A stretch of 64,000 nt of DNA from Leucoraja erinacea (lineage: Eukaryota): assembly GCF_028641065.1 (NCBI RefSeq), contig NC_073396.1, positions 13,454,001 to 13,518,000 of the forward strand. The letters run 5' to 3'. The position numbers were made by a program, and so were the translations under genes. This document shows positions 1 through 64,000 of this stretch, one piece after another. The notes beneath the pieces are model-generated. The model worked only from the letters and a program-made list of their open reading frames with translations, searched no databases and had not been told where the DNA came from. The stretch's first letter is position 1; every line of letters starts with the position of its first letter.

Positions 1-430
1 GCAATGGGAAGATCCAGATGTTGGATCGGATTAAGTGGGTGTATGAGGGAACTATTGTCTATAAGAAGGAGTGCAGTAGAATTTGGGTAATCCAGTTTCT
101 GATTGTTTGAAAATCCTGATGGTTTGGTGCCTGACTCAATGAATGCTGCATCCCATGCTTCCTTTAACACACCACAGTCCGAGTTCCTGTGCTCCCTCGA
201 AACTAATTTGGAAAGTTGAAGAGAAAGGGCTGAAAGATGGTGCTGGACAATGAAAAATTTAATGATAAACAAAGTGTTTTGGCAAGGTACATCGTGTACA
301 AAGCGTGCACTTGTAAATGGTCAGAGGAGGCATAATTAAAAGACAAAATTAAAACATTCATGGCGCTAATAGCAATTACAACCAAATAAAAAAAAAAGTG
401 GTTTCAAGATGACCAGGGCTGGAAAACTAA

Positions 431-505
431 ATAGAAACATAGAAATTAGGCGCAGGAGTAGGCCATTCGGCCCTTCGAGCCTGCACCGCCATTCAATATG
501 ATCAT
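431..505 (-). mobile_element. CR1/HER1 LINE 3' tip
   Basis: Reverse complement of the 3'UTR/tail (gaagggccgaatggcctactcctgc...tttctatgtttcta) seen at 1140-1222. Confidence 0.8.
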
Positions 506-654
506 ATTCTGAAGTTCCTCACATTCCTGAAGGATGGAAAGGGAAAAGGGGAGGGTGAGCCATTAATGAAGGCAGTGATCGATGTACTTGTGGAAACTAA
601 TCTTGCTCATGATCAAAATGTAGCGTTAAAAAAAATAGCAGGGTAAAGCAGTCA

Positions 655-880
655 TAAGCCGTAGGAGTAGAATGAGGCCATTCGGCCCATCGAGTCTGCT
701 CTGCCATTCGATCGTGACTGATCGATTTTTCCCTTTTAACCTCATTCTCTGGCCTTCTCCCCATAACATTTGACGCCCTCATTAATCAAGAACGTATTAA
801 TAATCAAGAACTGTGCTTTACAAATACCAATGATTTGCCCTCCACAGCCATCTGTGGCAATGAATTCCCCAGATTTGATA
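655..880 (-). mobile_element. CR1 LINE 3' fragment
   Basis: ggccattcggcccatcgagtct...ctccacagcc.tctgtggcaatgaattcc, matches other CR1 3' ends. Confidence 0.7.
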
Positions 881-885
881 CACTC

Positions 886-1222
886 TGGTAAAAATGTTCC
901 CAATGTTGGGCAAGTCCAGAACCAGGGGCCACAGTCTTAGAATAAAGGGGAGGTCATTAAAGACTGAGGTGAGAAAAAACTTTTTCACCCAGAGAGTTGT
1001 GAATTTATGGAATTCCCTGCCACAGAGGGTAGTGGAGGCCAAATCACTGGATGGATTTAAGAGAGAGTTAGATAGAGCTCTAGGGGCTAGTGGAGTCGAG
1101 GGATATGGGGAGAAGGCAGGCACGGGTTATTGATAGGGGACGATCAGCCATGATCACAATGAATGCCGGTGCTGGCTCGAAGGGCCGAATGGCCTCCTCC
1201 TGCACTTATTTTCTATGTTTCT
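886..1222 (+). mobile_element. CR1/HER1 LINE 3' end (young, 5'-truncated)
   Basis: ORF 894-1133 encodes the CR1 ORF2 C-terminus (SRTRGHSLRIKG...FFTQRVVNLWNSLP), then 3'UTR and ttctatgtttct tail. Confidence 0.92.
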
Positions 1223-1229
1223 CTGTAAC

Positions 1230-1428
1230 TCTTCTCCATTCTGAAGGTATGTCCTATACACTCTTCCACTTCTGTATTATTACTAGTTTATGTATTAATA
1301 TGTATTATTGCTAATTTAGTTGGTATGTATTATGACCTCCAATTATTAACTATGGCGATATATGTGGCACGTCATCTGCTTACAAACATGGGTCTTGACC
1401 CCTATGCAAAAAAGGTTGCCGACCCCTG
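1230..1428. mobile_element. hAT (Charlie-like) non-autonomous element, right end only
   Basis: Ends aaaaggttgccgacccctg (revcomp CAGGGGTCGGCAACC, hAT-type TIR) followed by aTCTAGgc; left TIR not found. Confidence 0.5.
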
Positions 1429-2089
1429 ATCTAGGCCTTTCATTATTCGGTAGGTTTCAAGGAGATTCCCCCTCATTCTTTCACATTCCCACGAGTGCAG
1501 GCCCAGATCCATCAAACACTCCTCAAACCCTATCATCCCCAGGGTTTCAGCCATGGCTGGGATGAGTCCGTAAGCTCCTGGAGGAGCTACCCAACAGGAC
1601 AGTCAAAATCACAAAATAGTTACTAGGAGCAGAATAAGGCCATTCGGCCCATGAATCTGCAATTCAATTATGGCTGATCTATCTTCCCTTTCGACCCCAT
1701 TCTCCTGGCTTCACCCTATAACCCCTGACTCCCTTACTAATCAAAAATCAAATAATGGGTCGTTATTAAAAAAAAAAGATACTGGAGTAACTATGAGTGG
1801 CTTTCATCTCCATATTGAATTGATCATGTCAGACCTGAGGTGTATTTTTTAAGTGCATTTGCTGCAGTTTCTTGTAAAGTGTGGCCACGTACTATTAGAT
1901 GTGACCTACTGTAAGTATTGTATGTAATGACCAACTGCTCTCTTTATATATTTTGCAATGCGTGGACAGATATCCAGAGTCTGTGTCACATGTGGAGAGA
2001 AGCTGTCTGCCTGTGTGGTAATAAGCACACAGCAGGGATATGCTATTTGTTTTTATTCCAAGTTATTTGGTTTAATGAAACACTTTGTT

Positions 2090-2680
2090 AGCTTGGGGAT
2101 GAAAGCTGATCTTATTGAAACATACAGAATTCTTAGGGATCTTGGCATGATGGTTGAAGGGATATTGATTTCCCCTGGCTGGAGTATCTAGATCCAGGGG
2201 TCACAGTGTCAAATAAGGGATTGGTCATTCAAGACAGATGAAAAGTTGAAGACAAAATAAATTTCTTCACCCAGATGGATGGTGAATCTTTGCAAACCTC
2301 AGTTCAGGAGACTTGTGGAGGCTCAATCAATAGAGATTGATTGTTTTTTGATATTAAGGAATATATGCTGTACATACGTAGCTTTAAGGTGAGAGGGGGA
2401 AAGATTCAACGAGGTATGCGGGGCAGGTTTTTGATACAGGGAGTGGTGGAGGCCTGGAATGTATTGTCATGGGTGGTGGTGAAGGCAGATCTGATGGAGG
2501 CATTTAAGAAGCTTTTTGATACAATACAAAACAATATGGTTTTATTCGTCACATTGGACATAAAGTGCAAGTGAAATGAATTTGCCAGCAGCGGTACAAT
2601 GATAAAGAACACACAATACACACTAATGTGTTCATGTTCACAGTCCACATGGAAGTGCAGGGAATAGAGGGATATGGACC
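2090..2680 (+). mobile_element. Degenerate CR1 fragments, interrupted at ~2517-2645 by a minus-strand Rex1-type tail
   Basis: DLIETYRILR and SFKVRGGK...VVEAWNVL peptides; insert is the revcomp of the 33840-33940 tail. Confidence 0.6.
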
Positions 2681-2960
2681 ATTCAGGGACTGTTTCTTCC
2701 CAGCTGTTTTTGGGCAACTGAACCATCCTACTAACAACTAGAGGTAGTTCTGAACTACCAGCTACCTAATTGGAGACCCTCGGACTATCTCTGATCAGAC
2801 TTTACTAGCTTTATCTTGTAATATTAGTCACGTCCTTCCCTTTATCATGTATTTGTACACTGTGGATGGTTTGATTGTATTCATGTATAGTCTTTCCACT
2901 GGTTAGCACGCAACAAAAGCTTTTCACTGTACCTCGGTACACATGACAATAAACTGAACT
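2680..2960 (+). mobile_element. Rex1/Babar-like LINE 3'UTR
   Basis: ttcttcccagctg...caactgaaccatcc...aaagcttttcactgtacctcggtacacatgacaataaactgaact; same family at 23310-23560, 26690-26945, 34935-35080. Confidence 0.65.
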
Positions 2961-3651
2961 TGTGTACAGGCAGATGAGATCAGTTGAACTTGGCATCATG
3001 TTCGGCACAAACATTGTGGGATGAAGGGCCCATTTCTGTGCTGTACTGTTCTATGTTACATAGTAAATGAAGGGATTTGAGATTAATGCAGGAAGCTGGC
3101 AATGAGGTAAAAGAACAGCAACCACATTGAAAGAAGGGGAAGCACAATGGGCTGAATCGCATCCTCCAGCTTTGATTTCTGTATTTGAGATTTGACTTTG
3201 TTCACAAGTTTCTCAAGTTATAAGAGTAGAATTAGGCCATTCGGCCCATCTGGTCTACTCTTTCATTTAATCATGACTGATCTCATTTTCCTCCTAATCC
3301 CATTTAATCCCATATAAATATCCACTGACTTGCGCGTTTGCGATCATTCTGTTTGTTTGAGAAAACCTTCTTCAGCATTTAGCTCCGAGGCCTTGCAGTG
3401 ACATCATCCACCATGTGGCACAGGGTTGGAGGTGAAAGTTCATCTGAAGTTGGGTCATTTGTTTAGCAACTTGCTGGGCACTCCCGGGGAGTGAGGCTAC
3501 TACTCATTGAAGCTGTGCAATTTGAGAGTTTCCATTCAGGCCAGGTTCTGTCTTTGTGTAACACGGATGAGGTACAGAGCTGGTGGGTTAATATGTCAGT
3601 GAACACATACCCCCATATTATACCCTGACATAGACTCCTATAACCTGTACC

Positions 3652-3765
3652 ATGACCTGAAATGTCACCCGTCCATTCCTTCCACAGATACTGTCTGACC
3701 CGCTGAGTTACTTCAGCACTTAGAGTTATTCGCAAGATTCCAGCATCTGCAGTTCCTTGCCTTTC
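3652..3765 (+). mobile_element. Penelope-like terminal repeat (hammerhead repeat family A), degenerate
   Basis: gacccgctgagttacttcagcac...ccagcatctgcagttcc. Confidence 0.7.
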
Positions 3766-3969
3766 CTGTATAAAGCAGTTTGGGGAACGGAAATTCATCC
3801 TTGTGGAATTTACAAACCACTATCCAAAAAAATGGATGAACATTTTGCTCTTCTGAAGTGTATGTGAAAAAACATCTAAAAAACACAAACTGCGAAAGAA
3901 GCAGCAAATGTCGTTAATTTTTATCAAGGGTATATTGGAAAGTTGACATTTTTCTAGGAATATAACCCC

Positions 3970-4200
3970 TCTGTGGTGAATCTGTGAAATTCATTGCCAT
4001 AGACAGCTGTGGAGGCCATGTCAATGGACATTTTAAAGGCAGAGATAGATAGATTCTTGATATGGGTGTCAGGGTTTATGGGGAGAAGGCAGGAGAATGG
4101 AGTTAGAAGGGAGAGATAGATCAGCCATGGTTGAATGGTGGAGTAGACTTGATGGGCCGAATGGCCTAATTCTGCTCTTATCGCTTATGACCTTATGACC
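3970..4200 (+). mobile_element. CR1 LINE 3' fragment
   Basis: gtggtgaatctgtg.aattcattgcca...gatgggccgaatggcctaattctgctc, (ttatgacc)2 tail. Confidence 0.8.
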
Positions 4201-4599
4201 TGTAATGCAGGGGTGTAATGTGTAATACCAGGTACGGTACAGGGTAGCACAGAACTGCTGATTTGCAACCCAGGCTAAAACTTGGGTTTAATCCTTGCCT
4301 CCGATGTTGTCCGTCTGGCGTTTCTATGTTCCTCCTGTGACCACATGGGTTTTTCCTGGGTGCTCCGGTTTCCACCCACATGTTGGGTTTAGTAGGTGAA
4401 TTAGCTGCCATTAATTTCCCCCTCGCGTGTAGGTGAGCAGTAGAATCTGGGGGGAATTGAGAGCATCGTGGGGAAAGTAAAACAGGGTTGATAACGGATT
4501 CATGTAAAGGGGTGAACTGCAAAGGGATGATGGACAGACTTGGTGGATTGAACTGTTTCTGCCTGTTTCTGAGAATCCGCAAAAAATGATAGTTCTTTC

Positions 4600-4700
4600 T
4601 TCAGTCTGAAGAAGGGTCTCAACCTGAAACATCAGCCATTCCTTCTAACCAGAGATACTACCTGTCCCGCTGAGTTACTCTAGCATTTTGTGTCTATCTG
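4600..4700 (+). mobile_element. Penelope-like terminal repeat A with hammerhead-like core
   Basis: cagtCTGAAGAagggtctcaacctGAAAcatc...cccgctgagttactctagcattttgtgtcta. Confidence 0.75.
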
Positions 4701-4844
4701 TTGTTCTTTCTAATGAATCCAGCATTTTTCTCGTATATTTGGGGAGACATCATAATATGTGTTACTGCTATTTTTCCAAATTTGCTTTTTGGGTCACCAC
4801 CTGATTCCTTCCTAAAATCATAAGGGTTTTAAAGCTCTTGTCGT

Positions 4845-5325
4845 AGAATCATTGAGATGTACAGCACAGAAACAGTCCCTTGAATCAGTATGTTCATGCT
4901 AACCATCTTGCCTATTGATACTACTCCTAATTGTTTGCATTAATTCCATGTTACTCTATGCTCTGCTCATTCATGTACCTGCCCAAATGCTTTTAAATGT
5001 CATTCCTCACTCCACCACCTCCTCTGGCAGCTCATTCCAGATACCAATGACACTTTGTAAGAACAAAATCCCCCTCAAATCTTTAAACCTCTTCTTAAAT
5101 CTATACACTCCGCTTTTAGAGACTCCTGTTATTATTACCTGGTGCTTGCACGATCTAAACGTCTCATAATTTTATACACCTCACTTGATAACTCCAATCC
5201 TGGTAATATTATTGTGAATATTTTCTGCACTCGCTCCAGCTTAACCACATCTTCCCCACAGTGTGTGAGCCATATAGTGCGCACAATGCTCCAAGTGCGA
5301 TCATACCAATGCTTTGTACAAAAAG
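4845..5325 (-). mobile_element. Old CR1 fragment
   Basis: Peptide DVVKLERVQKIFTIILPGL (CR1 ORF2). Confidence 0.6.
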
Positions 5326-6287
5326 TCACGTCCGCTGTGTATGAGCTGAACTCTCAAAGAATTAACAAGTGTAGTGGCGGAGGTGGACGTTTAGAGTCTT
5401 GGTGTTGTCTGAACCCATCATGAGGACCCTAGGATGCAGACGTGTTGAATGGTTTCAGAGATGCAAGGGAGCAATTAGATGGAATTGGAGGAAATTGAGC
5501 TTGTGGAACCATCTATCATCCAGTCTATCATTCAGTCCAATATGGGAATCTGTATGACAGTTTCCATTCAGTGGAGGGTTTGGGAGGTGAGGGACAGGTG
5601 GAGATGAGATGGTGTTAACTAATGCTCTGCTATTCCCGGTTCACTGTCTGCATTCTTGTGTCAGTCACAAGGGTCAGGGTTGTTCCAACTGTACCAGACG
5701 GGCAAAGAAAGAGAGAAAAGGGGAGAATGGATGGGAGAGATTTTACACCCATCTTGTTGCAGTGTAAATGATGTGTGACCAAGGAACTTGTGTCTTCTGG
5801 AATTGCCGGAAGCCTTCTAACATTCCATTTGTTATGACTCAGTGCAATAAATATAGAGGAGTCCATCAATGAAGCCTTGTTCTCCCTTAAAGTCTGCCAT
5901 GGAATCGAATGTCTTGAACAGGGGCATTCACAGCGGAAATCTTCAGAATTAAACCATGGATATTTGAAAATTACTGGGTTACTCAAATAGCTATTTTTTC
6001 CTAATTTTATTAATAGTTCCGGGCTCATTTCCTCTTGCATTTGTACTGATTTACAGAACGTATAAACTCAGCTGTATAATTGGAGCCAATGGGATATTGC
6101 ATGGCTACAGTTCAGAAGATAATTGTAACGATTCAGTAATAGCCTCGGTAAATGAAGAAATGATTTGCATGAACTGCCAAAGTGAGACAAATATTTACTG
6201 CTTTTGGAAGACCTAGTTGGGTAAAGACACATATTGTCTGCCTGAAACTTCCTGATATTCCAGCGTGAGTAATTGTCCTCAACTGAA

Positions 6288-6597
6288 GGGCAGCACGGTG
6301 GCGCAGCGGTAGAGCTGCTACCTCAGAGCGCCAGAGACCCGGGTTCGATCCTGACTACGGGTGATCAAATGTCTGTACAGAGTTAGTACATTCTCTCTGT
6401 GACCACATGGGTTTTCTCCAGTGCTCCGGTTTACTCCCACATTCCGAACTCGTCGAGGTTTGTAGGGTAATTGGCTCCGGTAAAGTTGTATATTGTCCTT
6501 GGTGTGCGGGATAGTGCTAGTGTATGAGGTGATCACTGATCGGCACTGACTCAGTGTGCCGAAGGGCCTATTTCCGTGCTGAATTTCAAGTCTAAAG
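6288..6597 (+). mobile_element. HE1-type tRNA-derived V-SINE, full length
   Basis: A box gtggcgcagcgg, B box gggttcgatcc, V-domain tgggttttctcc.gtgctccggttt.ctcccaca, LINE-like 3' end gccgaagggcct.tttccgtgct. Confidence 0.88.
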
Positions 6598-7562
6598 AAT
6601 GCCACAATCTAATGTACAGGACCATGCACCAAGGGGCACACTGCTTGGAAGTGAATTTTACTTGTCCAGTAATGCTTAAATGCAGAAATAACCTGAGTGA
6701 ATTAAGCCATTGCCAAGTCTCTCCTCTGGGGAAAGGACAGTGTATAAGGTCATCCCACCGCTGGGCCCTGAGGGCTGGTCATCAGGCGTATCACTGATGC
6801 AATGTTTGGGAAGAAAAAATTGTTGCCATTGTTGACAAATATTGCAAGCAAATGTAATAATGTGCCCAGTATAGTGAGCGGTGAAGCATGAATGTTCAGG
6901 GTTGTATAATTACAACTGCCATGAATAATATATATTTTTGGAAAAATATGTGGGCCAATGATGCTGCGACTTGCAGTGGTCTGGGTGGGATTGTACCTCG
7001 CTATGCTGTGGGGGGTCTCCATGTGTAGTCCACGGCTTTGTTGCCCTTCCCACCCCTCCACCCCACAAACCACGTTGCTCTCATCTTGATGGTCCTTTGA
7101 TGGGGCTGCCATGGAGATGTCCATTTGAAATTGGATTGAACCCATATTTTGTTAATGGTAATGGTAGTAGAATTAGGCCATTCAGCCCATCGAGCCTACT
7201 CAGCCATTCAATCATGGCTGATCCCTGCCTCCTAATCCCATTTTCCTGCCTTCTCCCCGTAACCCTTGACACCCGATCATGGTTTGTACATAACTCTATC
7301 ATTAATTCAAGGAGTCACCAAAAACAAATCTCAATCTTGCGACAAGCTGACTTGCCTTTCAGTAGCCAGTGCACAGAAAACCAAGTAACAGTGACATCTG
7401 TGTCGTGCACTGTGTCGGGCCTGTGAATAGTTTAGGCCTTCTCGAAGTCCTATGTTTATTAGCTACTGTATATTGTCCCTGTTTTGTGTGGATGACAGGA
7501 GAATTGAGGGGGCGGTGTTTTGGAGGGAGTTGATGGGTGCATGAATGACAATGGGTTGGAGG

Positions 7563-8120
7563 GAATAATAATAATTATAATAAACTTTATTTCACTCGAG
7601 GACAAGAGAAGGGACAACATTACATAAAAATACATTGCATATAAAAACATCATGAAATGCATATAAAATCTTAGTATATCACATAAAAGCATCACAAATT
7701 ATATATTAAAAAAATCATAATACATGAATAAAAAAGAATGATCAATGTCCTACAACGAGACAACGATACCAGTGCCTCCACAGCTGGGATTCGCAGTGTG
7801 TAGTGCAAAACCTTATGTTTGACAATGCCACAATAATTACATTTTTAGAGTAATTTATCCTGCAAATGAATTTATGCATATAATTCCTTAGGATAGCTTC
7901 TAAAGTACAGACTTCTGCAGCCACAAACGTGTTACTAGCACTACACCACCTAGGTTTCCTTAGCAGTGTTCTCATGGCATCATTATAGGGCACCTTTAAT
8001 GTCTGCAAACTTGTGTTTCCATAGTTCGACCACAGGTGTGCAGTATAGAGTGGTGTGCAATATGCTCTAAACAGCGACATCTTCACCACATCTGTACACG
8101 CACCAAACTTACGCAAGAGG
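7563..8120 (-). mobile_element. RTE-X-like LINE 3' end
   Basis: ORF 7742-8116 (LFRAYCTPLYTAHLW...YNDAMRTLLRKPRWCSAS), then AT-rich 3'UTR, aataaa and (att)n tail. Confidence 0.75.
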
Positions 8121-8291
8121 AAATTATCTGGGGAATCGGAATGATGTAAATGCTCAGTAAGGCGACATAGACTTGGTGCTCTCCTATGACATAAAGGAAT
8201 ATGAAATATGAGGAACTACAGGAAGCTTGTCCTTATATTGAGATTTGTTTTTAGTGACCCATTGATTTAATGATCGAGCTACGCACAAACC

Positions 8292-8500
8292 AGGAGTCGA
8301 GAGCGTTTTCTTGTCATAAATCTCAAACAGAACAATGTAATTCTTAATTGCAACAGCACAACAGAATATGTTGACATAGTTCACTGTAAAGAATATATTA
8401 AACAAAAAAAATTTCAACACACATACGTACGCACATACATGCGCATAAAACAAACAAACAATAATTGTGTTAAAAGACACAAAAATCTGAACTTCCTTGT
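8292..8500 (-). mobile_element. Rex1-type LINE 3' tail
   Basis: Revcomp matches 19190-19340 (tgttgtgctg...gcaa.taa...tatgacaagaaaac.ctct.gactc). Confidence 0.55.
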
Positions 8501-9739
8501 CATGTATATTTTTTCCCAGCAGCAGCAATAGGTTTTGGCGGCACAGTGGTGCAGCCAGTGAGTATACTGCCTCACAACTTCTGCAGCACAGGTCCTGGCT
8601 GACCTTGGTGCAGTCTGTGGAATTTGCATGTTCTTCTAATGACTGTACAGGTTTCCTTTGGGTGTTCCAGTCTCCTCACACTCTCAGGCGAGAGGTTATC
8701 AGTTTAGACCACAATCATATGGAAATCTTTCCAAAACATTGTGATTCAGGAGTGATCTTTCACACTTCATTTCTGTCCCTTTGTGAACTTTTTGATTTAG
8801 GTAAACATCATGGGGTTTGGGGACAGAGTTAAGTGTCACAGTTTGTGCCTTTAAAGTTGTATATTTTTATAAATGACTATAGAGGTTGTTGCCAAAAGCA
8901 CTTCTGAACTGACACCCCTCCTTAGCTTGAAATCACCTCCCGTCTTTCTTTTTACTCCCACTGCTCATTGCAACAGCCTCAGGACTTTCGTGTTTATTAA
9001 TTGTTGCATTTTCAACAGATCAAATGTCTGCAGGATTCTTGTGGTTTTATCACAAGAGGACACGAGTTATCTCAAGAATTGCTTGATACTAGTTTAGCGG
9101 TTGTATTAGAAATGGATTTTCAGAACTAATATCTATAGTTTTAAAACATACATATATCAACAAATGTATTAAAAAAAGCATGATTATAGGAATTTTTAAA
9201 ATATGGTCCTTTACAAAATTGTGGCATAGAAGCAAAGTGCCAGAGCAACAATCATTATGTGAGCCATCCTTTATACAGCACCAGTCCAACTATTTATGCG
9301 ACATTCTTTTTCTGCTTTATTTCATTTTGAATTATCTCCTCGGGCGGTTTGGCTGCGAGAGTGTGGAAAGTGTTGTTGCCTCTGTGAAACTGTTTCTGCA
9401 CAGCACTCTGGCAAAATAGTGAAACATTCCAAGGAGGTTCACAGAGATTTTCGCCAATAGAACCATTAGCAAACCACATGAAGAGATGTGCAAACATGTA
9501 TCCTCCGAGCTGTTTCTGCTCAAGTCTCTGGAGGAAAATTTGAAGCCACAACGTTCTGACTCCTTGAACTACCAGCAAGGCCACAGTGGAAGAATAGAAG
9601 TGGTGTCGGCCATTCAGCCCCCTTGTGCTCTGCTGTTCAAAATGAGCATTGCTGATTCTGTTCTTCCAGTAACGTTTCTCCGCGCTAACTCAAGATTCCC
9701 CGATTCTCTTGATATCTTAAAATTCATTATCTCTGTCTG

Positions 9740-10333
9740 GAATGAATGAATAAGTTTATTGGCCAAGTATTCACATACAAGGAATTTGCCTTGGTGCTCC
9801 ACCCACAAGTGACAACATGACATACAATGACAGTTACGAATGACACATAAAACACTGAATATTAATAATAAAACACCATTGATTAAACATGTGAACCAAA
9901 CAAAATACCAAAGCAAAATGAGGCTACAGATTTTTGGCTGTTGAGTAGAGAAAAAGCTGTTTTTCTGTCTGGCTGTGGCAGCTTTGACAGTCTGGAGTCG
10001 CCTTCCAGAGGGAAGTGATTCAAAGAGTTTGTGGCCAGGGTGAGAGGGGTCAGAGATGATCTTACCCGCTCGCTTCCTGGCCCTTGCAGTGTACAGTTCG
10101 TCAATGGAGGGAAGGTTGCAGCTAATAACCTTCTCAGCTGATCGAACGATTCGCTGCAGCCTCTGGGTGTCGTGCTTGGTGGCTGAGCCAAACCAGACCA
10201 TGATGGAGAAGGTGAGGACAGACTCTACGATGACCGTATAGAATTGGACCATCATTGCCTGTGGCAGATTGTGCTTCCTCAGCTGCCGTAGGAAGTACAT
10301 CCTCTGTTGTGCCTTTTTGACTGAAGTCATTGA
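9740..10333 (-). mobile_element. Rex1/Babar LINE 3' end inserted into an older CR1
   Basis: KKAQQRMYFLRQLRK...ESVLTFSIMVWFGS...DPSHPGHKLFESLPSGRR...KNSFF; aataaa and (attc)n tail; CR1 remnants flank both sides (9590-9740, 10335-10700). Confidence 0.88.
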
Positions 10334-10902
10334 CCAAGCCTCTACAGCTCTTTCGGGTAGAGGAAAGATTCTGCCTGCTTTGTGAAGAAATGTTTCCTTA
10401 TTTTTGTCCTGATTAGCTGTTCCCTTAATATTCAAACCACAACCCTTAGTTCTAAACACATCAGCCAGGGAAAACATCATCCTGTGTCAAGTCTATCCGG
10501 CCAGGATGAATTTGGTATTTAATTAGATAATCTCTCATTCTTCTAAGGTCAAGAGACTACACACCTAATGTGTTTACTCTCTCCTCATCCTACAAACATG
10601 CCATCCCTCGAATTAACCTGGTGAACCTTCATTGCCATATCTCTGTCCTTCCTGAGGTTGGGAAATCAGACATGTATACAATACACCAGTACCTCACTCA
10701 GTATTCAGGATGTATTTATGGCTGCAAGACTGCTAATTGCATCAGCCACTTTTTCGAGGGGCATTGCATTTATTGCACTTATCAGTGGAGCATCAATGAT
10801 GTAAAATGCTTTAATCAGCTGAGTCGGCAAAACAGAATGGCCGATTACAGTGGGCTGTCTGGACAAATTTGGAAATCTGACAAACTGTGTGTTAATACTC
10901 AA

Positions 10903-11195
10903 GGAGGCACGGTGGCGCAGCGATAATTGCTGCCTTACAGCCCCAGAGACACGGATTTGATCCTGACTATAAGTGCTGTCCGTATGGCGTTTGTACATTC
11001 TCCTTGTGACCACGTGGTTTTCTCCGGGTGCTCAGGTTTCCTCCCACACTGCAAAGACTTACATCTTTGTAGGTTATTTGGCTTCTGTAAGTTGTAAATT
11101 GCCCCTTGTATATACAATAGTGCTAGTGTGCACGAAGGGCCTGTTTCCATGCTGTATCTCTCTCTCTAAAGTCTAATAAGGTCTAATAAGGTCTG
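10903..11195 (+). mobile_element. HE1-type SINE
   Basis: tRNA head ggcacggtggcgcagcg, V-domain, tail taaagtctaataaggtct. Confidence 0.85.
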
Positions 11196-11612
11196 ACTAT
11201 TTATGGCATTTTTACTTTCTAGTATTTTGTTGTAATTTTCACCCCCATGGCTAAGAGCTCCATAACAGATCAGCACTGCCATCTATTATTTATCTTACTA
11301 CTTTTCTAAACTACATTCTGAATTCTCTGAGAGGCACCCAGCCCCATGCCAAGCTCATTTAAAACCTCACCAAATATCACCTGCATCCAACCCCCTATCC
11401 CCCTGTGAGGTGGAGGTCATGTATGGTTTGATTTGACAAAGTTATGCACTGTATCTAGGCACACATGACAACAATAATTAAAAAAACACGAAACCTGATG
11501 TGGACCACTTGTTCTGTGGCTATTTAGTGATGTCCTTGACCTTGGCACCTGAGAGGCATGTCTATGGCCACAGAAATATTAGCCTTTTGCCCAATTGAAT
11601 TCCCTTTTACAG

Positions 11613-11737
11613 TTGTGTAAGAAGGAACTGCAGATGCTGGTTTACACAGAATCTGGAGTAAGTCAGTGGGTCAGGCAGCATCTCTGGAGAAAAGGAATAG
11701 GTGACGTTTTGGGTCAGAAGACCTTTCTTCAGACTGT
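11613..11737 (-). mobile_element. Penelope-like terminal repeat A
   Basis: aggaactgcagatgctggttt...gggtcaggcagcatctctggag...ttcttcagactg. Confidence 0.75.
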
Positions 11738-12003
11738 CTATCCCCTTTCCCAGTTGTTCTCTCGTTCTTATTCTCCACCTATGCAAGTGAGTCACTCACA
11801 GTGCCTGCTCCAGCTATACTTCCCCCAAGGAGATATCTCCTCTGATGGCATCCAAAACAGAAGATATGATGGAGAATGAGATTTACTTGGGATTCATATA
11901 CTACCTGCCTGCTGCTCCCCTGTATACTGGGTTGTTACCCATCCCTGTTCATGTTTAAGTGAGTAATATATTTCAAGTCTCGCAAAACATATTGTATGCT
12001 GTT

Positions 12004-12460
12004 AGACACAAAATGCTCGAGTAATTCAGTGGGTCAGGCAGCATCTCTGGAGAAAAGTAATAGGGTGACGTTTCGGGTCGAGATCCTTCTTTAACTCTCA
12101 GTTTGAAGAAAGGTCTTGACCCGAAACGTCACCTATTCCTTTCCTCCAGAGATGCTGTGAATTTATGGAATTCCCTGCCGCAGAGGGCAGTGGAGGCCAA
12201 GTCACTGGATGGATTTAAGGGAGAGTTAGATAGAGCTCTAGGGGCTAGTGGAGTCAAGGGATATGGGAAGAAGGCAGGCACGGGTTATTGATAGGGGACG
12301 GTCAGCCATGATCACAATGAATGGCGGTGCTGGCTCGAAGGGCCGAATGGCCTCCTCCTGCACCTATTTTTTATGTTTCTCTGCTACCTGACCCTCTGAG
12401 TTACTCCAGCATTTTGTGTCTATCTTCGGTATAAACCAGCACCTGCAGTTCCTTCCTACA
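12004..12460. mobile_element. Inverted pair of Penelope-like terminal repeats A, with a nested CR1
   Basis: Minus arm 12004-12097, plus arm 12098-12157 and 12383-12460 ending in the tail cagttccttcctaca. Confidence 0.8.
12156..12382 (+). mobile_element. CR1/HER1 3' end (young)
   Basis: Near-identical to 997-1222; VNLWNSLPQRAVEAKSLDGFK. Confidence 0.9.
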
Positions 12461-12964
12461 GATAATTATGCTATTTTGATCCTTTTTGGAGCAAATGGTG
12501 TCAGATTGTAGCTTTATAGGTGTAGCAATGCCATTTTCCTGTTGCCTCGCATAAAGGCACATTTTCTAATGGATGCTGCTGTTGAGATCTTTCTTTAACC
12601 AACTTGCTATTTATTTTGGGAGTATTCAGATTAAATGTTATAACTGAGGTCTTCATATTGCCCAATTCCAAAGGGCCATTTGGCAGGATGTACACAGTGT
12701 TTTCCCAAGTAATTGAGTTGGCAACCCCTAGCTTTCCGACTTGTGAAAACACCAGGCTTGTTTGTTTGAGGGTTATGTGAATCCCCAAACAACCAGATGG
12801 ATTTCCACCAAAGAGGCAACAGACATTTCAAGGAAAAAATATCCTGCATTGCAAATTCAAACTAGAACCAAAATAGTGAAAATAACAAAACCTGCCACAG
12901 AATCCACTTTTCTCGAAAAGATCCACAAATTGCTTGTTCCCTTTATTTTTCGAATTTCAAATTC

Positions 12965-13150
12965 AACCTTTCTGTCCTGGGCCTCCTCCATGGCCAGAGT
13001 GAGGCCCACCGTAAATTGGAGAAGCAGCACCTCATATTTCGATTGGGCAGTTTACACCCCAGCGGTATGAACATTGACCTCCAATTTCAGATAGTCCCTA
13101 CTTTCTCCTCTCCTTCCCAGCTCTCCCTCAGCCTACTGTCTCCGCCTCTT
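12965..13150 (+). mobile_element. Penelope-like element, GIY-YIG endonuclease C-terminal fragment
   Basis: Manual translation LSVLGLLHGQSEAHRKLEKQHLIFRLGSLHPSGMNIDL fits the E-x2-LI-x2-L-x3-P-x-G-x-N GIY-YIG end motif; pyrimidine-rich 3'UTR follows. Confidence 0.8.
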
Positions 13151-13154
13151 CCTT

Positions 13155-13300
13155 TCATATGAAGCCAAATTTCTATCCAGTTGACTAGTTCTCCTTGGAT
13201 CCCATGAGATCTAGCCTTCCAGAGCATCCTACCAGGCAGAGCCTTATCAAATGCCTTGCTGAAGTCCATATGGACAATGTCGATGGCTTTTACTTGAGCA
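13155..13300 (-). mobile_element. CR1 RT fragment
   Basis: DIVHMDFSKAFDKA...KARSHGIQGELVNWIEIWL. Confidence 0.8.
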
Positions 13301-13384
13301 ATAGATGTCACAGCTCCCAGAGAGGACTATCTGATGAAAATGGGGTCTGCTGGAGTGTTGCTTCTCTGAGAAGTGCAAAGAAGA

Positions 13385-13626
13385 GGTGCAGCCTCAGTGC
13401 CAGAGACTCTGGTTCGATTCCATCCTTGTGTGCTGTCTGTGCAGAGTTTGCACGTTCGCCCTGTGATGTCCAACGACGTACAGGTTTGTAGGCTAATTGT
13501 CTTCTTTACATTGCCCCTGGTGTGTAAGATGGGGGTGGCATAGACCTTGTGAACAGGTGATCGATGGTTGGTGTGGACTTGGTGGGCCATAGGACCTGTT
13601 TCCACACTGTATCTCTAAACTAAAAC
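13385..13626 (+). mobile_element. HE1-type SINE (internally deleted)
   Basis: B box ggttcgattcc; 3' end tgtatctctaaactaaa. Confidence 0.7.
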
Positions 13627-13649
13627 GAGCTTGTCTCCCTAGGGGAAAG

Positions 13650-14092
13650 CTTTTTTATTTTTTATAATTTATTTATTAGAAGCAAGTACAATACTGTGGC
13701 ACCTTTTTTCAGGTGCCAAATATATGTTGGCATGTTACATTCTATGTACAGCTTCACTTTTGTTTAAATGAGAGAGGGAAAGAGAGACTAGATAATAGAG
13801 AATAAAAAAACATGTGATGTATAGTGTGTGAGAATGAGAATGAAAAGGAAAAGAGAGAGAAAGTGAGGAAAATAAGTAAAAATGAAGAAAGAGAGAGAGA
13901 AAGAGTAGAAAATAGGAGATAAGTATTTATATTCTTGACCATCTTTCACCCAGTCCTGAAACAGTTGGTTTTTACTATTTTGTTGCACCATATGCTTCCA
14001 AGAAGTCAATAAATGGAGACCAACATGTTAAGAATTGGTCTGGTTTATCTGTTAGGAGGAATCGCATTTCTTCAAGATGTGCTGTGTCCAAA
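13650..14092 (-). mobile_element. L1-clade LINE 3' end with TSD
   Basis: LDTAHLEEMRFLLTDKPDQFLTCWSPFIDFL* (fish L1 ORF2 end), aataaa and A-rich tail; flanks ccctaggggaaag (13637-13649) and ccctaagggaaag (14093-14105). Confidence 0.75.
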
Positions 14093-15149
14093 CCCTAAGG
14101 GAAAGAGACTAAATTAGTTATCTGTGAACAGACCTTCTACCTGAGGAATATTTTAATGTATCAAAAATACTACTACATGGAACTTTTTAACGGATGTGAA
14201 CAATTCAGTCTGCAAAACTTTGTGTAGTTAGTAATAAATAATGTCTACATTCCCCTACCTAATATAACTGTGACTACTGGTAGAAAATAATTTGCTGATT
14301 GCAATTCCGTTTCCGATGTCACGAGTCAAGAAGTATAAAAGTGTGGTGCATACATGCAAGTTCTATCTTTCATCTGCTTGTTACTGTTACACATCAAAAT
14401 TGTCCCCTTGAAGCTACTTCAGTTACTGTGGAAATGCCAAAAGAGATCTCAGCGTTGCAAGGATGTGGGAGGATTGGTGACTAATCCCACAGACAAGTGC
14501 GTAGGGCATTAAAGTTATGTATCTTGGCTCGAGTCTCACTGCAAACATCAAACAACTTTTCTTCCTGGTGGTAAATTACCCTGATTTCTTTCAAATATCC
14601 TGACCTTATTAAACTTTATCCCAAGTACATCGTTATAAAAATAATTGGCACAATTCCAGATGTGACATTTGGAATCGGCTTGCACTTTGCCAGATGTGGA
14701 ATCAGAGTGAGGGATGGAATCACAGAATCGTACAGTACAGGCCCAGGTCCATCGACCTTGGAAAATGAGGGGACATCTGCCCTTTGCCAGACAAATCCAT
14801 GGCCACCTGTGGCAAAATAACTAAACCAGAGATCAGTGCAAGATGGCGCAGCCGGTATTGAGAATGAGAGGTTATGGAGCTGGACGTCGGAGAGACAGAG
14901 AGGGAGAGATATGGATAGTGGAATGGTTTTTCACAACTGCCAAATCAAAGGGTGCAGTGAATCCCAACTGGTGAGATCAGTTTGAATTGGCCTTTTGGTT
15001 TTAAAAGTTCAAAGTAATACTTAGAACCACCATTAACCATAAAACCTTCTGAAGGTTTAGTCCTATTGTAAGCTGCTCTCCAGACAGCTACACCTGAACC
15101 AAGTATCTTCCCACAAGCTAGACAGGTCTGGATTACTTTTCCTTCGTGA

Positions 15150-15320
15150 GTTTACTTTAGTTTAGAGATTCAATGTGGAAACCAACACTTTGACCCACTG
15201 AGTCCACGCCAACCAGCGATCCCCGTACACTAACACTATCCGACACACTAGGGACAATTTGCAATTTGCAATTTTAACTGAAGCCAATTAACCTACAAAT
15301 CTATATGTCTTTGCAGAGTT
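15150..15320 (-). mobile_element. HE1-type SINE 3' half
   Basis: tttagtttagagat...gatccccgtacactaacactatcc...gaagccaattaacctacaaa. Confidence 0.75.
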
Positions 15321-15334
15321 CACTTGATCATTGA

Positions 15335-15710
15335 GTTGCAAGTTCAAGTCCAGCTCCAGAGACTTGAGCACCAGTATCTAGGTTGGTAGATCATTGCCAC
15401 ACTGTAGGATATGTCTAGTAAATGAATGAGATGTTCATTCATGGCTCTGTCTGCTCTCTTAAGCAGATGTTAGAGATCTCAGGATGTTATTTTGAAAACC
15501 AGAGGACACATACCCTATGCCTTGGCCAATCGTTACCACAAAGGTTCTCTGATCATTGTGATATTACTGCTTGTGGGACCTTGCTTTACACAAATTGTCT
15601 GCAGCTTTTCCTACCTTGCCATAATGGCTGCACCTGCATAGTGATTCATTAGAAGTGACGTGGTTAAGGCAGTCCTGAATGTAACAAGGAAATGTGTTAT
15701 AAATTATTCT
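15335..15710 (+). mobile_element. Ancient Deu-domain SINE (SacSINE1/AmnSINE1-like)
   Basis: gttcaagtcc..ctccagagacttgagcac head; gtctgctctcttaagcagatgttagagatc; tgcttgtgggaccttgct...caaattg.ctgc. Confidence 0.65.
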
Positions 15711-16062
15711 ATCTTCCAATCCATTTCTCAGCTAAACGATGCTGAATGCCCGTCTGCCCAGGGGTGAATCCTGCCTCATTGGTAGCATTCAGCTGCTGAG
15801 ATGCCAAAACAAACCGTGATCCTTCATCACATCTGCATAGATAGGATTCCACGTGTTATTTACAAAACGGTGGGCTATCAGGTTTTGTCACCCTAGTTGC
15901 CATGTAAGCCCAAAGATAGACAAGATGGTGAATGTCAAAATAATAACCTTTTGGGAATACGTTTCTTGTAAATGACCTGATCCTCCATTACATTTTTGCT
16001 GTTAGCTTCAATATAAAATCTGGTGCTCCAAGAAACTCTGGGGAGTGTTGGTGAACAATGTA

Positions 16063-16163
16063 GGTACATAAAAATGCTGGAGAAACTCAGTGGGTGCAGC
16101 AGCATCTACGGAGCGAAGGAAATGGGCAACGTTTCGGGTCGAAACCCTTCTTCAGACCTTAAA
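16063..16163 (-). mobile_element. Hammerhead micro-element, subfamily B
   Basis: ggtacataaaaatgctggagaaactcag...cccttcttcagac plus a tail remnant cttaaac; direct repeat aacaatg at 16054-16060 and 16162-16168. Confidence 0.8.
16125..16157 (-). ncRNA. Minimal type I hammerhead ribozyme motif
   Basis: Minus strand gu-CUGAAGA-A-GGGU(UUCG)ACCC-GAAAC-GUU-gcc; perfect stem II; activity untested. Confidence 0.6.
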
Positions 16164-16169
16164 CAATGA

Positions 16170-16710
16170 GATCTGGTATAATGATATAGTTCTCTGAAAA
16201 TTGCCTATAACAGGGTAGTGAAGAAGGCGGATGGCAAGCTTGCCTTCATCAGCCGAGGCATTGAATATACTGTAACAGTTGGGAGTCACTTTACAGTCGG
16301 TTTGGCTGCATTTGGAGTTTTGTGTGCAGTTCTGGTCACCACACGATAGAAAGATGTGATTTAGAGCGGGTGCAGAAAAGATTCATTAAAATGTTGCCTG
16401 GATTGGAGGGCTGGGATTATGTGGAGAGATTGGATAGCCTGAGTATTTTCTCTTGAGTGAAGGAGATGCAGACGAGATATGATCACGGCCTATAAAATTA
16501 TGAGGTATAGATAGGGTAGAAAGCAAGTGTAAACAGTAGGTTTGAGGTGAGAGGGAGGAGATTTAGAGGGGACCTGTGGGGATTTTTTTTCAATTAAAGA
16601 GTAACTGATATCTGGAACGGGCTGCCAGAGTAGGTGGTGGAGGCAGGAGCAGTGACAGCATTTAATAAGACTCTGTATGGGTGCTTGAATGAGCAGAACA
16701 TAAATGGATA
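16170..16710 (+). mobile_element. Degenerate CR1 ORF2 fragment
   Basis: tggagttttgtgtgcagttctggtcacc...gagcgggtgcagaaaagattca (LE.CVQFWSP...ERVQKRF). Confidence 0.75.
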
Positions 16711-17030
16711 GGGCGGCATGGTGGCTCAGTAATGGAGTTGCTGTCTTGCAGTGCCAGACACCCGGGTTCAATCCTGACCACGGGTGAAGTCTGCATGGAG
16801 CTTATACGTTCTCCCTGTGACTGCGTGGGTTTTGTCCGGCAACTCCGGTTTCCTTCCACACTCCAAAGACATACAGGTTTGTAGGTTAATTGGCTTTGGT
16901 AAAATTGTAAAATGTCCCTAGTGTGTAAGATAGTGCTAATGTATGGGGTGATCGCTGGTCGGCATGAACTTGGTGGGCCGAAGAGCCTGTTTCCGCACTC
17001 TATGCCTAAAGTCGAAAGTCTAAAGTCCAA
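16711..17030 (+). mobile_element. HE1-type SINE, full length
   Basis: gggcggcatggtggctcag head, B box gggttcaatcc, V-domain, (taaagtc)n tail. Confidence 0.88.
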
Positions 17031-17639
17031 ATTCCTTCTTTTGATCCGTCAGTAGGACTGACAGTCCTGGGGGTCCCTCAGATCAAATGCAACCAAGCCA
17101 TTGAAGTGTATCAAGTTAGAAAAGTGCTTGAGACTGGGATTTGAACTTGATCCCAGTGAATAAGGGGTCCTAGTATCCTATTGCTGCTGTTACTGGGTTG
17201 CCTCTCAGCTCATAAAAATGTCTAACTTGCCACAATCATAAATCAAGGCCAAATTCATATTTGGTGCCATACGGAACATTAAGAATTTCACAGATTAGTT
17301 CCACTAACAAATAAAATAGGTCTGCTTATCACTCATAATTAAAAGTGTTTTAGGCACTGCCAACCCTGGGGCACGCTGGGTACAAGAGGCTGAGCACACT
17401 CGTACAGAACAATGAAGGTTCACAACTGATCAATCAAGCATCTAGCTGGCCCACTTCAAACACCGAGGTCGATGGATTTATGGTCGCTTTTCGAAGGAGC
17501 AACTGGTTCCTCGTGTGACTCATTCTTTGTACGGCTTACAACCAACTTTCACGCAAGCCCGCTTAAAGGCGCACAACGTTTGCAATAACTTAACTTGCTA
17601 CAAGATGGATTGAACTGACCTCATATATACAAGGAGAAA

Positions 17640-18030
17640 GGGTCTTCAGAAATCGGCCTGTTTGAGTCTAAGTGTTCATGAGTTGATTTGGCATGAAGCG
17701 ATTTTCTTTTTGAAGATCTTTTGAAAAATCCACCTTAAGATTATTGCAAATAGAGCGATTTTAATAACCTGTTCTCTCCGACAACTTCATACAATCTCTT
17801 GATGTGAAGCAAAGTTTTCTTCTAATCTATGTCGACAGTGTCACTGTTTACAGACTATATCTTTCCCCCGCTTGTCATTTCTACCGATAACTTTACAACA
17901 TCTTGTATTCTTTCTCCAGAAATATGATTGCCAAGACCCCAAAGAAGCTGTGAATTGTCACACAGCTGTTGTTCCAAGTCTGTCTTTTGCTCTTCTAATT
18001 CCACTTTCTGGTCTTCCATCATAACTAACA
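17640..18030 (-). pseudogene. Possible highly decayed LINE ORF1 (coiled-coil/RRM type) relic
   Basis: ELEEQKTDLEQQLCDNSQLLWGL...GERIQDVV...DTVDI resembles DLE.YSRR.NL.L.G..E..GE....VV...D.VD..HR of L2/CR1/L1 ORF1; interrupted by stops. Confidence 0.3.
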
Positions 18031-18162
18031 ACCTCAGGACCACACAGGCATGGGTTATGTTGCCGCATGGGTTTAACAAGGACTATGGAATCAAAGCTAA
18101 GGAGATTCTGTTGTGTTCTGCAATGATGACTGGAGATCAGCCCTCAGCAACATACTGTTACA

Positions 18163-18597
18163 ATAACAACAACAACAACAATAGTAGGCCCTCCTTGGTC
18201 ATGACTGACCATGGGTGATACATCCTAGTTTGCAGGTGATGTGTGGTCGGATGCAAGCCTGGGCGATGTCATATGGAGGACAGGCTGTTGCCCATGCAGC
18301 ATGTTCCCCCCCTCCCCACGTCGCTGATCGATCCAAAGGAACAGCAGGGCCATTACAGTTTGGCACCAGCGCCGTCACAGGAGCTGCCAGAGCGAGGTTG
18401 TAGACAACGACGGACTCCGCCTCCGGATTTTCTCAAGGTTAATCCAGGAACCTTTTCCATGACTGGATATGGCCACAAGGCATAGTTTTACCTCTCCTAG
18501 ATGGACTGCCTTCCCAGCCCCATCTGCCCTAGACTCATGGGGGCGGCAGCGTCTACCTTCCTGTACACGTCTATAGCACCTGCCCACTACCCACATC
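18163..18597 (-). mobile_element. Short RTE-related non-autonomous element
   Basis: Minus strand has the RTE-like 5' motif gaaggcagtccatctaggagagg, a 3' end ccatggtcagtcatgacc..ggagggcctacta and a (ttg)n tail. Confidence 0.5.
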
Positions 18598-18680
18598 AAC
18601 AACGATAATAAAACGTCAATTTAGTAGTTTTGTATTATTCCGACTACATTCTATCTCTGTCCCGTCCACTCCTCTGACAT

Positions 18681-18812
18681 CAGTCTGAAGAAGGATCTCG
18701 ACCCGAAATGTCACCCATTGCTTCTCTCCAGAGATGCTGCCTGTCCCGCTGAGTTACTCCAGCATTTTGTGCCTACCTTCGATTTAAACCAGCATCTGCA
18801 GTTCTTTCCTAC
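18681..18812 (+). mobile_element. Penelope-like terminal repeat A with hammerhead-like core and tail
   Basis: cagtCTGAAGAaggatctcgacccGAAAtGTCacc...gagttactccagcattttgtg...ccagcatctgcagttc. Confidence 0.8.
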
Positions 18813-18815
18813 TCA

Positions 18816-19015
18816 ATTTAGTTTAGTTTGGTTTAGAGATACAGCGCAGTAACAGGCCCTTAGGCCCATCTGGTTCTCTCTGACCAGTGATCCCCATACA
18901 CTAGCATGATCGTACACACTAGGGACAATTTACAATTCTTACTGAAGCCAATTAACCTACAAACCTGTACATCTTTGGAATGTGGGAGGAAACCAGAACT
19001 CCCGGAGAAATCCCA
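18816..19015 (-). mobile_element. HE1-type SINE running into the gap (a head fragment lies at 19340-19425)
   Basis: (tttag)n tail, V-domain tgtgggaggaaacc. Confidence 0.8.
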
Positions 19016-19186
19016 NNNNNNNNNNNNNNNNNNNNNNNNNNNNNNNNNNNNNNNNNNNNNNNNNNNNNNNNNNNNNNNNNNNNNNNNNNNNNNNNNNNNN
19101 NNNNNNNNNNNNNNNNNNNNNNNNNNNNNNNNNNNNNNNNNNNNNNNNNNNNNNNNNNNNNNNNNNNNNNNNNNNNNNNNNNNNNN
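19016..19186. other. Assembly gap
   Basis: N run. Confidence 1.
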
Positions 19187-20607
19187 GTGTGTGTGTATAT
19201 ACACTGAACATTTTTTCTCTCTCTCGTTTATCATATTGTTTATAGTGATTTATGTTTACATATTCTGTTGTGCTGCAGCAAGTAATAATTTAACTGTTCT
19301 ACCTGGGATGTATGACAAGAAAACACTCTTGACTCTTGAGAACATACAAACTCAGTACAGACAGCACCCATAGTCAGGATCGAACCCGGGGCCCTGGCGC
19401 TGTAGCGCAGCAACTCTAACGCTGTGCGAGGTGGTGGTTGCATTAGTTGGAGCTCCATGGTTTCTCAGTGCAGCCTAACAAGACCCCGGACAAATGGAAT
19501 TGTTTCTCGGCAGATGCTTGTCAAGTGGAACCTTTGAAGTGATGGACAAGGCCAATGTATTTGAGTCCTTATTTCCTGTACCACCTTCTTTCACTCTTTT
19601 ACAGGCAAATTCTCCAGTGGTCCCAATATGTGGATAAAAAGAAAGTCGGGCTGAAGGCCTCTGAAATGCTGAGTTGTGTAACTCACCAACCACCTCACAT
19701 TGGCCCGGTCAGCAGGTTGTCGAAGGGTCAGTAGGTTGATGAAGGGTGGGATGTGAAGCTAGTGCCTGTAGTTGAGCAAGTAGCATTCTCACAACCTCCT
19801 CCTTTCCAATTCTTTTGTTCCTCCTTCAATAAAAAATCTATTTGACCTTAGAAACAATTACGCGATCAAACCTTATAAATCTATAGCGATAGAATTTCTC
19901 GTAAAAATGTCAGTGGAATTCATGGAGATTAAAAGCCTGCTTGGACTTGGATGTTCAACTTTTTTTTTTAAAAACAGAGTGAGGTATTGCCCTGTAATGG
20001 CCACAAAATATTTTAGCACCTGGTGCCATTTACGTCCCCAGGGAGATGGTGTTAAATTTAGAAAGGTGAGATAATTTTCATAAAAGTTCAAGACTGAAGG
20101 AATGACAGGAGACTGCTCATGAAATATTTCCATGAGTACAAAAAATCTGTACAAAACAAACTCGTGAAATACAAAGAAATTAAAGCAAGCTTGAAGTGGT
20201 AGTTCTCTAAGATGTATGCAAATGGATGGTTGATGGATTTGGTGGGCTGTAGGGTCTGTTTAGGCACTGCAACTTTCTCTTTGCTTCGAAGCTAAGTAAA
20301 GAGTTTATCTGACCGTGTTGGACAACGTCTTTATAATTTACCATTTTCTTTCACTCCCTGCATGAACCAAGGCAGGTTACAGCCATTCATGCAGACCAGG
20401 AGAGTGAGAGCAATAGAATAGCACTTTCTGTGACCTTTACGTGTCCTCAAAGGCTGAGCTTTTTCATATCACTGCCAGGCCAAAAATGATGATAATGTGT
20501 AGATTGATGCGGAGAGTATTACAAAGGCTGGAGGTGCCTTCTTTTAAACGAGACATTAATCCTTCGGTGGACATGAAAGGCCCTGCCCATCAGATACCAC
20601 CTTGAAT

Positions 20608-20803
20608 GGCGCAGAGGGCAGTGGAGGCCAAATCACTGGATGGATTTAAGAGAGAGTTAGACAGAGCTCTAGGGGCTGATGGAATCGAGGGATATGGGGA
20701 GAAGGCAGGCACGAGTTATTGATTGGGGACGATCAGCCATGCTCACAATGAATGGCTCGAAGGGCTGAATGGACTCCACCTGCACCTATTTTCTATGTTT
20801 CTA
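20608..20803 (+). mobile_element. CR1/HER1 3' end
   Basis: Close match to 1020-1222. Confidence 0.88.
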
Positions 20804-21069
20804 AACTTTTCACCCTTTCGCCCAATGGTTCAATGGTAGGCAGTAATCTGCCACGCAACCACCTACTTCCGAAGAAAAGGGTGCTCAGGGTTTTCAATCA
20901 CAGGCTTCCTGGTTGGAGGCAGTCTCCTATGGCCAAGTGATTTTGTTTCCTGGAAATGATTAGCCAATTAATTTAAAATGCACGTAAAATTCACCCAATT
21001 CGGGTTAAACTCCGAGGAACGGCATCTGCTGAAGTGATGTAATTCCCACAGTAACTAGGTGTAGTAGTA

Positions 21070-21295
21070 CAGGGTGATGAATCTGTGCAATTCATTGCCA
21101 CTGACGGCTGTGGGGGATAGGTCAATGGATAATTGTAAGGCAGAGATTGATGGATTCTTGGTTAGTACAGGCGTCAGGAGTTATCGGGAGAAGACAGGTG
21201 AATGAGGTTGAGAGGGAAAGATAGATCAACCATGATTGAATGGCAGAGTAGACTTGATGGGCCAATTGGCCCAATTCTGCTCCAGAACTTATGAA
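21070..21295 (+). mobile_element. CR1 3' fragment
   Basis: Same subfamily as 3970-4200. Confidence 0.75.
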
Positions 21296-21464
21296 GATGA
21301 ATTCAGCACTTTTCCTGAGGCAGACAACAAGGAAACCACTTGATAGTTACCACAGATGGATTTGTCTCCACTTTTGAGGTTGGTCACAATGATGTGTATC
21401 TCAAGTGACAATGGACATGATAATCAGCGATCGTCAACTCTAATGGTGCACCAGCCATCATAAA

Positions 21465-22050
21465 GGAATTTTTTTTTTAACCACACCAAAGCCTTTGACT
21501 ACATGAAAGACTGTGAAGGACAACAAAACATTCTCATCAAATTTGCCTGCCCACAGAAGTATATCTCCATCTTATCATTAACCATATAACCATATAACAA
21601 TTACAGCACGGAAATAGGCCATCTCGGCCCTACAAGTCCGTGCCGAACAATTTTTTTTTTCCCCTTAGTCCCACCTGCCTGCACTCATACCATAACCCTC
21701 CATTCCCTTCTCATCCATGTGCCTATCCAATTTATTTTTAAATGATACCAATGAACCTGCCTCCACCACTTCCACTGGGAGCTCATTCCACACCGCCACC
21801 ACTCTCTGAGTAAAGAAGTTCCCCCTCGTATTACCCCTAAACTTCTGTCCCTTAATTCTGAAGTCATGTCCTCTTGTTTGAATCTTCCCTATTCTCAAAG
21901 GGAAAAGCTTGTCCACATCATTGTTATATGATGTCATGCGAGCTGTGATCTAACCATAGGTCTGCATCTGACCTCAGTGGAGCCCTGTGCCAAAACGTGC
22001 TTTGGCATTATTCCAACACTTTTCTCAATCTTTCTTGCCACCAACAACCT
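21465..22050 (+). mobile_element. Ancient RTE-BovB-like RT remnant split by a CR1 insertion
   Basis: TKAFD...ILIKFACPQKYISIL before, and LLYDVMRAVI...IIPTLFSIFL after, the insert. Confidence 0.55.
21582..21920 (-). mobile_element. CR1 3' end (young)
   Basis: ORF 21665-21937 TRGHDFRIKGQKFRGNTRGNFFTQRVVAVWNELP; (atggtt)n-like tail. Confidence 0.88.
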
Positions 22051-22083
22051 TCCTGCAGGAGTGGAAGGTTTCAAAACACTTCA

Positions 22084-22400
22084 ATAATAATAATAATAAT
22101 AATAATAACTTTATTTGTTAAGCACCTTAAAAACAACCAAAGCTGACCAAAGTGCTGTACAGAAAAAAGAAAACAAGCAAGACATCATAAAACAGGCAGA
22201 ACAACAGAACATACAACTAACACGAGGCGCATAAATTACATACAAAAAATCCAAACAATAAATTAAAAAACATAAAACACGAGTACGAACAACGCAGCAA
22301 AACCAAGCAAATAAAGTTAATAAACAATTCAACACCTCACTGGTCTACATAGGCCATGGAGAATAGATATGTCTTCAGGAGTGACTTAAAAACAGCTAGA
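22084..22400 (-). mobile_element. L2 LINE 3' end
   Basis: FKSLLKTYLFSMAY* ORF2 end, tgtacagcactttggtcagc...aaggtgctt stem region, aataaag and (tta)n tail. Confidence 0.8.
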
Positions 22401-22479
22401 GAAAATAAAATAAAATAAAATAAAATAAAACAAACTGATGGAGGATCTTAGGGGATCAAAGGCTGGTCTTTGGAGATCC

Positions 22480-22900
22480 AAACTGATGTCTGTCAATTCC
22501 ATCCACAGATGCTGCCTGACCTGCTGTGTTCTTCCGGCAGCTTGTTATTTGCTCAAGATTCCAGCATCTGCAGTATTTTTTGTAACTCCAAGAAACCTAA
22601 AATGTTGACCATTCCTTTCCATCCACAGATGCTGCTTCACCCGCTGAGTTCCCCCAATAGACTTGTTTGTTGACTTGTTAAACAATCTGCCCTCTCAACC
22701 GGAAGGTCCATCATCCTGTTTCAGGATATTAATTCAGGTTAGATCCCCTAAATTGACTCTGTGTGGACAAAAGATCTCTGACCTGAAACGTCAGCTCTGG
22801 TTCTCTTCCCACTGCTACTGCCTGACCTGCTGAACATTTCCAATGATTTCTGTTTTTATTTCAGCTATTCATCATCTGCAGCTTTCTTTTTTGATTTCTG
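22480..22900 (+). mobile_element. Cluster of three old Penelope-like terminal repeats
   Basis: Repeated gatgctgc.tgacc.gctg and ccagcatctgcag blocks. Confidence 0.6.
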
Positions 22901-23049
22901 ATCCATTACCCAATTTTGACAAGTTTAGGAATGTTCTACTTTTGGTTTTAGTTATCTCTTAACCAACAACATGATCTGACCATTTGTACATTCTTCCACA
23001 GGCTTGTGAAGATTGCTATATCTAAATAGTTATAGCTATATCTAAACAG

Positions 23050-23175
23050 AATCTGAAGAGGGGTCCTGACCCAAAATGTCACTGTTCATGTCTTCCAGAG
23101 ATGATGCCTGGCCCGCTGAGTTACTCCAGCACTGTGTTTTGCTCAAGATGCCAGCATCTGCTGTTCTTGTATCTC
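23050..23175 (+). mobile_element. Penelope-like terminal repeat A
   Basis: tCTGAAGAggggtcctgacccaaaatGTCac...cccgctgagttactccagcac. Confidence 0.75.
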
Positions 23176-24452
23176 CAACCAGGTTACTGTGCTTCAGACC
23201 GTACCAAACTAACTATACTTCAAATGTGCTTGGTCTCCCATTCTCAAATCACAATGGAGGTCCTAAGATTATGAAAGCCACGGTGCCAAATACAATATTT
23301 TATTTATTGTTACAGGCAACTGAATCATCTACCATAGCCAGAGAGCAGTCATGAACTACTATCTATCTCAATGGTGACTCTCGGACTATCCTTGATCGGT
23401 CTTTGCTGGCTTTACCTTGCACTAAACGTTATTCCCTTATCATGTATCTACATACTGTAAACTGATCGATTGTAATCATGTGTTGTCTTTCTGCTGACTG
23501 GATAGCACGCAGCAAAAGCTTTTCACTGTACCTTGGCACATGTGACAATAAACTAAACTAATCAACAATATTTAAATAAAAGTTAAAGAATCAGAACAAA
23601 TATAGCTTCATAGGGCCTGTCCTGTTTTTCCTTTCAAGCGCAGAACATCTGAAAACTGCCCACGCTACTATAACGTCCCTTAAGCTTGAGCAGTTTTTAT
23701 TTTAAACTGTATCCACTGATAGAGAGCATTTGGAGGACTCCAATGTTTGTGACAATTCCACTACTTTCCATTATTGGCAAAAATAAAGGTGGATTCTTAT
23801 AAAGCATAAATTTTTCACAAAACCTAAAACCCAACTGTACAGGGATCACTGGTCTGCATGGACTTGGTGGGCTGTAGAGCCTGTTTCTGCGCTGTATACC
23901 CAAACTAATCCCTAAACTAACAACTAAACTAACAACTAAACTAAACTATAAACAAAACTAAACTAAAACCCAGCTCTGAGCAAAGGACTAGTGTTTTAAA
24001 AACAGAAAATCGGCATGATTTTCAAATCATTAATTACTTTGGCCAATTACATTCCTTTTTGGCAAATCATTCCGTTTTTATTAACTACTTAGCTCTGCAA
24101 ATATTACACATCAGTTATGAATACGAATTCAATTTGCAATTGTGATTGTTTACTGAACTCCATGACAACAGAGTGCTGGGAACATACTGTTCAGTCCAAG
24201 ACTTAAAACAAATGAGAAATAAATTAATGTATTTATTGCTCCTATATATAATTTGAATGCATTGAAGTCCAAAAGACTTGTAAATCATTTTGGATGATTT
24301 GTGTTTTCCAAATTATCCCATTTTCTTCTTTTTAAATCGGATCCCAGAGGAATAACAAACTGAGAACATTTCCCCACTCTTAGCACCATAGATAATATCT
24401 CGCTGATATTCATGTTACTGCATTGTTATCCGTGTGATTGAATGCCGATGAT

Positions 24453-24715
24453 TTTAGTTTAGTTTAGGGATACAGCATGGAAATAGGCCCTTCGGCCCAC
24501 CGAGCCCATGTCGGCCAGCTGTTCACGCTAATTATATTTTATCCCACTTTCACATCCACTCCCGACACACGAGGGGCACACAGCAGCCAACTAATCTATA
24601 AACCTGCACGTCTTCAGCATGTGGGAATAAGACATAGGATTCGAGGTCAGGATCGAACCTGGGTCTCCGGTGCTATGAGGCAGCAGCTCTACAGGCTGTG
24701 CCACTGTGCTGTCCT
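24453..24715 (-). mobile_element. HE1-type SINE
   Basis: Tail (tttag)n; ggatcgaacctggg is a revcomp B box. Confidence 0.7.
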
Positions 24716-24859
24716 TCTCTGTGAAAGTGGAAATGCAGCCTTTTTGTGGGAATCACAATACCTGCCATACCATCTCAGGTTGTGATGCACACATACCAGA
24801 TGTTGGGTTTTAGGAATTGCATGCAATGATGACCTCCATTGCACAAAGCATATTTTAAT

Positions 24860-25760
24860 TGCCAGCCCAGTTCATCATTGGTACAGCCTTCCCCATCATC
24901 CAGAGCATCTGCATGAAGTACCGCCTCAAGAAGCCTGCATCTGTCATCAAGGATCCCCTTGCCCTCTTACATAGAAACATAGAAATTAGGTGCAGGAGTA
25001 GGCCATTCGGCCCTTCGAGCCTGCACCGCCATTCAATATGATCATGGCTGATCATCCAACTCAGTATCCAGTACCTGCCTTCTCTCCATACCCCCTTATC
25101 CCCTTAGCCACAAGGGCCACATCTAACTCCCTCTTAAATATAGCCAATGAACTGGCCTCAACTACCCTCTGTGGCAGAGAGTTCCAGAGATTCACCACTC
25201 TCTGTGTGAAAAAAGCTCTTCTCATCCCGGTTTTAAAGGATTTCCCCCTTATCCTTAAGCTGTGACCCCTTGTCCTGGACTTCCCTAACATCGGGAACAA
25301 TCTTCCTGCATCTAGCCTGTCCAACCCCTTAAGAATTTTGTAAGTTTCTATAAGATCCCCTCTCAAACTCCTAAACTCTTGGCCATATCCTCTTCTCACT
25401 GCTACATTGGGTAAGAGATACAGAAGCCTGAAGTCCCACATCATCGTTTTCAGGAGCAGCTATAACTATCAGTTCTTGAACCGACTGGCATAACCCTAAT
25501 CCTACCTTGGCAACACAGCTTACAGCCCACCTCTTGCACTTTTAAGGTATTGCTTTCTAATCCTACTTTGCACTGATGTCTTGTTTTTTTTGCCATCTTT
25601 TTCTCATCGCCTCGTAAAATCTATGTGTAATTTATGTATAGTTTATGTTTTTGTGGGTTGTTTGAGTCTATTTGTCTGAGATGTTGCTGCAAACAAGATT
25701 TTCACTGTACCTGTATGTCATCGTACATGTGCAAATGACAATAAACCCAACATGAACTTG
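24860..25760 (+). mobile_element. Old Rex1/Babar 3' fragment with nested CR1
   Basis: AQFIIGTAFPIIQSI...LKKPASVIKDP, resuming at 25376 (ggccat...gggtaagagatacagaagcctg) and ending ttttcactgtacc...tgacaataaac. Confidence 0.6.
24969..25375 (-). mobile_element. CR1/HER1 3' end (young)
   Basis: LRGDLIETYKILKGLDRLDAGRLFPMLGKSRTRGHSLRIRG..., intact 3'UTR; ctctt on both flanks. Confidence 0.92.
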
Positions 25761-25837
25761 ATTCACTCTATTTAAAGTAACCCGCTTATTAGTGTTAGTC
25801 TTGTTAGTCTTTTGTATAGTCTTTTGTATAACCATGG

Positions 25838-25965
25838 TGACACAAGGAACTGCAGATGCTGGAATCTTGAGTAAGCTTCAAAGTGCTGGAGTAACTCAGC
25901 GGGTTAGGCAGCCTCTCCGGAGGACACGAATAGGTGATATTTCGAGTCAAGTTTCTTCTTCAGGC
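25838..25965 (-). mobile_element. Penelope-like terminal repeat A
   Basis: acacaaggaactgcagatgctgg...gctggagtaactcagcggg. Confidence 0.7.
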
Positions 25966-26299
25966 TCTTTCTTATATGTCTATGGTTTTTCTCAGTTCTT
26001 CCATGAACTGATTTATCCCAAAATCCTGTCCTTTTACACAGTTCGTGCCTTTAAGACAGTTGCCAAAGTTATCAGTCTACTTGATAGGAATCTGTGGGAA
26101 CATTAGCTGAGTCTGAAGAGTTGATGTCAAGAGACTAGTCAGCCCATCAAATGCCATGGGGATAAGAGCAGCAAGAGGCCTGCTGGTCCTTTCCACAAAG
26201 TCTTCATAACTGTTCGCCAACTATTCTATTAAAATGGAACTGGTACTTGCTGCAAGAAGGCTAAAACCAGCAATTGTCTCAGCCACCACAGTGCACATG

Positions 26300-26432
26300 T
26301 GGTGGAAGGAACTGCAGATGCTGGTTTACACCGAAGATAGACACAAAATGCTGAAGTAACTCAGTGGGTCAGCCAGCGTATCTGAAGAAAAGGAGTAGGT
26401 GATGTTTCGGATTGAGACTCATTTTCAGACTC
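26300..26432 (-). mobile_element. Penelope-like terminal repeat A
   Basis: gaaggaactgcagatgctggtttacaccgaagatagacacaaaatgctg. Confidence 0.75.
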
Positions 26433-27734
26433 GGACCAGTCTGAGGGAAATTGGGAGGTGGGTGTAACTATGTGTATTCAGTGGGTCCATCGCAGAGTGT
26501 ATAGGCTGATACATAAAATATAATGAGTTTGTGTATTTATTCAAAGACTATTCACAGATTTTTTTTTGGAACTTACTACAATGTTCCATCCCCAAGATTC
26601 TTCATCATAATTGTTAAAACTGTGACAAACCTAAAATGACAATCATTATTCACAACTTGGGTAGGTCAGGCCCACTCACTAGTAGGCAACTGAGTCATCC
26701 TATCACCAACTAGAGAACTGCTGAACTATCATCTACCTAATTGGAGACCCTCGGACTATCTTTCATCAGACTTTACTGGACTTTGTCTTGCACAAAATGT
26801 TATTCCCTTATCCTGCATCTGTACACAGTGGACGGCCTGATTGTAATCATGTATAGTCTTTTCGCTGACTGGATAGCATGCAACAAAAAAACTTTTCATT
26901 GTACTGTGGTGCATGTGATGATGATAAACAAAACTAAACTGAGATTATATATTCTGCATCCATTTTTCTTTGTAAAAAAAAAAGATGATTTCCAATGCAT
27001 AAATATTACAAATTTAACACAAGCAATGGTTTGGGATTTTCACAACAGTGCTGGGGTTAATCTAGCCTCATTACAATTGTTGGAATATCATCGACAATAA
27101 ACTGACCCTCGAAACCTTGAAATGCTTGACTTCTGGACTTAAATGTTGTCTCACCTAGACTCTCAATAGAAACGTCACCTGCTCGCAAGCGTTTAGGGGC
27201 TGGCTTAGCTCAACGACTAGAAAATGCAAATTTAAAAAAAATCTGCAGATGCTGGAAATCCAAAATAAAAACATAAAAATCGCTGGAAACGCTTAGTAGT
27301 TGAGCCAGCATCTGCAGAGGAGAAACAGAGTTTACATTTCTGTTGTAGACCTTTTAGTTGATAAGTCAATAAAGACCATTAGTGGGAGAGAACACTGGAT
27401 CACAATGGTTCATCTAGGAAAGATGTTGTCTTAGAGTTTGAACCAGGTTTGATCCCTACCTCTAGTGCTCTCTGTGTGGAGACAAATGTTCTTCCATGTG
27501 GGCTTCAACGGGCTGCTCGGGTTTCCTCTCATATCCCAAAGACATACAGGTTGGAAGGTTAATTGAGCACCGTACATTGCCCCTGGTGTGAAGGTGAGTG
27601 ATAGAATCTGGGGGGAGGAGGGGAATTGCTGGGAATTTAGGGAGAATAATTTAGGATTTGTGTGAAGGGATGCTTGATGCTGGTGTGGATATAGTGGGTG
27701 GATAATGTTATAATTCTGTGCCAAACACAAAATT

Positions 27735-28040
27735 ATTAAGGGATTGGACATGCTAGATGCAGGAAACACGTTCCCGATGTTGGGGGAGTCCAGAATCCGG
27801 GTTCAATCCCGACTACGGGTGCTGTCTGTATGGAGTTTGTACGTTCTCTCCGTGACCTGCGGGGCTTTCCTCTGGGTTCTCCGGTTTCCTCCCACAATCC
27901 TAAGATGCAAAGGTCTGCAGTCTAATTGGCTTGGTGTAATTGTAAATTGTCCAGGTTTACGGGGATCGCTGGTCGGCGTGGATGCGGTGGGCCGAAGGGC
28001 CTTTCTGTGCTGTATCTCTGAACTAGCCTAAACTAAACAC
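27735..28040 (+). mobile_element. CR1 fragment joined to a 5'-truncated HE1-type SINE
   Basis: KGLDMLDAGNTFPMLGESR, then ccgggttcaatcc, V-domain and ctaaactaaac tail. Confidence 0.7.
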
Positions 28041-28512
28041 CATGGGAGAACCTTTACCAGAAAGACTGCGGTGATTAAAGAAGGCAACATACCACCACCT
28101 TCCCAAGGGCAATTAGGGATGGTTAAAAAATACCAGCCTTATCACCTTTGCCCAGACCCTGAAAAAATAATTGGTAAAAGAATTCACCTTGGATGCAAGA
28201 ATATTTTGGAAGGCAAAATTATTTCGATTCATTTGGTAAATGTTTCTCAATTTTGCCAGATGTTTTAATAGCTCTCAGAACAGCTGTCACAGATTTTGCA
28301 AATCCACTTTATAAATTAAACATTATGATTCTTTGGAATCCAAATTGAGTGATACCAAAGCCTAACAGCTTCACTGTTATCCCCGGCCCAAGGCCAGAAG
28401 AATATTTTGGAAAAGCATCTTTGAGTGAGTTATCTCCTTACTGCCCTCAAGTGCAGAGAAAGCGAGAGGATCACTCTCCACATCTTGGCATCTAAAAACC
28501 TTGCCAAATTAA

Positions 28513-29200
28513 ACGTAGAAACAATGAACTGCAGATACTGGTTTACAACAAAAGGCCACAAAGTGCTGGAGTAACTCAGCGGGCCAGGCAGCATCTCTGG
28601 AGAACGTGAATAGGTGACGTTTCAGGTCGGGACCCTTCTTCAGACTGATTGTGGAGGGTGAGAGAGAAAGAAACCTGGAAGAGAGGAATGGTAGGACCAT
28701 GCCTGCCAAGTAATAGGTGGAAGGCAGACACAAAATGCTGGAGTACCTCAGCGGGTGAGGCAGCATCTCTGGAGAGGAGGAATGGGCGACGTTTCGGGTC
28801 GAGACCCTTCCTCAAGTAATAGGTGGATATATGTGAGAGTGGTTTTTGATAGGCAGATGGTTGGACAAAGGCCAAAGATAAAAAGACAAAAAATGTGTGA
28901 GACAAAAGCATTGAAGAGTTTTGAATTGTGAAGCTAGCGATAGGAATGTTGGTCCAAAGGGAAGGGGAATGGGGGGGAAATAGGTGGGGCACTGGGGAAA
29001 GTGGGGGAGGAAAAGAAAAGGGGTAGATGTGTCGCTAGGTAAAATTGGAGAATTCAATCTTCATATCATTGGGTTATAAGCTATGAGATGATTTTCCGTG
29101 TGGCCTCACGCGAGCAGTGGAGGAGGCCCAGGACAGAAAGATCGGTGTGGCAATGGAAAGAGGAATTAAAATGATTAGCGACTGGGAGATGCTGTGGATC
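28513..29200 (-). mobile_element. Penelope-like element 3' end: GIY-YIG fragment, 3'UTR and two tandem terminal repeats
   Basis: LPVANHFNSSFHCHTDLSVLGLLHC..EATRK (ORF 29081-29293); repeats at 28722-28815 and 28513-28650. Confidence 0.8.
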
Positions 29201-29767
29201 CAGTGGCCATGGTGGACCAAGTGCAAGTAATAACGGTGACACGGCATGGTGGATCAAATGACCTGTTTCGGTGCTCTGTGTATCTATGTCCATGGCTCTA
29301 GCATCACCGGGTTGTTATGTCCAACTGAAAGTCCACTTGGGTTTAAAATTTGATCCAAAAACAGTGGGGTGTTGGACCTGTTCCTGTGCTGAACTGTTTC
29401 TTGAAAGGCCACCCAGTGCTGTAGTAACTCAGTACGTTAGGCAGTATCTCTGGAGAACATGGATAAGTGACATTTTCAGTTACTCCAGCACCTTGTGTCT
29501 TTTTGTGTGTTAACCAGCATCTGCAGAACTTTGTGTTTACTGCACTGTTGTCTGTTCTACGTGGCACTATCAGCAGTGAATGTTCACTCAATGTTGAAGT
29601 TTGGTGGATGCTTATGTTAACTTTAATGCAGTTGTGTATCTTGTTGCTTTTTTTAGTATGGCTGTATGGTAATTTGCATATCACTGCACCTTGATTGGTA
29701 CCCGTGAGAATAAAAGACTTTTGAAACCTTTGAATTGGAGAGCCAGCTGATATTTGCAATTCTGCTG

Positions 29768-30090
29768 TTTAGGTTTAGGATTACTATTGTCATATGTACC
29801 GAGGTACAGTAAAACACTTTATTTTTTGCGTGCTATCTAATCAGATCTGACAATACTATAGATAAATACAATCAAATCTAACTTAAATACAAAAAGTAGA
29901 ACACAGGGGAAGATACAGAGGGCAGAATATAGTTCTCTGCAGTGTAGTGCATTAATTCCATAGCAAAGTCCAATGTCTGCAATGGGGTAGAGGTGAATTG
30001 GATGGTTCCTCATCTTTTGGAAGGAACATCCAGAAGCATGATAACAGAGGGGAAGAGGCTGTTTCTGGGTCTGGTGGAGCGTGCTTTTAA
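29768..30090 (-). mobile_element. Rex1/Babar 3' fragment
   Basis: tattgtca.atgtaccgaggtacagt.aaa tail; gataacagaggggaaga.gctgttt (SFFP.VI). Confidence 0.6.
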
Positions 30091-30849
30091 TATTATGTTG
30101 GATTAATATTTGCCTCCATTCTCGCTGGTACTAAACTCCACAAAACCAGCTTACAGTGAATAGTAATAGTGAAATCAAAGTACGTTCCATTAGTCTTCTC
30201 AAAATAACCTCGTAAATCAAAAAAAACCCTTCTCGAGCATGTAGCAGCAGTACGCTCGATGACAAATTTATTAAAAAGTCCTTTCAAAGGTCTTTTAAAA
30301 AAAAATAAAATATCTTGCTGTAAATTGAAATGATGGATGTGGAGAGTTTGACAAGCAAAGAGTTCATCGGCCATAAACGTGGACTGAGATCTGGGGGATT
30401 ATAGTTACAAAATTCACAGTAAATTGGTTAGAGATAGGGTCCCATTATAGTGGCAGTTATCGTTGAGGGGAAATACAAAGCTTCAATAAAAATTCTAAGC
30501 TATCAATCTGTTAGTGTTAAAATTTGGTCAAACTGTCAGCCAGGAAGAAGGCAGAGGTCAAAGCTAATGGGCCCTCAAAGAGTAATTGAGTGACATCAAT
30601 AGGGTGCTGAATATACTTTCTTTAACTGGGATTAGTCAGTGAATAAAAAAAATCCCCAGGCCCCTGGTGATCTTGGAGGTCTGGAATGAATTACATTTTT
30701 TTCCTGCTCCACTTAACAATATCAAGCACAGATACACAGGAGGCAATTTCTGCTCCAGCATTTCCAAAATGGACCCTCAAAAACATCTTGGTGGCTGATA
30801 TGAGTTCTGACTGCAGCAATCCAAAGGACTTGGTCAACATTACTCCAAC

Positions 30850-31340
30850 CCCTGGCTAACATGTTTCCAGCAGAAGATAGGCACAATACCATTATCCCAA
30901 CCAAGCACATCTACTAAATCATAGAACTTGGAGTCAGAACTGTCCTCTGCAACTGGATCCTTGGCTTCCTGTCCAACAGATCACAATCAGTGAGGATAGG
31001 TGACAAATTATCCCCCATAATAATTCTCAACGCTGGTGCGCCATTAGGATGCGTTCTCAGCTCTCCACTATACTCCTCATATATTCACGACTCCACAGCC
31101 AAATACCAATCCAACTCAATCCATAAATTTGCAGATGACACCATAAATGGTGAGACGGAGTACAGAAAGGAGAATTTAGTAATTTGATGCCTGATCAAAA
31201 ATTTCCTCCTCAATTTCGGCAAGATAGAGATTGACTTCATGAAGTGAGGCAGAACATGTACTCTTGTATGTATTGATGGAACTGAAATGGAGATGGTCAG
31301 AAGTTTCAAGTTCCTAGGAATAAATATCACCATCAATTTA
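30850..31340 (+). mobile_element. Rex1/Babar RT core fragment
   Basis: LCNWILGFL...QSVRIG...LNAGAPLGCVLS..LYSSY.HD...IHKFADDT. Confidence 0.8.
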
Positions 31341-31744
31341 TTTCAAATTAAAAATCAAACATTCACACATTATTTTGATCCCCGATTATTCCATCTTAAA
31401 TTTTCAAAATCTGTTTGAAGCTTGGTTATTATCTGACATGTATTTGTCTCATTAACTAAACAATATAGATATAACAAAACATGGGATTAAATCACAGCTA
31501 ACCATTGACAACCAAGTCCATGGCAGTACTCAATAATACCCGAGCCAATGTGTTGATCACCCTTAGCATGACTTATGATAGTTTTTATTTCTAAACAATT
31601 AAATTCAAATTAAATTCAAAGCTACTTCCAAAAGATTCAACAATATTGAGTTTCTATCTCAGTCATTTTTTTCACTGCCTATTGTAAAAATATTTTATAT
31701 TTCTGCAAACCTCTTATTTCTTTGCTACAGGTAATTTAATGCTC

Positions 31745-32075
31745 ATAAATTCTAGGAGCAGAATAAGTCCATTCGGCCCATCAAGTCTACACTGCCATTC
31801 AATCATGGCTGATCTATCTTTTCCTCTCATGCCCATTCTCCTGCCTTTGCTCCATGACCCCTGACACCCGTACTAATCAAGAATCTGTCAATCTCCACCT
31901 TAGAAATGTCCATTAACGTGGCCTCCACAGATATCTGTGCTAGTGAATGCCACAGATTCACCACACTCTGACTGAAGAAATTCCTTCTCATCTCCTTTTA
32001 AAAGGTACGTCATTTTATTCAGTCCTAGACTCTCCCACTAGTGGAAACATCCTCTCTACATTCACTCTATCCAGG
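31745..32075 (-). mobile_element. CR1 3' fragment
   Basis: taggagcagaat...ccattcggcccatcaagtctac...cagattcaccac.ctctg. Confidence 0.8.
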
Positions 32076-33336
32076 GTGGCTTAACCTTTTGCTCAGGATT
32101 TCAGCATCTGCAGCTTCTGATGTCTCGAAATCTGAGAACAGGGCACGGTTCTTTTAAATAACTGATTTACTTCCCGCAAGTACTGTCAGTTACAAGTTGG
32201 CTAAGTTACTGGTGGTGCGACAGTGAAGGATTAGTGGTTAAACCAGAGCGTTATTTGTGAAACCTCACCAGTTCTCTCTGCAGAGCAGCCTTAAAGCCGT
32301 CGATATCCTTGCCAATCTCCAAGTGGCAGCCGTGGCAGTACGAGGGAGGCAAATTGAAACTAATGGACTGTGTTTGAAAAGCATCTTATATATATCGTAA
32401 GTGGCAGGGAGGCAGATTTAAATGAATCACTACGATTTCATCTGCCTCGGACATGTCTGCGTGTTTTCTAAAGTATATCAGGCAATGTGTGATGTGTACA
32501 ACAGGCAAGGTGACGTAATACTGAACAGCGCTTTCAGTGCTATCTAAAGATGAGCAGCATGGCCTGTACACATGGTCAGCATTACACCTAATGCAAACAG
32601 CAACACTGTATGGAGACAGATACTACATTAAAGACAAGCCTGTGATACCATTTGAGGAGCAAATAGCCCTGTAATTTTGTGCAAAGAAAATGGAGCATGG
32701 TAATCCAAATAGAGCAGTGATGACAGCAGGGATTAGGAATACCAGCAAGCTCAGGAGGTACAAGTGAACTCTCCAGTTTGTGCCATTTATGGTCAGAGAT
32801 GACTTTAGCACTTTAAAAGGGGCAGCGGGTAAGAGGAAGTGGCTTCTGTCAAGAGTGAGTCAGATTGGGAGAGTGGGAAAGCACAGCCAAAGGATGGACA
32901 GCCTTAAGAAGCAACTGAAGCGTAAATTGTTATGATCATATGGTATTCCATGCATACTTGTAACTACATTGGCCCTTATTGCCCCTTCCCTTGATGTCTC
33001 GTCTCATGAGATTCATCTCCACATTCCCCTCTCAGTTCTTTTTACCATGTCCCCCCACCTCGTGTGGCATTGCCTTCCTCAGTTTCCCCTTGCTGAACCC
33101 TCTCTAAGTCCCTCCCTTCATCACTTTCCTTGTTATCCCCTCCTTCACTGACCCTTCCCTTGACTTTCTTCTCAAGATGTCTCCTCCATCAGTATTCCTT
33201 CATCGACAGCCGGATATCTCTTGATATCCGATGCCTCAATATCTTCTTCCTCGATATCCCTCCCTCAGTGTGTGCAAGCATTTATAGATCCCTTACCTCT
33301 GCATCTTTTCATAAATATCCTTCTTGATCTCAAATG

Positions 33337-34082
33337 TAGACACAAAGTGCTGGGGTAACTCAGCAGGTCAAGCAGCATCTCTGGAGAAAAGGAATAGGTG
33401 ACGTTTTGGGTTGAGACCCTTCATGAGACTGAGAGTCAGGGAAGGGGACACTAAAGGTATGGGAAGGTACAGAACAAAGCAGAGCCTGCATTGATTAGTC
33501 AGGAAAGGTGGAACCCACAATGTCCCTTGTCGGGGATCCCTGGAGAGGAGCTCCGACCGCCGGCCCTGCAGTCTGCGGTGCTTCTGGCTGCGGCGCGGCG
33601 GGGACTTTAAATCTTCAACCGCTGGCCTGTGGCCTACACCAACTTGAAGCCGCGGTCTCCGGTGGGGAGGCACCGATTCAGGACTTATCTGGTCTTACCT
33701 TGCCTGAACATCTGGACGCCCGCAGCGGCGACTGCGGAGAGTTGAGGTACCGACCACGGGGGAAAATGGAGGAGGACGGCCAATTTTTGTGCCTTCCACC
33801 ACAGTGATGAATGCTGTGGTGGATGTTTGTGTCAATTTATATTGTATATTGTGTGTTCTTTTTTTATTGTACCGCTGCTGGCAAATTCATTTCACTTGCA
33901 CTTTATGTGCAAGTGACGAATAAAACTTGACTTGACTTGCTGGAGCAAGTTGTTGTCTGGGGACAAGGTGATAATGAAGGAATACAAATAGTGTAATTAG
34001 GAAGAGGGTTAGGGTGGGGGTGGGATGGAGCATTTTGTGTCTATCTTCAGTGTAAACCAACATCTACAGTTCCTACTTACAC
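33337..34082. mobile_element. Penelope-like element in inverted arrangement, with nested insert
   Basis: Minus arm starts tagacacaaa and continues into 3'UTR homologous to 53400-53560; short plus arm with tail at 34027-34082. Confidence 0.65.
33525..33940 (+). mobile_element. GC/CpG-rich short element with Rex1-type tail
   Basis: CpG-rich body, gccttcca.cacagtg block, aataaaa and (cttga)n tail. Confidence 0.6.
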
Positions 34083-34554
34083 ACTTTGACACTTGGCTCT
34101 TGGTCCCTTCCCAAATTCCCTGCCTCCAAAGCCCTATCACATGAATCATGTCATTTATGACTTCAGCTCCACCATGTTCCTGTGGCTTCTGCACACGTGC
34201 CTGGATATGTGCAGTAGCATCTGAACGCATACAACACACATTCAGGGCTCCTGAATATGTTAATATTTCTGTTTAATGACCTCACTGGTTAATGAGCTCA
34301 CTGTTCCCTTCACACTAGACACGACCTGACCTGCTCAGTGTTTCCATCATTTTCTAATTTTATCTCATATAACATCTGCATTCTTTTTGCTTTTTGCACT
34401 CCATTAAGATATAGGAGCATAATTAAGCATTTCAGCCCATTCAGTTTACTCTGCTATTCGATCATGGCTGATCTAGTTTTCCCTCTTAACCACATTCTCC
34501 TGCCTTCACCCAATGACCCTTGAAACCCTTAATAATCGAGAACCCGTCAAGAAC

Positions 34555-34850
34555 CTAGTGGGGCAGTCTAGGACTAGAGGGCACAGCTTCAGAATAAAAG
34601 GACACACGTTTGTAAAGGAGATGAGGAGGAATTTCTTTTGTCAGAGGGTGGCGAATATGTGCCACAGACAGCTGTGGAGGCCAAGCCATTGGATACTTTT
34701 AAGGCGGAGGTTGACAGATTCTTGATGAGCAAGGATGTCTAGGGAGTAGGCTGGAGAATGGACTTGAGTGGGAAAGATAGATCAGCCATGATTGAATGGT
34801 GGAGTAGACTCGAAGAGGTGAATGGCTTACTTCTGCTGCTATGACATGAA
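34555..34850 (+). mobile_element. CR1 3' fragment
   Basis: SRTRGHSFRIKGHTFVKEMRRNFFCQRV. Confidence 0.8.
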
Positions 34851-35780
34851 TTTTAAGAATTTATGAACTATCAATCTCCACTCTAAAAATACCAAACTGA
34901 CTAGACCTCCATGGTTGCCTGTGGCAATTAATTCTCTTTATCATGCATCTGTACACTGTGGACAGCTCGATTGTAATCATGTATTGTCTTTCCACTGACT
35001 GGTTAGCACACAACCAAACCGTCTCACTGTACCTCGATCAGTGCACGTGACGATAAACTAAACTGAACTAACTAAACTAAATAGATTATCTGGTGTTCAG
35101 CGAAAAATAGTGGTGTGCCCCAAGGACTAGTTAACAAACAGAAAATAGTGAAAACCAAATGTTGGGAAGCAGTGATGGAAGATGCTGCAGGGGTTAGTGT
35201 TGGTCACCCCGGTTTTTTCCATCTGTAGTCATGATTTGGATGTTAGGATCAATTATATCCAATTTTGTTAATGATATAAAGCTGTGTGGCCATGTAGGCC
35301 ATGAGAAGCAGGCACGCAATCTAACTTGACATCATGTTTGGCACAGATAATGTGGGCCAAAGGGCCTGTTCCTGTACTGTTCTGTTCCGTTCCATGTTCA
35401 CAAGAGGTCCAATGGCACACTGCTGCTCTGCTTCTCATGTTGTTATGTTCTTATGATTGCGTAATGATTGCTGCAAAATCATTTACTGTACCCTGCAATT
35501 GGCAGCAGAAATGAATAGAAAACGGTATTTTAATTGCTGGGGTGTGTGGGGGGATTCACAATTTCAATTTTTTTTTTTGACTAAGTGCTTCCCGAGGCTG
35601 CTTTTCATCACTGTCAGTTTCACTCACATCCAAATCATACTGTTATAAAGTTATAGAGTCTTGCAGCGCGGAAACAGATCCTTTGACCCAACTTGCCCAC
35701 ACCGGCCAACATATCCCATCTACACCAGTCCAACCTGCCTGCGTTTGGTCCATATCCCTCTAAACCTGTCCTATCCATAT

Positions 35781-36516
35781 CCATCGCCAAACTCAGACCC
35801 TCTCTCACACCGCCCGCTGCTGAAAGACTCATCCATGCCTTCATCTCCTCCCGACTGGACTATTGCAACTCACTTCTCCTTGGCATCAGCTCCACCTACA
35901 TCAACCGACTCCAACTGGTCCAGAACGCAGCCGCCCGACTCATCACCCACACCAAATCCTGGCATCACATCACTCCAGTCCTCAAACAACTTCACTGGCT
36001 TCCCATCTCCCACCGGATCACCTACAAAATCCTGATCCTCACCTACAAAGCCCTCCACCATCTGGCCCCCCCCCCATATCTCACTGACCTCCTCTCCCCC
36101 TACCAACCCTCACGGTTCCTCAGATCCACATCAACTGGTCTCCTCTCCATCCACAAGTCCAACCTCCGCAGTTTTGGGGACAGAGCCTTCTCCAAGGCAC
36201 CTCCCAGGCTCTGGAACTCCCTCCCCAAACTGATCCGCAATTCCGTGTCCCTCACCATCTTCCAGTCCCGCCTCAAGACCCATCTCTTCACCTCTGCCTA
36301 TCCTTAGCCCCACGTCCCCCTCTCTTTTCATCTGTGCATTAATTGCCTCATACTGTGTTTTGTATTGAATTCTGTATTTACTTTGTTTACTAGTCATGTC
36401 TCTACTATTTATTTCATTCCCCTTACATGTTTTTCCTCTACCTGCTACATTTTTGTAAGGTGTCCTTGAGACTCTTGAAAGGCGCCCATAAATAAAATGT
36501 ATTATTATTATTATTA
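35781..36516 (+). mobile_element. L2 LINE 3' end, ORF2 frame uninterrupted
   Basis: IAKLRPSL...AERLIHAFISSRLDYCNSLL...LQLVQNAAAR...HITPVLKQLHWLP...GDRAFS..PRLWNSLP...RLKTHLF* (stop 36307); 3' stem and (att)n tail; splits a CR1 (35645-35780, 36517-36605). Confidence 0.92.
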
Positions 36517-37054
36517 CCTGTCCAAATGTTTCTTGCAATGGTACCTGTCTCAACTTTCTCCTCTGGCAGCTCGCTTCACACACCCACCACCCTTTGTGTG
36601 AAGTCGTAGAGAGGCTTCCCAAGAAGAAACGTCACGGACTTATTGAAACAATGTGTGTATCTCTCTGGCACCTTCCTTCACTTCCAAATATCAAAGAACA
36701 TCATCCAGTTACTTGTGTAACATTGCCAGTGCCCTAGACTTTGCATACTTTGTGTATTGTATGCACAACAAATAATTTCACTGTACCAAGTACATGTAAC
36801 AATAAAGTATCAATCAAGCAGTCGATTGATCGATCAACCAATCAACCAGTCAAGATCTTAAACAGAGGTCACTTGCATGAGAAATATTACAGAACATGTG
36901 TACACTTTTCATCTATATGAAGGCTGAGGCATCGTACAAGAAGGGACGCTGTCTGTACTTTCTGAGGAGGATCCACTCTTTCAACATCTGCAGTGAGATG
37001 CTGCACTTATCACTTATCTGGTTTGCTCTTCCATTTCTACCAACTGCACCCCTT

Positions 37055-37225
37055 CTCATGCCATTCGTTCATCCAGCTGTAGGAGATACAACATTTGTCT
37101 TTTTAACCTCTTCCTTCCCCACAATCCAGGGACCCAAGCAGTCATTGCAAGTGAAGCATCAATTCACTTTTGCACTTTCCGGTTTAGTGTATTTTGGTGT
37201 TCACCAAGTCGTTTTCTCTACGAAA
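37055..37225 (+). mobile_element. Penelope-like linker/GIY-YIG N-terminal remnant
   Basis: TIQGPKQSLQVKHQFT....LVY, preceded by a decayed Cys motif. Confidence 0.6.
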
Positions 37226-37239
37226 CTGCACATATTTAA

Positions 37240-37605
37240 ATCGCGCGCGCTTATATCCGTGACGGGTAAAAGGCGGTCGACTGCGGTTGGGCGGCATGCG
37301 GTGGCGCATGTTTACCAACGGTGACGTAATCATGCATCACCACGCACTACACGTACAAGGTCAGGACGCCAGCGTGCGACCGCAGTACGTCCGCGTGCGT
37401 AAGCGATATGCCATGTTGGTAGCTCGCGAAGATTTTGTGCAGCATGAAATCCTGTAGCGGCGTGCGATACCGCGCGCAACTCCATACTCCTCCACGCCTC
37501 TTCATGCGCCCGTCCCGCGCTACCCACACGCGTCATGATGTGACGACCAAATTTTTGGAGGTCGCGTAAATGGTGCGCAAATGACGGCCAAATGGGACAG
37601 GCCCT
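37240..37605. mobile_element. CpG-rich PIF/Harbinger-like element, right end
   Basis: Ends tgggacaggccct then tta, similar to the TIR of the 62791-63015 MITE; no left TIR. Confidence 0.55.
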
Positions 37606-37866
37606 TTAGGTAAGCTCTGATTGTCCACACTGGCAAGTGACAGTCAGCTTGATCAAGTTAACTTGTTTAAGCAGTTGACTTTGATTAAAAATCACCAGCC
37701 CAGCCAGGACAACAGATCTTCATGGTCAGGTCAAGAACCCTGAACTTATAACAACTGAGACTTGAAAATGGCGGCAAACTGGCGACTGTATACTGTCTCA
37801 GTGTACTACTGGTACACACTTATACTCATGCTTTACACAGGCTTAACCAATATATATCTACGTGCT

Positions 37867-37957
37867 ACACAAAAAAACTGGAGAAACTCAGTGGGTGCAG
37901 CAGCATCTATGGAGCGAAGGAAATAGGCAACGTTTCGGGCCGAAACCCTCCTTCAGA
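37867..37957 (-). mobile_element. Hammerhead micro-element B with 9-bp TSD
   Basis: ctacgtgct at 37858-37866 and 37958-37966. Confidence 0.85.
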
Positions 37958-39225
37958 CTACGTGCTTATGTACAGTGATGCTTGTATGGAACTGTATACA
38001 AAAATGAATTTCACTCTAACTCAGTAGACAAATAAAGTACCATACCATACCAATCTGTGTTTTCGCCAATAGTGCAATGCTCCTTGCTGAAAGTTTCACT
38101 GAATATTTTTATTTGAATGTGTAACTTTAATCTGCAGCATTGTATCGAATGGAACTAAGAGTTAGGGCAGGAGATGCCTCTTTGTTTTAGTCCAAAGTAA
38201 AACTTCAATCCACTTTCTTCTTTCTTGTGACCCCGCCCCTCAAGCGGAACATCTGAGACCAACATTAGCAACCCATGGTTCAACACCACAACGTTTAAGC
38301 CTCCTGCCTGCTCATGGAACCTCTTTGCACCACAGGGGGCCTGGAAAATAAAGTTATGTTAAGGAGGGCTGATTGGATAACTTATTGCTATAAATTATGA
38401 ATCCTGCATTTACTTTATAGCTTGCAGATGATCATCTTATTGCACCCCTTTGAACACTGAATTATAGGTTTGAGCTTTTGGCAGGATGTCAGCAATGTAT
38501 TTTGACATGTGCATTTGCCTTCAGATTCAATAACCCCACACCCTTTATTATTGAACCTCAAGGTCATGAAAATAAAAATGCAGAGTATCAATTTTTCAGT
38601 GATGGCGGCCAACTTGCTTTCAACGTCACGCTAAAAGTTACAAGCACACTTTCTTGATGAAATCCGCTAGTTTTAGCAAATTGATAAGTATAGGGGTTCA
38701 ACTGATGCAAACGAGAGCAGGATGGTCAGATTGTCAGGATTGTCACAGTGATTTAATGTCATTCCTGCAATCCCACGTGCGTGCTTCTCGTTCCCCCGTA
38801 GCGCCAAACCTAAAGGATTTGGCTGCTCCTCATTAACAGAAGCCTTTGGCTGCTGCCCAGTCCTCCCCAAGTCCCAGCTAAGCAGAGTATTTATTGATGA
38901 GACAAGGAAATCAATAATGGCTTTACTAAGTAATGACGAAATGATGCATTGTTGTCACCGCTGAAATGTGCAGAAGGACAAATCTTGTCTTAACATTATG
39001 AAACTGAATAACCCTTGTGTGGGAGTAAAATTCACGGACAGTAAATTATAGACAGTGTGAACAACCAAGTGAAAGGCAAAACGGATCCAGCAAATAACCC
39101 AATTGCTGGAAATTATAGTGAGATTGCTGTGGCTTCAATTTACCAGATGGCAGTAATCACTACATACTAAGTTAGATACCTACAGGCAAATACAGTTAGA
39201 ACATTTGTTTACATGTGTACATTTA

Positions 39226-39818
39226 CCGGGTGGCACCGTACGATGCCAGCCTCGCCACCAGTCTGTCTCATCCTTTTCTTCTTTTGTTGTTTTTATTCTG
39301 TTGTTAAATGTATGTTTCAGTGTATCTTTGGTGTTTGTGTTATGAGGGGGGGGGAGGAAATGGGGGATTAAAAAAAAATCTCTTTCCTCGACGGAGATGC
39401 AACTTTTACGTATTGTATCTCTGTCCGCATTGCGGCCTAATATTGTGGAGCAGGCAGTTCCTTTGTCAGGGCTCCAACCCCGGGTGCGTGCGGATTTAAC
39501 ATCGTGGAGTTTGCGGTCCCTTGGTTAGGAGTCGACTTCGGGAGCTCCAATTCCAGGAGCTTCGACCATCCCGATCGCAGGTGCTTCAATCGCCGGCTGC
39601 GGTTGGTTCGACTGCACCGACCACGGGAGAAAAGGAGGGAAGAAGATAATACGTTATTGCCTTCCATCACAGTGCAATGTGGTCGATGTTTATGTTAATT
39701 TTTATGTAGTTGTGTGTCCTGTTGCTTTTTTGGTATAACTGTATAGCAAATCAAATTCCTTGTATGTTTTTACATACTTGGTTAATAAATTAATTACATT
39801 AAATTAATTACAATTATA
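39226..39818 (+). mobile_element. CpG-rich short element with Rex1-type tail
   Basis: Shares gccttcca.cacagtg...gatgttt.tgt.aattt with 33790-33850; aataaa and (aattac)-like tail. Confidence 0.55.
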
Positions 39819-41249
39819 CAGACACTAAAAGGCCTGGTATATTCTTTACTGTGTAATAGAATTATATTCTAAAGTCAATGTATAGACAATCCCTTATGCA
39901 TTCACACTACCAGTCTAAAGATTAAGAGAATACTTCTGGAATTACCTCACTATTAATCTGTATTTCTGGGGTAGGGGGATTGTCAAGAGTTCCCTCAACT
40001 GTACAAAAATACAATTCTACCATGGGTTAAAGACTATGCGTTCACCTAATCTACACCCCTCATGATTTTATACATCTGAATAAGATCATCTCTCCATCTC
40101 CTGAGCTTCTAGGAATAAACTCCCAGCCTATCCAACAACTCCCTACAGCTCCAGTCCCCGGAGTCCTGGCACCATCCTTTCTGCACTCTAACCAGCTAAA
40201 TTGTATCTTTCTTTTATCAGGGTGACCAAATCTGAACTCAATGTTCTAGAGGGAAGGTAAAGGTCCCAGCCTGACACCAGTGAGGATATCTGGCCCTTCT
40301 GCCCATTGTGTTGGGGCTGGCAGGAGTGTGGTTGAAATGCAGCACAGCCCCAACATCAGAGTGGCTTTCTCTCGCCCCGATGACCTTGGCTCGCAGAGGC
40401 TGCACAACGCAGACCCACCAAGATGGTCCCATTGTAACCATTAGCCAGCAGTGATCTAACCTCATCATTACAAACCCACAATGACCAGAAAATCAGATAA
40501 TCTGACTGATATGTAAGCCTCCATGTTGGCCAGGTTTAGCTGGAGGCAAAGGAAATTACACTGCTTAGTTTATAATGACAGACTTTGCAAGAACACAGTT
40601 CCAATACCACCAAAAATGAAGAAACAGGCAGAGCAACTGTGACTGCAATCACATCTTGAATCCAACCGGATTAATAACCCACCGCAACAAATAACACTTA
40701 ACGTTCCACAAAATTGCCAGCTGGGCTCAGGAAGCAGTCGCTCCTCATCCCTTTTCAAGTTGTTTCGGCCACCATGCCGGCTGGTGAGGAGGCTGTGCTT
40801 GTAACCCTGCCAGGAGTACCCTTCAGATTCCAGGAATTAATGGCAAGCAGGAACCCTGGAGACAACAGGCAGGCTAAAGGCAGTTAGGAATGATGATTAA
40901 CGAACGGCTGTTTAACAAGCAGTGTGGTTGTTGTTTTAACTGCATGATATATATACTTGCAAATGTGATAAAGACCATAGCTAAGTGCTTTTGCATCATT
41001 TTGAAAATCATCCAGCCACTGCTCACAGGAACTTGTGGTTTAGTTGGCACCAGCCAGCATCAATCCCCGAGCTGTGCTGTTTTTCTGCTGTAAGGTCTTT
41101 GAGTTGGGACGTTAATGGTTTCTCTCTCTACGGATGCTGCCTGTGCACCTGTGTGTTCCAGCATTGGCTGTTTTTAACTGAACAGCTGCATTTTTTGAGC
41201 AATTGGGGAAGGAGCTCCACTTTCAATGGTCCCAGTTATTTCTTGGTAT

Positions 41250-41700
41250 CACACGGAATGAATCACACTGGCTGAAGACTGGCTTCTATGATGCTTGGGA
41301 TCTCTGGAGGAAGCTGAGATGGATCATTTAGAAGGCTCTTCTGACTGAACATGCCTATGTCTGCTTCCACTTTACAAAGGGCCCATTGCTGTTGAGTGTG
41401 AGGATCTTCTTGGAACCTCCTCCTTCCATTACCTGTTAACGTGACCTTGCCGTTCATGGCTAGATATTGCAAGGGTACAGAGTTATGATCTGATTCATTT
41501 GTTATGCGATCACTTAGTTCTCTCCGTCGCATGCTGTCTAGCTATTCAGCATGCACGTGGTGAAGTGTTGCAGCTTAATACTAGCATCTTATTTTCCGAT
41601 GCATTTGCTGCGGCTTCCAGCATGTCCTTCTGCACTCCTCATTGTATCAGAGTTCATCGCTTGGCTTGATCGTAATGCTAGAGGGAGGAATGTGCCATGA
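41250..41700 (-). mobile_element. Ancient CR1-like remnant
   Basis: Weak recalled similarity (tgcactcctcattg..cag.gtt.atc.c.tggcttgat.gtaatg.tagag). Confidence 0.35.
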
Positions 41701-41719
41701 CATTTCAGGTTGTGATGGT

Positions 41720-42665
41720 GGACATTTGTGCATTCTCTGGAATTCAGGAGAATGAGATGTGATTTCACTAGAACTTGCTACGTTCTTTGGTTTGACAGGC
41801 TGGACGCAGGAAGGAGGCTGAGGAGTCCAGAAACAGGAGCCAGAATCTCAGAATATGAGGAGGGTCACTTAGCACAGATATGAGGAGAAATTCCTCGTCT
41901 CCAGGGGCAGTGATTATTTGAGATTCTCTACTCTGTGGGGCTCAGTCAGTGGTAATTTAAAGCAGAGGTTGATAGACTTCTGGACGTTAAGGAAATCAAG
42001 GAATATGGGGTTCATGCGAGAAAATGGCTTAGAGTTAGATAGTCCTGGTCTTGATGAATGTCAGAGCTGGCTTGAAGTTCTTATCTCTAAATCATATTTT
42101 ATTTTATTAAGGCTGTACAATACCCTCCTAGTTGACTCAGGTACATGAAATCATGAGGAGTCTCGACAGAGTAGGCTGCAGAAAACATTGCCCTTTATTT
42201 GAGGTAGGCGAAACAAGAAGACATAGATTTAGGATTAAGAGGAAGAGATTCTGAAAGAATCCGAGGGGGCTTTCTTCACCCAGAGGGTGGTGAGTGCCGG
42301 GAATGCACTGCCTGAGGGAATGGTGGAAGCAGAGTCACTGACAGCATATTGAGTCACACAGTCATTCAGTGTGGAAACAGTACCTTTGGCCCAACTGGCC
42401 CACACCGATCAACCTGTCCCATCTACACTCGTCCCACCGGCCCATATCCTTTTAAACCTATTCTATCCATGTACCCGTCTAAATGTTTCTTAATCGTTGC
42501 GATAGTGCTTAAGAAATCCCTAGACGAGCACTTGAAACGCTAAGGCATAGAAGGGAATGAGCCAAGTGCTAGGAGAGGGGATTAGTGCAGAAGGGTACCT
42601 ATTGGTTGGTGTGGATATGGTGAGCTGAATGGTCCTTTTCCATGCTGTATCTCTCTCTGGCTCTA
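41720..42665 (+). mobile_element. Stack of old CR1 fragments, with a minus-strand CR1 tip nested at 42348-42505
   Basis: ttcttcacccagagggtggtgagtgcc.ggaatgcactgcctgag and related motifs. Confidence 0.6.
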
Positions 42666-43504
42666 TACCTTGAATAAGGGTTGTGGGTCATCATGCTACA
42701 GATGTATCAGACTGAGATCCCACCCGCCCTCTCAAATGGACATAAAAGTTCCTGCAGAAATGCTTTAAAGATAAGTTTTATTAATCCATTTATCAACATC
42801 ATTAACACAAGATATTTGTGAGCGTTACTAACTCAGTGCTAGAATGCAACTACTGCAGATGAAACTAAAAAATAAAAGTTAATTTCTGTTTTTTTGTGGA
42901 AATACTGTAACTGCTGCAGAAATACAGTGCTCAGAGGTGCAGTAAATACAGAGGAATGGTGTTTATTTGTCTGCTCAGATGCTTATGCTTCAGAACTTCC
43001 CCAGGATCAATTCCCCTGAACTGTGAAATTATTACCAAGGCACTTGGGGATCGCAGGTGCCAGTCACTGACATGTTAGTGTGTGATGGTTAAATTAATCG
43101 CAGTATGAACAGGAAAAATTAGAAGCAGACAAAGTGTAGGCTGCTTTGATTTACCACAACTCAATGGAGAGAAAATTTATAGCCGGCTTATTCATTGATG
43201 TAGAACTCGGTCAAACACCTCCCAGTTCTACCTGTCGAAATCAGCTCACAATATGATCAAAGTGGATTATTTATCTATATTTGTGGCAACTACTTAAACT
43301 GTTTGTCTCTGATTTATTTTCCTTTGTCTTCTCCCTTCCACTGTGCTCTCGTCTGCACTGATAGCCATCCGCTACCCTGTCAATGGACCTGAATTGCATT
43401 GCATTGACAGCTCAGGAGCAGGCCATTGTACACACAACCCTCCTCCCTGTTTGTAAGTGTTTCATATTGCAGTTAAGACAAAAAGAGTGCTTGTCAACTC
43501 TTCA

Positions 43505-43810
43505 GCAGCACAGTGGCACAGCGGTAGAGTCGCTGCCTTACAGCGGGTTCGATTCTGACTACGGGCGCTTTCTGTATGGAGTTTGTACATTCTCCCTGTG
43601 ACCGTGTGGGTTTATTGGGAGCTATGATTTCTTCTCACCTTTAAAAAAAAAACAGGTTTATATATTAATTGGCTTCGGTAAAAATTGTAAATTGTCCCTA
43701 GTGTGTTAGTGTACGGGGATTGCTGGCCGACATGGACTAGATGGGCCAAAGGGCCTATTTCCGCTCTGTATCTCTAAACGAAACAAAACTAAACTATACT
43801 AAACTAAACT
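43505..43810 (+). mobile_element. HE1-type SINE
   Basis: gcacagtggcacagcggtagagtcgctgcc head, gggttcgatt, (ctaaa)n tail. Confidence 0.82.
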
Positions 43811-44961
43811 GATTGATCACAGAAGGAATCACACAGACAAATAAGACATAGGAGCAGAATTAGGCCAGTCAGCACATCGAGTCTACTCCACCATTCAATC
43901 GTGGCTGATCTATTTTTCTCACTCAACTCTATTTTCCTTCCTTCTCTCCGAAACCTTTGATGCCGAGGAGACCCTCATCCTCCACCACAATGCCCATATC
44001 CATACTCTCCAAAAAGATCTTACAGCTCTCCTATTTCTTCTCCACCCTACACTCCTCCTCCCTCTCCCACCACTCTGTGATACCACAGACCCTCCAACCT
44101 CACAGCTGCAACCGCTACCATAATGGTGAAATGAGAGGGAATTCTGACACTGAGCTCACTAATGTGATCAACCTCAGAAAATGGAATGAAAGGTTTGCTT
44201 CTTGTTCCGATGGCAGCTGGAGTTAAGAGATAGTTCCCGGTGCTCACTGCAAATCTCAGAAACACAAATATGAGTCTTAGCTCCTGTGATTGTAATTGTG
44301 AAGGGAATGGAACTCAATTTCTCAGAAGCAATATCAGAAACAAACTCAGAAGAATTTCCTTAAATTCGACCTTTCTGGCCGATGGAATGATTTTCTTGAT
44401 ATGCCTCATTTCCCTTAAAACCTTTGGTCCCGTGGTCTCAGATCCAGCCTGGGTTTGTTTTCCATGGAGCTGAGGAAATTGAGGTGGGTACCTATTCATG
44501 TTGAATGCATTTATGAAGGGCATGGATAGGGCAGATAATAGGAAACTTACAGGAATTTAAAACTAGGTTTAGGATAAGAGGTGAATTTTAGAGGAGAACG
44601 GAGGAAGATTTATTTTCATGCAGAGAGGGATTGGAATCTGGAACTTGCTGGTTGAGGGGATGAAGGAGAGAAAGACCGATAACATTTAAGAAGTATCTGA
44701 ATGAGCATTTGAACTGCAAATGCAAAGAAGGCTATAGACCATATACTGGTAAATGGGACTAGTATAATTAGATACTTTAGTATAGTTAGTATAGACAAGA
44801 TGGGCTGAAGGGCGTGCATCTATGTCGTATGAGCCTATCTCTTAAAGGCTCCATGACAGTCTATTTCTAAGACTATGTTTCTATGTCCCTGTCTCTCAGA
44901 CTCGATGGTTCCAGGACTATGACTATCACTCTATCTCTGAAACTCTATGATAAGAGCGTAA

Positions 44962-45055
44962 GGTACACAAAATTGCTGGAGAAACTCAGCGGGTGCAGCA
45001 GCATCTATGGAGCGAAGGAAATAGGCGACGTTTCGGGCCGAAACCCTTCTTCAGA
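44962..45055 (-). mobile_element. Hammerhead micro-element B (94 bp) with perfect 15-bp TSD
   Basis: atgataagagcgtaa at 44947-44961 and 45056-45070. Confidence 0.9.
45024..45055 (-). ncRNA. Minimal type I hammerhead ribozyme motif
   Basis: u-CUGAAGA-A-GGGU(UUCG)GCCC-GAAAC-GUC-gcc; all core nucleotides intact; activity untested. Confidence 0.62.
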
Positions 45056-45959
45056 ATGATAAGAGCGTAACCTGAAGGTCAGGATTCTATTTAAAATGAA
45101 TAGTTGATTGAGATTTAACTGTCTCTGTGTTTCTACTGCTTCCTGCGTGCATTTTATTTCTTAGCTTCGCTCCTGAAAGGGGTCCAGATTTTAGCGGATC
45201 CCCCCAGTCCTAGTCTTGCCGACCAAGGCGAATAGTTCCTCTATCAATTCTGAAAAAGTTAATCTCTCCAGAGTTACAGTAGCATCACTGTCCCGAGACT
45301 TTAAAAAAGAACAAATGTCCTATTGTGCTTCGAGTGAAACATCACGCTGCAGATGGCAGCTCACGATGGCTTTGCCAACTCCGGAATGTGTCCCTGGCTG
45401 TTTCATCGTGACCTTTTGCAAGTGACCCACCCTCACACTCAGCCCATTGTTCACCCAAGACGTCAGCCCTCTCATCACCCAGTTGTTCGCTTCTTGACTG
45501 CCGGCCACAAGCCTTTGCCCCGACACCTCCATCAAATATTTTTTATAAATAATAAACAGAAGACTTCAAAGAAAATGAAATTTTAAAAAGCATGCAGTTT
45601 CCTTCAATGCTCTTCTTGTGGCATGGCCAGTTTTTCGCTTGCAGTAATGCCCCGGGAATTAACCTTCATTTCCTGGAGAGTCCAGAACACATTTGGACCA
45701 TTGGCAGCCTTCGTTCGAGGCTGCAGTGAGGCAGGGCTGTTAAAGACAAGCTACACAACCAGACCAACATTTCTCTCTCTAGTCAGGAAAAGGCAGGTTG
45801 TGTGGCAAGTTCAATTCTAAAATCTCTATCGGGCAGACTGAAGATTACATACAAAACATGAATAAGAAGCAGGAAGACCACTTGGCCCATCAAGACAGCT
45901 CTGCCATTTAATAAGATTAATTGGCTAATATTTGGACATAACAAGAGATAGGTTGTAGC

Positions 45960-46225
45960 GTTGAGCTGAGATGGGTAAAGTTTAAAGGAGATGTCAGGGC
46001 AATTATTTTCCACAGAGGGGGGCGGGTGCCAGGAACACACAGCTGAGGGTGGTTTTTGGGAGGTTTTTAGATGGGCGCATGGATATGCTGGGAATGGAGG
46101 GATATGGATCATGTGCAGGCAGATGAAATTAGTTTAACTTGGCATCATGTTCAACGCAGGCATGGTGGGCTGAAGGGCTTATTCCTGTGCTGCACTGTTC
46201 TCCGTTCTATTTCCTATGTTCTATG
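45960..46225 (+). mobile_element. CR1 3' fragment
   Basis: gagggatatggatcatgtgcaggcaga...gaagggc.t.ttcctgtgctg.actgttct. Confidence 0.7.
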
Positions 46226-46465
46226 CATATAAAATCAGGTTCATGTATGCCAACAGAACTGTGTGGATAAACATAACCCCGCAGAAGAATGTTGCATGCT
46301 GTGGTTTCTTTTTGTTGGAAAATAAGAAGATGGTAAGGTTGGCAAAAATCCTATGTGATGAATTTGCCAGTGAGCAATAAAAGGGTTAAAGTGTGTAAAA
46401 TTGTTCAACCCCTTTCACAATTGTAGACACCTTTATTTAAAGTTGCACGGAGGATTGTCCAGGGA

Positions 46466-46622
46466 AATTATCTGGTCATTATCATGGTTGTGTGTGTGGG
46501 GGATTACTGTGCATACAGTATATGAATTACTATGTCTCCTACACTCCAGTGACCACACTTCAGAAAGTATTTAATTGAGTGAAACATTTGGGAAGTCCTG
46601 CACTTGCGAGAGGTGTACAAGG
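46466..46622 (+). mobile_element. Deu-domain SINE 3' remnant
   Basis: attatctggtcattatca...cagtgaccacacttcagaaagtatttaattg...tttgggaagtcctg. Confidence 0.55.
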
Positions 46623-47490
46623 TTCCCCTTTCTCTATTCAGGAAGGAACATATTCTGGTTTTTCTCTCACTCCCTTCAAATCCTGTTTGGATAATTTACT
46701 GGCAAACTGGTTATCTGTTATGAAAGGTCAGTGTATGTTTATCTTTACTATCTGTGACCGAAACTTAGAACCAACCGAGGCACGTGAAAGGCTACGGTTT
46801 GGGTTATTATTGTTTGAATGCAGCTACTGTTGGTCTGCAACAGAAACGGAACCTCATTAACAGACTGTATATGACTGACCTGAATTATGGCATTGCTTTC
46901 TAAGTGCGTTCAATGGGTCTCACTAGTCTTAGATTTAATGGAAGAGGAAATGCTTGCAGGTCAATGGTCTACTGTGCCTCATTACAGTTGTATGAACACC
47001 AGTAAATCAGCAGTGAAGTTTTGCTCCAATTTAACCAGATTGGTGCTGCCTGATGTAAGTGGGTGAGACCAGCAGAGTCAGTGACTGCCTTTTGTGGCCC
47101 AATGGGACAGACCCTTGCTGGAATAACACAAAAGCCGTTTGGAACTAAATGTGCAGGATCTGCACAGAGTTAGCAGGGTTAAGTCCTCGTGGAGGTTGGT
47201 CTGCTACATTTGACCCCCTCACTGGGTAAAAAATAAAGAGCAAAAAAAAACCCCAAAAAACAATGCTGGAGGAACTGAGCAGGTCAAGCAGCATCTGCGG
47301 AGGTAAATATACAGATGACATCTCGGATCAGGATCCTTCTTCAAATAAGCAATAAAACAGGGCAGCGTGCCAAAGTGCTCCAGGTTCAGCTCCTGCTGCA
47401 TTTGAGGGGAGTGGGTGACACGGAGTAAAGAGCCAGCAATGTCGCCGCCTCAAGGTCCTCCAATCTAGCGATCCACTATTTACCACTCCA

Positions 47491-47750
47491 GAGGAAAGAA
47501 ACGGAGAAAAAGAAAGAGAAAAGGAGAAAAAGAGAAAGAAAGAGAAAGCAAAAGAGAGAGAGAGGCGAAAGAAAGATGGAAAGAAAGAAAAAAAAAGAAA
47601 GAGAAACAATGAGAGAAAGAGAGATAGATAGAGAGAAAAAGAAAAAGAGAAAAAGAGAAAGAAAAAGAGAGAAAGAGAGAAAATGAAAGAGATGGAGAGA
47701 AAGGGAGTGAAAGAAAGGGAGAGAAAGAAAGGTGAAGGAGTGTGGGAAAG
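47491..47750 (+). repeat. Polypurine (GA-rich) low-complexity tract
   Basis: ~260 bp almost entirely A/G. Confidence 0.95.
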
Positions 47751-48794
47751 TGAGTGACTAAATAAGTAAGAGCGGCTGAATCCACAAGGTCCTGATTCAG
47801 AGGTTAGGTGTGAGTTTCTGAGCCGCAGCTGAGATAGCTGGAACTTCATCTGGGAGTCTCAGTATCGTAGTATTGCCAGCATTGATGAGCAAATTTAGAA
47901 TTACTGTTTGTCTTTGTCTTCAGTCATTTTTCCTCATCCTTGTGTATCTCTGGACCACCTGTAGGTTTTGCCGAGGATCTGGGACATTTTCTGCTGTCGA
48001 GAAGGTCAAGGGAAGGTTTGACAGAGATGGTCACAGTTTTCAATGGTTTGACGAGCAGATATTGAGGAACTGTTCCCAGGGGCTGAAGTGCATTCTGTAA
48101 GGGCGAGTGAAGCAGAGAACATGGATTTAAAGAGCAAAATTGAAAAATCATTTAAACATAGTGATTGCAGTTGAGAAAGTTCTGAATGAAAGTAGATTCT
48201 TGTGGATAAATACATGAGAGATGTTACCAGCCAGGGAAAGGATTTATCTTTAAATGCAACACTTAATCGATAGAACCAACACAACAGGGAATCCAATGGC
48301 CTCCTCCTGAGCTATAATTCTATGACTAATTATTTTGAGTTTGTGATTGTAGCGCTCACTATACACCAGTCGAGACTACACATTAACACTAGGGATATGA
48401 GTAATATTGGATAGTGTCCAGGAAAAAGTGACCTTGATCAATGAAAACAAGCTTCACATTAGCAAGCTGTTAGCGAGGCTGGTGTTTTATGACGAGTGTT
48501 GAAGAATTTTCCAAAACAGAATTAAATTAACGTTGTGCCTTTGCAAATGCATTGGCCAGATTTTCCAATAGTTGCAGGAAAAGAAACGGTTATATATTTT
48601 CAAGGATTTCCTGACTCTCCGGTTTATCGAATGTCACCCCTTCTATAATTCCTCATTATGTCTTTCTTAATGTTGCAGTTTGGAGAGATACTCATTTTGC
48701 AATTGACAAAGAGGTTGGGTTAGTTGTCAATGCAAATGCAGGAAATAGTCTGAAGCGCATTGTGTAAAATGCTTTGTGAATGAATGGATTGAAT

Positions 48795-49192
48795 GGGCTT
48801 ATATTCACTGGAATTTAGAAGGATGAGAGGAGATTTTATTGAAACATGTAAAATTCTTAAGGGATTGGACAGGCTAGATGCAGGAAAAATGTTGCCAATG
48901 TTGGGGGAGTCCAGAACCAAGGCTCACAGTTTAAGAATAAGGGGTAGGCCATTTAGGAATACTTTTTCACCCAGAGAGTTGTGAATCTGTGGAATGCTCC
49001 GCCACAGAAGGCAGTGGAGGTCAATTCACTGGATGTTTTCAAGAGTAGATATAGCTCTTTGGGCTAACGGAATCAAGGGATATGGAGAGAAAGCAGGAAC
49101 GGGGTACCGATTTAGGATGATCATATTGAATGGTGGTGCTGGCTTGAAGGGCTGAATGGCATTACTCCTGCACCTATTTTCTATGTTTCTAT
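48795..49192 (+). mobile_element. CR1/HER1 3' end
   Basis: GLYSLEFRRMRGDFIET.KILKGLDRLDAGKM.PMLGESRT. Confidence 0.9.
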
Positions 49193-49219
49193 CTGTATGA
49201 AGAACACAGATGAGAGGGT

Positions 49220-49402
49220 ACACAAAAATGCTGGTGAAACTCAGCGGGTGCAGCAGCATCTATGGAGCGAAGGAGGTAGGTAACGTTTCGGACCGAAACC
49301 CTTCTTCAGACTCCTTCACTCCATAGATGCTGCTGCGCCCGCTGAGTTTCTCCAGTATTTTTGTGTACCTTCGGTTTTCCAGCATCTGCCGTTCCTTCTT
49401 AA
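49220..49402. mobile_element. Palindromic hammerhead element B (inverted arms plus tail) with 14-bp TSD
   Basis: acagatgagagggt at 49206-49219 and 49403-49416; arms ~49218-49275 and ~49312-49369 are reverse complements. Confidence 0.88.
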
Positions 49403-49774
49403 ACAGATGAGAGGGTTATCAGCCTGTGATGTCCTCACCAGAAGGGACAATTAGTTGAGGGCAGACTTCATCCATGTATCTGGAGGGACTTGGTAGCATC
49501 ACCAACTGATCCTGAAGGACTTGTTTTGGATGGCGAGTGGTCGAGTGAACCAAAATAAGTTATAAACCAACGTATGCTTGCTTTCCCCAGTCTACCTGTT
49601 GAAGATGCATCTGCTCCTGATGAGAGTAATGCCTGCAAAGTGCATATACTGATAAAGCCCTGTCCATCCATCAGCAAAGCAAAGGAAGGTGTTACCGACA
49701 ATGCAATTGAGTGCAAATCGCTTGCCAGTATATCAGACCTCCATCTCAAAACACTGGCCTCACAAAATCCTGAC

Positions 49775-49940
49775 CTCAGAGTAGGGGAATCGAGGACCTT
49801 AGGACATAGGTTCAAGGTGAAGAGGAAAAGATTGAATAGGAATCCGAGGGGATAACTTTTTCACACAAAGGTTGGTGGGTGTATGGAACAAGCTGCCAGA
49901 GGAGGTAGTTGAGGCTGGGACTATCCCATTGTTTAAGGAA
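49775..49940 (+). mobile_element. CR1 fragment
   Basis: RVGESRTLGHRFKVK...VGVWNKLPEEVVEAG. Confidence 0.8.
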
Positions 49941-49947
49941 CAACACT

Positions 49948-50070
49948 CGACCTCCGCATGGCTCCCGCTTCTGGTTAGGTCGCGCTTGCCGCATGCAGGT
50001 GCATGCTGGTGGGACCGGCCCTTGAGATCGCACTTGCCGCATGCAGGTCGCATGCTCGTGGGACCGGCCC
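49948..50070. mobile_element. Tandemly duplicated Harbinger-like right end
   Basis: Two ~50-bp units ending gtgggaccggccct, the last followed by tta. Confidence 0.5.
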
Positions 50071-50074
50071 TTTA

Positions 50075-50358
50075 CAGTTCTAGAAACCTGGGTTCAATCA
50101 TGACTAATGGTGCTGCCTGCACGGAGTTTGCACATTCTCCCCGTGACCTGCGTGGGTTTTGTCTGGGCGCTCCGGTTTCCTCCCACACTCCAAGGTCATA
50201 CAGGTTTGTACGCTAATTGGCTTCTGTAAACTGTAAATTGTCCCTAGAGAGTGTAGGATAGTGTTAGTGCGCCAGGATCGCTGGGCAGCATAGACTCGGT
50301 GGACCGAAGGGCCTGTTTCCAAGCTGTATCTTTAAACTAAACTAAAACAAAACTAAAC
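50075..50358 (+). mobile_element. HE1-type SINE
   Basis: B box gggttcaatc, V-domain, (ctaaa)n tail. Confidence 0.82.
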
Positions 50359-50735
50359 CTCAAGCTAAGCTGCATTCTCTTGGTCGATAGGCATGGAAAG
50401 GCCAGAAGGAATTGTCTCAGTACAACTTAGTTTATAATCCCTCAGGCAGAGATATATTTTTCCACCCACTACCCTCCCATGATAAGGCTGGCTGCCAGAA
50501 CTCTTACGTCTTGGATTCTTGTCAGAAATGCTTTGCTCAGAAACTGGATCAATAGCTCCATATCTGAGTTAACCACTCAAATCCAATTTCTACAAGAATT
50601 AAAATGCAAAGAAAGTTCAGAGACATACTTCAAGTTGCATAAAGACTGGATACATTCCTGTAAATGCTGCAATTAAAAGTACTGTGAAGTCTGAGCAGGT
50701 CAGGCAGCATCTCCACATTGACAAAAGGATTTTTG

Positions 50736-50982
50736 GGGGGCAGCATGGTGGCTCAGCGGGAGAGTCGCTGCCTTACAGCGCCAAGGACCCGGATTTGACC
50801 CGGTGACTGCGTGGGTTTTCTCCAGGTGCTCCGGTTTCCTCCCACACTCCAAAGAAGTACGGGTTTGAAGATTTATTGGCTTCAGTAAAATTGTAAATTG
50901 CCCACAGTGCACAGGAAAGTGCTAGTGTACGGGGTGATCGGTGGTTGGCAAGGACTCAGTGGGCCGAAGGGCCAGTTTCCAA
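50736..50982 (+). mobile_element. HE1-type SINE (internal deletion)
   Basis: gggcagcatggtggctcagcgg head and V-domain. Confidence 0.8.
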
Positions 50983-51049
50983 GGTCTAACCATCTGAAGT
51001 TTTTGGTCGGAAACTCATCATTAGGGAAGGGAACATGGGAATTTGAGAG

Positions 51050-51561
51050 AATTCAGGGAATTATAAGCTGGTGAGCCTCGGGTCAGTGGTAGGGGTAAGC
51101 CATTGGAGAGAATTCTTTGGGATGTGATTTACCACCATTCTAAAGAACAGTCAACATGGCTTTGTACGTGGCAGGTCATGTCTTATTAATGATCGAGTTT
51201 TAGCGTAGGTTACGAAAATGATTAAGGAGGGTAGAGTAGTGGGTGTTCTCCATATGGATTTTAGTAAGGCATTTAATAAAGCCCCCATGGTACAGGATTA
51301 AGGCACATGAGATTAATAGTGACTTTGTCATATGGATTCAGAGCTGGCTTACTGATAGAATACACAGGGTTGTGATGGAAGACAATTTTCAAGCTGGAGG
51401 TCGGTGACCAGTGGAGTTCCACAAGGATCTGTGCTGGGACCTCTACTGTTTGTGATATGTGGACGGGTTGGTTTGTAAATTTGCAGATGACACCAAGTTT
51501 GCTGAGGTTGTGGTCTGAGAGGAAGGATGTCAAAGTGTACAGCGAGATTTAGATCAGCTAC
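51050..51561 (+). mobile_element. CR1 RT core remnant
   Basis: GNYKLVSL...SQHGFVRGRSCL...MDFSKAF...VTSGVPQGSVLGPLLF...KFADDTK. Confidence 0.85.
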
Positions 51562-51692
51562 TTAGTTTAGTTTAGGATACAGCGCGGAAGCAGGCACTTC
51601 AGCCCACCGAGTCCACACCGACCAGCGATCCCTGCACATTAACACTATCCTGTACACTAGGGACAACTTACACTTATACCAAGCCAATTTAC
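51562..51692 (-). mobile_element. HE1-type SINE 3' part
   Basis: ttagtttagtttaggatacagcgcggaa...acactagggacaa. Confidence 0.75.
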
Positions 51693-51827
51693 CTATTGCG
51701 AGTTTATGTACAGGGACATATCTATCCATGCACTGTATACTTGTATTTAGACATGCATTTTTAAATATGTATGTCATGTTTTATACTTTGGCAATATAAC
51801 AATATATTTTCTATCATGCCAATAAAG

Positions 51828-52110
51828 NNNNNNNNNNNNNNNNNNNNNNNNNNNNNNNNNNNNNNNNNNNNNNNNNNNNNNNNNNNNNNNNNNNNNNNNN
51901 NNNNNNNNNNNNNNNNNNNNNNNNNNNNNNNNNNNNNNNNNNNNNNNNNNNNNNNNNNNNNNNNNNNNNNNNNNNNNNNNNNNNNNNNNNNNNNNNNNNN
52001 NNNNNNNNNNNNNNNNNNNNNNNNNNNNNNNNNNNNNNNNNNNNNNNNNNNNNNNNNNNNNNNNNNNNNNNNNNNNNNNNNNNNNNNNNNNNNNNNNNNN
52101 NNNNNNNNNN
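51828..52110. other. Assembly gap
   Basis: N run. Confidence 1.
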
Positions 52111-53199
52111 TTGGTTTCACATTCAGCTGATAGTTGTTGGATGTGATCTGGGACTGATTAGTGCTGAGTTTGTCATAACTACATATAGTATAGTTGAACA
52201 GTGACATATTTCCGCTTCTGTGTGCAAATCTTCACGAAAGATTGTTCACTAAAGGTGAATGGCCATCTGGACAAATGGACACAGACCCATCGACCCATGG
52301 AATCCAACGCAGACTTGGAAACTTTAGCCAAAACTTTTATTTGCTTGGCTTGGAATGCAGAACAGTCAACTGCAGAGATTTGCAGATGTCGCAATAACTG
52401 GGATTAAAATTATCCTCTCTACAAACAAACTAATGAAAACACCATTGGGGGGAAGAGTTTGGAAAGCAGTTTGAAAATGATAATGGTCCAACAGCAATAG
52501 ATTACAAACTATGGAAAAAATGGCTTGTATTTTCACAACAACCCAAATCGCTTTATGTCAAATTAAATAGTTCTTGCTGCGTAATTATTATCAGAATTGA
52601 GGAAATACACTGGGCAATTTGCATGTTGCAATCTCCCGCAAACAGCTTTGAGGAATGAATTGGGCTGCTTGAGCAGATGAAGTCAAGGGGAGACTTTAAA
52701 TAAATGAATAGAATGATGAAGTGTTTAAATAGTAAGGACCCGTCTGCTTCAGCAGAGGAGTTAAAGCCGAAGGCCACAAATTCTACGTAATTGGTAAATG
52801 GATTAAAAGGGAGATGATATCTTCTTTTCACTCCAAGGGTCAGTAGGGGTCTCTATGCGCCTGAAATTCACTGTTTGAAAAGGTAAATATGTCATTGCAT
52901 TGCTACAATACTTGGTCAGAGGTGCCGTGACTTGCAGGACTATGAACCCAATTCTGGACGGTTGGATTTAGCTGGGGAGATCTTTTGTGACTGATACTCA
53001 TAGGGATAGCATGACTCCTTCTCTTGTAAAGATTGTTTCAGACTTTTTCTCAGTCAGAGGTCATTGTTTGGAATCACGACAGGGTAGACAGTGATAGGTG
53101 GACAGAGCTAGATGTTTCTACTTTAAAACGCACCGTTGCAAGACTCCTACATTGTTTCTTTCACGGAGGCTACATGTGAACGTGGCTGTCAAAGTATGT

Positions 53200-53666
53200 G
53201 ATTTGGTTGCCAAACGTTTTCACTCCCGTTATTCTCATACTGATCTTTAGGCCTCCTCCATTGTCAGAGTGTGGCAACATACAAATTGGAGGTGGAACAG
53301 CACCTCATAATTTGCTTGGGCAGCTTACAACCCAGCAGTATTAATGTTGATTTCTCTAATTGAAAATAACCCTTGCATTCCCTGCCTTTCCGTCCATCCC
53401 CCACCCTAGTCATCCTGCTAGTTCACCTGTTTGCATCCCTTCAATATCATCTCTTCCACAGCCAACAATGGACCATTGTGGGCTCCACCTTTCCCTGGTC
53501 ATCGGTGCCCGCTCTGATTTGTTCTGAACCTTTTCATACCTCTAGTTTCCCTCCCCGCTGACTCACAGTCTGATGAAGGGTCTTGGCCCAAAACCTCATC
53601 TATTCCTTGTATCCAGTGATGCTGCCTGACCCGCTGAGTTACTCCAGCATTTTGTGTCTATCTTCA
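53200..53666 (+). mobile_element. Penelope-like element 3' end: GIY-YIG C-terminus, 3'UTR and hammerhead terminal repeat
   Basis: GLLHCQSVATYKLEVEQHLIICLGSLQPSSINVDFSN*, then cagtCTGATGAagggtcttggccc at 53566 and repeat A. Confidence 0.82.
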
Positions 53667-54444
53667 CAGTATGTAATTAGGTGCGTAGGTTGATGGGTCA
53701 AATGTTAAAATCTTCACTGTGGATTCGAGTAAGTCCGTGAGGCCAAGTGTACATCTTGATCAAGTGAAATGAGAACCATTTGCACCCACTACACACGTAT
53801 TGCATTGACTCAAGAGGAGAGAAGTGCTCTTCTGATCTCTTTGGGTGGCCCTGGATTATTGTAATGTTCTAAGCACAAACATTATCAATGGATCAATGCT
53901 GCTTTAATTGATTATAGGGCAATGTGATCTTAAATAGGATATTGTTGAGTCCCTGTAAGATTTGTAAATAAGAGGAGCTACCTGCATTGAAGATATTTAA
54001 TTCAGTCGTTCAGATTAGTTCCCAACGCAAAAGGTGTTTGGAATACAAACTGAAGCCAGAGTATGGACAGGGAGGGGTAGTGCTCATAGTTTTGTTTTCC
54101 CATGGGTTCAGTGGGATAACTATTTGAAATTATGCAATTAAGTCTTTAGTTCTGAATAAGCCTTTGTCTGGTTAAGACAGGAAATAAGCCGCAGCTTCAT
54201 TTATAGAAAGAAAATTCAGATAGCATTTTCAGTTAAATCTATTGCTTGAAGTCATGATTAAATCAGATAGGGCTACGGTATATAGATACCAGTAATTGAG
54301 TGTTACACATTGACTGTTGATACTAAAGTGTAATGGTTCAAATCACATGAGAAATCTGAGAAAGGAGTGGTGGATGTTGTGGGGCTTCTGAGAGTTATTC
54401 CTTGGTCAAACACCTCCTCACAGTTGGACTAGCCTGTGAGTCCG

Positions 54445-54790
54445 AGAGTTATAGAATCATAAAGTCATACAGTGGTCCAACTTGCCCACATCAGCCAAAA
54501 TGTCCCATCTACACTAGTTCCACTTGCCCATGTTTGGTCCATAGCCCTCTAAACCTATCCTATCCATGTACCTGTCTAACTGATTCTTAAATGTTGAGAG
54601 AGTCTCTGCCTCAACTACCTCCTCCGGCAGCTTGTTCCATACACCCACCACCCTTTGTATGAAAAAGTTACCCCTCAGATTCATATAAAATCTTTTCCCC
54701 TTCATCTTAAACCTGTGCCCTCTGGTTCTCGATTCCCTCACTCTGGGCAAGAGACACTGTGTGTCCACCCGATCTATTCTTCTCATGAGT
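54445..54790 (-). mobile_element. CR1 3' end
   Basis: PRVRESRTRGHRFKMKGKRF...GNFFIQRVVGVWNKLPEEVVEA. Confidence 0.88.
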
Positions 54791-55225
54791 CCCAGCCTTC
54801 TTAATCTCTCCTTCATCTCTAAGAGATAGAAGGGTACAGGCCAAGTGCTGGAAGGCAGGAGTAATACAGGTGAGTGCCTAGTGGTCAGCATTCACATGGT
54901 GGGCTGAATGGCCTGTCTCCATGAGCGTGTGAACCAGTGGCTAAGTGTAGAATTGGCTAAGGGGAAGCCTGTTGCAATAAACAGCAACGCAACGGAGTGA
55001 GTGCTCAGTGGGAGAGTTTGCGGTCAACATTGGAAGACAAGTGTCCAAAAGATGAAGCAGCTTTCCAAACTACTTGTAGGGTAAAATGGGCGCATCCCAA
55101 CCGGTCACCTGACAGATGGTTCTGGTCAAGGAACATCCAAAAAAAGAAAATGTGACACATCAGACTCCCGTCCCGGGACTAATAACATATCTCTGCTACA
55201 GCCAGAGGTCAGCTCAACAAGGTCT

Positions 55226-55251
55226 CCACACACACACACACACACACACAC
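55226..55251. repeat. (CA)n microsatellite
   Basis: Direct reading. Confidence 0.95.
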
Positions 55252-55839
55252 CATTGCGCCCCACGCTGAAGGCTCTGTGAGAACATGAATGACTTGTTGC
55301 AGGTTGCATTATTTACACTTCAGGAAGCCAGCTGATCTTAGCTCCTTCATGGACACTTGCCACGTAATCTGTTTAACTGATTATTCCCATCCACCTGCAG
55401 GTCAAAAATAAATTGACCCAGCGTCTAGTGAGAATAGTGACACTGTTTCCATGAACTAATCCAACCTCAATGCAGGAGGCTGCTTTCCTCCTTGAAGATT
55501 AAAGTGTCTTCACATAAAAATTAACAAGTGTGTTTACAATACCAAAGAGGCATAACAGCGGTTTGGTGGTCTCTGACTGCAACAAGAAGTTCCACATTTA
55601 CTGAAATATAGAATAGTACAGCCCTCCAGCCCACGATGTCTGTCTGCCAAATATCTTTCCCAATTAAACTGGTCCTTTCAATCTGCACATGGTCCATATC
55701 CCTCCATTACCTGCATATCCATAAAGGACCACCTTAAAGGTTTAATCAGTTTGACCTGGTTATCTGGTGGCCTGCTGAAGAGTCTGTCTGTCCAACCAGG
55801 TTTCTCTGTCCCTCCACTAACTGCATCTGATCCCCTTTC

Positions 55840-55974
55840 NNNNNNNNNNNNNNNNNNNNNNNNNNNNNNNNNNNNNNNNNNNNNNNNNNNNNNNNNNNNN
55901 NNNNNNNNNNNNNNNNNNNNNNNNNNNNNNNNNNNNNNNNNNNNNNNNNNNNNNNNNNNNNNNNNNNNNNNNNN
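55840..55974. other. Assembly gap
   Basis: N run. Confidence 1.
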
Positions 55975-56014
55975 TCCAAGGCATGACTCAAGAATGGGCT
56001 TCTGAAAAAAACAC

Positions 56015-56410
56015 AATCTGTAGAAGGGCTCCGACCCAAAACATTGTCTATTCCTTTTCTCCAGAGACGCTGCCTGACCAGCTGAGTTGCTCCAGCACGT
56101 TGTGTCCATCTTCGATGTAAGTCAGCATCAGCAGTTCATTGCTACACATGTGTTTCTGAACACTGCCCCAAAGAGGGTGGAACGTAGAAACAAGGAAAGA
56201 CAGAGTGCTGGAGTAGCTCAGCGGGTCAGGCAGCATCTCAGGTGCATATGTATTGGTGATGTTTCAAGTATGGACCCTTCTTCAGTCTGACTGATTCTCA
56301 CTGACCCGAAACATCGCATAGTTCAGTCTGAAGAAGTCCTTACCCGAAATGCCACCGATACGTGTTCTCCTGAGATGACCTGCTGAGCTACTCCAGCACC
56401 CTGTGTCTGT
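56015..56410. mobile_element. Three Penelope-like terminal repeats (plus; then a minus/plus inverted pair at 56185-56410)
   Basis: Repeated gctgag.t.ctccagca and tctgaagaag...cccgaaa blocks. Confidence 0.7.
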
Positions 56411-57079
56411 AGTAAGGGGGGAACATTTGACAGAGGGAGCTCAGCGGGACTTCTGCTTTCCTCACTGATACCAAGCTATTTCATTTCTCCCCCAAAGATT
56501 CCCTTTACCTGCTGGGTTCCTGAAAGATGGGAAAATCTGGTCGTTCACAATTAAACTTGCAAGCAACATTAAATCAGACACTAGCTGCCAGTAATGGTTT
56601 ATTATTGTCAACGGTACCGAGATACAGTGAATGACTTTTCTTCGCGTGCCATCCCAGGTAACTCATCCATACACGAGGGAGTGCAAAAGGGAATATATGC
56701 AGAGCGCAGGATGTAGTGTTGCCGCTACAGAGAAAGTGCAGATTAAAATAAAATACAAGGGCCACAATGAGAGATAGAATAGAAGGTCGGCAATTCATCC
56801 TTTGCATATGACAGGTGGGATAACAGCAGGGAAGAAGCTGTTCCTGATTTTAGTGGTAGATGCATTCGAGCTTTTATATCTTCTGCCAAACAGAGTGGGG
56901 AGAAGAGGATAGAATCAGGGTGTACGTGGCCCTTGCTCACTAATCTAATCGCCAAGCTGCCTCCCGGGAATGACTAGGAAGGAACTGCAGATGCTGGTTT
57001 AAATCGATGAATATATTAAATGCTATTAATATAATTAATATTACCCCATCCCCCCTCCCACCAGCCCCCACCTCTACTT

Positions 57080-57176
57080 TCAATCTGAAGAAGGGTCCGA
57101 CCCAAATCATCACCTATTTTTTTTCTTCATAGAGGCTGCCCGACCCGCTGAGTTACTCCAGTATTTGGTGTCTATC
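57080..57176 (+). mobile_element. Penelope-like terminal repeat A
   Basis: tCTGAAGAagggtccgaccc...cccgctgagttactccag. Confidence 0.7.
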
Positions 57177-58504
57177 CCAGGAATGACTGCGTGTGTCCTC
57201 TTCCACCTCTGGTACAGTAGACATGGACAGTTTGGGGCTTTGGGTTCTTTTGAAATACTGTCCTGATCCCACCCACCCATCCTATGCAATGATTCTTCCC
57301 TCCACAATTGCTATATTCACTTTGTTAAAAGGGTAAAATGTCCAAGACACTGTGTACTCCTACCTTCCCGAGAGAGTTGTTGTTTTTGGACATGACCGAA
57401 GCGGAAGCATCTGTCAGGTGACTTGCTGGGACTCGCCCATGCCCTACACGATGTTTGGAAAGCTGCTTGTCTGACTGGAAGTGAATGTTCCGAGCATTGA
57501 CAGTAAAGTCCCCAATGAGCAATCATTCCTCCCTTAGCCAGTTTCACTCGTCTTCAGGGTCATGGAGTCATACAGAAGGGAAACAGGCCATTCAGCCCAC
57601 CATGTCCACACTGACCAGTGGCCAATGCTCTGTATTAATCCCATCTTCCTGCATTTTCAGTTCAGGTTCTTCATTAAAGCTCTTATCAAAGCTTCGGACT
57701 TTGATTGCAGAATTAGGTGGTGCTCTGTTAATATATTTCCATTTGATGGGTAACATTGCTGCATGCACAAAATAGATATGATAGTGGCTTTTAAGAGACT
57801 TTTGCATATGTACATGGATATGCAGTGAATAGAGGGATATGGATTATGCACACAGAGGGATATGGATTATGTGCAGGCAGTTAAGAGTCGGTTTTGGCAT
57901 CATGTCCGGCACAGATATTGTGGGCCAAAGGGACTGTTTTCATGCTGTACTGTTCTATGTTCTATGTAAGGCTGCGCACTTAACAGAATGTTCTTTAACA
58001 TGAAGAAGAGAGACATTAACGTGAAGAAGTTGGTCCTTTCGTTGTCCAAGAACCCACATAGTACAGTGCACAGAAAAGTTGATGTAAGTCACTGAGTCAC
58101 GGATAACCTTTAATCGGTAGGTCAGGAATGTGCGCAGAGCAGCTCACAATGTGACATCAATCTTACATCCTGATTATATCTGCATCAGCAATAGATTTAT
58201 GGTTGTGCCCCAACGATGGCTGGATCTTGGGTCCGCTCGTCATGATTATAGTGACCCCAAATTTCATTTAAAAATTGGCATAAATAGGACAACCTGTGCC
58301 CTGGAGCTGAATTGCTGTTTCTGTTGTAATTACAACGCAGTGAAAAGCTGCGCACTAATTAAATTATGCAATAGCATGGCTCTCCACCACATCCTTTATC
58401 ATAGTGACAGAGCGCGGCAGGGGTGAAGCCAAAACTTCTTTTCCCAACAAATAAAATTAAGGATTGTCGCTTGCCTTTAAGAAAGGGCTATTTTATGAAG
58501 GATC

Positions 58505-58660
58505 AATAGACAATAGACAATAGGTGCAGGAGTAGGCCATTCGGCCCTTCGAGCCAGCAACACCATTCACGGCGATCAAGGCTGATCATCCACATTCAGT
58601 ACCCCCGTTCCTGCCTTCTCACCATATCCCCTGACTCCGCTATTTTTAAGTGCTCTTTAA
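58505..58660 (-). mobile_element. CR1/HER1 3' end
   Basis: (caatagа)-type tail caatagacaatagacaatag, then gtgcaggagtaggccattcggccc. Confidence 0.8.
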
Positions 58661-59964
58661 GATCACTGGCATGTACAATGTCAGAGGAAACCATTGCCAT
58701 GTATTGGAACCATTCCAATGCTTAAAATATATCAGGATCATTTTTGTCCCATAGTCTTCAGTCGCTTTCTCCAATAACCATCTGACCAATTTTTCCTCTT
58801 GAACTCACTGACACTGTGGGGAGATTTTTAACCAAGCTCTCTCATGCAGTTGTCCATCCCTAAGTGATAATGCTGAACACTCCAAGAGTTAAGGATTAAT
58901 CTCCTGCACTCATCAAACACATTATGAGTACTTCAAAAATTTCAATCCTATTCCAATATTTTATGAATTATTAAATAAAAAATAATTACAATGAATAACT
59001 TTTGAAATAGTTTGAGAAAGTTCACTGATCTGAAATATTACAGGAGCTACCTGACTGTGGAATATCATCTGCAGTTTGACCAAATATACCAATACCCCCG
59101 TCCTTCACAGATGCTCTCCTCCATTGAAATTGGTGAAAAACATTCTCAGAACTAAGCCTGAGTTGGTGCAGGATGTTTGATGCACCGCTGTAAGGGTTGG
59201 GGAATTTGCCTCCCATGCCTACACTGGATTACATGGGCGAAATGGGTCCTCCACATTCATGGAAAGGCCTAGTGAGGTTTTATAATTCGGTTTTAGTGGG
59301 GTTTTAGATGGATATGGCTCAAAAGTAGGCAGATGGGACCAACGTAGGTGGGCATCCTGGTCAGCATGGATGAGATGGGCCGAAGGGCCTGTTTCTGTGT
59401 CATGACTCTGTGACTCGATACAGGAAAACGCCAGCACTTATCAGAATAATAGCCCAACTAAAATTCATTATTCAATTTAAGCCATTAGTTTAAAAAAATC
59501 AATTATAAAAAACTCAATTTCTAAAAACTCAATTTGCCCTTAATGTACGTGTATTGGCTTTCCTTTAACTACTCAGTCTGCCCCAGCTTCTAAATTTTCC
59601 CAGAAATTATCTTTAAAAGCTTCCCTATAAGCAGGGTTTCTCAGTGGTTACCTGGTGGGTCCTTACAATATTTTAAATAAGGATTTTACATTGCTGTTTG
59701 CCAACCTTCAAGCACCTCCACATTATCTAGCGAGCTCTCAGATTATGGAAGATCAGAAATTAATCACTTATACATTAATACTTTTTGTAGGTCTCTGGGT
59801 GTCAGAAACATTTTGACACTACTTAAAGGTTTCACAACTGATAAAGCCCTCCTTTCAGTTTTGCTAGCTGTGAAAACCTTTTGGTTTTCTGAGGCGATAT
59901 AATGTCTCCACATAACGTATGGTGGAGCCATCATCCAAGGGACTGCTGGCCTGGGGGAGTTTGA

Positions 59965-60445
59965 GATTGAGTTTAGTTTATCGTCATGTGTACCGAGGTC
60001 CAGAGAAAAGCTTTTGTTACCTGTTACCCAGTCTAGCTTAGTTAGAAAGATTGTACAGAAGTACAATCGAGCCATCCACATGATATAGGGAATAACGTGA
60101 ATATCGTTTACTGTAGTGTCCAGTAAAGTCCGATCAAAGATAGTCCAAGGATCTCCAATGATACCTCAATGATAGTAGCTCAGGGCAGCGCTCTAGCTGT
60201 TGGTAGGATGGTTCAGTTGCCTGATAACAGCTGGGTAAAAAAAGTCTTTGGATGTGTGCGTTTTCCCACTTCTATACCTCTTGCCTGATGGAAGAGGGGA
60301 GAAGAGGGAGTGGCCAGGGTGTGACTCATCCTTGATTATGCTGGTGGCCTTGCTGAGACAACATGAGGTGTAGATGGAGTCAATGGAAGGGAGGTTAGTT
60401 TCTGTGACGGTCTGGGCCGTATCCATAAATCGCTGCAATTTCTTG
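59965..60445 (-). mobile_element. Rex1/Babar 3' end
   Basis: LQRFMDTAQ..T.TNLPSIDSIY...IIKDESHPGHSLFSPLPSGKRYRS plus 3'UTR. Confidence 0.85.
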
Positions 60446-62164
60446 CGGATGTGCAGAACCCAGTGTGGTGGGCTTCTGTACTTCTCCTAAGGTAGGGGAG
60501 GTCTGGTCCAGCACAATCTAATACATTGAACAAGTATGTATGTATGATAAGAACATGCCATAGAGCTGGCAAACAGTGGTGATGAATGTGGATATTCACT
60601 GAGTGAGATAGACAACTGAAGAGATGATTTTCAAAGGCTCGATGGTCTTTTTCTGTTCTGTTTGTTTAAAGTTAGTCAAACTTTAAGCTAAGTAACAGTT
60701 ATCAAAGACAGTGATTTAAAGAGCCGCATATTAGTTAACCTGACAGGAAGATCTCAAAAACGAACAGTGCATATCATAAATTGATCGTTTGGAAATGTGA
60801 TGCTCTTCCTTTAGCTTTGCAAAGGGAAGGGGGCAGCTGATGTCCTTCCAAGGTCACCTCAGGACATGTATTTGTTTTCTGTCCAATCGTTTATTATTAT
60901 TGGCTTGAAATCTCAACTGGCTACGGAACGTCATTGACAACAGTGGTGCATTTTATACAGAGATTCACACAGGAAATCACAACCCGTGAGTTGCATATTA
61001 ATGTTTACCAGGCTGTGGAAGGAACTTTACACACGTTGTTCCTGGAAACAGGTAATCATGGCAGCATATTTATCACCACCCCCTTTTAGCCGCCTCTCCT
61101 GTGAGACTTCCCGCTTTGCCTCCAACCCTCTAATCATGAGCAGCTCCTTTGAAAAAGCACAACGACGGACAATGTCAACTTTGTCGAAAACAAGATAGAA
61201 CATTAAAATGAATAGTCGTAGGTTTGGTGGTAGAGGGGAGAATCTACCCCATTTCCAAAGTTCCAGTGCATTTTTGTGAATTTTTGGGAAATATTCCAAA
61301 TTTGGTCTCACATCCTCATGACCGATAGAAAACGGCGACTCTTCACCGTGCGGTCTCACCAATATACCACACAGAGTGGCGTCTCACCAGCTCATGCCAC
61401 GGCAAAGATGGTTTTATTTTAAGCACAAGGACAATGAGGTAAGGTGCAGAGTCTGACTGAGGGCCAGTTAGCAATGATTAACTAATACATCTCTTTCATT
61501 TCTCACATCACCTCCCACAACTACCTGGTATGACACAATTCAAGAGGACCTACAACTTGAAAATCAAAATAATATCTCGATGCTGATAAATCGTAATGAA
61601 AAGCACAAAATGGTGGAAGCACCCTGCAGGTCGGCAGCATCTGCGGAAAGAAGAACGGGCGTAATGTGTCAGGTCTGAAGGAACTTTTTCAGAATTCGTA
61701 TGAATTCTCCACAATCGGAAATGTTAACTCTATTTCTCCTTCTGCAGATGCTGTTGACCTGCTGAGTGTTTCCAGCGGGGACTTGAACTTGTTCAGAAGA
61801 CAGAGTTAGTTTTGATGGATTGCAAAATATCAAATTTTCTATTATTGATAAAAAACCTCATGGATATCCTCCTTGTCCCATGGTCATTCAGCACCATGTA
61901 ACATTGACTCTGAAGATAGACACAAAAAAATGGAGTAACTCAGCGGGTTAGGCAGTGTATGTGATAAAAACCAGCATCTGCAGTTCCTTCCTACACAGTT
62001 CTGATGAACTGATGTTCATAGGGTTCATGAGTGATAGGAGCAGAATTAGGCCATTCGGCCCATCAAGCCTAATCTGCCATTCAATCATGGCTGATCCGCC
62101 TCTCCATTTTGACCCCATTCTCCTGCCTTCTCCCCGTAACCCATGACACCTGAACTAATCAAGA

Positions 62165-62258
62165 ATCATAGAAAGCTGTTTGTTAAATTGAGTCAAAGAG
62201 GGGTGCCTAAATACATTGGGAGAATTCTGGCTTACTGGTATGCTCACCAGATCATGCA
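62165..62258 (+). mobile_element. RTE-X RT fragment
   Basis: NHRKLFVKLSQRGVPKYIGRILAYWYAHQIMQ. Confidence 0.6.
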
Positions 62259-62358
62259 AACTCCGTACAGGCAGCACCCATAGTTGGGATCGAACCCGGG
62301 TCTCCGGCACAGCAAGCGCTGTAAAGCAGCAACTCTACCGCTGCGCCACCGTGCTGTC
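62258..62358 (-). mobile_element. HE1-type SINE head
   Basis: ggatcgaacccggg...accgctgcgccaccgtgctgtcc (revcomp B and A boxes). Confidence 0.8.
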
Positions 62359-62790
62359 CTCTTCAAAATAGTGCCATGGAATCCCTTATGCCCCACTGTG
62401 AGAGCAGAATCCATGGTTGCCAGGACGAATTATCCAGCCCTCCAGCTGGCAATTATGATGGTAACGGTCGGTACTTGTCACAATTTCTGTTCCGGTTGGA
62501 GCTGGGTGGGTGAGGTCCCTGAACTTGCCATCTTCCCACTGGCTGCTGAAGCCAACCCATGCCACACCACTGGAATCTCCTGGCCTCCACTGTCAATGGC
62601 AGTCCCCTCTTCCTGCAACGTCTTCCGACACTACTGGACGGTGGAAGCCTCTAGTTCAGTGAGACAATGGAAAGGACCAGGATCCCTTGGTTAATCTGGG
62701 ATTTAGATAACAGATGTTGGCAGAGGAACTCCATCATTAACAGATCAAATTCTATTCCAAAATTCATAGATTTGGGGCAAGAGAGAGTTA

Positions 62791-63015
62791 TGCCCCTGTC
62801 CCACTTAGGAAACCTGAACGGAAACCTCTGGAGACTTTGCGCCCCACTCAAGGTTTCCGTGCGGTTCCCGGAGGTTGCAGGTGGTTGCCGGAGGTTGCAG
62901 GTAGTGGAAGCAGGTAGGGAGACTGACAAAAACCTCCGGGAACTGCACGGAAACCTTGGGTGGGGCGCAAATCTCCAGAGGTTTCCGATCAGGTTTCCTA
63001 TGTGGGACAGGGGCA
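62791..63015. mobile_element. PIF/Harbinger (Tourist-like) MITE, 225 bp
   Basis: ~85-bp near-perfect inverted arms starting tgcccctgtcccac; TTA duplication at 62788-62790 and 63016-63018; splits the CR1 sequence aagagagagtta|gatat. Confidence 0.9.
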
Positions 63016-63172
63016 TTAGATATTGCTCTTAGGGCTAACAGAGATATGGGGAGAAAGTAGGAACGAGGTACTGATTCTGGATGATCAGCCATGATCATAT
63101 TGAATGGCGATGCTGGCTCGAAGGGCCGAATGGCCTACTCCTGCACCTATTTATATGTATCTATGTCTCTAT
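63016..63172 (+). mobile_element. CR1/HER1 3' end (continuation from ~62779)
   Basis: gatcagccatgatcatattgaatggcg.tgctggctcgaagggccgaatggcctactcctgcacc. Confidence 0.88.
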
Positions 63173-63889
63173 GATGAACTCTTGAATGATTACCTGCTAC
63201 TTAAAGCCATAACAAGTAGCTCAAATAGACTCTCTCCTGATTTGGTTTGTTATTATCCTCTCATTACCAAATTGTTTTATTTAATCTTTCCTAAAACTGA
63301 AAATTGCCAGTCCTGGTGTAATCAGTAAAGTTCTGCTGAACTATCTCCTTGCCCTTGACATTTCCTGTAGATCAAGGTAATCGTAGAATGTCAGAATTAA
63401 TCTGTGCCAAACATTATTCAACGCTCATTTAAAATTGGATACATATTGACACTGGAGAGAATGAATTTTAAAAATATTCATTTTCTGGGAGTGCATCAAT
63501 GATTAGAAACTCACAGCATGTTTCAGCTATCGAAAGACTCCGATGAATGTAACATACTGCTGGATCGCTGTTATGATTTTTGTTACTATGATGTTAAATA
63601 CACTTAACGGCCAATTACAGGGTTTCAATTCTGCGTAGCTGGCCATTGTGTTCAACAATTATTCGGGTCACATAATTCTGGTTGAAACATAAATCACAAT
63701 TTCAATCTGTCCAATTATTTGAGCACTATTTATTTAATACGTAGTTGTCACAACTGCTGCTATTTCGCTGGGGGAGCAGATTGCTAAATTATTGCCCGCT
63801 GCTTTCAGGGGAGTGAGGAAATATATAGAGAGTGAGCTGCCTCTCCCAGCCTGAGTAATCCTAATTACATGTTTCCCTCTGCCTACAGG

Positions 63890-64000
63890 GTCAGAGAGTC
63901 ATGGAGTGATACAGTGTGGAAACAGGCCCTTCAGCTCAACTTGTCCACTCCGGTCAGCATGTCCCAGCTACACTAGTCCTACCTGCCCACGTTTGGTCCA
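63890..64000 (-). mobile_element. CR1 3' tip
   Basis: gagtcatggagtgatacagtgtggaaacaggcccttc. Confidence 0.7.

What the first reader, a model, noticed from the sequence alone, without database searches (positions are those of the whole stretch)
44947..45070. ~94-bp mobile micro-element consisting of little more than a hammerhead ribozyme plus a hairpin-rich arm, with long TSDs
Seen: a 94-bp insert between perfect 15-bp direct repeats. Its minus strand starts at CUGAAGA-A-GGGU(UUCG)GCCC-GAAAC-GUC. Sister copies at 37867-37957 (9-bp TSD), 16063-16163 (7-bp) and 49220-49402 (14-bp) have nearly the same start point and break at the same ttcaga(c) position. Stem II pairing is retained across copies (U-G vs U-A, G-C vs G-U; UUCG in subfamily B, CUCG in A). 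Known: Penelope-like elements carry minimal type I hammerheads whose palindromic helix III (AC/GU) is proposed to work as a dimer. Inference: this is a young, non-autonomous, ribozyme-bearing retro-element (retrozyme/SINE-like) mobilised by a Penelope-like element in a chondrichthyan. I do not know of a description of it as a defined family.
Basis: partly seen in the sequence, partly recalled or inferred. Interest (0 to 1): 0.82.

Follow-up and report, generated by a model that had tools for sequence, protein, structure and literature searches.

The report
Solo Penelope tail copy, hammerhead motif
A 94-base piece from the tail end of a Penelope-like jumping gene, carrying that group's known minimal hammerhead-ribozyme motif, was copied into this spot recently (two related species still show the empty site); it is an ordinary product of a very abundant family, although its fixed start point is not yet explained.

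Summary
A 94-bp insert (44962-45055, minus strand) lies between perfect 15-bp direct repeats. Contigs of two related organisms cross the site without the insert and with one copy of the 15-mer, so it is a real, recent insertion.

It is the 3'-terminal module of a Penelope-like element (PLE):
- Two older copies sit about 200 bp downstream of decayed GIY-YIG ORF ends on the same strand.
- The 3' ends fall in two groups about 35 bp apart, the PLE "tail" signature.
- Head-to-head inverted pairs and 7-15 bp target-site duplications occur.

The profile finds 37 hits, 6.1% of the window. The hammerhead motif meets four of five sequence criteria for PLE minimal hammerheads. Helix I is missing because the element starts at the base before CUGAAGA, and no Rfam hammerhead model matches. 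Starts cluster there (16 of 37); none lie at the predicted cut site.

It is neither a retrozyme nor a SINE. Most likely it is a dead-end by-product of internally initiated PLE reverse transcription.

The scan has noted this family before elsewhere in this genome (396 notes). It is a new member of a known kind, of modest interest.

The parts
44947..44961 (.). target-site duplication, left copy (15 bp)
   Evidence: Identical to 45056-45070. Only one copy is present in the empty-site contigs of runs X7 and X10.
44962..45055 (-). 94-bp insert: the PLE 3'-terminal module without the tail (young subfamily B)
   Evidence: Absent from X7 record 24 and X10 record 1. It is 92-93% identical to the copies at 16063, 37866 and 49217.
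45027..45054 (-). minimal hammerhead motif: CUGAAGA, one unpaired A, helix II GGGU/GCCC with loop UUCG, GAAAC, GUC; predicted cut after 45027
   Evidence: Perfect match to the core pattern. Only one base (45055) lies 5' of C3, so there is no helix I strand inside the insert. No Rfam hammerhead match.
44962..45026 (-). 65-nt arm downstream of the predicted cut site, ending at the 'no-tail' 3' end
   Evidence: Conserved blocks AGATGCTG, CTGAG and CCAGCA. The fold is no more stable than shuffles, z = +0.44.
45056..45070 (.). target-site duplication, right copy (15 bp)
37867..37957 (-). sister copy of subfamily B without tail, with a 9-bp duplication at 37858-37866 and 37958-37966
16063..16156 (-). 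sister copy of subfamily B without tail; only a loose 7-bp flanking repeat
49217..49402 (.). head-to-head pair inside a 14-bp duplication: a full unit on the minus strand (49217-49310) joined to a 5'-truncated unit with a 33-bp tail on the plus strand (49311-49402)
53250..53670 (+). old PLE 3' end: decayed GIY-YIG ORF tail (53250-53360), about 205 bp of 3' UTR, then the hammerhead unit (from 53569)
   Evidence: Frames. tblastn with P0013 gives 62% identity over 37 aa. The profile hit covers 53461-53670.
28517..29194 (-). second old PLE 3' end: ORF remnant 29090-29194 and a unit with tail at 28517-28707; a younger unit (28720-28814, 15-bp duplication) is nested in its 3' UTR

Best explanation
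The insert is a retro-copy of the last 94 nt of a Penelope-like element (PLE). This is the segment that carries the family's minimal hammerhead motif and the arm where the PLE reverse transcriptase starts.

Shown:
- It is an insertion with a 15-bp target duplication, made after the split from two related organisms.
- The motif strand is the PLE sense strand.
- The unit is the 3' end of PLEs.
- The family has two alternative 3' ends about 35 bp apart, head-to-head inverted pairs and duplications of variable length.

Inferred:
- The PLE protein nicked the target and started reverse transcription inside an RNA that carried the module, at the first of its two start sites, which gives a copy without the tail. 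This is what was shown in vitro for the anole PLE.
- The cDNA ended at a recurrent point, the base before CUGAAGA.
- That point is not the ribozyme cut site, so the hammerhead did not make the end.
- The template was probably a PLE transcript, or any host transcript running through an older copy.
- The tail-less solo copy lacks helix I. By analogy with the anole element it also lacks the RNA downstream of the start site that the protein needs. It is therefore most likely a dead-end by-product, not a self-propagating ribozyme element.
For: - Empty site in X7 record 24 and X10 record 1. Both junctions are probably filled in X3, but with only 26 and 25 letters inside the insert.
- Decayed GIY-YIG ORF ends lie upstream on the same strand at two copies. 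The matching public protein P0013 has an RYIDD motif and a GIY-YIG match of 20.9 bits, below the 22.6 cut-off.
- The 3' ends are bimodal: 11 of 37 at profile columns 197-213 and 16 of 37 at 230-244. This matches the optional 30-40 bp tail and the two reverse-transcription start sites of PMC11167929 (main text read).
- Three head-to-head pairs occur, near 12006/12104, 49217/49285 and 56206. The PLE protein nicks and extends both strands (PMC11167929), and inverted 5'-truncated copies are a stated PLE hallmark (PMC8557442, passages).
- Duplications of 7-15 bp.
- 16 of 37 hits start in columns 101-114 and 0 of 37 in columns 136-145, around the cut site.
Against: - No intact PLE and no PLE-linked copy of the young subfamily B is in the window; 0 of 5 B copies extend upstream.
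- The GIY-YIG match of the comparison protein is below Pfam's cut-off.
- The pieces of the window's own ORF remnant match no Pfam family.
- The sharp 5' edge is not explained by ordinary 5' truncation.
- The 'dead-end' step rests on analogy with one lizard element.
- Only assembled contigs were available, so RNA ends could not be seen.
Confidence: 0.72

Rival explanations
1. The unit is a distinct, self-propagating non-autonomous micro-element of 94-127 nt. It has its own master copies and consists of just the cis signals that the PLE protein recognises, and it is mobilised in trans. This is, without the ribozyme-processing part.
For: - Sharp common start: 16 of 37 hits. TSD-backed starts lie at -4, 0, 0 and +2, and the fold-back pair's complete (inverted) unit also begins at unit position 1.
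- All 5 subfamily-B copies in the window are short forms.
- Flanks of similar copies in run X16 are heterogeneous beyond both edges, with agreement 0.44 and 0.54.
- Summed contig depth over the unit is very high, although the tool warns that this is not a copy number.
- Non-autonomous PLE derivatives are known in Chlamys elements (PMC8557442, passages) and are argued for animal retrozymes (bioRxiv 10.64898/2026.07.22.740005).
Against: - No promoter or tRNA-like part.
- Tail-less copies lack any sequence 3' of the start site, which the anole protein requires up to +172 (PMC11167929).
- Older units are plainly the ends of ORF-bearing PLEs.
- The sample of B copies is only 4 events.
Confidence: 0.24
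2. The copies are ordinary, randomly 5'-truncated PLE debris. The shared start point is a chance effect or an artefact of how the copies were found.
For: High 5' truncation is typical of PLEs (PMC8557442, passages). Seven of 37 hits do extend further upstream and 14 start further in.
Against: 16 of 37 starts fall within 14 of 244 profile columns. About 2-3 would be expected if starts were spread evenly (my arithmetic). Four TSD-backed solo starts and the start of the complete unit in the fold-back pair lie within 7 bases of each other.
Confidence: 0.04
3. The unit is a retrozyme: a hammerhead unit that is cut out of multimeric transcripts, circularised and retro-copied.
For: The hammerhead core is better conserved than the rest of the unit: 0.933 against 0.832 identity, p = 0.0016. 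Retrozymes related to PLE terminal repeats are reported in one chondrichthyan (bioRxiv 10.64898/2026.07.22.740005, results read).
Against: - No tandem array of the unit.
- The unit starts 29 nt upstream of the cut site, not at it; 0 of 37 hits start there.
- Helix I is absent.
- No Rfam hammerhead match.
Confidence: 0.03
4. It is a DNA transposon (MITE), or an element whose RNA is the opposite strand, with ...CTTCTTCAGA as a fixed 3' end.
For: One end is fixed and the other varies, which at first sight suggests a 3' end at TTCAGA.
Against: - There are no terminal inverted repeats (sequence).
- Duplication length varies from 7 to 15 bp.
- The PLE ORF remnants lie upstream on the motif strand.
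- The variable end is not a continuum but falls in two groups, as for the PLE tail.
Confidence: 0.01

Closest known systems
Minimal hammerhead motifs in the terminal repeats of Penelope-like elements (Cervera and De la Pena 2014, PMC4209133)
   Same: - Core boxes CUGANGA, GAAA and GUC.
- An unpaired base between positions 9 and 10.1.
- The G10.1-C11.1 pair.
- Palindromic AC/GU in place of helix III.
- Mostly dispersed single copies, thought to be truncated PLEs.
- Dual motifs on opposite strands.
   Different: The solo unit starts one base before C3, so helix I (4-5 bp in their families, 2 bp in D. virilis) cannot form from element sequence. Older copies with upstream sequence offer at most 2 pairs. 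The family is from a chondrichthyan, a group not named in the text I read.
PLE 'tail' and internal initiation of reverse transcription (Frangieh et al. 2024, PMC11167929; Craig et al. 2021, PMC8557442)
   Same: - Two alternative 3' ends about 35 bp apart, downstream of the hammerhead.
- Inverted head-to-head copies.
- Insertion does not depend on ribozyme cutting.
- No ends at the cut site.
   Different: The distance from the cut site to the first end is 65 nt here, against about 85-92 nt in the anole element. Whether the ORF starts inside the unit, as it does in the anole, is not known here. The strong preference for one 5' end is not described in the text I read.
Animal non-LTR retrozymes (PMC7229834, abstract only; Li, Clavereau and Pollet 2026, bioRxiv 10.64898/2026.07.22.740005)
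   Same: Short, non-coding, hammerhead-bearing and related to PLE terminal repeats. Monomer 'solo' copies are reported.
   Different: Retrozymes are defined by head-to-tail tandem units with complete type I hammerheads that yield circular RNA. Here the copies are dispersed singly with target duplications and have an incomplete hammerhead.
Schistosome SINE-like elements with hammerheads (as described in the review PMC6765202, passages)
   Same: Short interspersed retro-copies that carry a hammerhead.
   Different: Those elements have a promoter followed by a complete hammerhead. Here there is no promoter or tRNA-like part, and the parent is a PLE.

Membership tests
PLE minimal hammerhead (criteria of PMC4209133) | Conserved core CUGANGA ... 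GAAA ... UH | tested here: met
   Four perfect matches and 10 with at most one mismatch in the window, against 0.03 expected. The copy under study is a perfect match at 45027-45054.
PLE minimal hammerhead (criteria of PMC4209133) | [quoted passage not shown] | tested here: met
   An A follows CUGAAGA in 17 of 19 aligned copies. The first helix II pair is G-C in 14 and G-U in 3 of 19 copies.
PLE minimal hammerhead (criteria of PMC4209133) | Palindromic 15.2-16.2 (AC/GU) in place of helix III, allowing a dimer | tested here: met
   GAAAC-GUC is seen in the sequence. Dimer formation itself was not tested.
PLE minimal hammerhead (criteria of PMC4209133) | Helix I of about 4-5 bp (2 bp in D. virilis) | tested here: not met
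   The solo unit has one base 5' of C3. In copies with upstream sequence only U-A and G-C can pair (reading).
PLE minimal hammerhead (criteria of PMC4209133) | Compensatory changes in helix II across families | tested here: inconclusive
   89.5% of cells are paired and 2 cells have changes on both sides, but 199 of 500 shuffles do as well.
Hammerhead ribozyme (Rfam models) | Match to a curated hammerhead covariance model | tested here: not met
   No match at gathering score in the window. No hammerhead match at E up to 10 in three local searches.
Hammerhead ribozyme | Self-cleavage after GUC | not testable with these tools
   Only assembled contigs were available, so no RNA ends could be seen. 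0 of 37 genomic copies start at the cut site.
Penelope-like element, 3'-terminal fragment | Unit lies downstream of an RT/GIY-YIG ORF on the same strand | tested here: met
   ORF-tail remnants at 53250-53360 (+) and 29090-29194 (-) lie about 200 bp upstream of units. The comparison protein P0013 has RYIDD and a sub-threshold GIY-YIG match.
Penelope-like element, 3'-terminal fragment | Optional 30-40 bp tail (two alternative 3' ends) | tested here: met
   Ends: 11 of 37 at columns 197-213 and 16 of 37 at 230-244. The tail is 33 bp at 49370-49402.
Penelope-like element, 3'-terminal fragment | Inverted 5'-truncated partner copies and target duplications of variable length | tested here: met
   Three head-to-head pairs. 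Duplications of 7, 9, 9, 9, 10, 14, 15 and 15 bp.
Non-LTR retrozyme | Head-to-tail tandem units, each with a complete hammerhead | tested here: not met
   Tandem Repeats Finder lists no array of the unit. The two same-strand neighbours at 28560 and 28728 are separate insertions.
Non-LTR retrozyme | Circular RNA intermediates | not testable with these tools
   No raw RNA reads were available.
SINE | Internal polymerase III promoter or a tRNA/5S/7SL-derived head | tested here: not met
   ARAGORN finds 0 tRNA-like genes in the window. No Rfam match over the unit. Promoter boxes were judged by eye only.

The most novel reading that the evidence does not exclude
The 94-nt unit (127 nt with the tail) is the in-vivo minimal template of a Penelope reverse transcriptase. 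It would be a self-contained module, hammerhead domain plus start-site hairpin, that the enzyme picks out of any transcript. Its sharp 5' edge at hammerhead position 2.1 would mark a defined RNA end or a programmed stop. The hammerhead domain would then serve as a boundary or protein-binding element rather than as a cutter. On this reading the module has been copied in very large numbers and fills about 6% of this window.
Probability: 0.22. Interest if true: 0.55.

Novelty: new member of a known kind. Interest (0 to 1): 0.3.

Why it matters
- A Penelope-like element was active recently in this chondrichthyan lineage. The site is empty in organisms whose flanks differ by about 2-4%.
- The terminal module alone makes up 6.1% of this window.
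- The two classes of 3' end agree with the two start sites of reverse transcription found in vitro for a lizard element. This gives independent genomic support for that mechanism in a distant vertebrate.
- The fixed 5' edge at the first hammerhead base, which is not the cut site, is a concrete and testable oddity. It argues against the idea that the ribozyme trims these templates.
- For annotation, such units should be masked as PLE ends. They should not be called ribozyme genes, SINEs or retrozymes.

Tried and rejected
- **Opposite-strand element with a fixed TTCAGA 3' end.** Considered because one end is fixed. Rejected because the ORF remnants lie on the motif strand and the other end falls in two groups.
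- **MITE.** Rejected: no terminal inverted repeats, and the duplications vary in length.
- **Ribozyme-made 5' ends.** Rejected: 0 of 37 starts lie at the cut site.
- **'Hairpin-rich arm'.** The 94-mer folds no better than shuffles, z = +0.44, with 127 of 200 shuffles at least as stable. Four of the five tail-bearing copies folded do place the AGAUGCUG/CAGCAUCU stem in the best fold, with no covariation to test.
- **Pfam on the window's ORF pieces.** Two of the three pieces matched no family. The third gave only a sub-threshold match to an unrelated family, RP-C (16 bits, cut-off 24.4).
- **phmmer with the 39-aa piece.** Gave 12 weak hits, mostly short fragments or host gene models ending in the same tail.
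- **A larger sample of copies.** Two exact-pattern scans of the metagenome collection found nothing.
- **A full-length chondrichthyan PLE locus.** So the 5' terminal repeat, the ORF start and a B-type parent were not examined.
- **Papers and supplements.** Lunse et al. 2017 (PMC5785218) is not held, and I know it only from reference lists. Supplementary files were not opened. The supplementary figures and tables of PMC4209133, PMC11167929 and the 2026 preprint may list chondrichthyan families or start-point data that bear on novelty.
- **Dfam and Repbase** could not be queried.
Full report
**Observation.** The 15-mer ATGATAAGAGCGTAA occurs at 44947-44961 and again at 45056-45070, with exactly 94 bases between. 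Read on the minus strand, the insert begins TCTGAAGAAGGGTTTCGGCCCGAAACGTC. A blastn of the 94-mer against the window gives 24 matches. Four loci are 92-93% identical:
- 16063-16156;
- 37866-37957;
- 49217-49310;
- its inverted neighbour 49285-49369, which is a truncated copy.

The copy at 37867-37957 has a 9-bp duplication. The pair at 49217-49402 has a 14-bp duplication. The repeat at 16063 is a loose 7-mer with extra bases at both junctions.

**Census in the window.** I built a profile from 17 copies and searched the window with nhmmer. It finds 37 hits covering 3857 bp, which is 6.1% of the non-N bases. In profile coordinates:
- the unit starts at column 111;
- the predicted cut (after GUC) follows column 139;
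- copies end either near columns 197-213 or near 230-244.

The starts are distributed as follows: 16 of 37 in columns 101-114, 7 of 37 further upstream, 6 in 115-135, 0 in 136-145 and 8 later. The ends are distributed as follows: 11 of 37 at 197-213, 16 of 37 at 230-244 and 10 elsewhere. Local alignment edges are uncertain by a few bases. Among copies with a flanking duplication, four solo units start at -4, 0, 0 and +2 relative to the first T, and the complete, inverted unit of the fold-back pair also begins at unit position 1. Two further copies carry 58 and 108 bp of upstream sequence.

**It is an insertion, and a recent one.** One search found runs of the source organism (A) and of relatives that hold progressively fewer of the stretch's 31-mers: B 0.71-0.81, C 0.53-0.61, D 0.46-0.47. 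I laid contigs of B, C, D and one putative RNA run on 44400-49900.
- **Organism C.** Record 24 (1977 nt) matches 44400-44946 and continues without a break at 45056-45994.
- **Organism D.** Record 1 (2015 nt) does the same.
- Both skip 109 bp, which is the insert plus one 15-mer. This is what an empty target site looks like.
- **Organism B.** Two contigs run from the flanks into the insert, to 44987 and from 45031. They have only 26 and 25 letters inside it, fewer than the 31 the tool asks for. The filled state there is probable, not certain.
- **Flank differences.** B has 7 other letters in 1093, C has 30 in 1486 and D has 50 in 1486 (table 8). The insertion therefore post-dates a split of roughly 2% divergence.

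A precise deletion in both C and D is the only alternative, and it is far less likely.

**What it is.**
- The frames there end in ...KLEVEQHLIICLGSLQPSSINVDFSN followed by a stop, about 205 bp before the unit.
- A phmmer search with that 39-aa piece found 12 weak hits that share the motif.
- A region search with one of them gave P0013. This is a 422-aa protein with RYIDD and a GIY-YIG match of 20.9 bits, just under Pfam's 22.6 cut-off.
- tblastn of P0013 against the window hits 53250-53360 (+) and 29090-29194 (-), each about 200 bp upstream of a unit on the same strand. It also hits two further remnants without a unit.

So the motif strand is the sense strand of a Penelope-like element, and the unit is its 3' end. 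The two classes of 3' end match two published descriptions. One is the optional 30-40 bp 'tail' of PLEs (PMC8557442, passages). The other is the two adjacent internal start sites of reverse transcription shown for the anole element (PMC11167929, main text read). That paper also shows that the protein nicks and extends both strands. This fits the three head-to-head pairs seen here. It also fits the recurrent opposite-strand joints in contigs of C and D (table 5).

**The hammerhead.** I tested the motif against the features listed in PMC4209133 (text read).
- The core is present.
- The extra base after position 9 is present, as are the G10.1-C11.1 pair and the AC/GU palindrome.
- Helix I is not present. 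The solo unit has a single base 5' of C3, and older copies with upstream sequence can form only two pairs.
- No Rfam hammerhead model matches, at gathering score or at E up to 10 in three local searches.
- Helix II pairing (89.5% of 76 cells) does not exceed the shuffled controls.
- Core bases outside CpG sites are better conserved than the rest of the unit: 0.933 against 0.832, one-sided p = 0.0016. Blocks in the arm and tail are conserved as well or better: 0.958 for CCAGCATCTGCAGTTC.

This fits selection on the master elements for both the motif and the start-site region. It says nothing about the activity of solo copies. In the anole element the ribozyme needs the protein, is dispensable for insertion, and leaves no RNA ends at its cut site (PMC11167929).

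**Mechanism.**
- Shown: a target duplication, an empty site, PLE ancestry, two 3' end classes and a non-random 5' end that is not the cut site.
- Inferred: reverse transcription started internally at the first start site on an RNA carrying the module and ended at the base before CUGAAGA.

Why it ends there is open. My candidates, in order, are these:
1. The RNA's own 5' end (a transcription start or a trimmed ribonucleoprotein footprint).
2. A stop or template switch at the folded or protein-bound hammerhead domain.
3. A short master element.

Older copies have a pyrimidine-rich stretch and CAG just before the unit. In D. virilis Penelope an intron ends at the 5' end of helix I (PMC4209133), 121 nt downstream of the transcription start (PMC2377424, passages). 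The resemblance is a lead only. The anole protein needs RNA up to +172, well past its start sites. For that reason I expect tail-less solos to be dead ends.

**Known or new.** The following have all been described:
- dispersed single minimal hammerheads from truncated PLEs;
- tails;
- inverted partners;
- non-autonomous PLE derivatives.

A 2026 preprint derives animal retrozymes from PLE terminal repeats and sampled one chondrichthyan (results read; supplements not seen). I found no paper that names this family, and I could not check Dfam or Repbase. The scan itself holds 396 notes with these words from this genome. Two follow-ups, s1-877665 and s1-878683, reached the same identification. This report adds the empty-site proof, the end-point statistics and the ORF linkage by tool.

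**Limits.**
- The sample is one 64-kb window.
- Only contigs, not reads, were available.
- One putative RNA run shows the unit inside contigs of 537 and 703 nt with unlike flanks. This is co-transcription at most.

Noticed in passing
window 49206-49416: Fold-back insertion inside a 14-bp duplication. A complete unit on the minus strand is joined at its first base to a plus-strand unit that starts near unit position 38 and carries the 33-bp tail. Contigs of runs X7 (2) and X10 (4) show opposite-strand joints at the equivalent positions (45049 with 49312), so the junction seems to recur at other loci.
   Followed up: partly
window 53500-53568, 33429-33490 (-), 18640-18683, 28645-28700 (-), 57040-57083, 26430-26462 (-): Six older copies have a pyrimidine-rich stretch with a CTGAC-like motif and CAG directly before the first base of the unit, like a 3' splice site. 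In D. virilis Penelope an intron ends at the 5' end of helix I. No donor site or spliced RNA was found here.
   Followed up: partly
profile columns 162-164, e.g. window 45003-45005 (-): A conserved ATG lies 23 nt downstream of the predicted cut site. The frame stays open through the tail in 3 of the 4 tail-bearing copies that keep the ATG, out of 10 examined. In the anole element the ORF starts inside the hammerhead. Whether this ATG starts the PLE ORF was not tested.
   Followed up: partly
window 28720-28814 within 28517-29194 (-): A younger tail-less unit with a 15-bp duplication is nested in the 3' UTR of an older PLE remnant.
   Followed up: yes
protein P0003 (public gene model), residues about 440-499: A gene model that its source names a neuromedin-U receptor has a normal 7TM domain but ends in the PLE endonuclease tail motif. 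This is probably an annotation artefact or an exonised PLE fragment.
   Followed up: no
window 48816-49183 and 46056-46239, 49736-49900: Other very high-copy repeats flank the fold-back insertion. Summed contig depth is 10^5-10^7 against tens in unique sequence. They were not identified.
   Followed up: no
window 9614-10480 (-), 35693-36307 (+), 25061-25444 (-), 54514-54891 (-): ORF fragments that look like the C-terminal parts of LINE reverse transcriptases. This classification is from recall and was not tested.
   Followed up: no
window 47490-47731: GA-rich microsatellite-like array. Read laying skipped 47497-47692 as a repeat.
   Followed up: no
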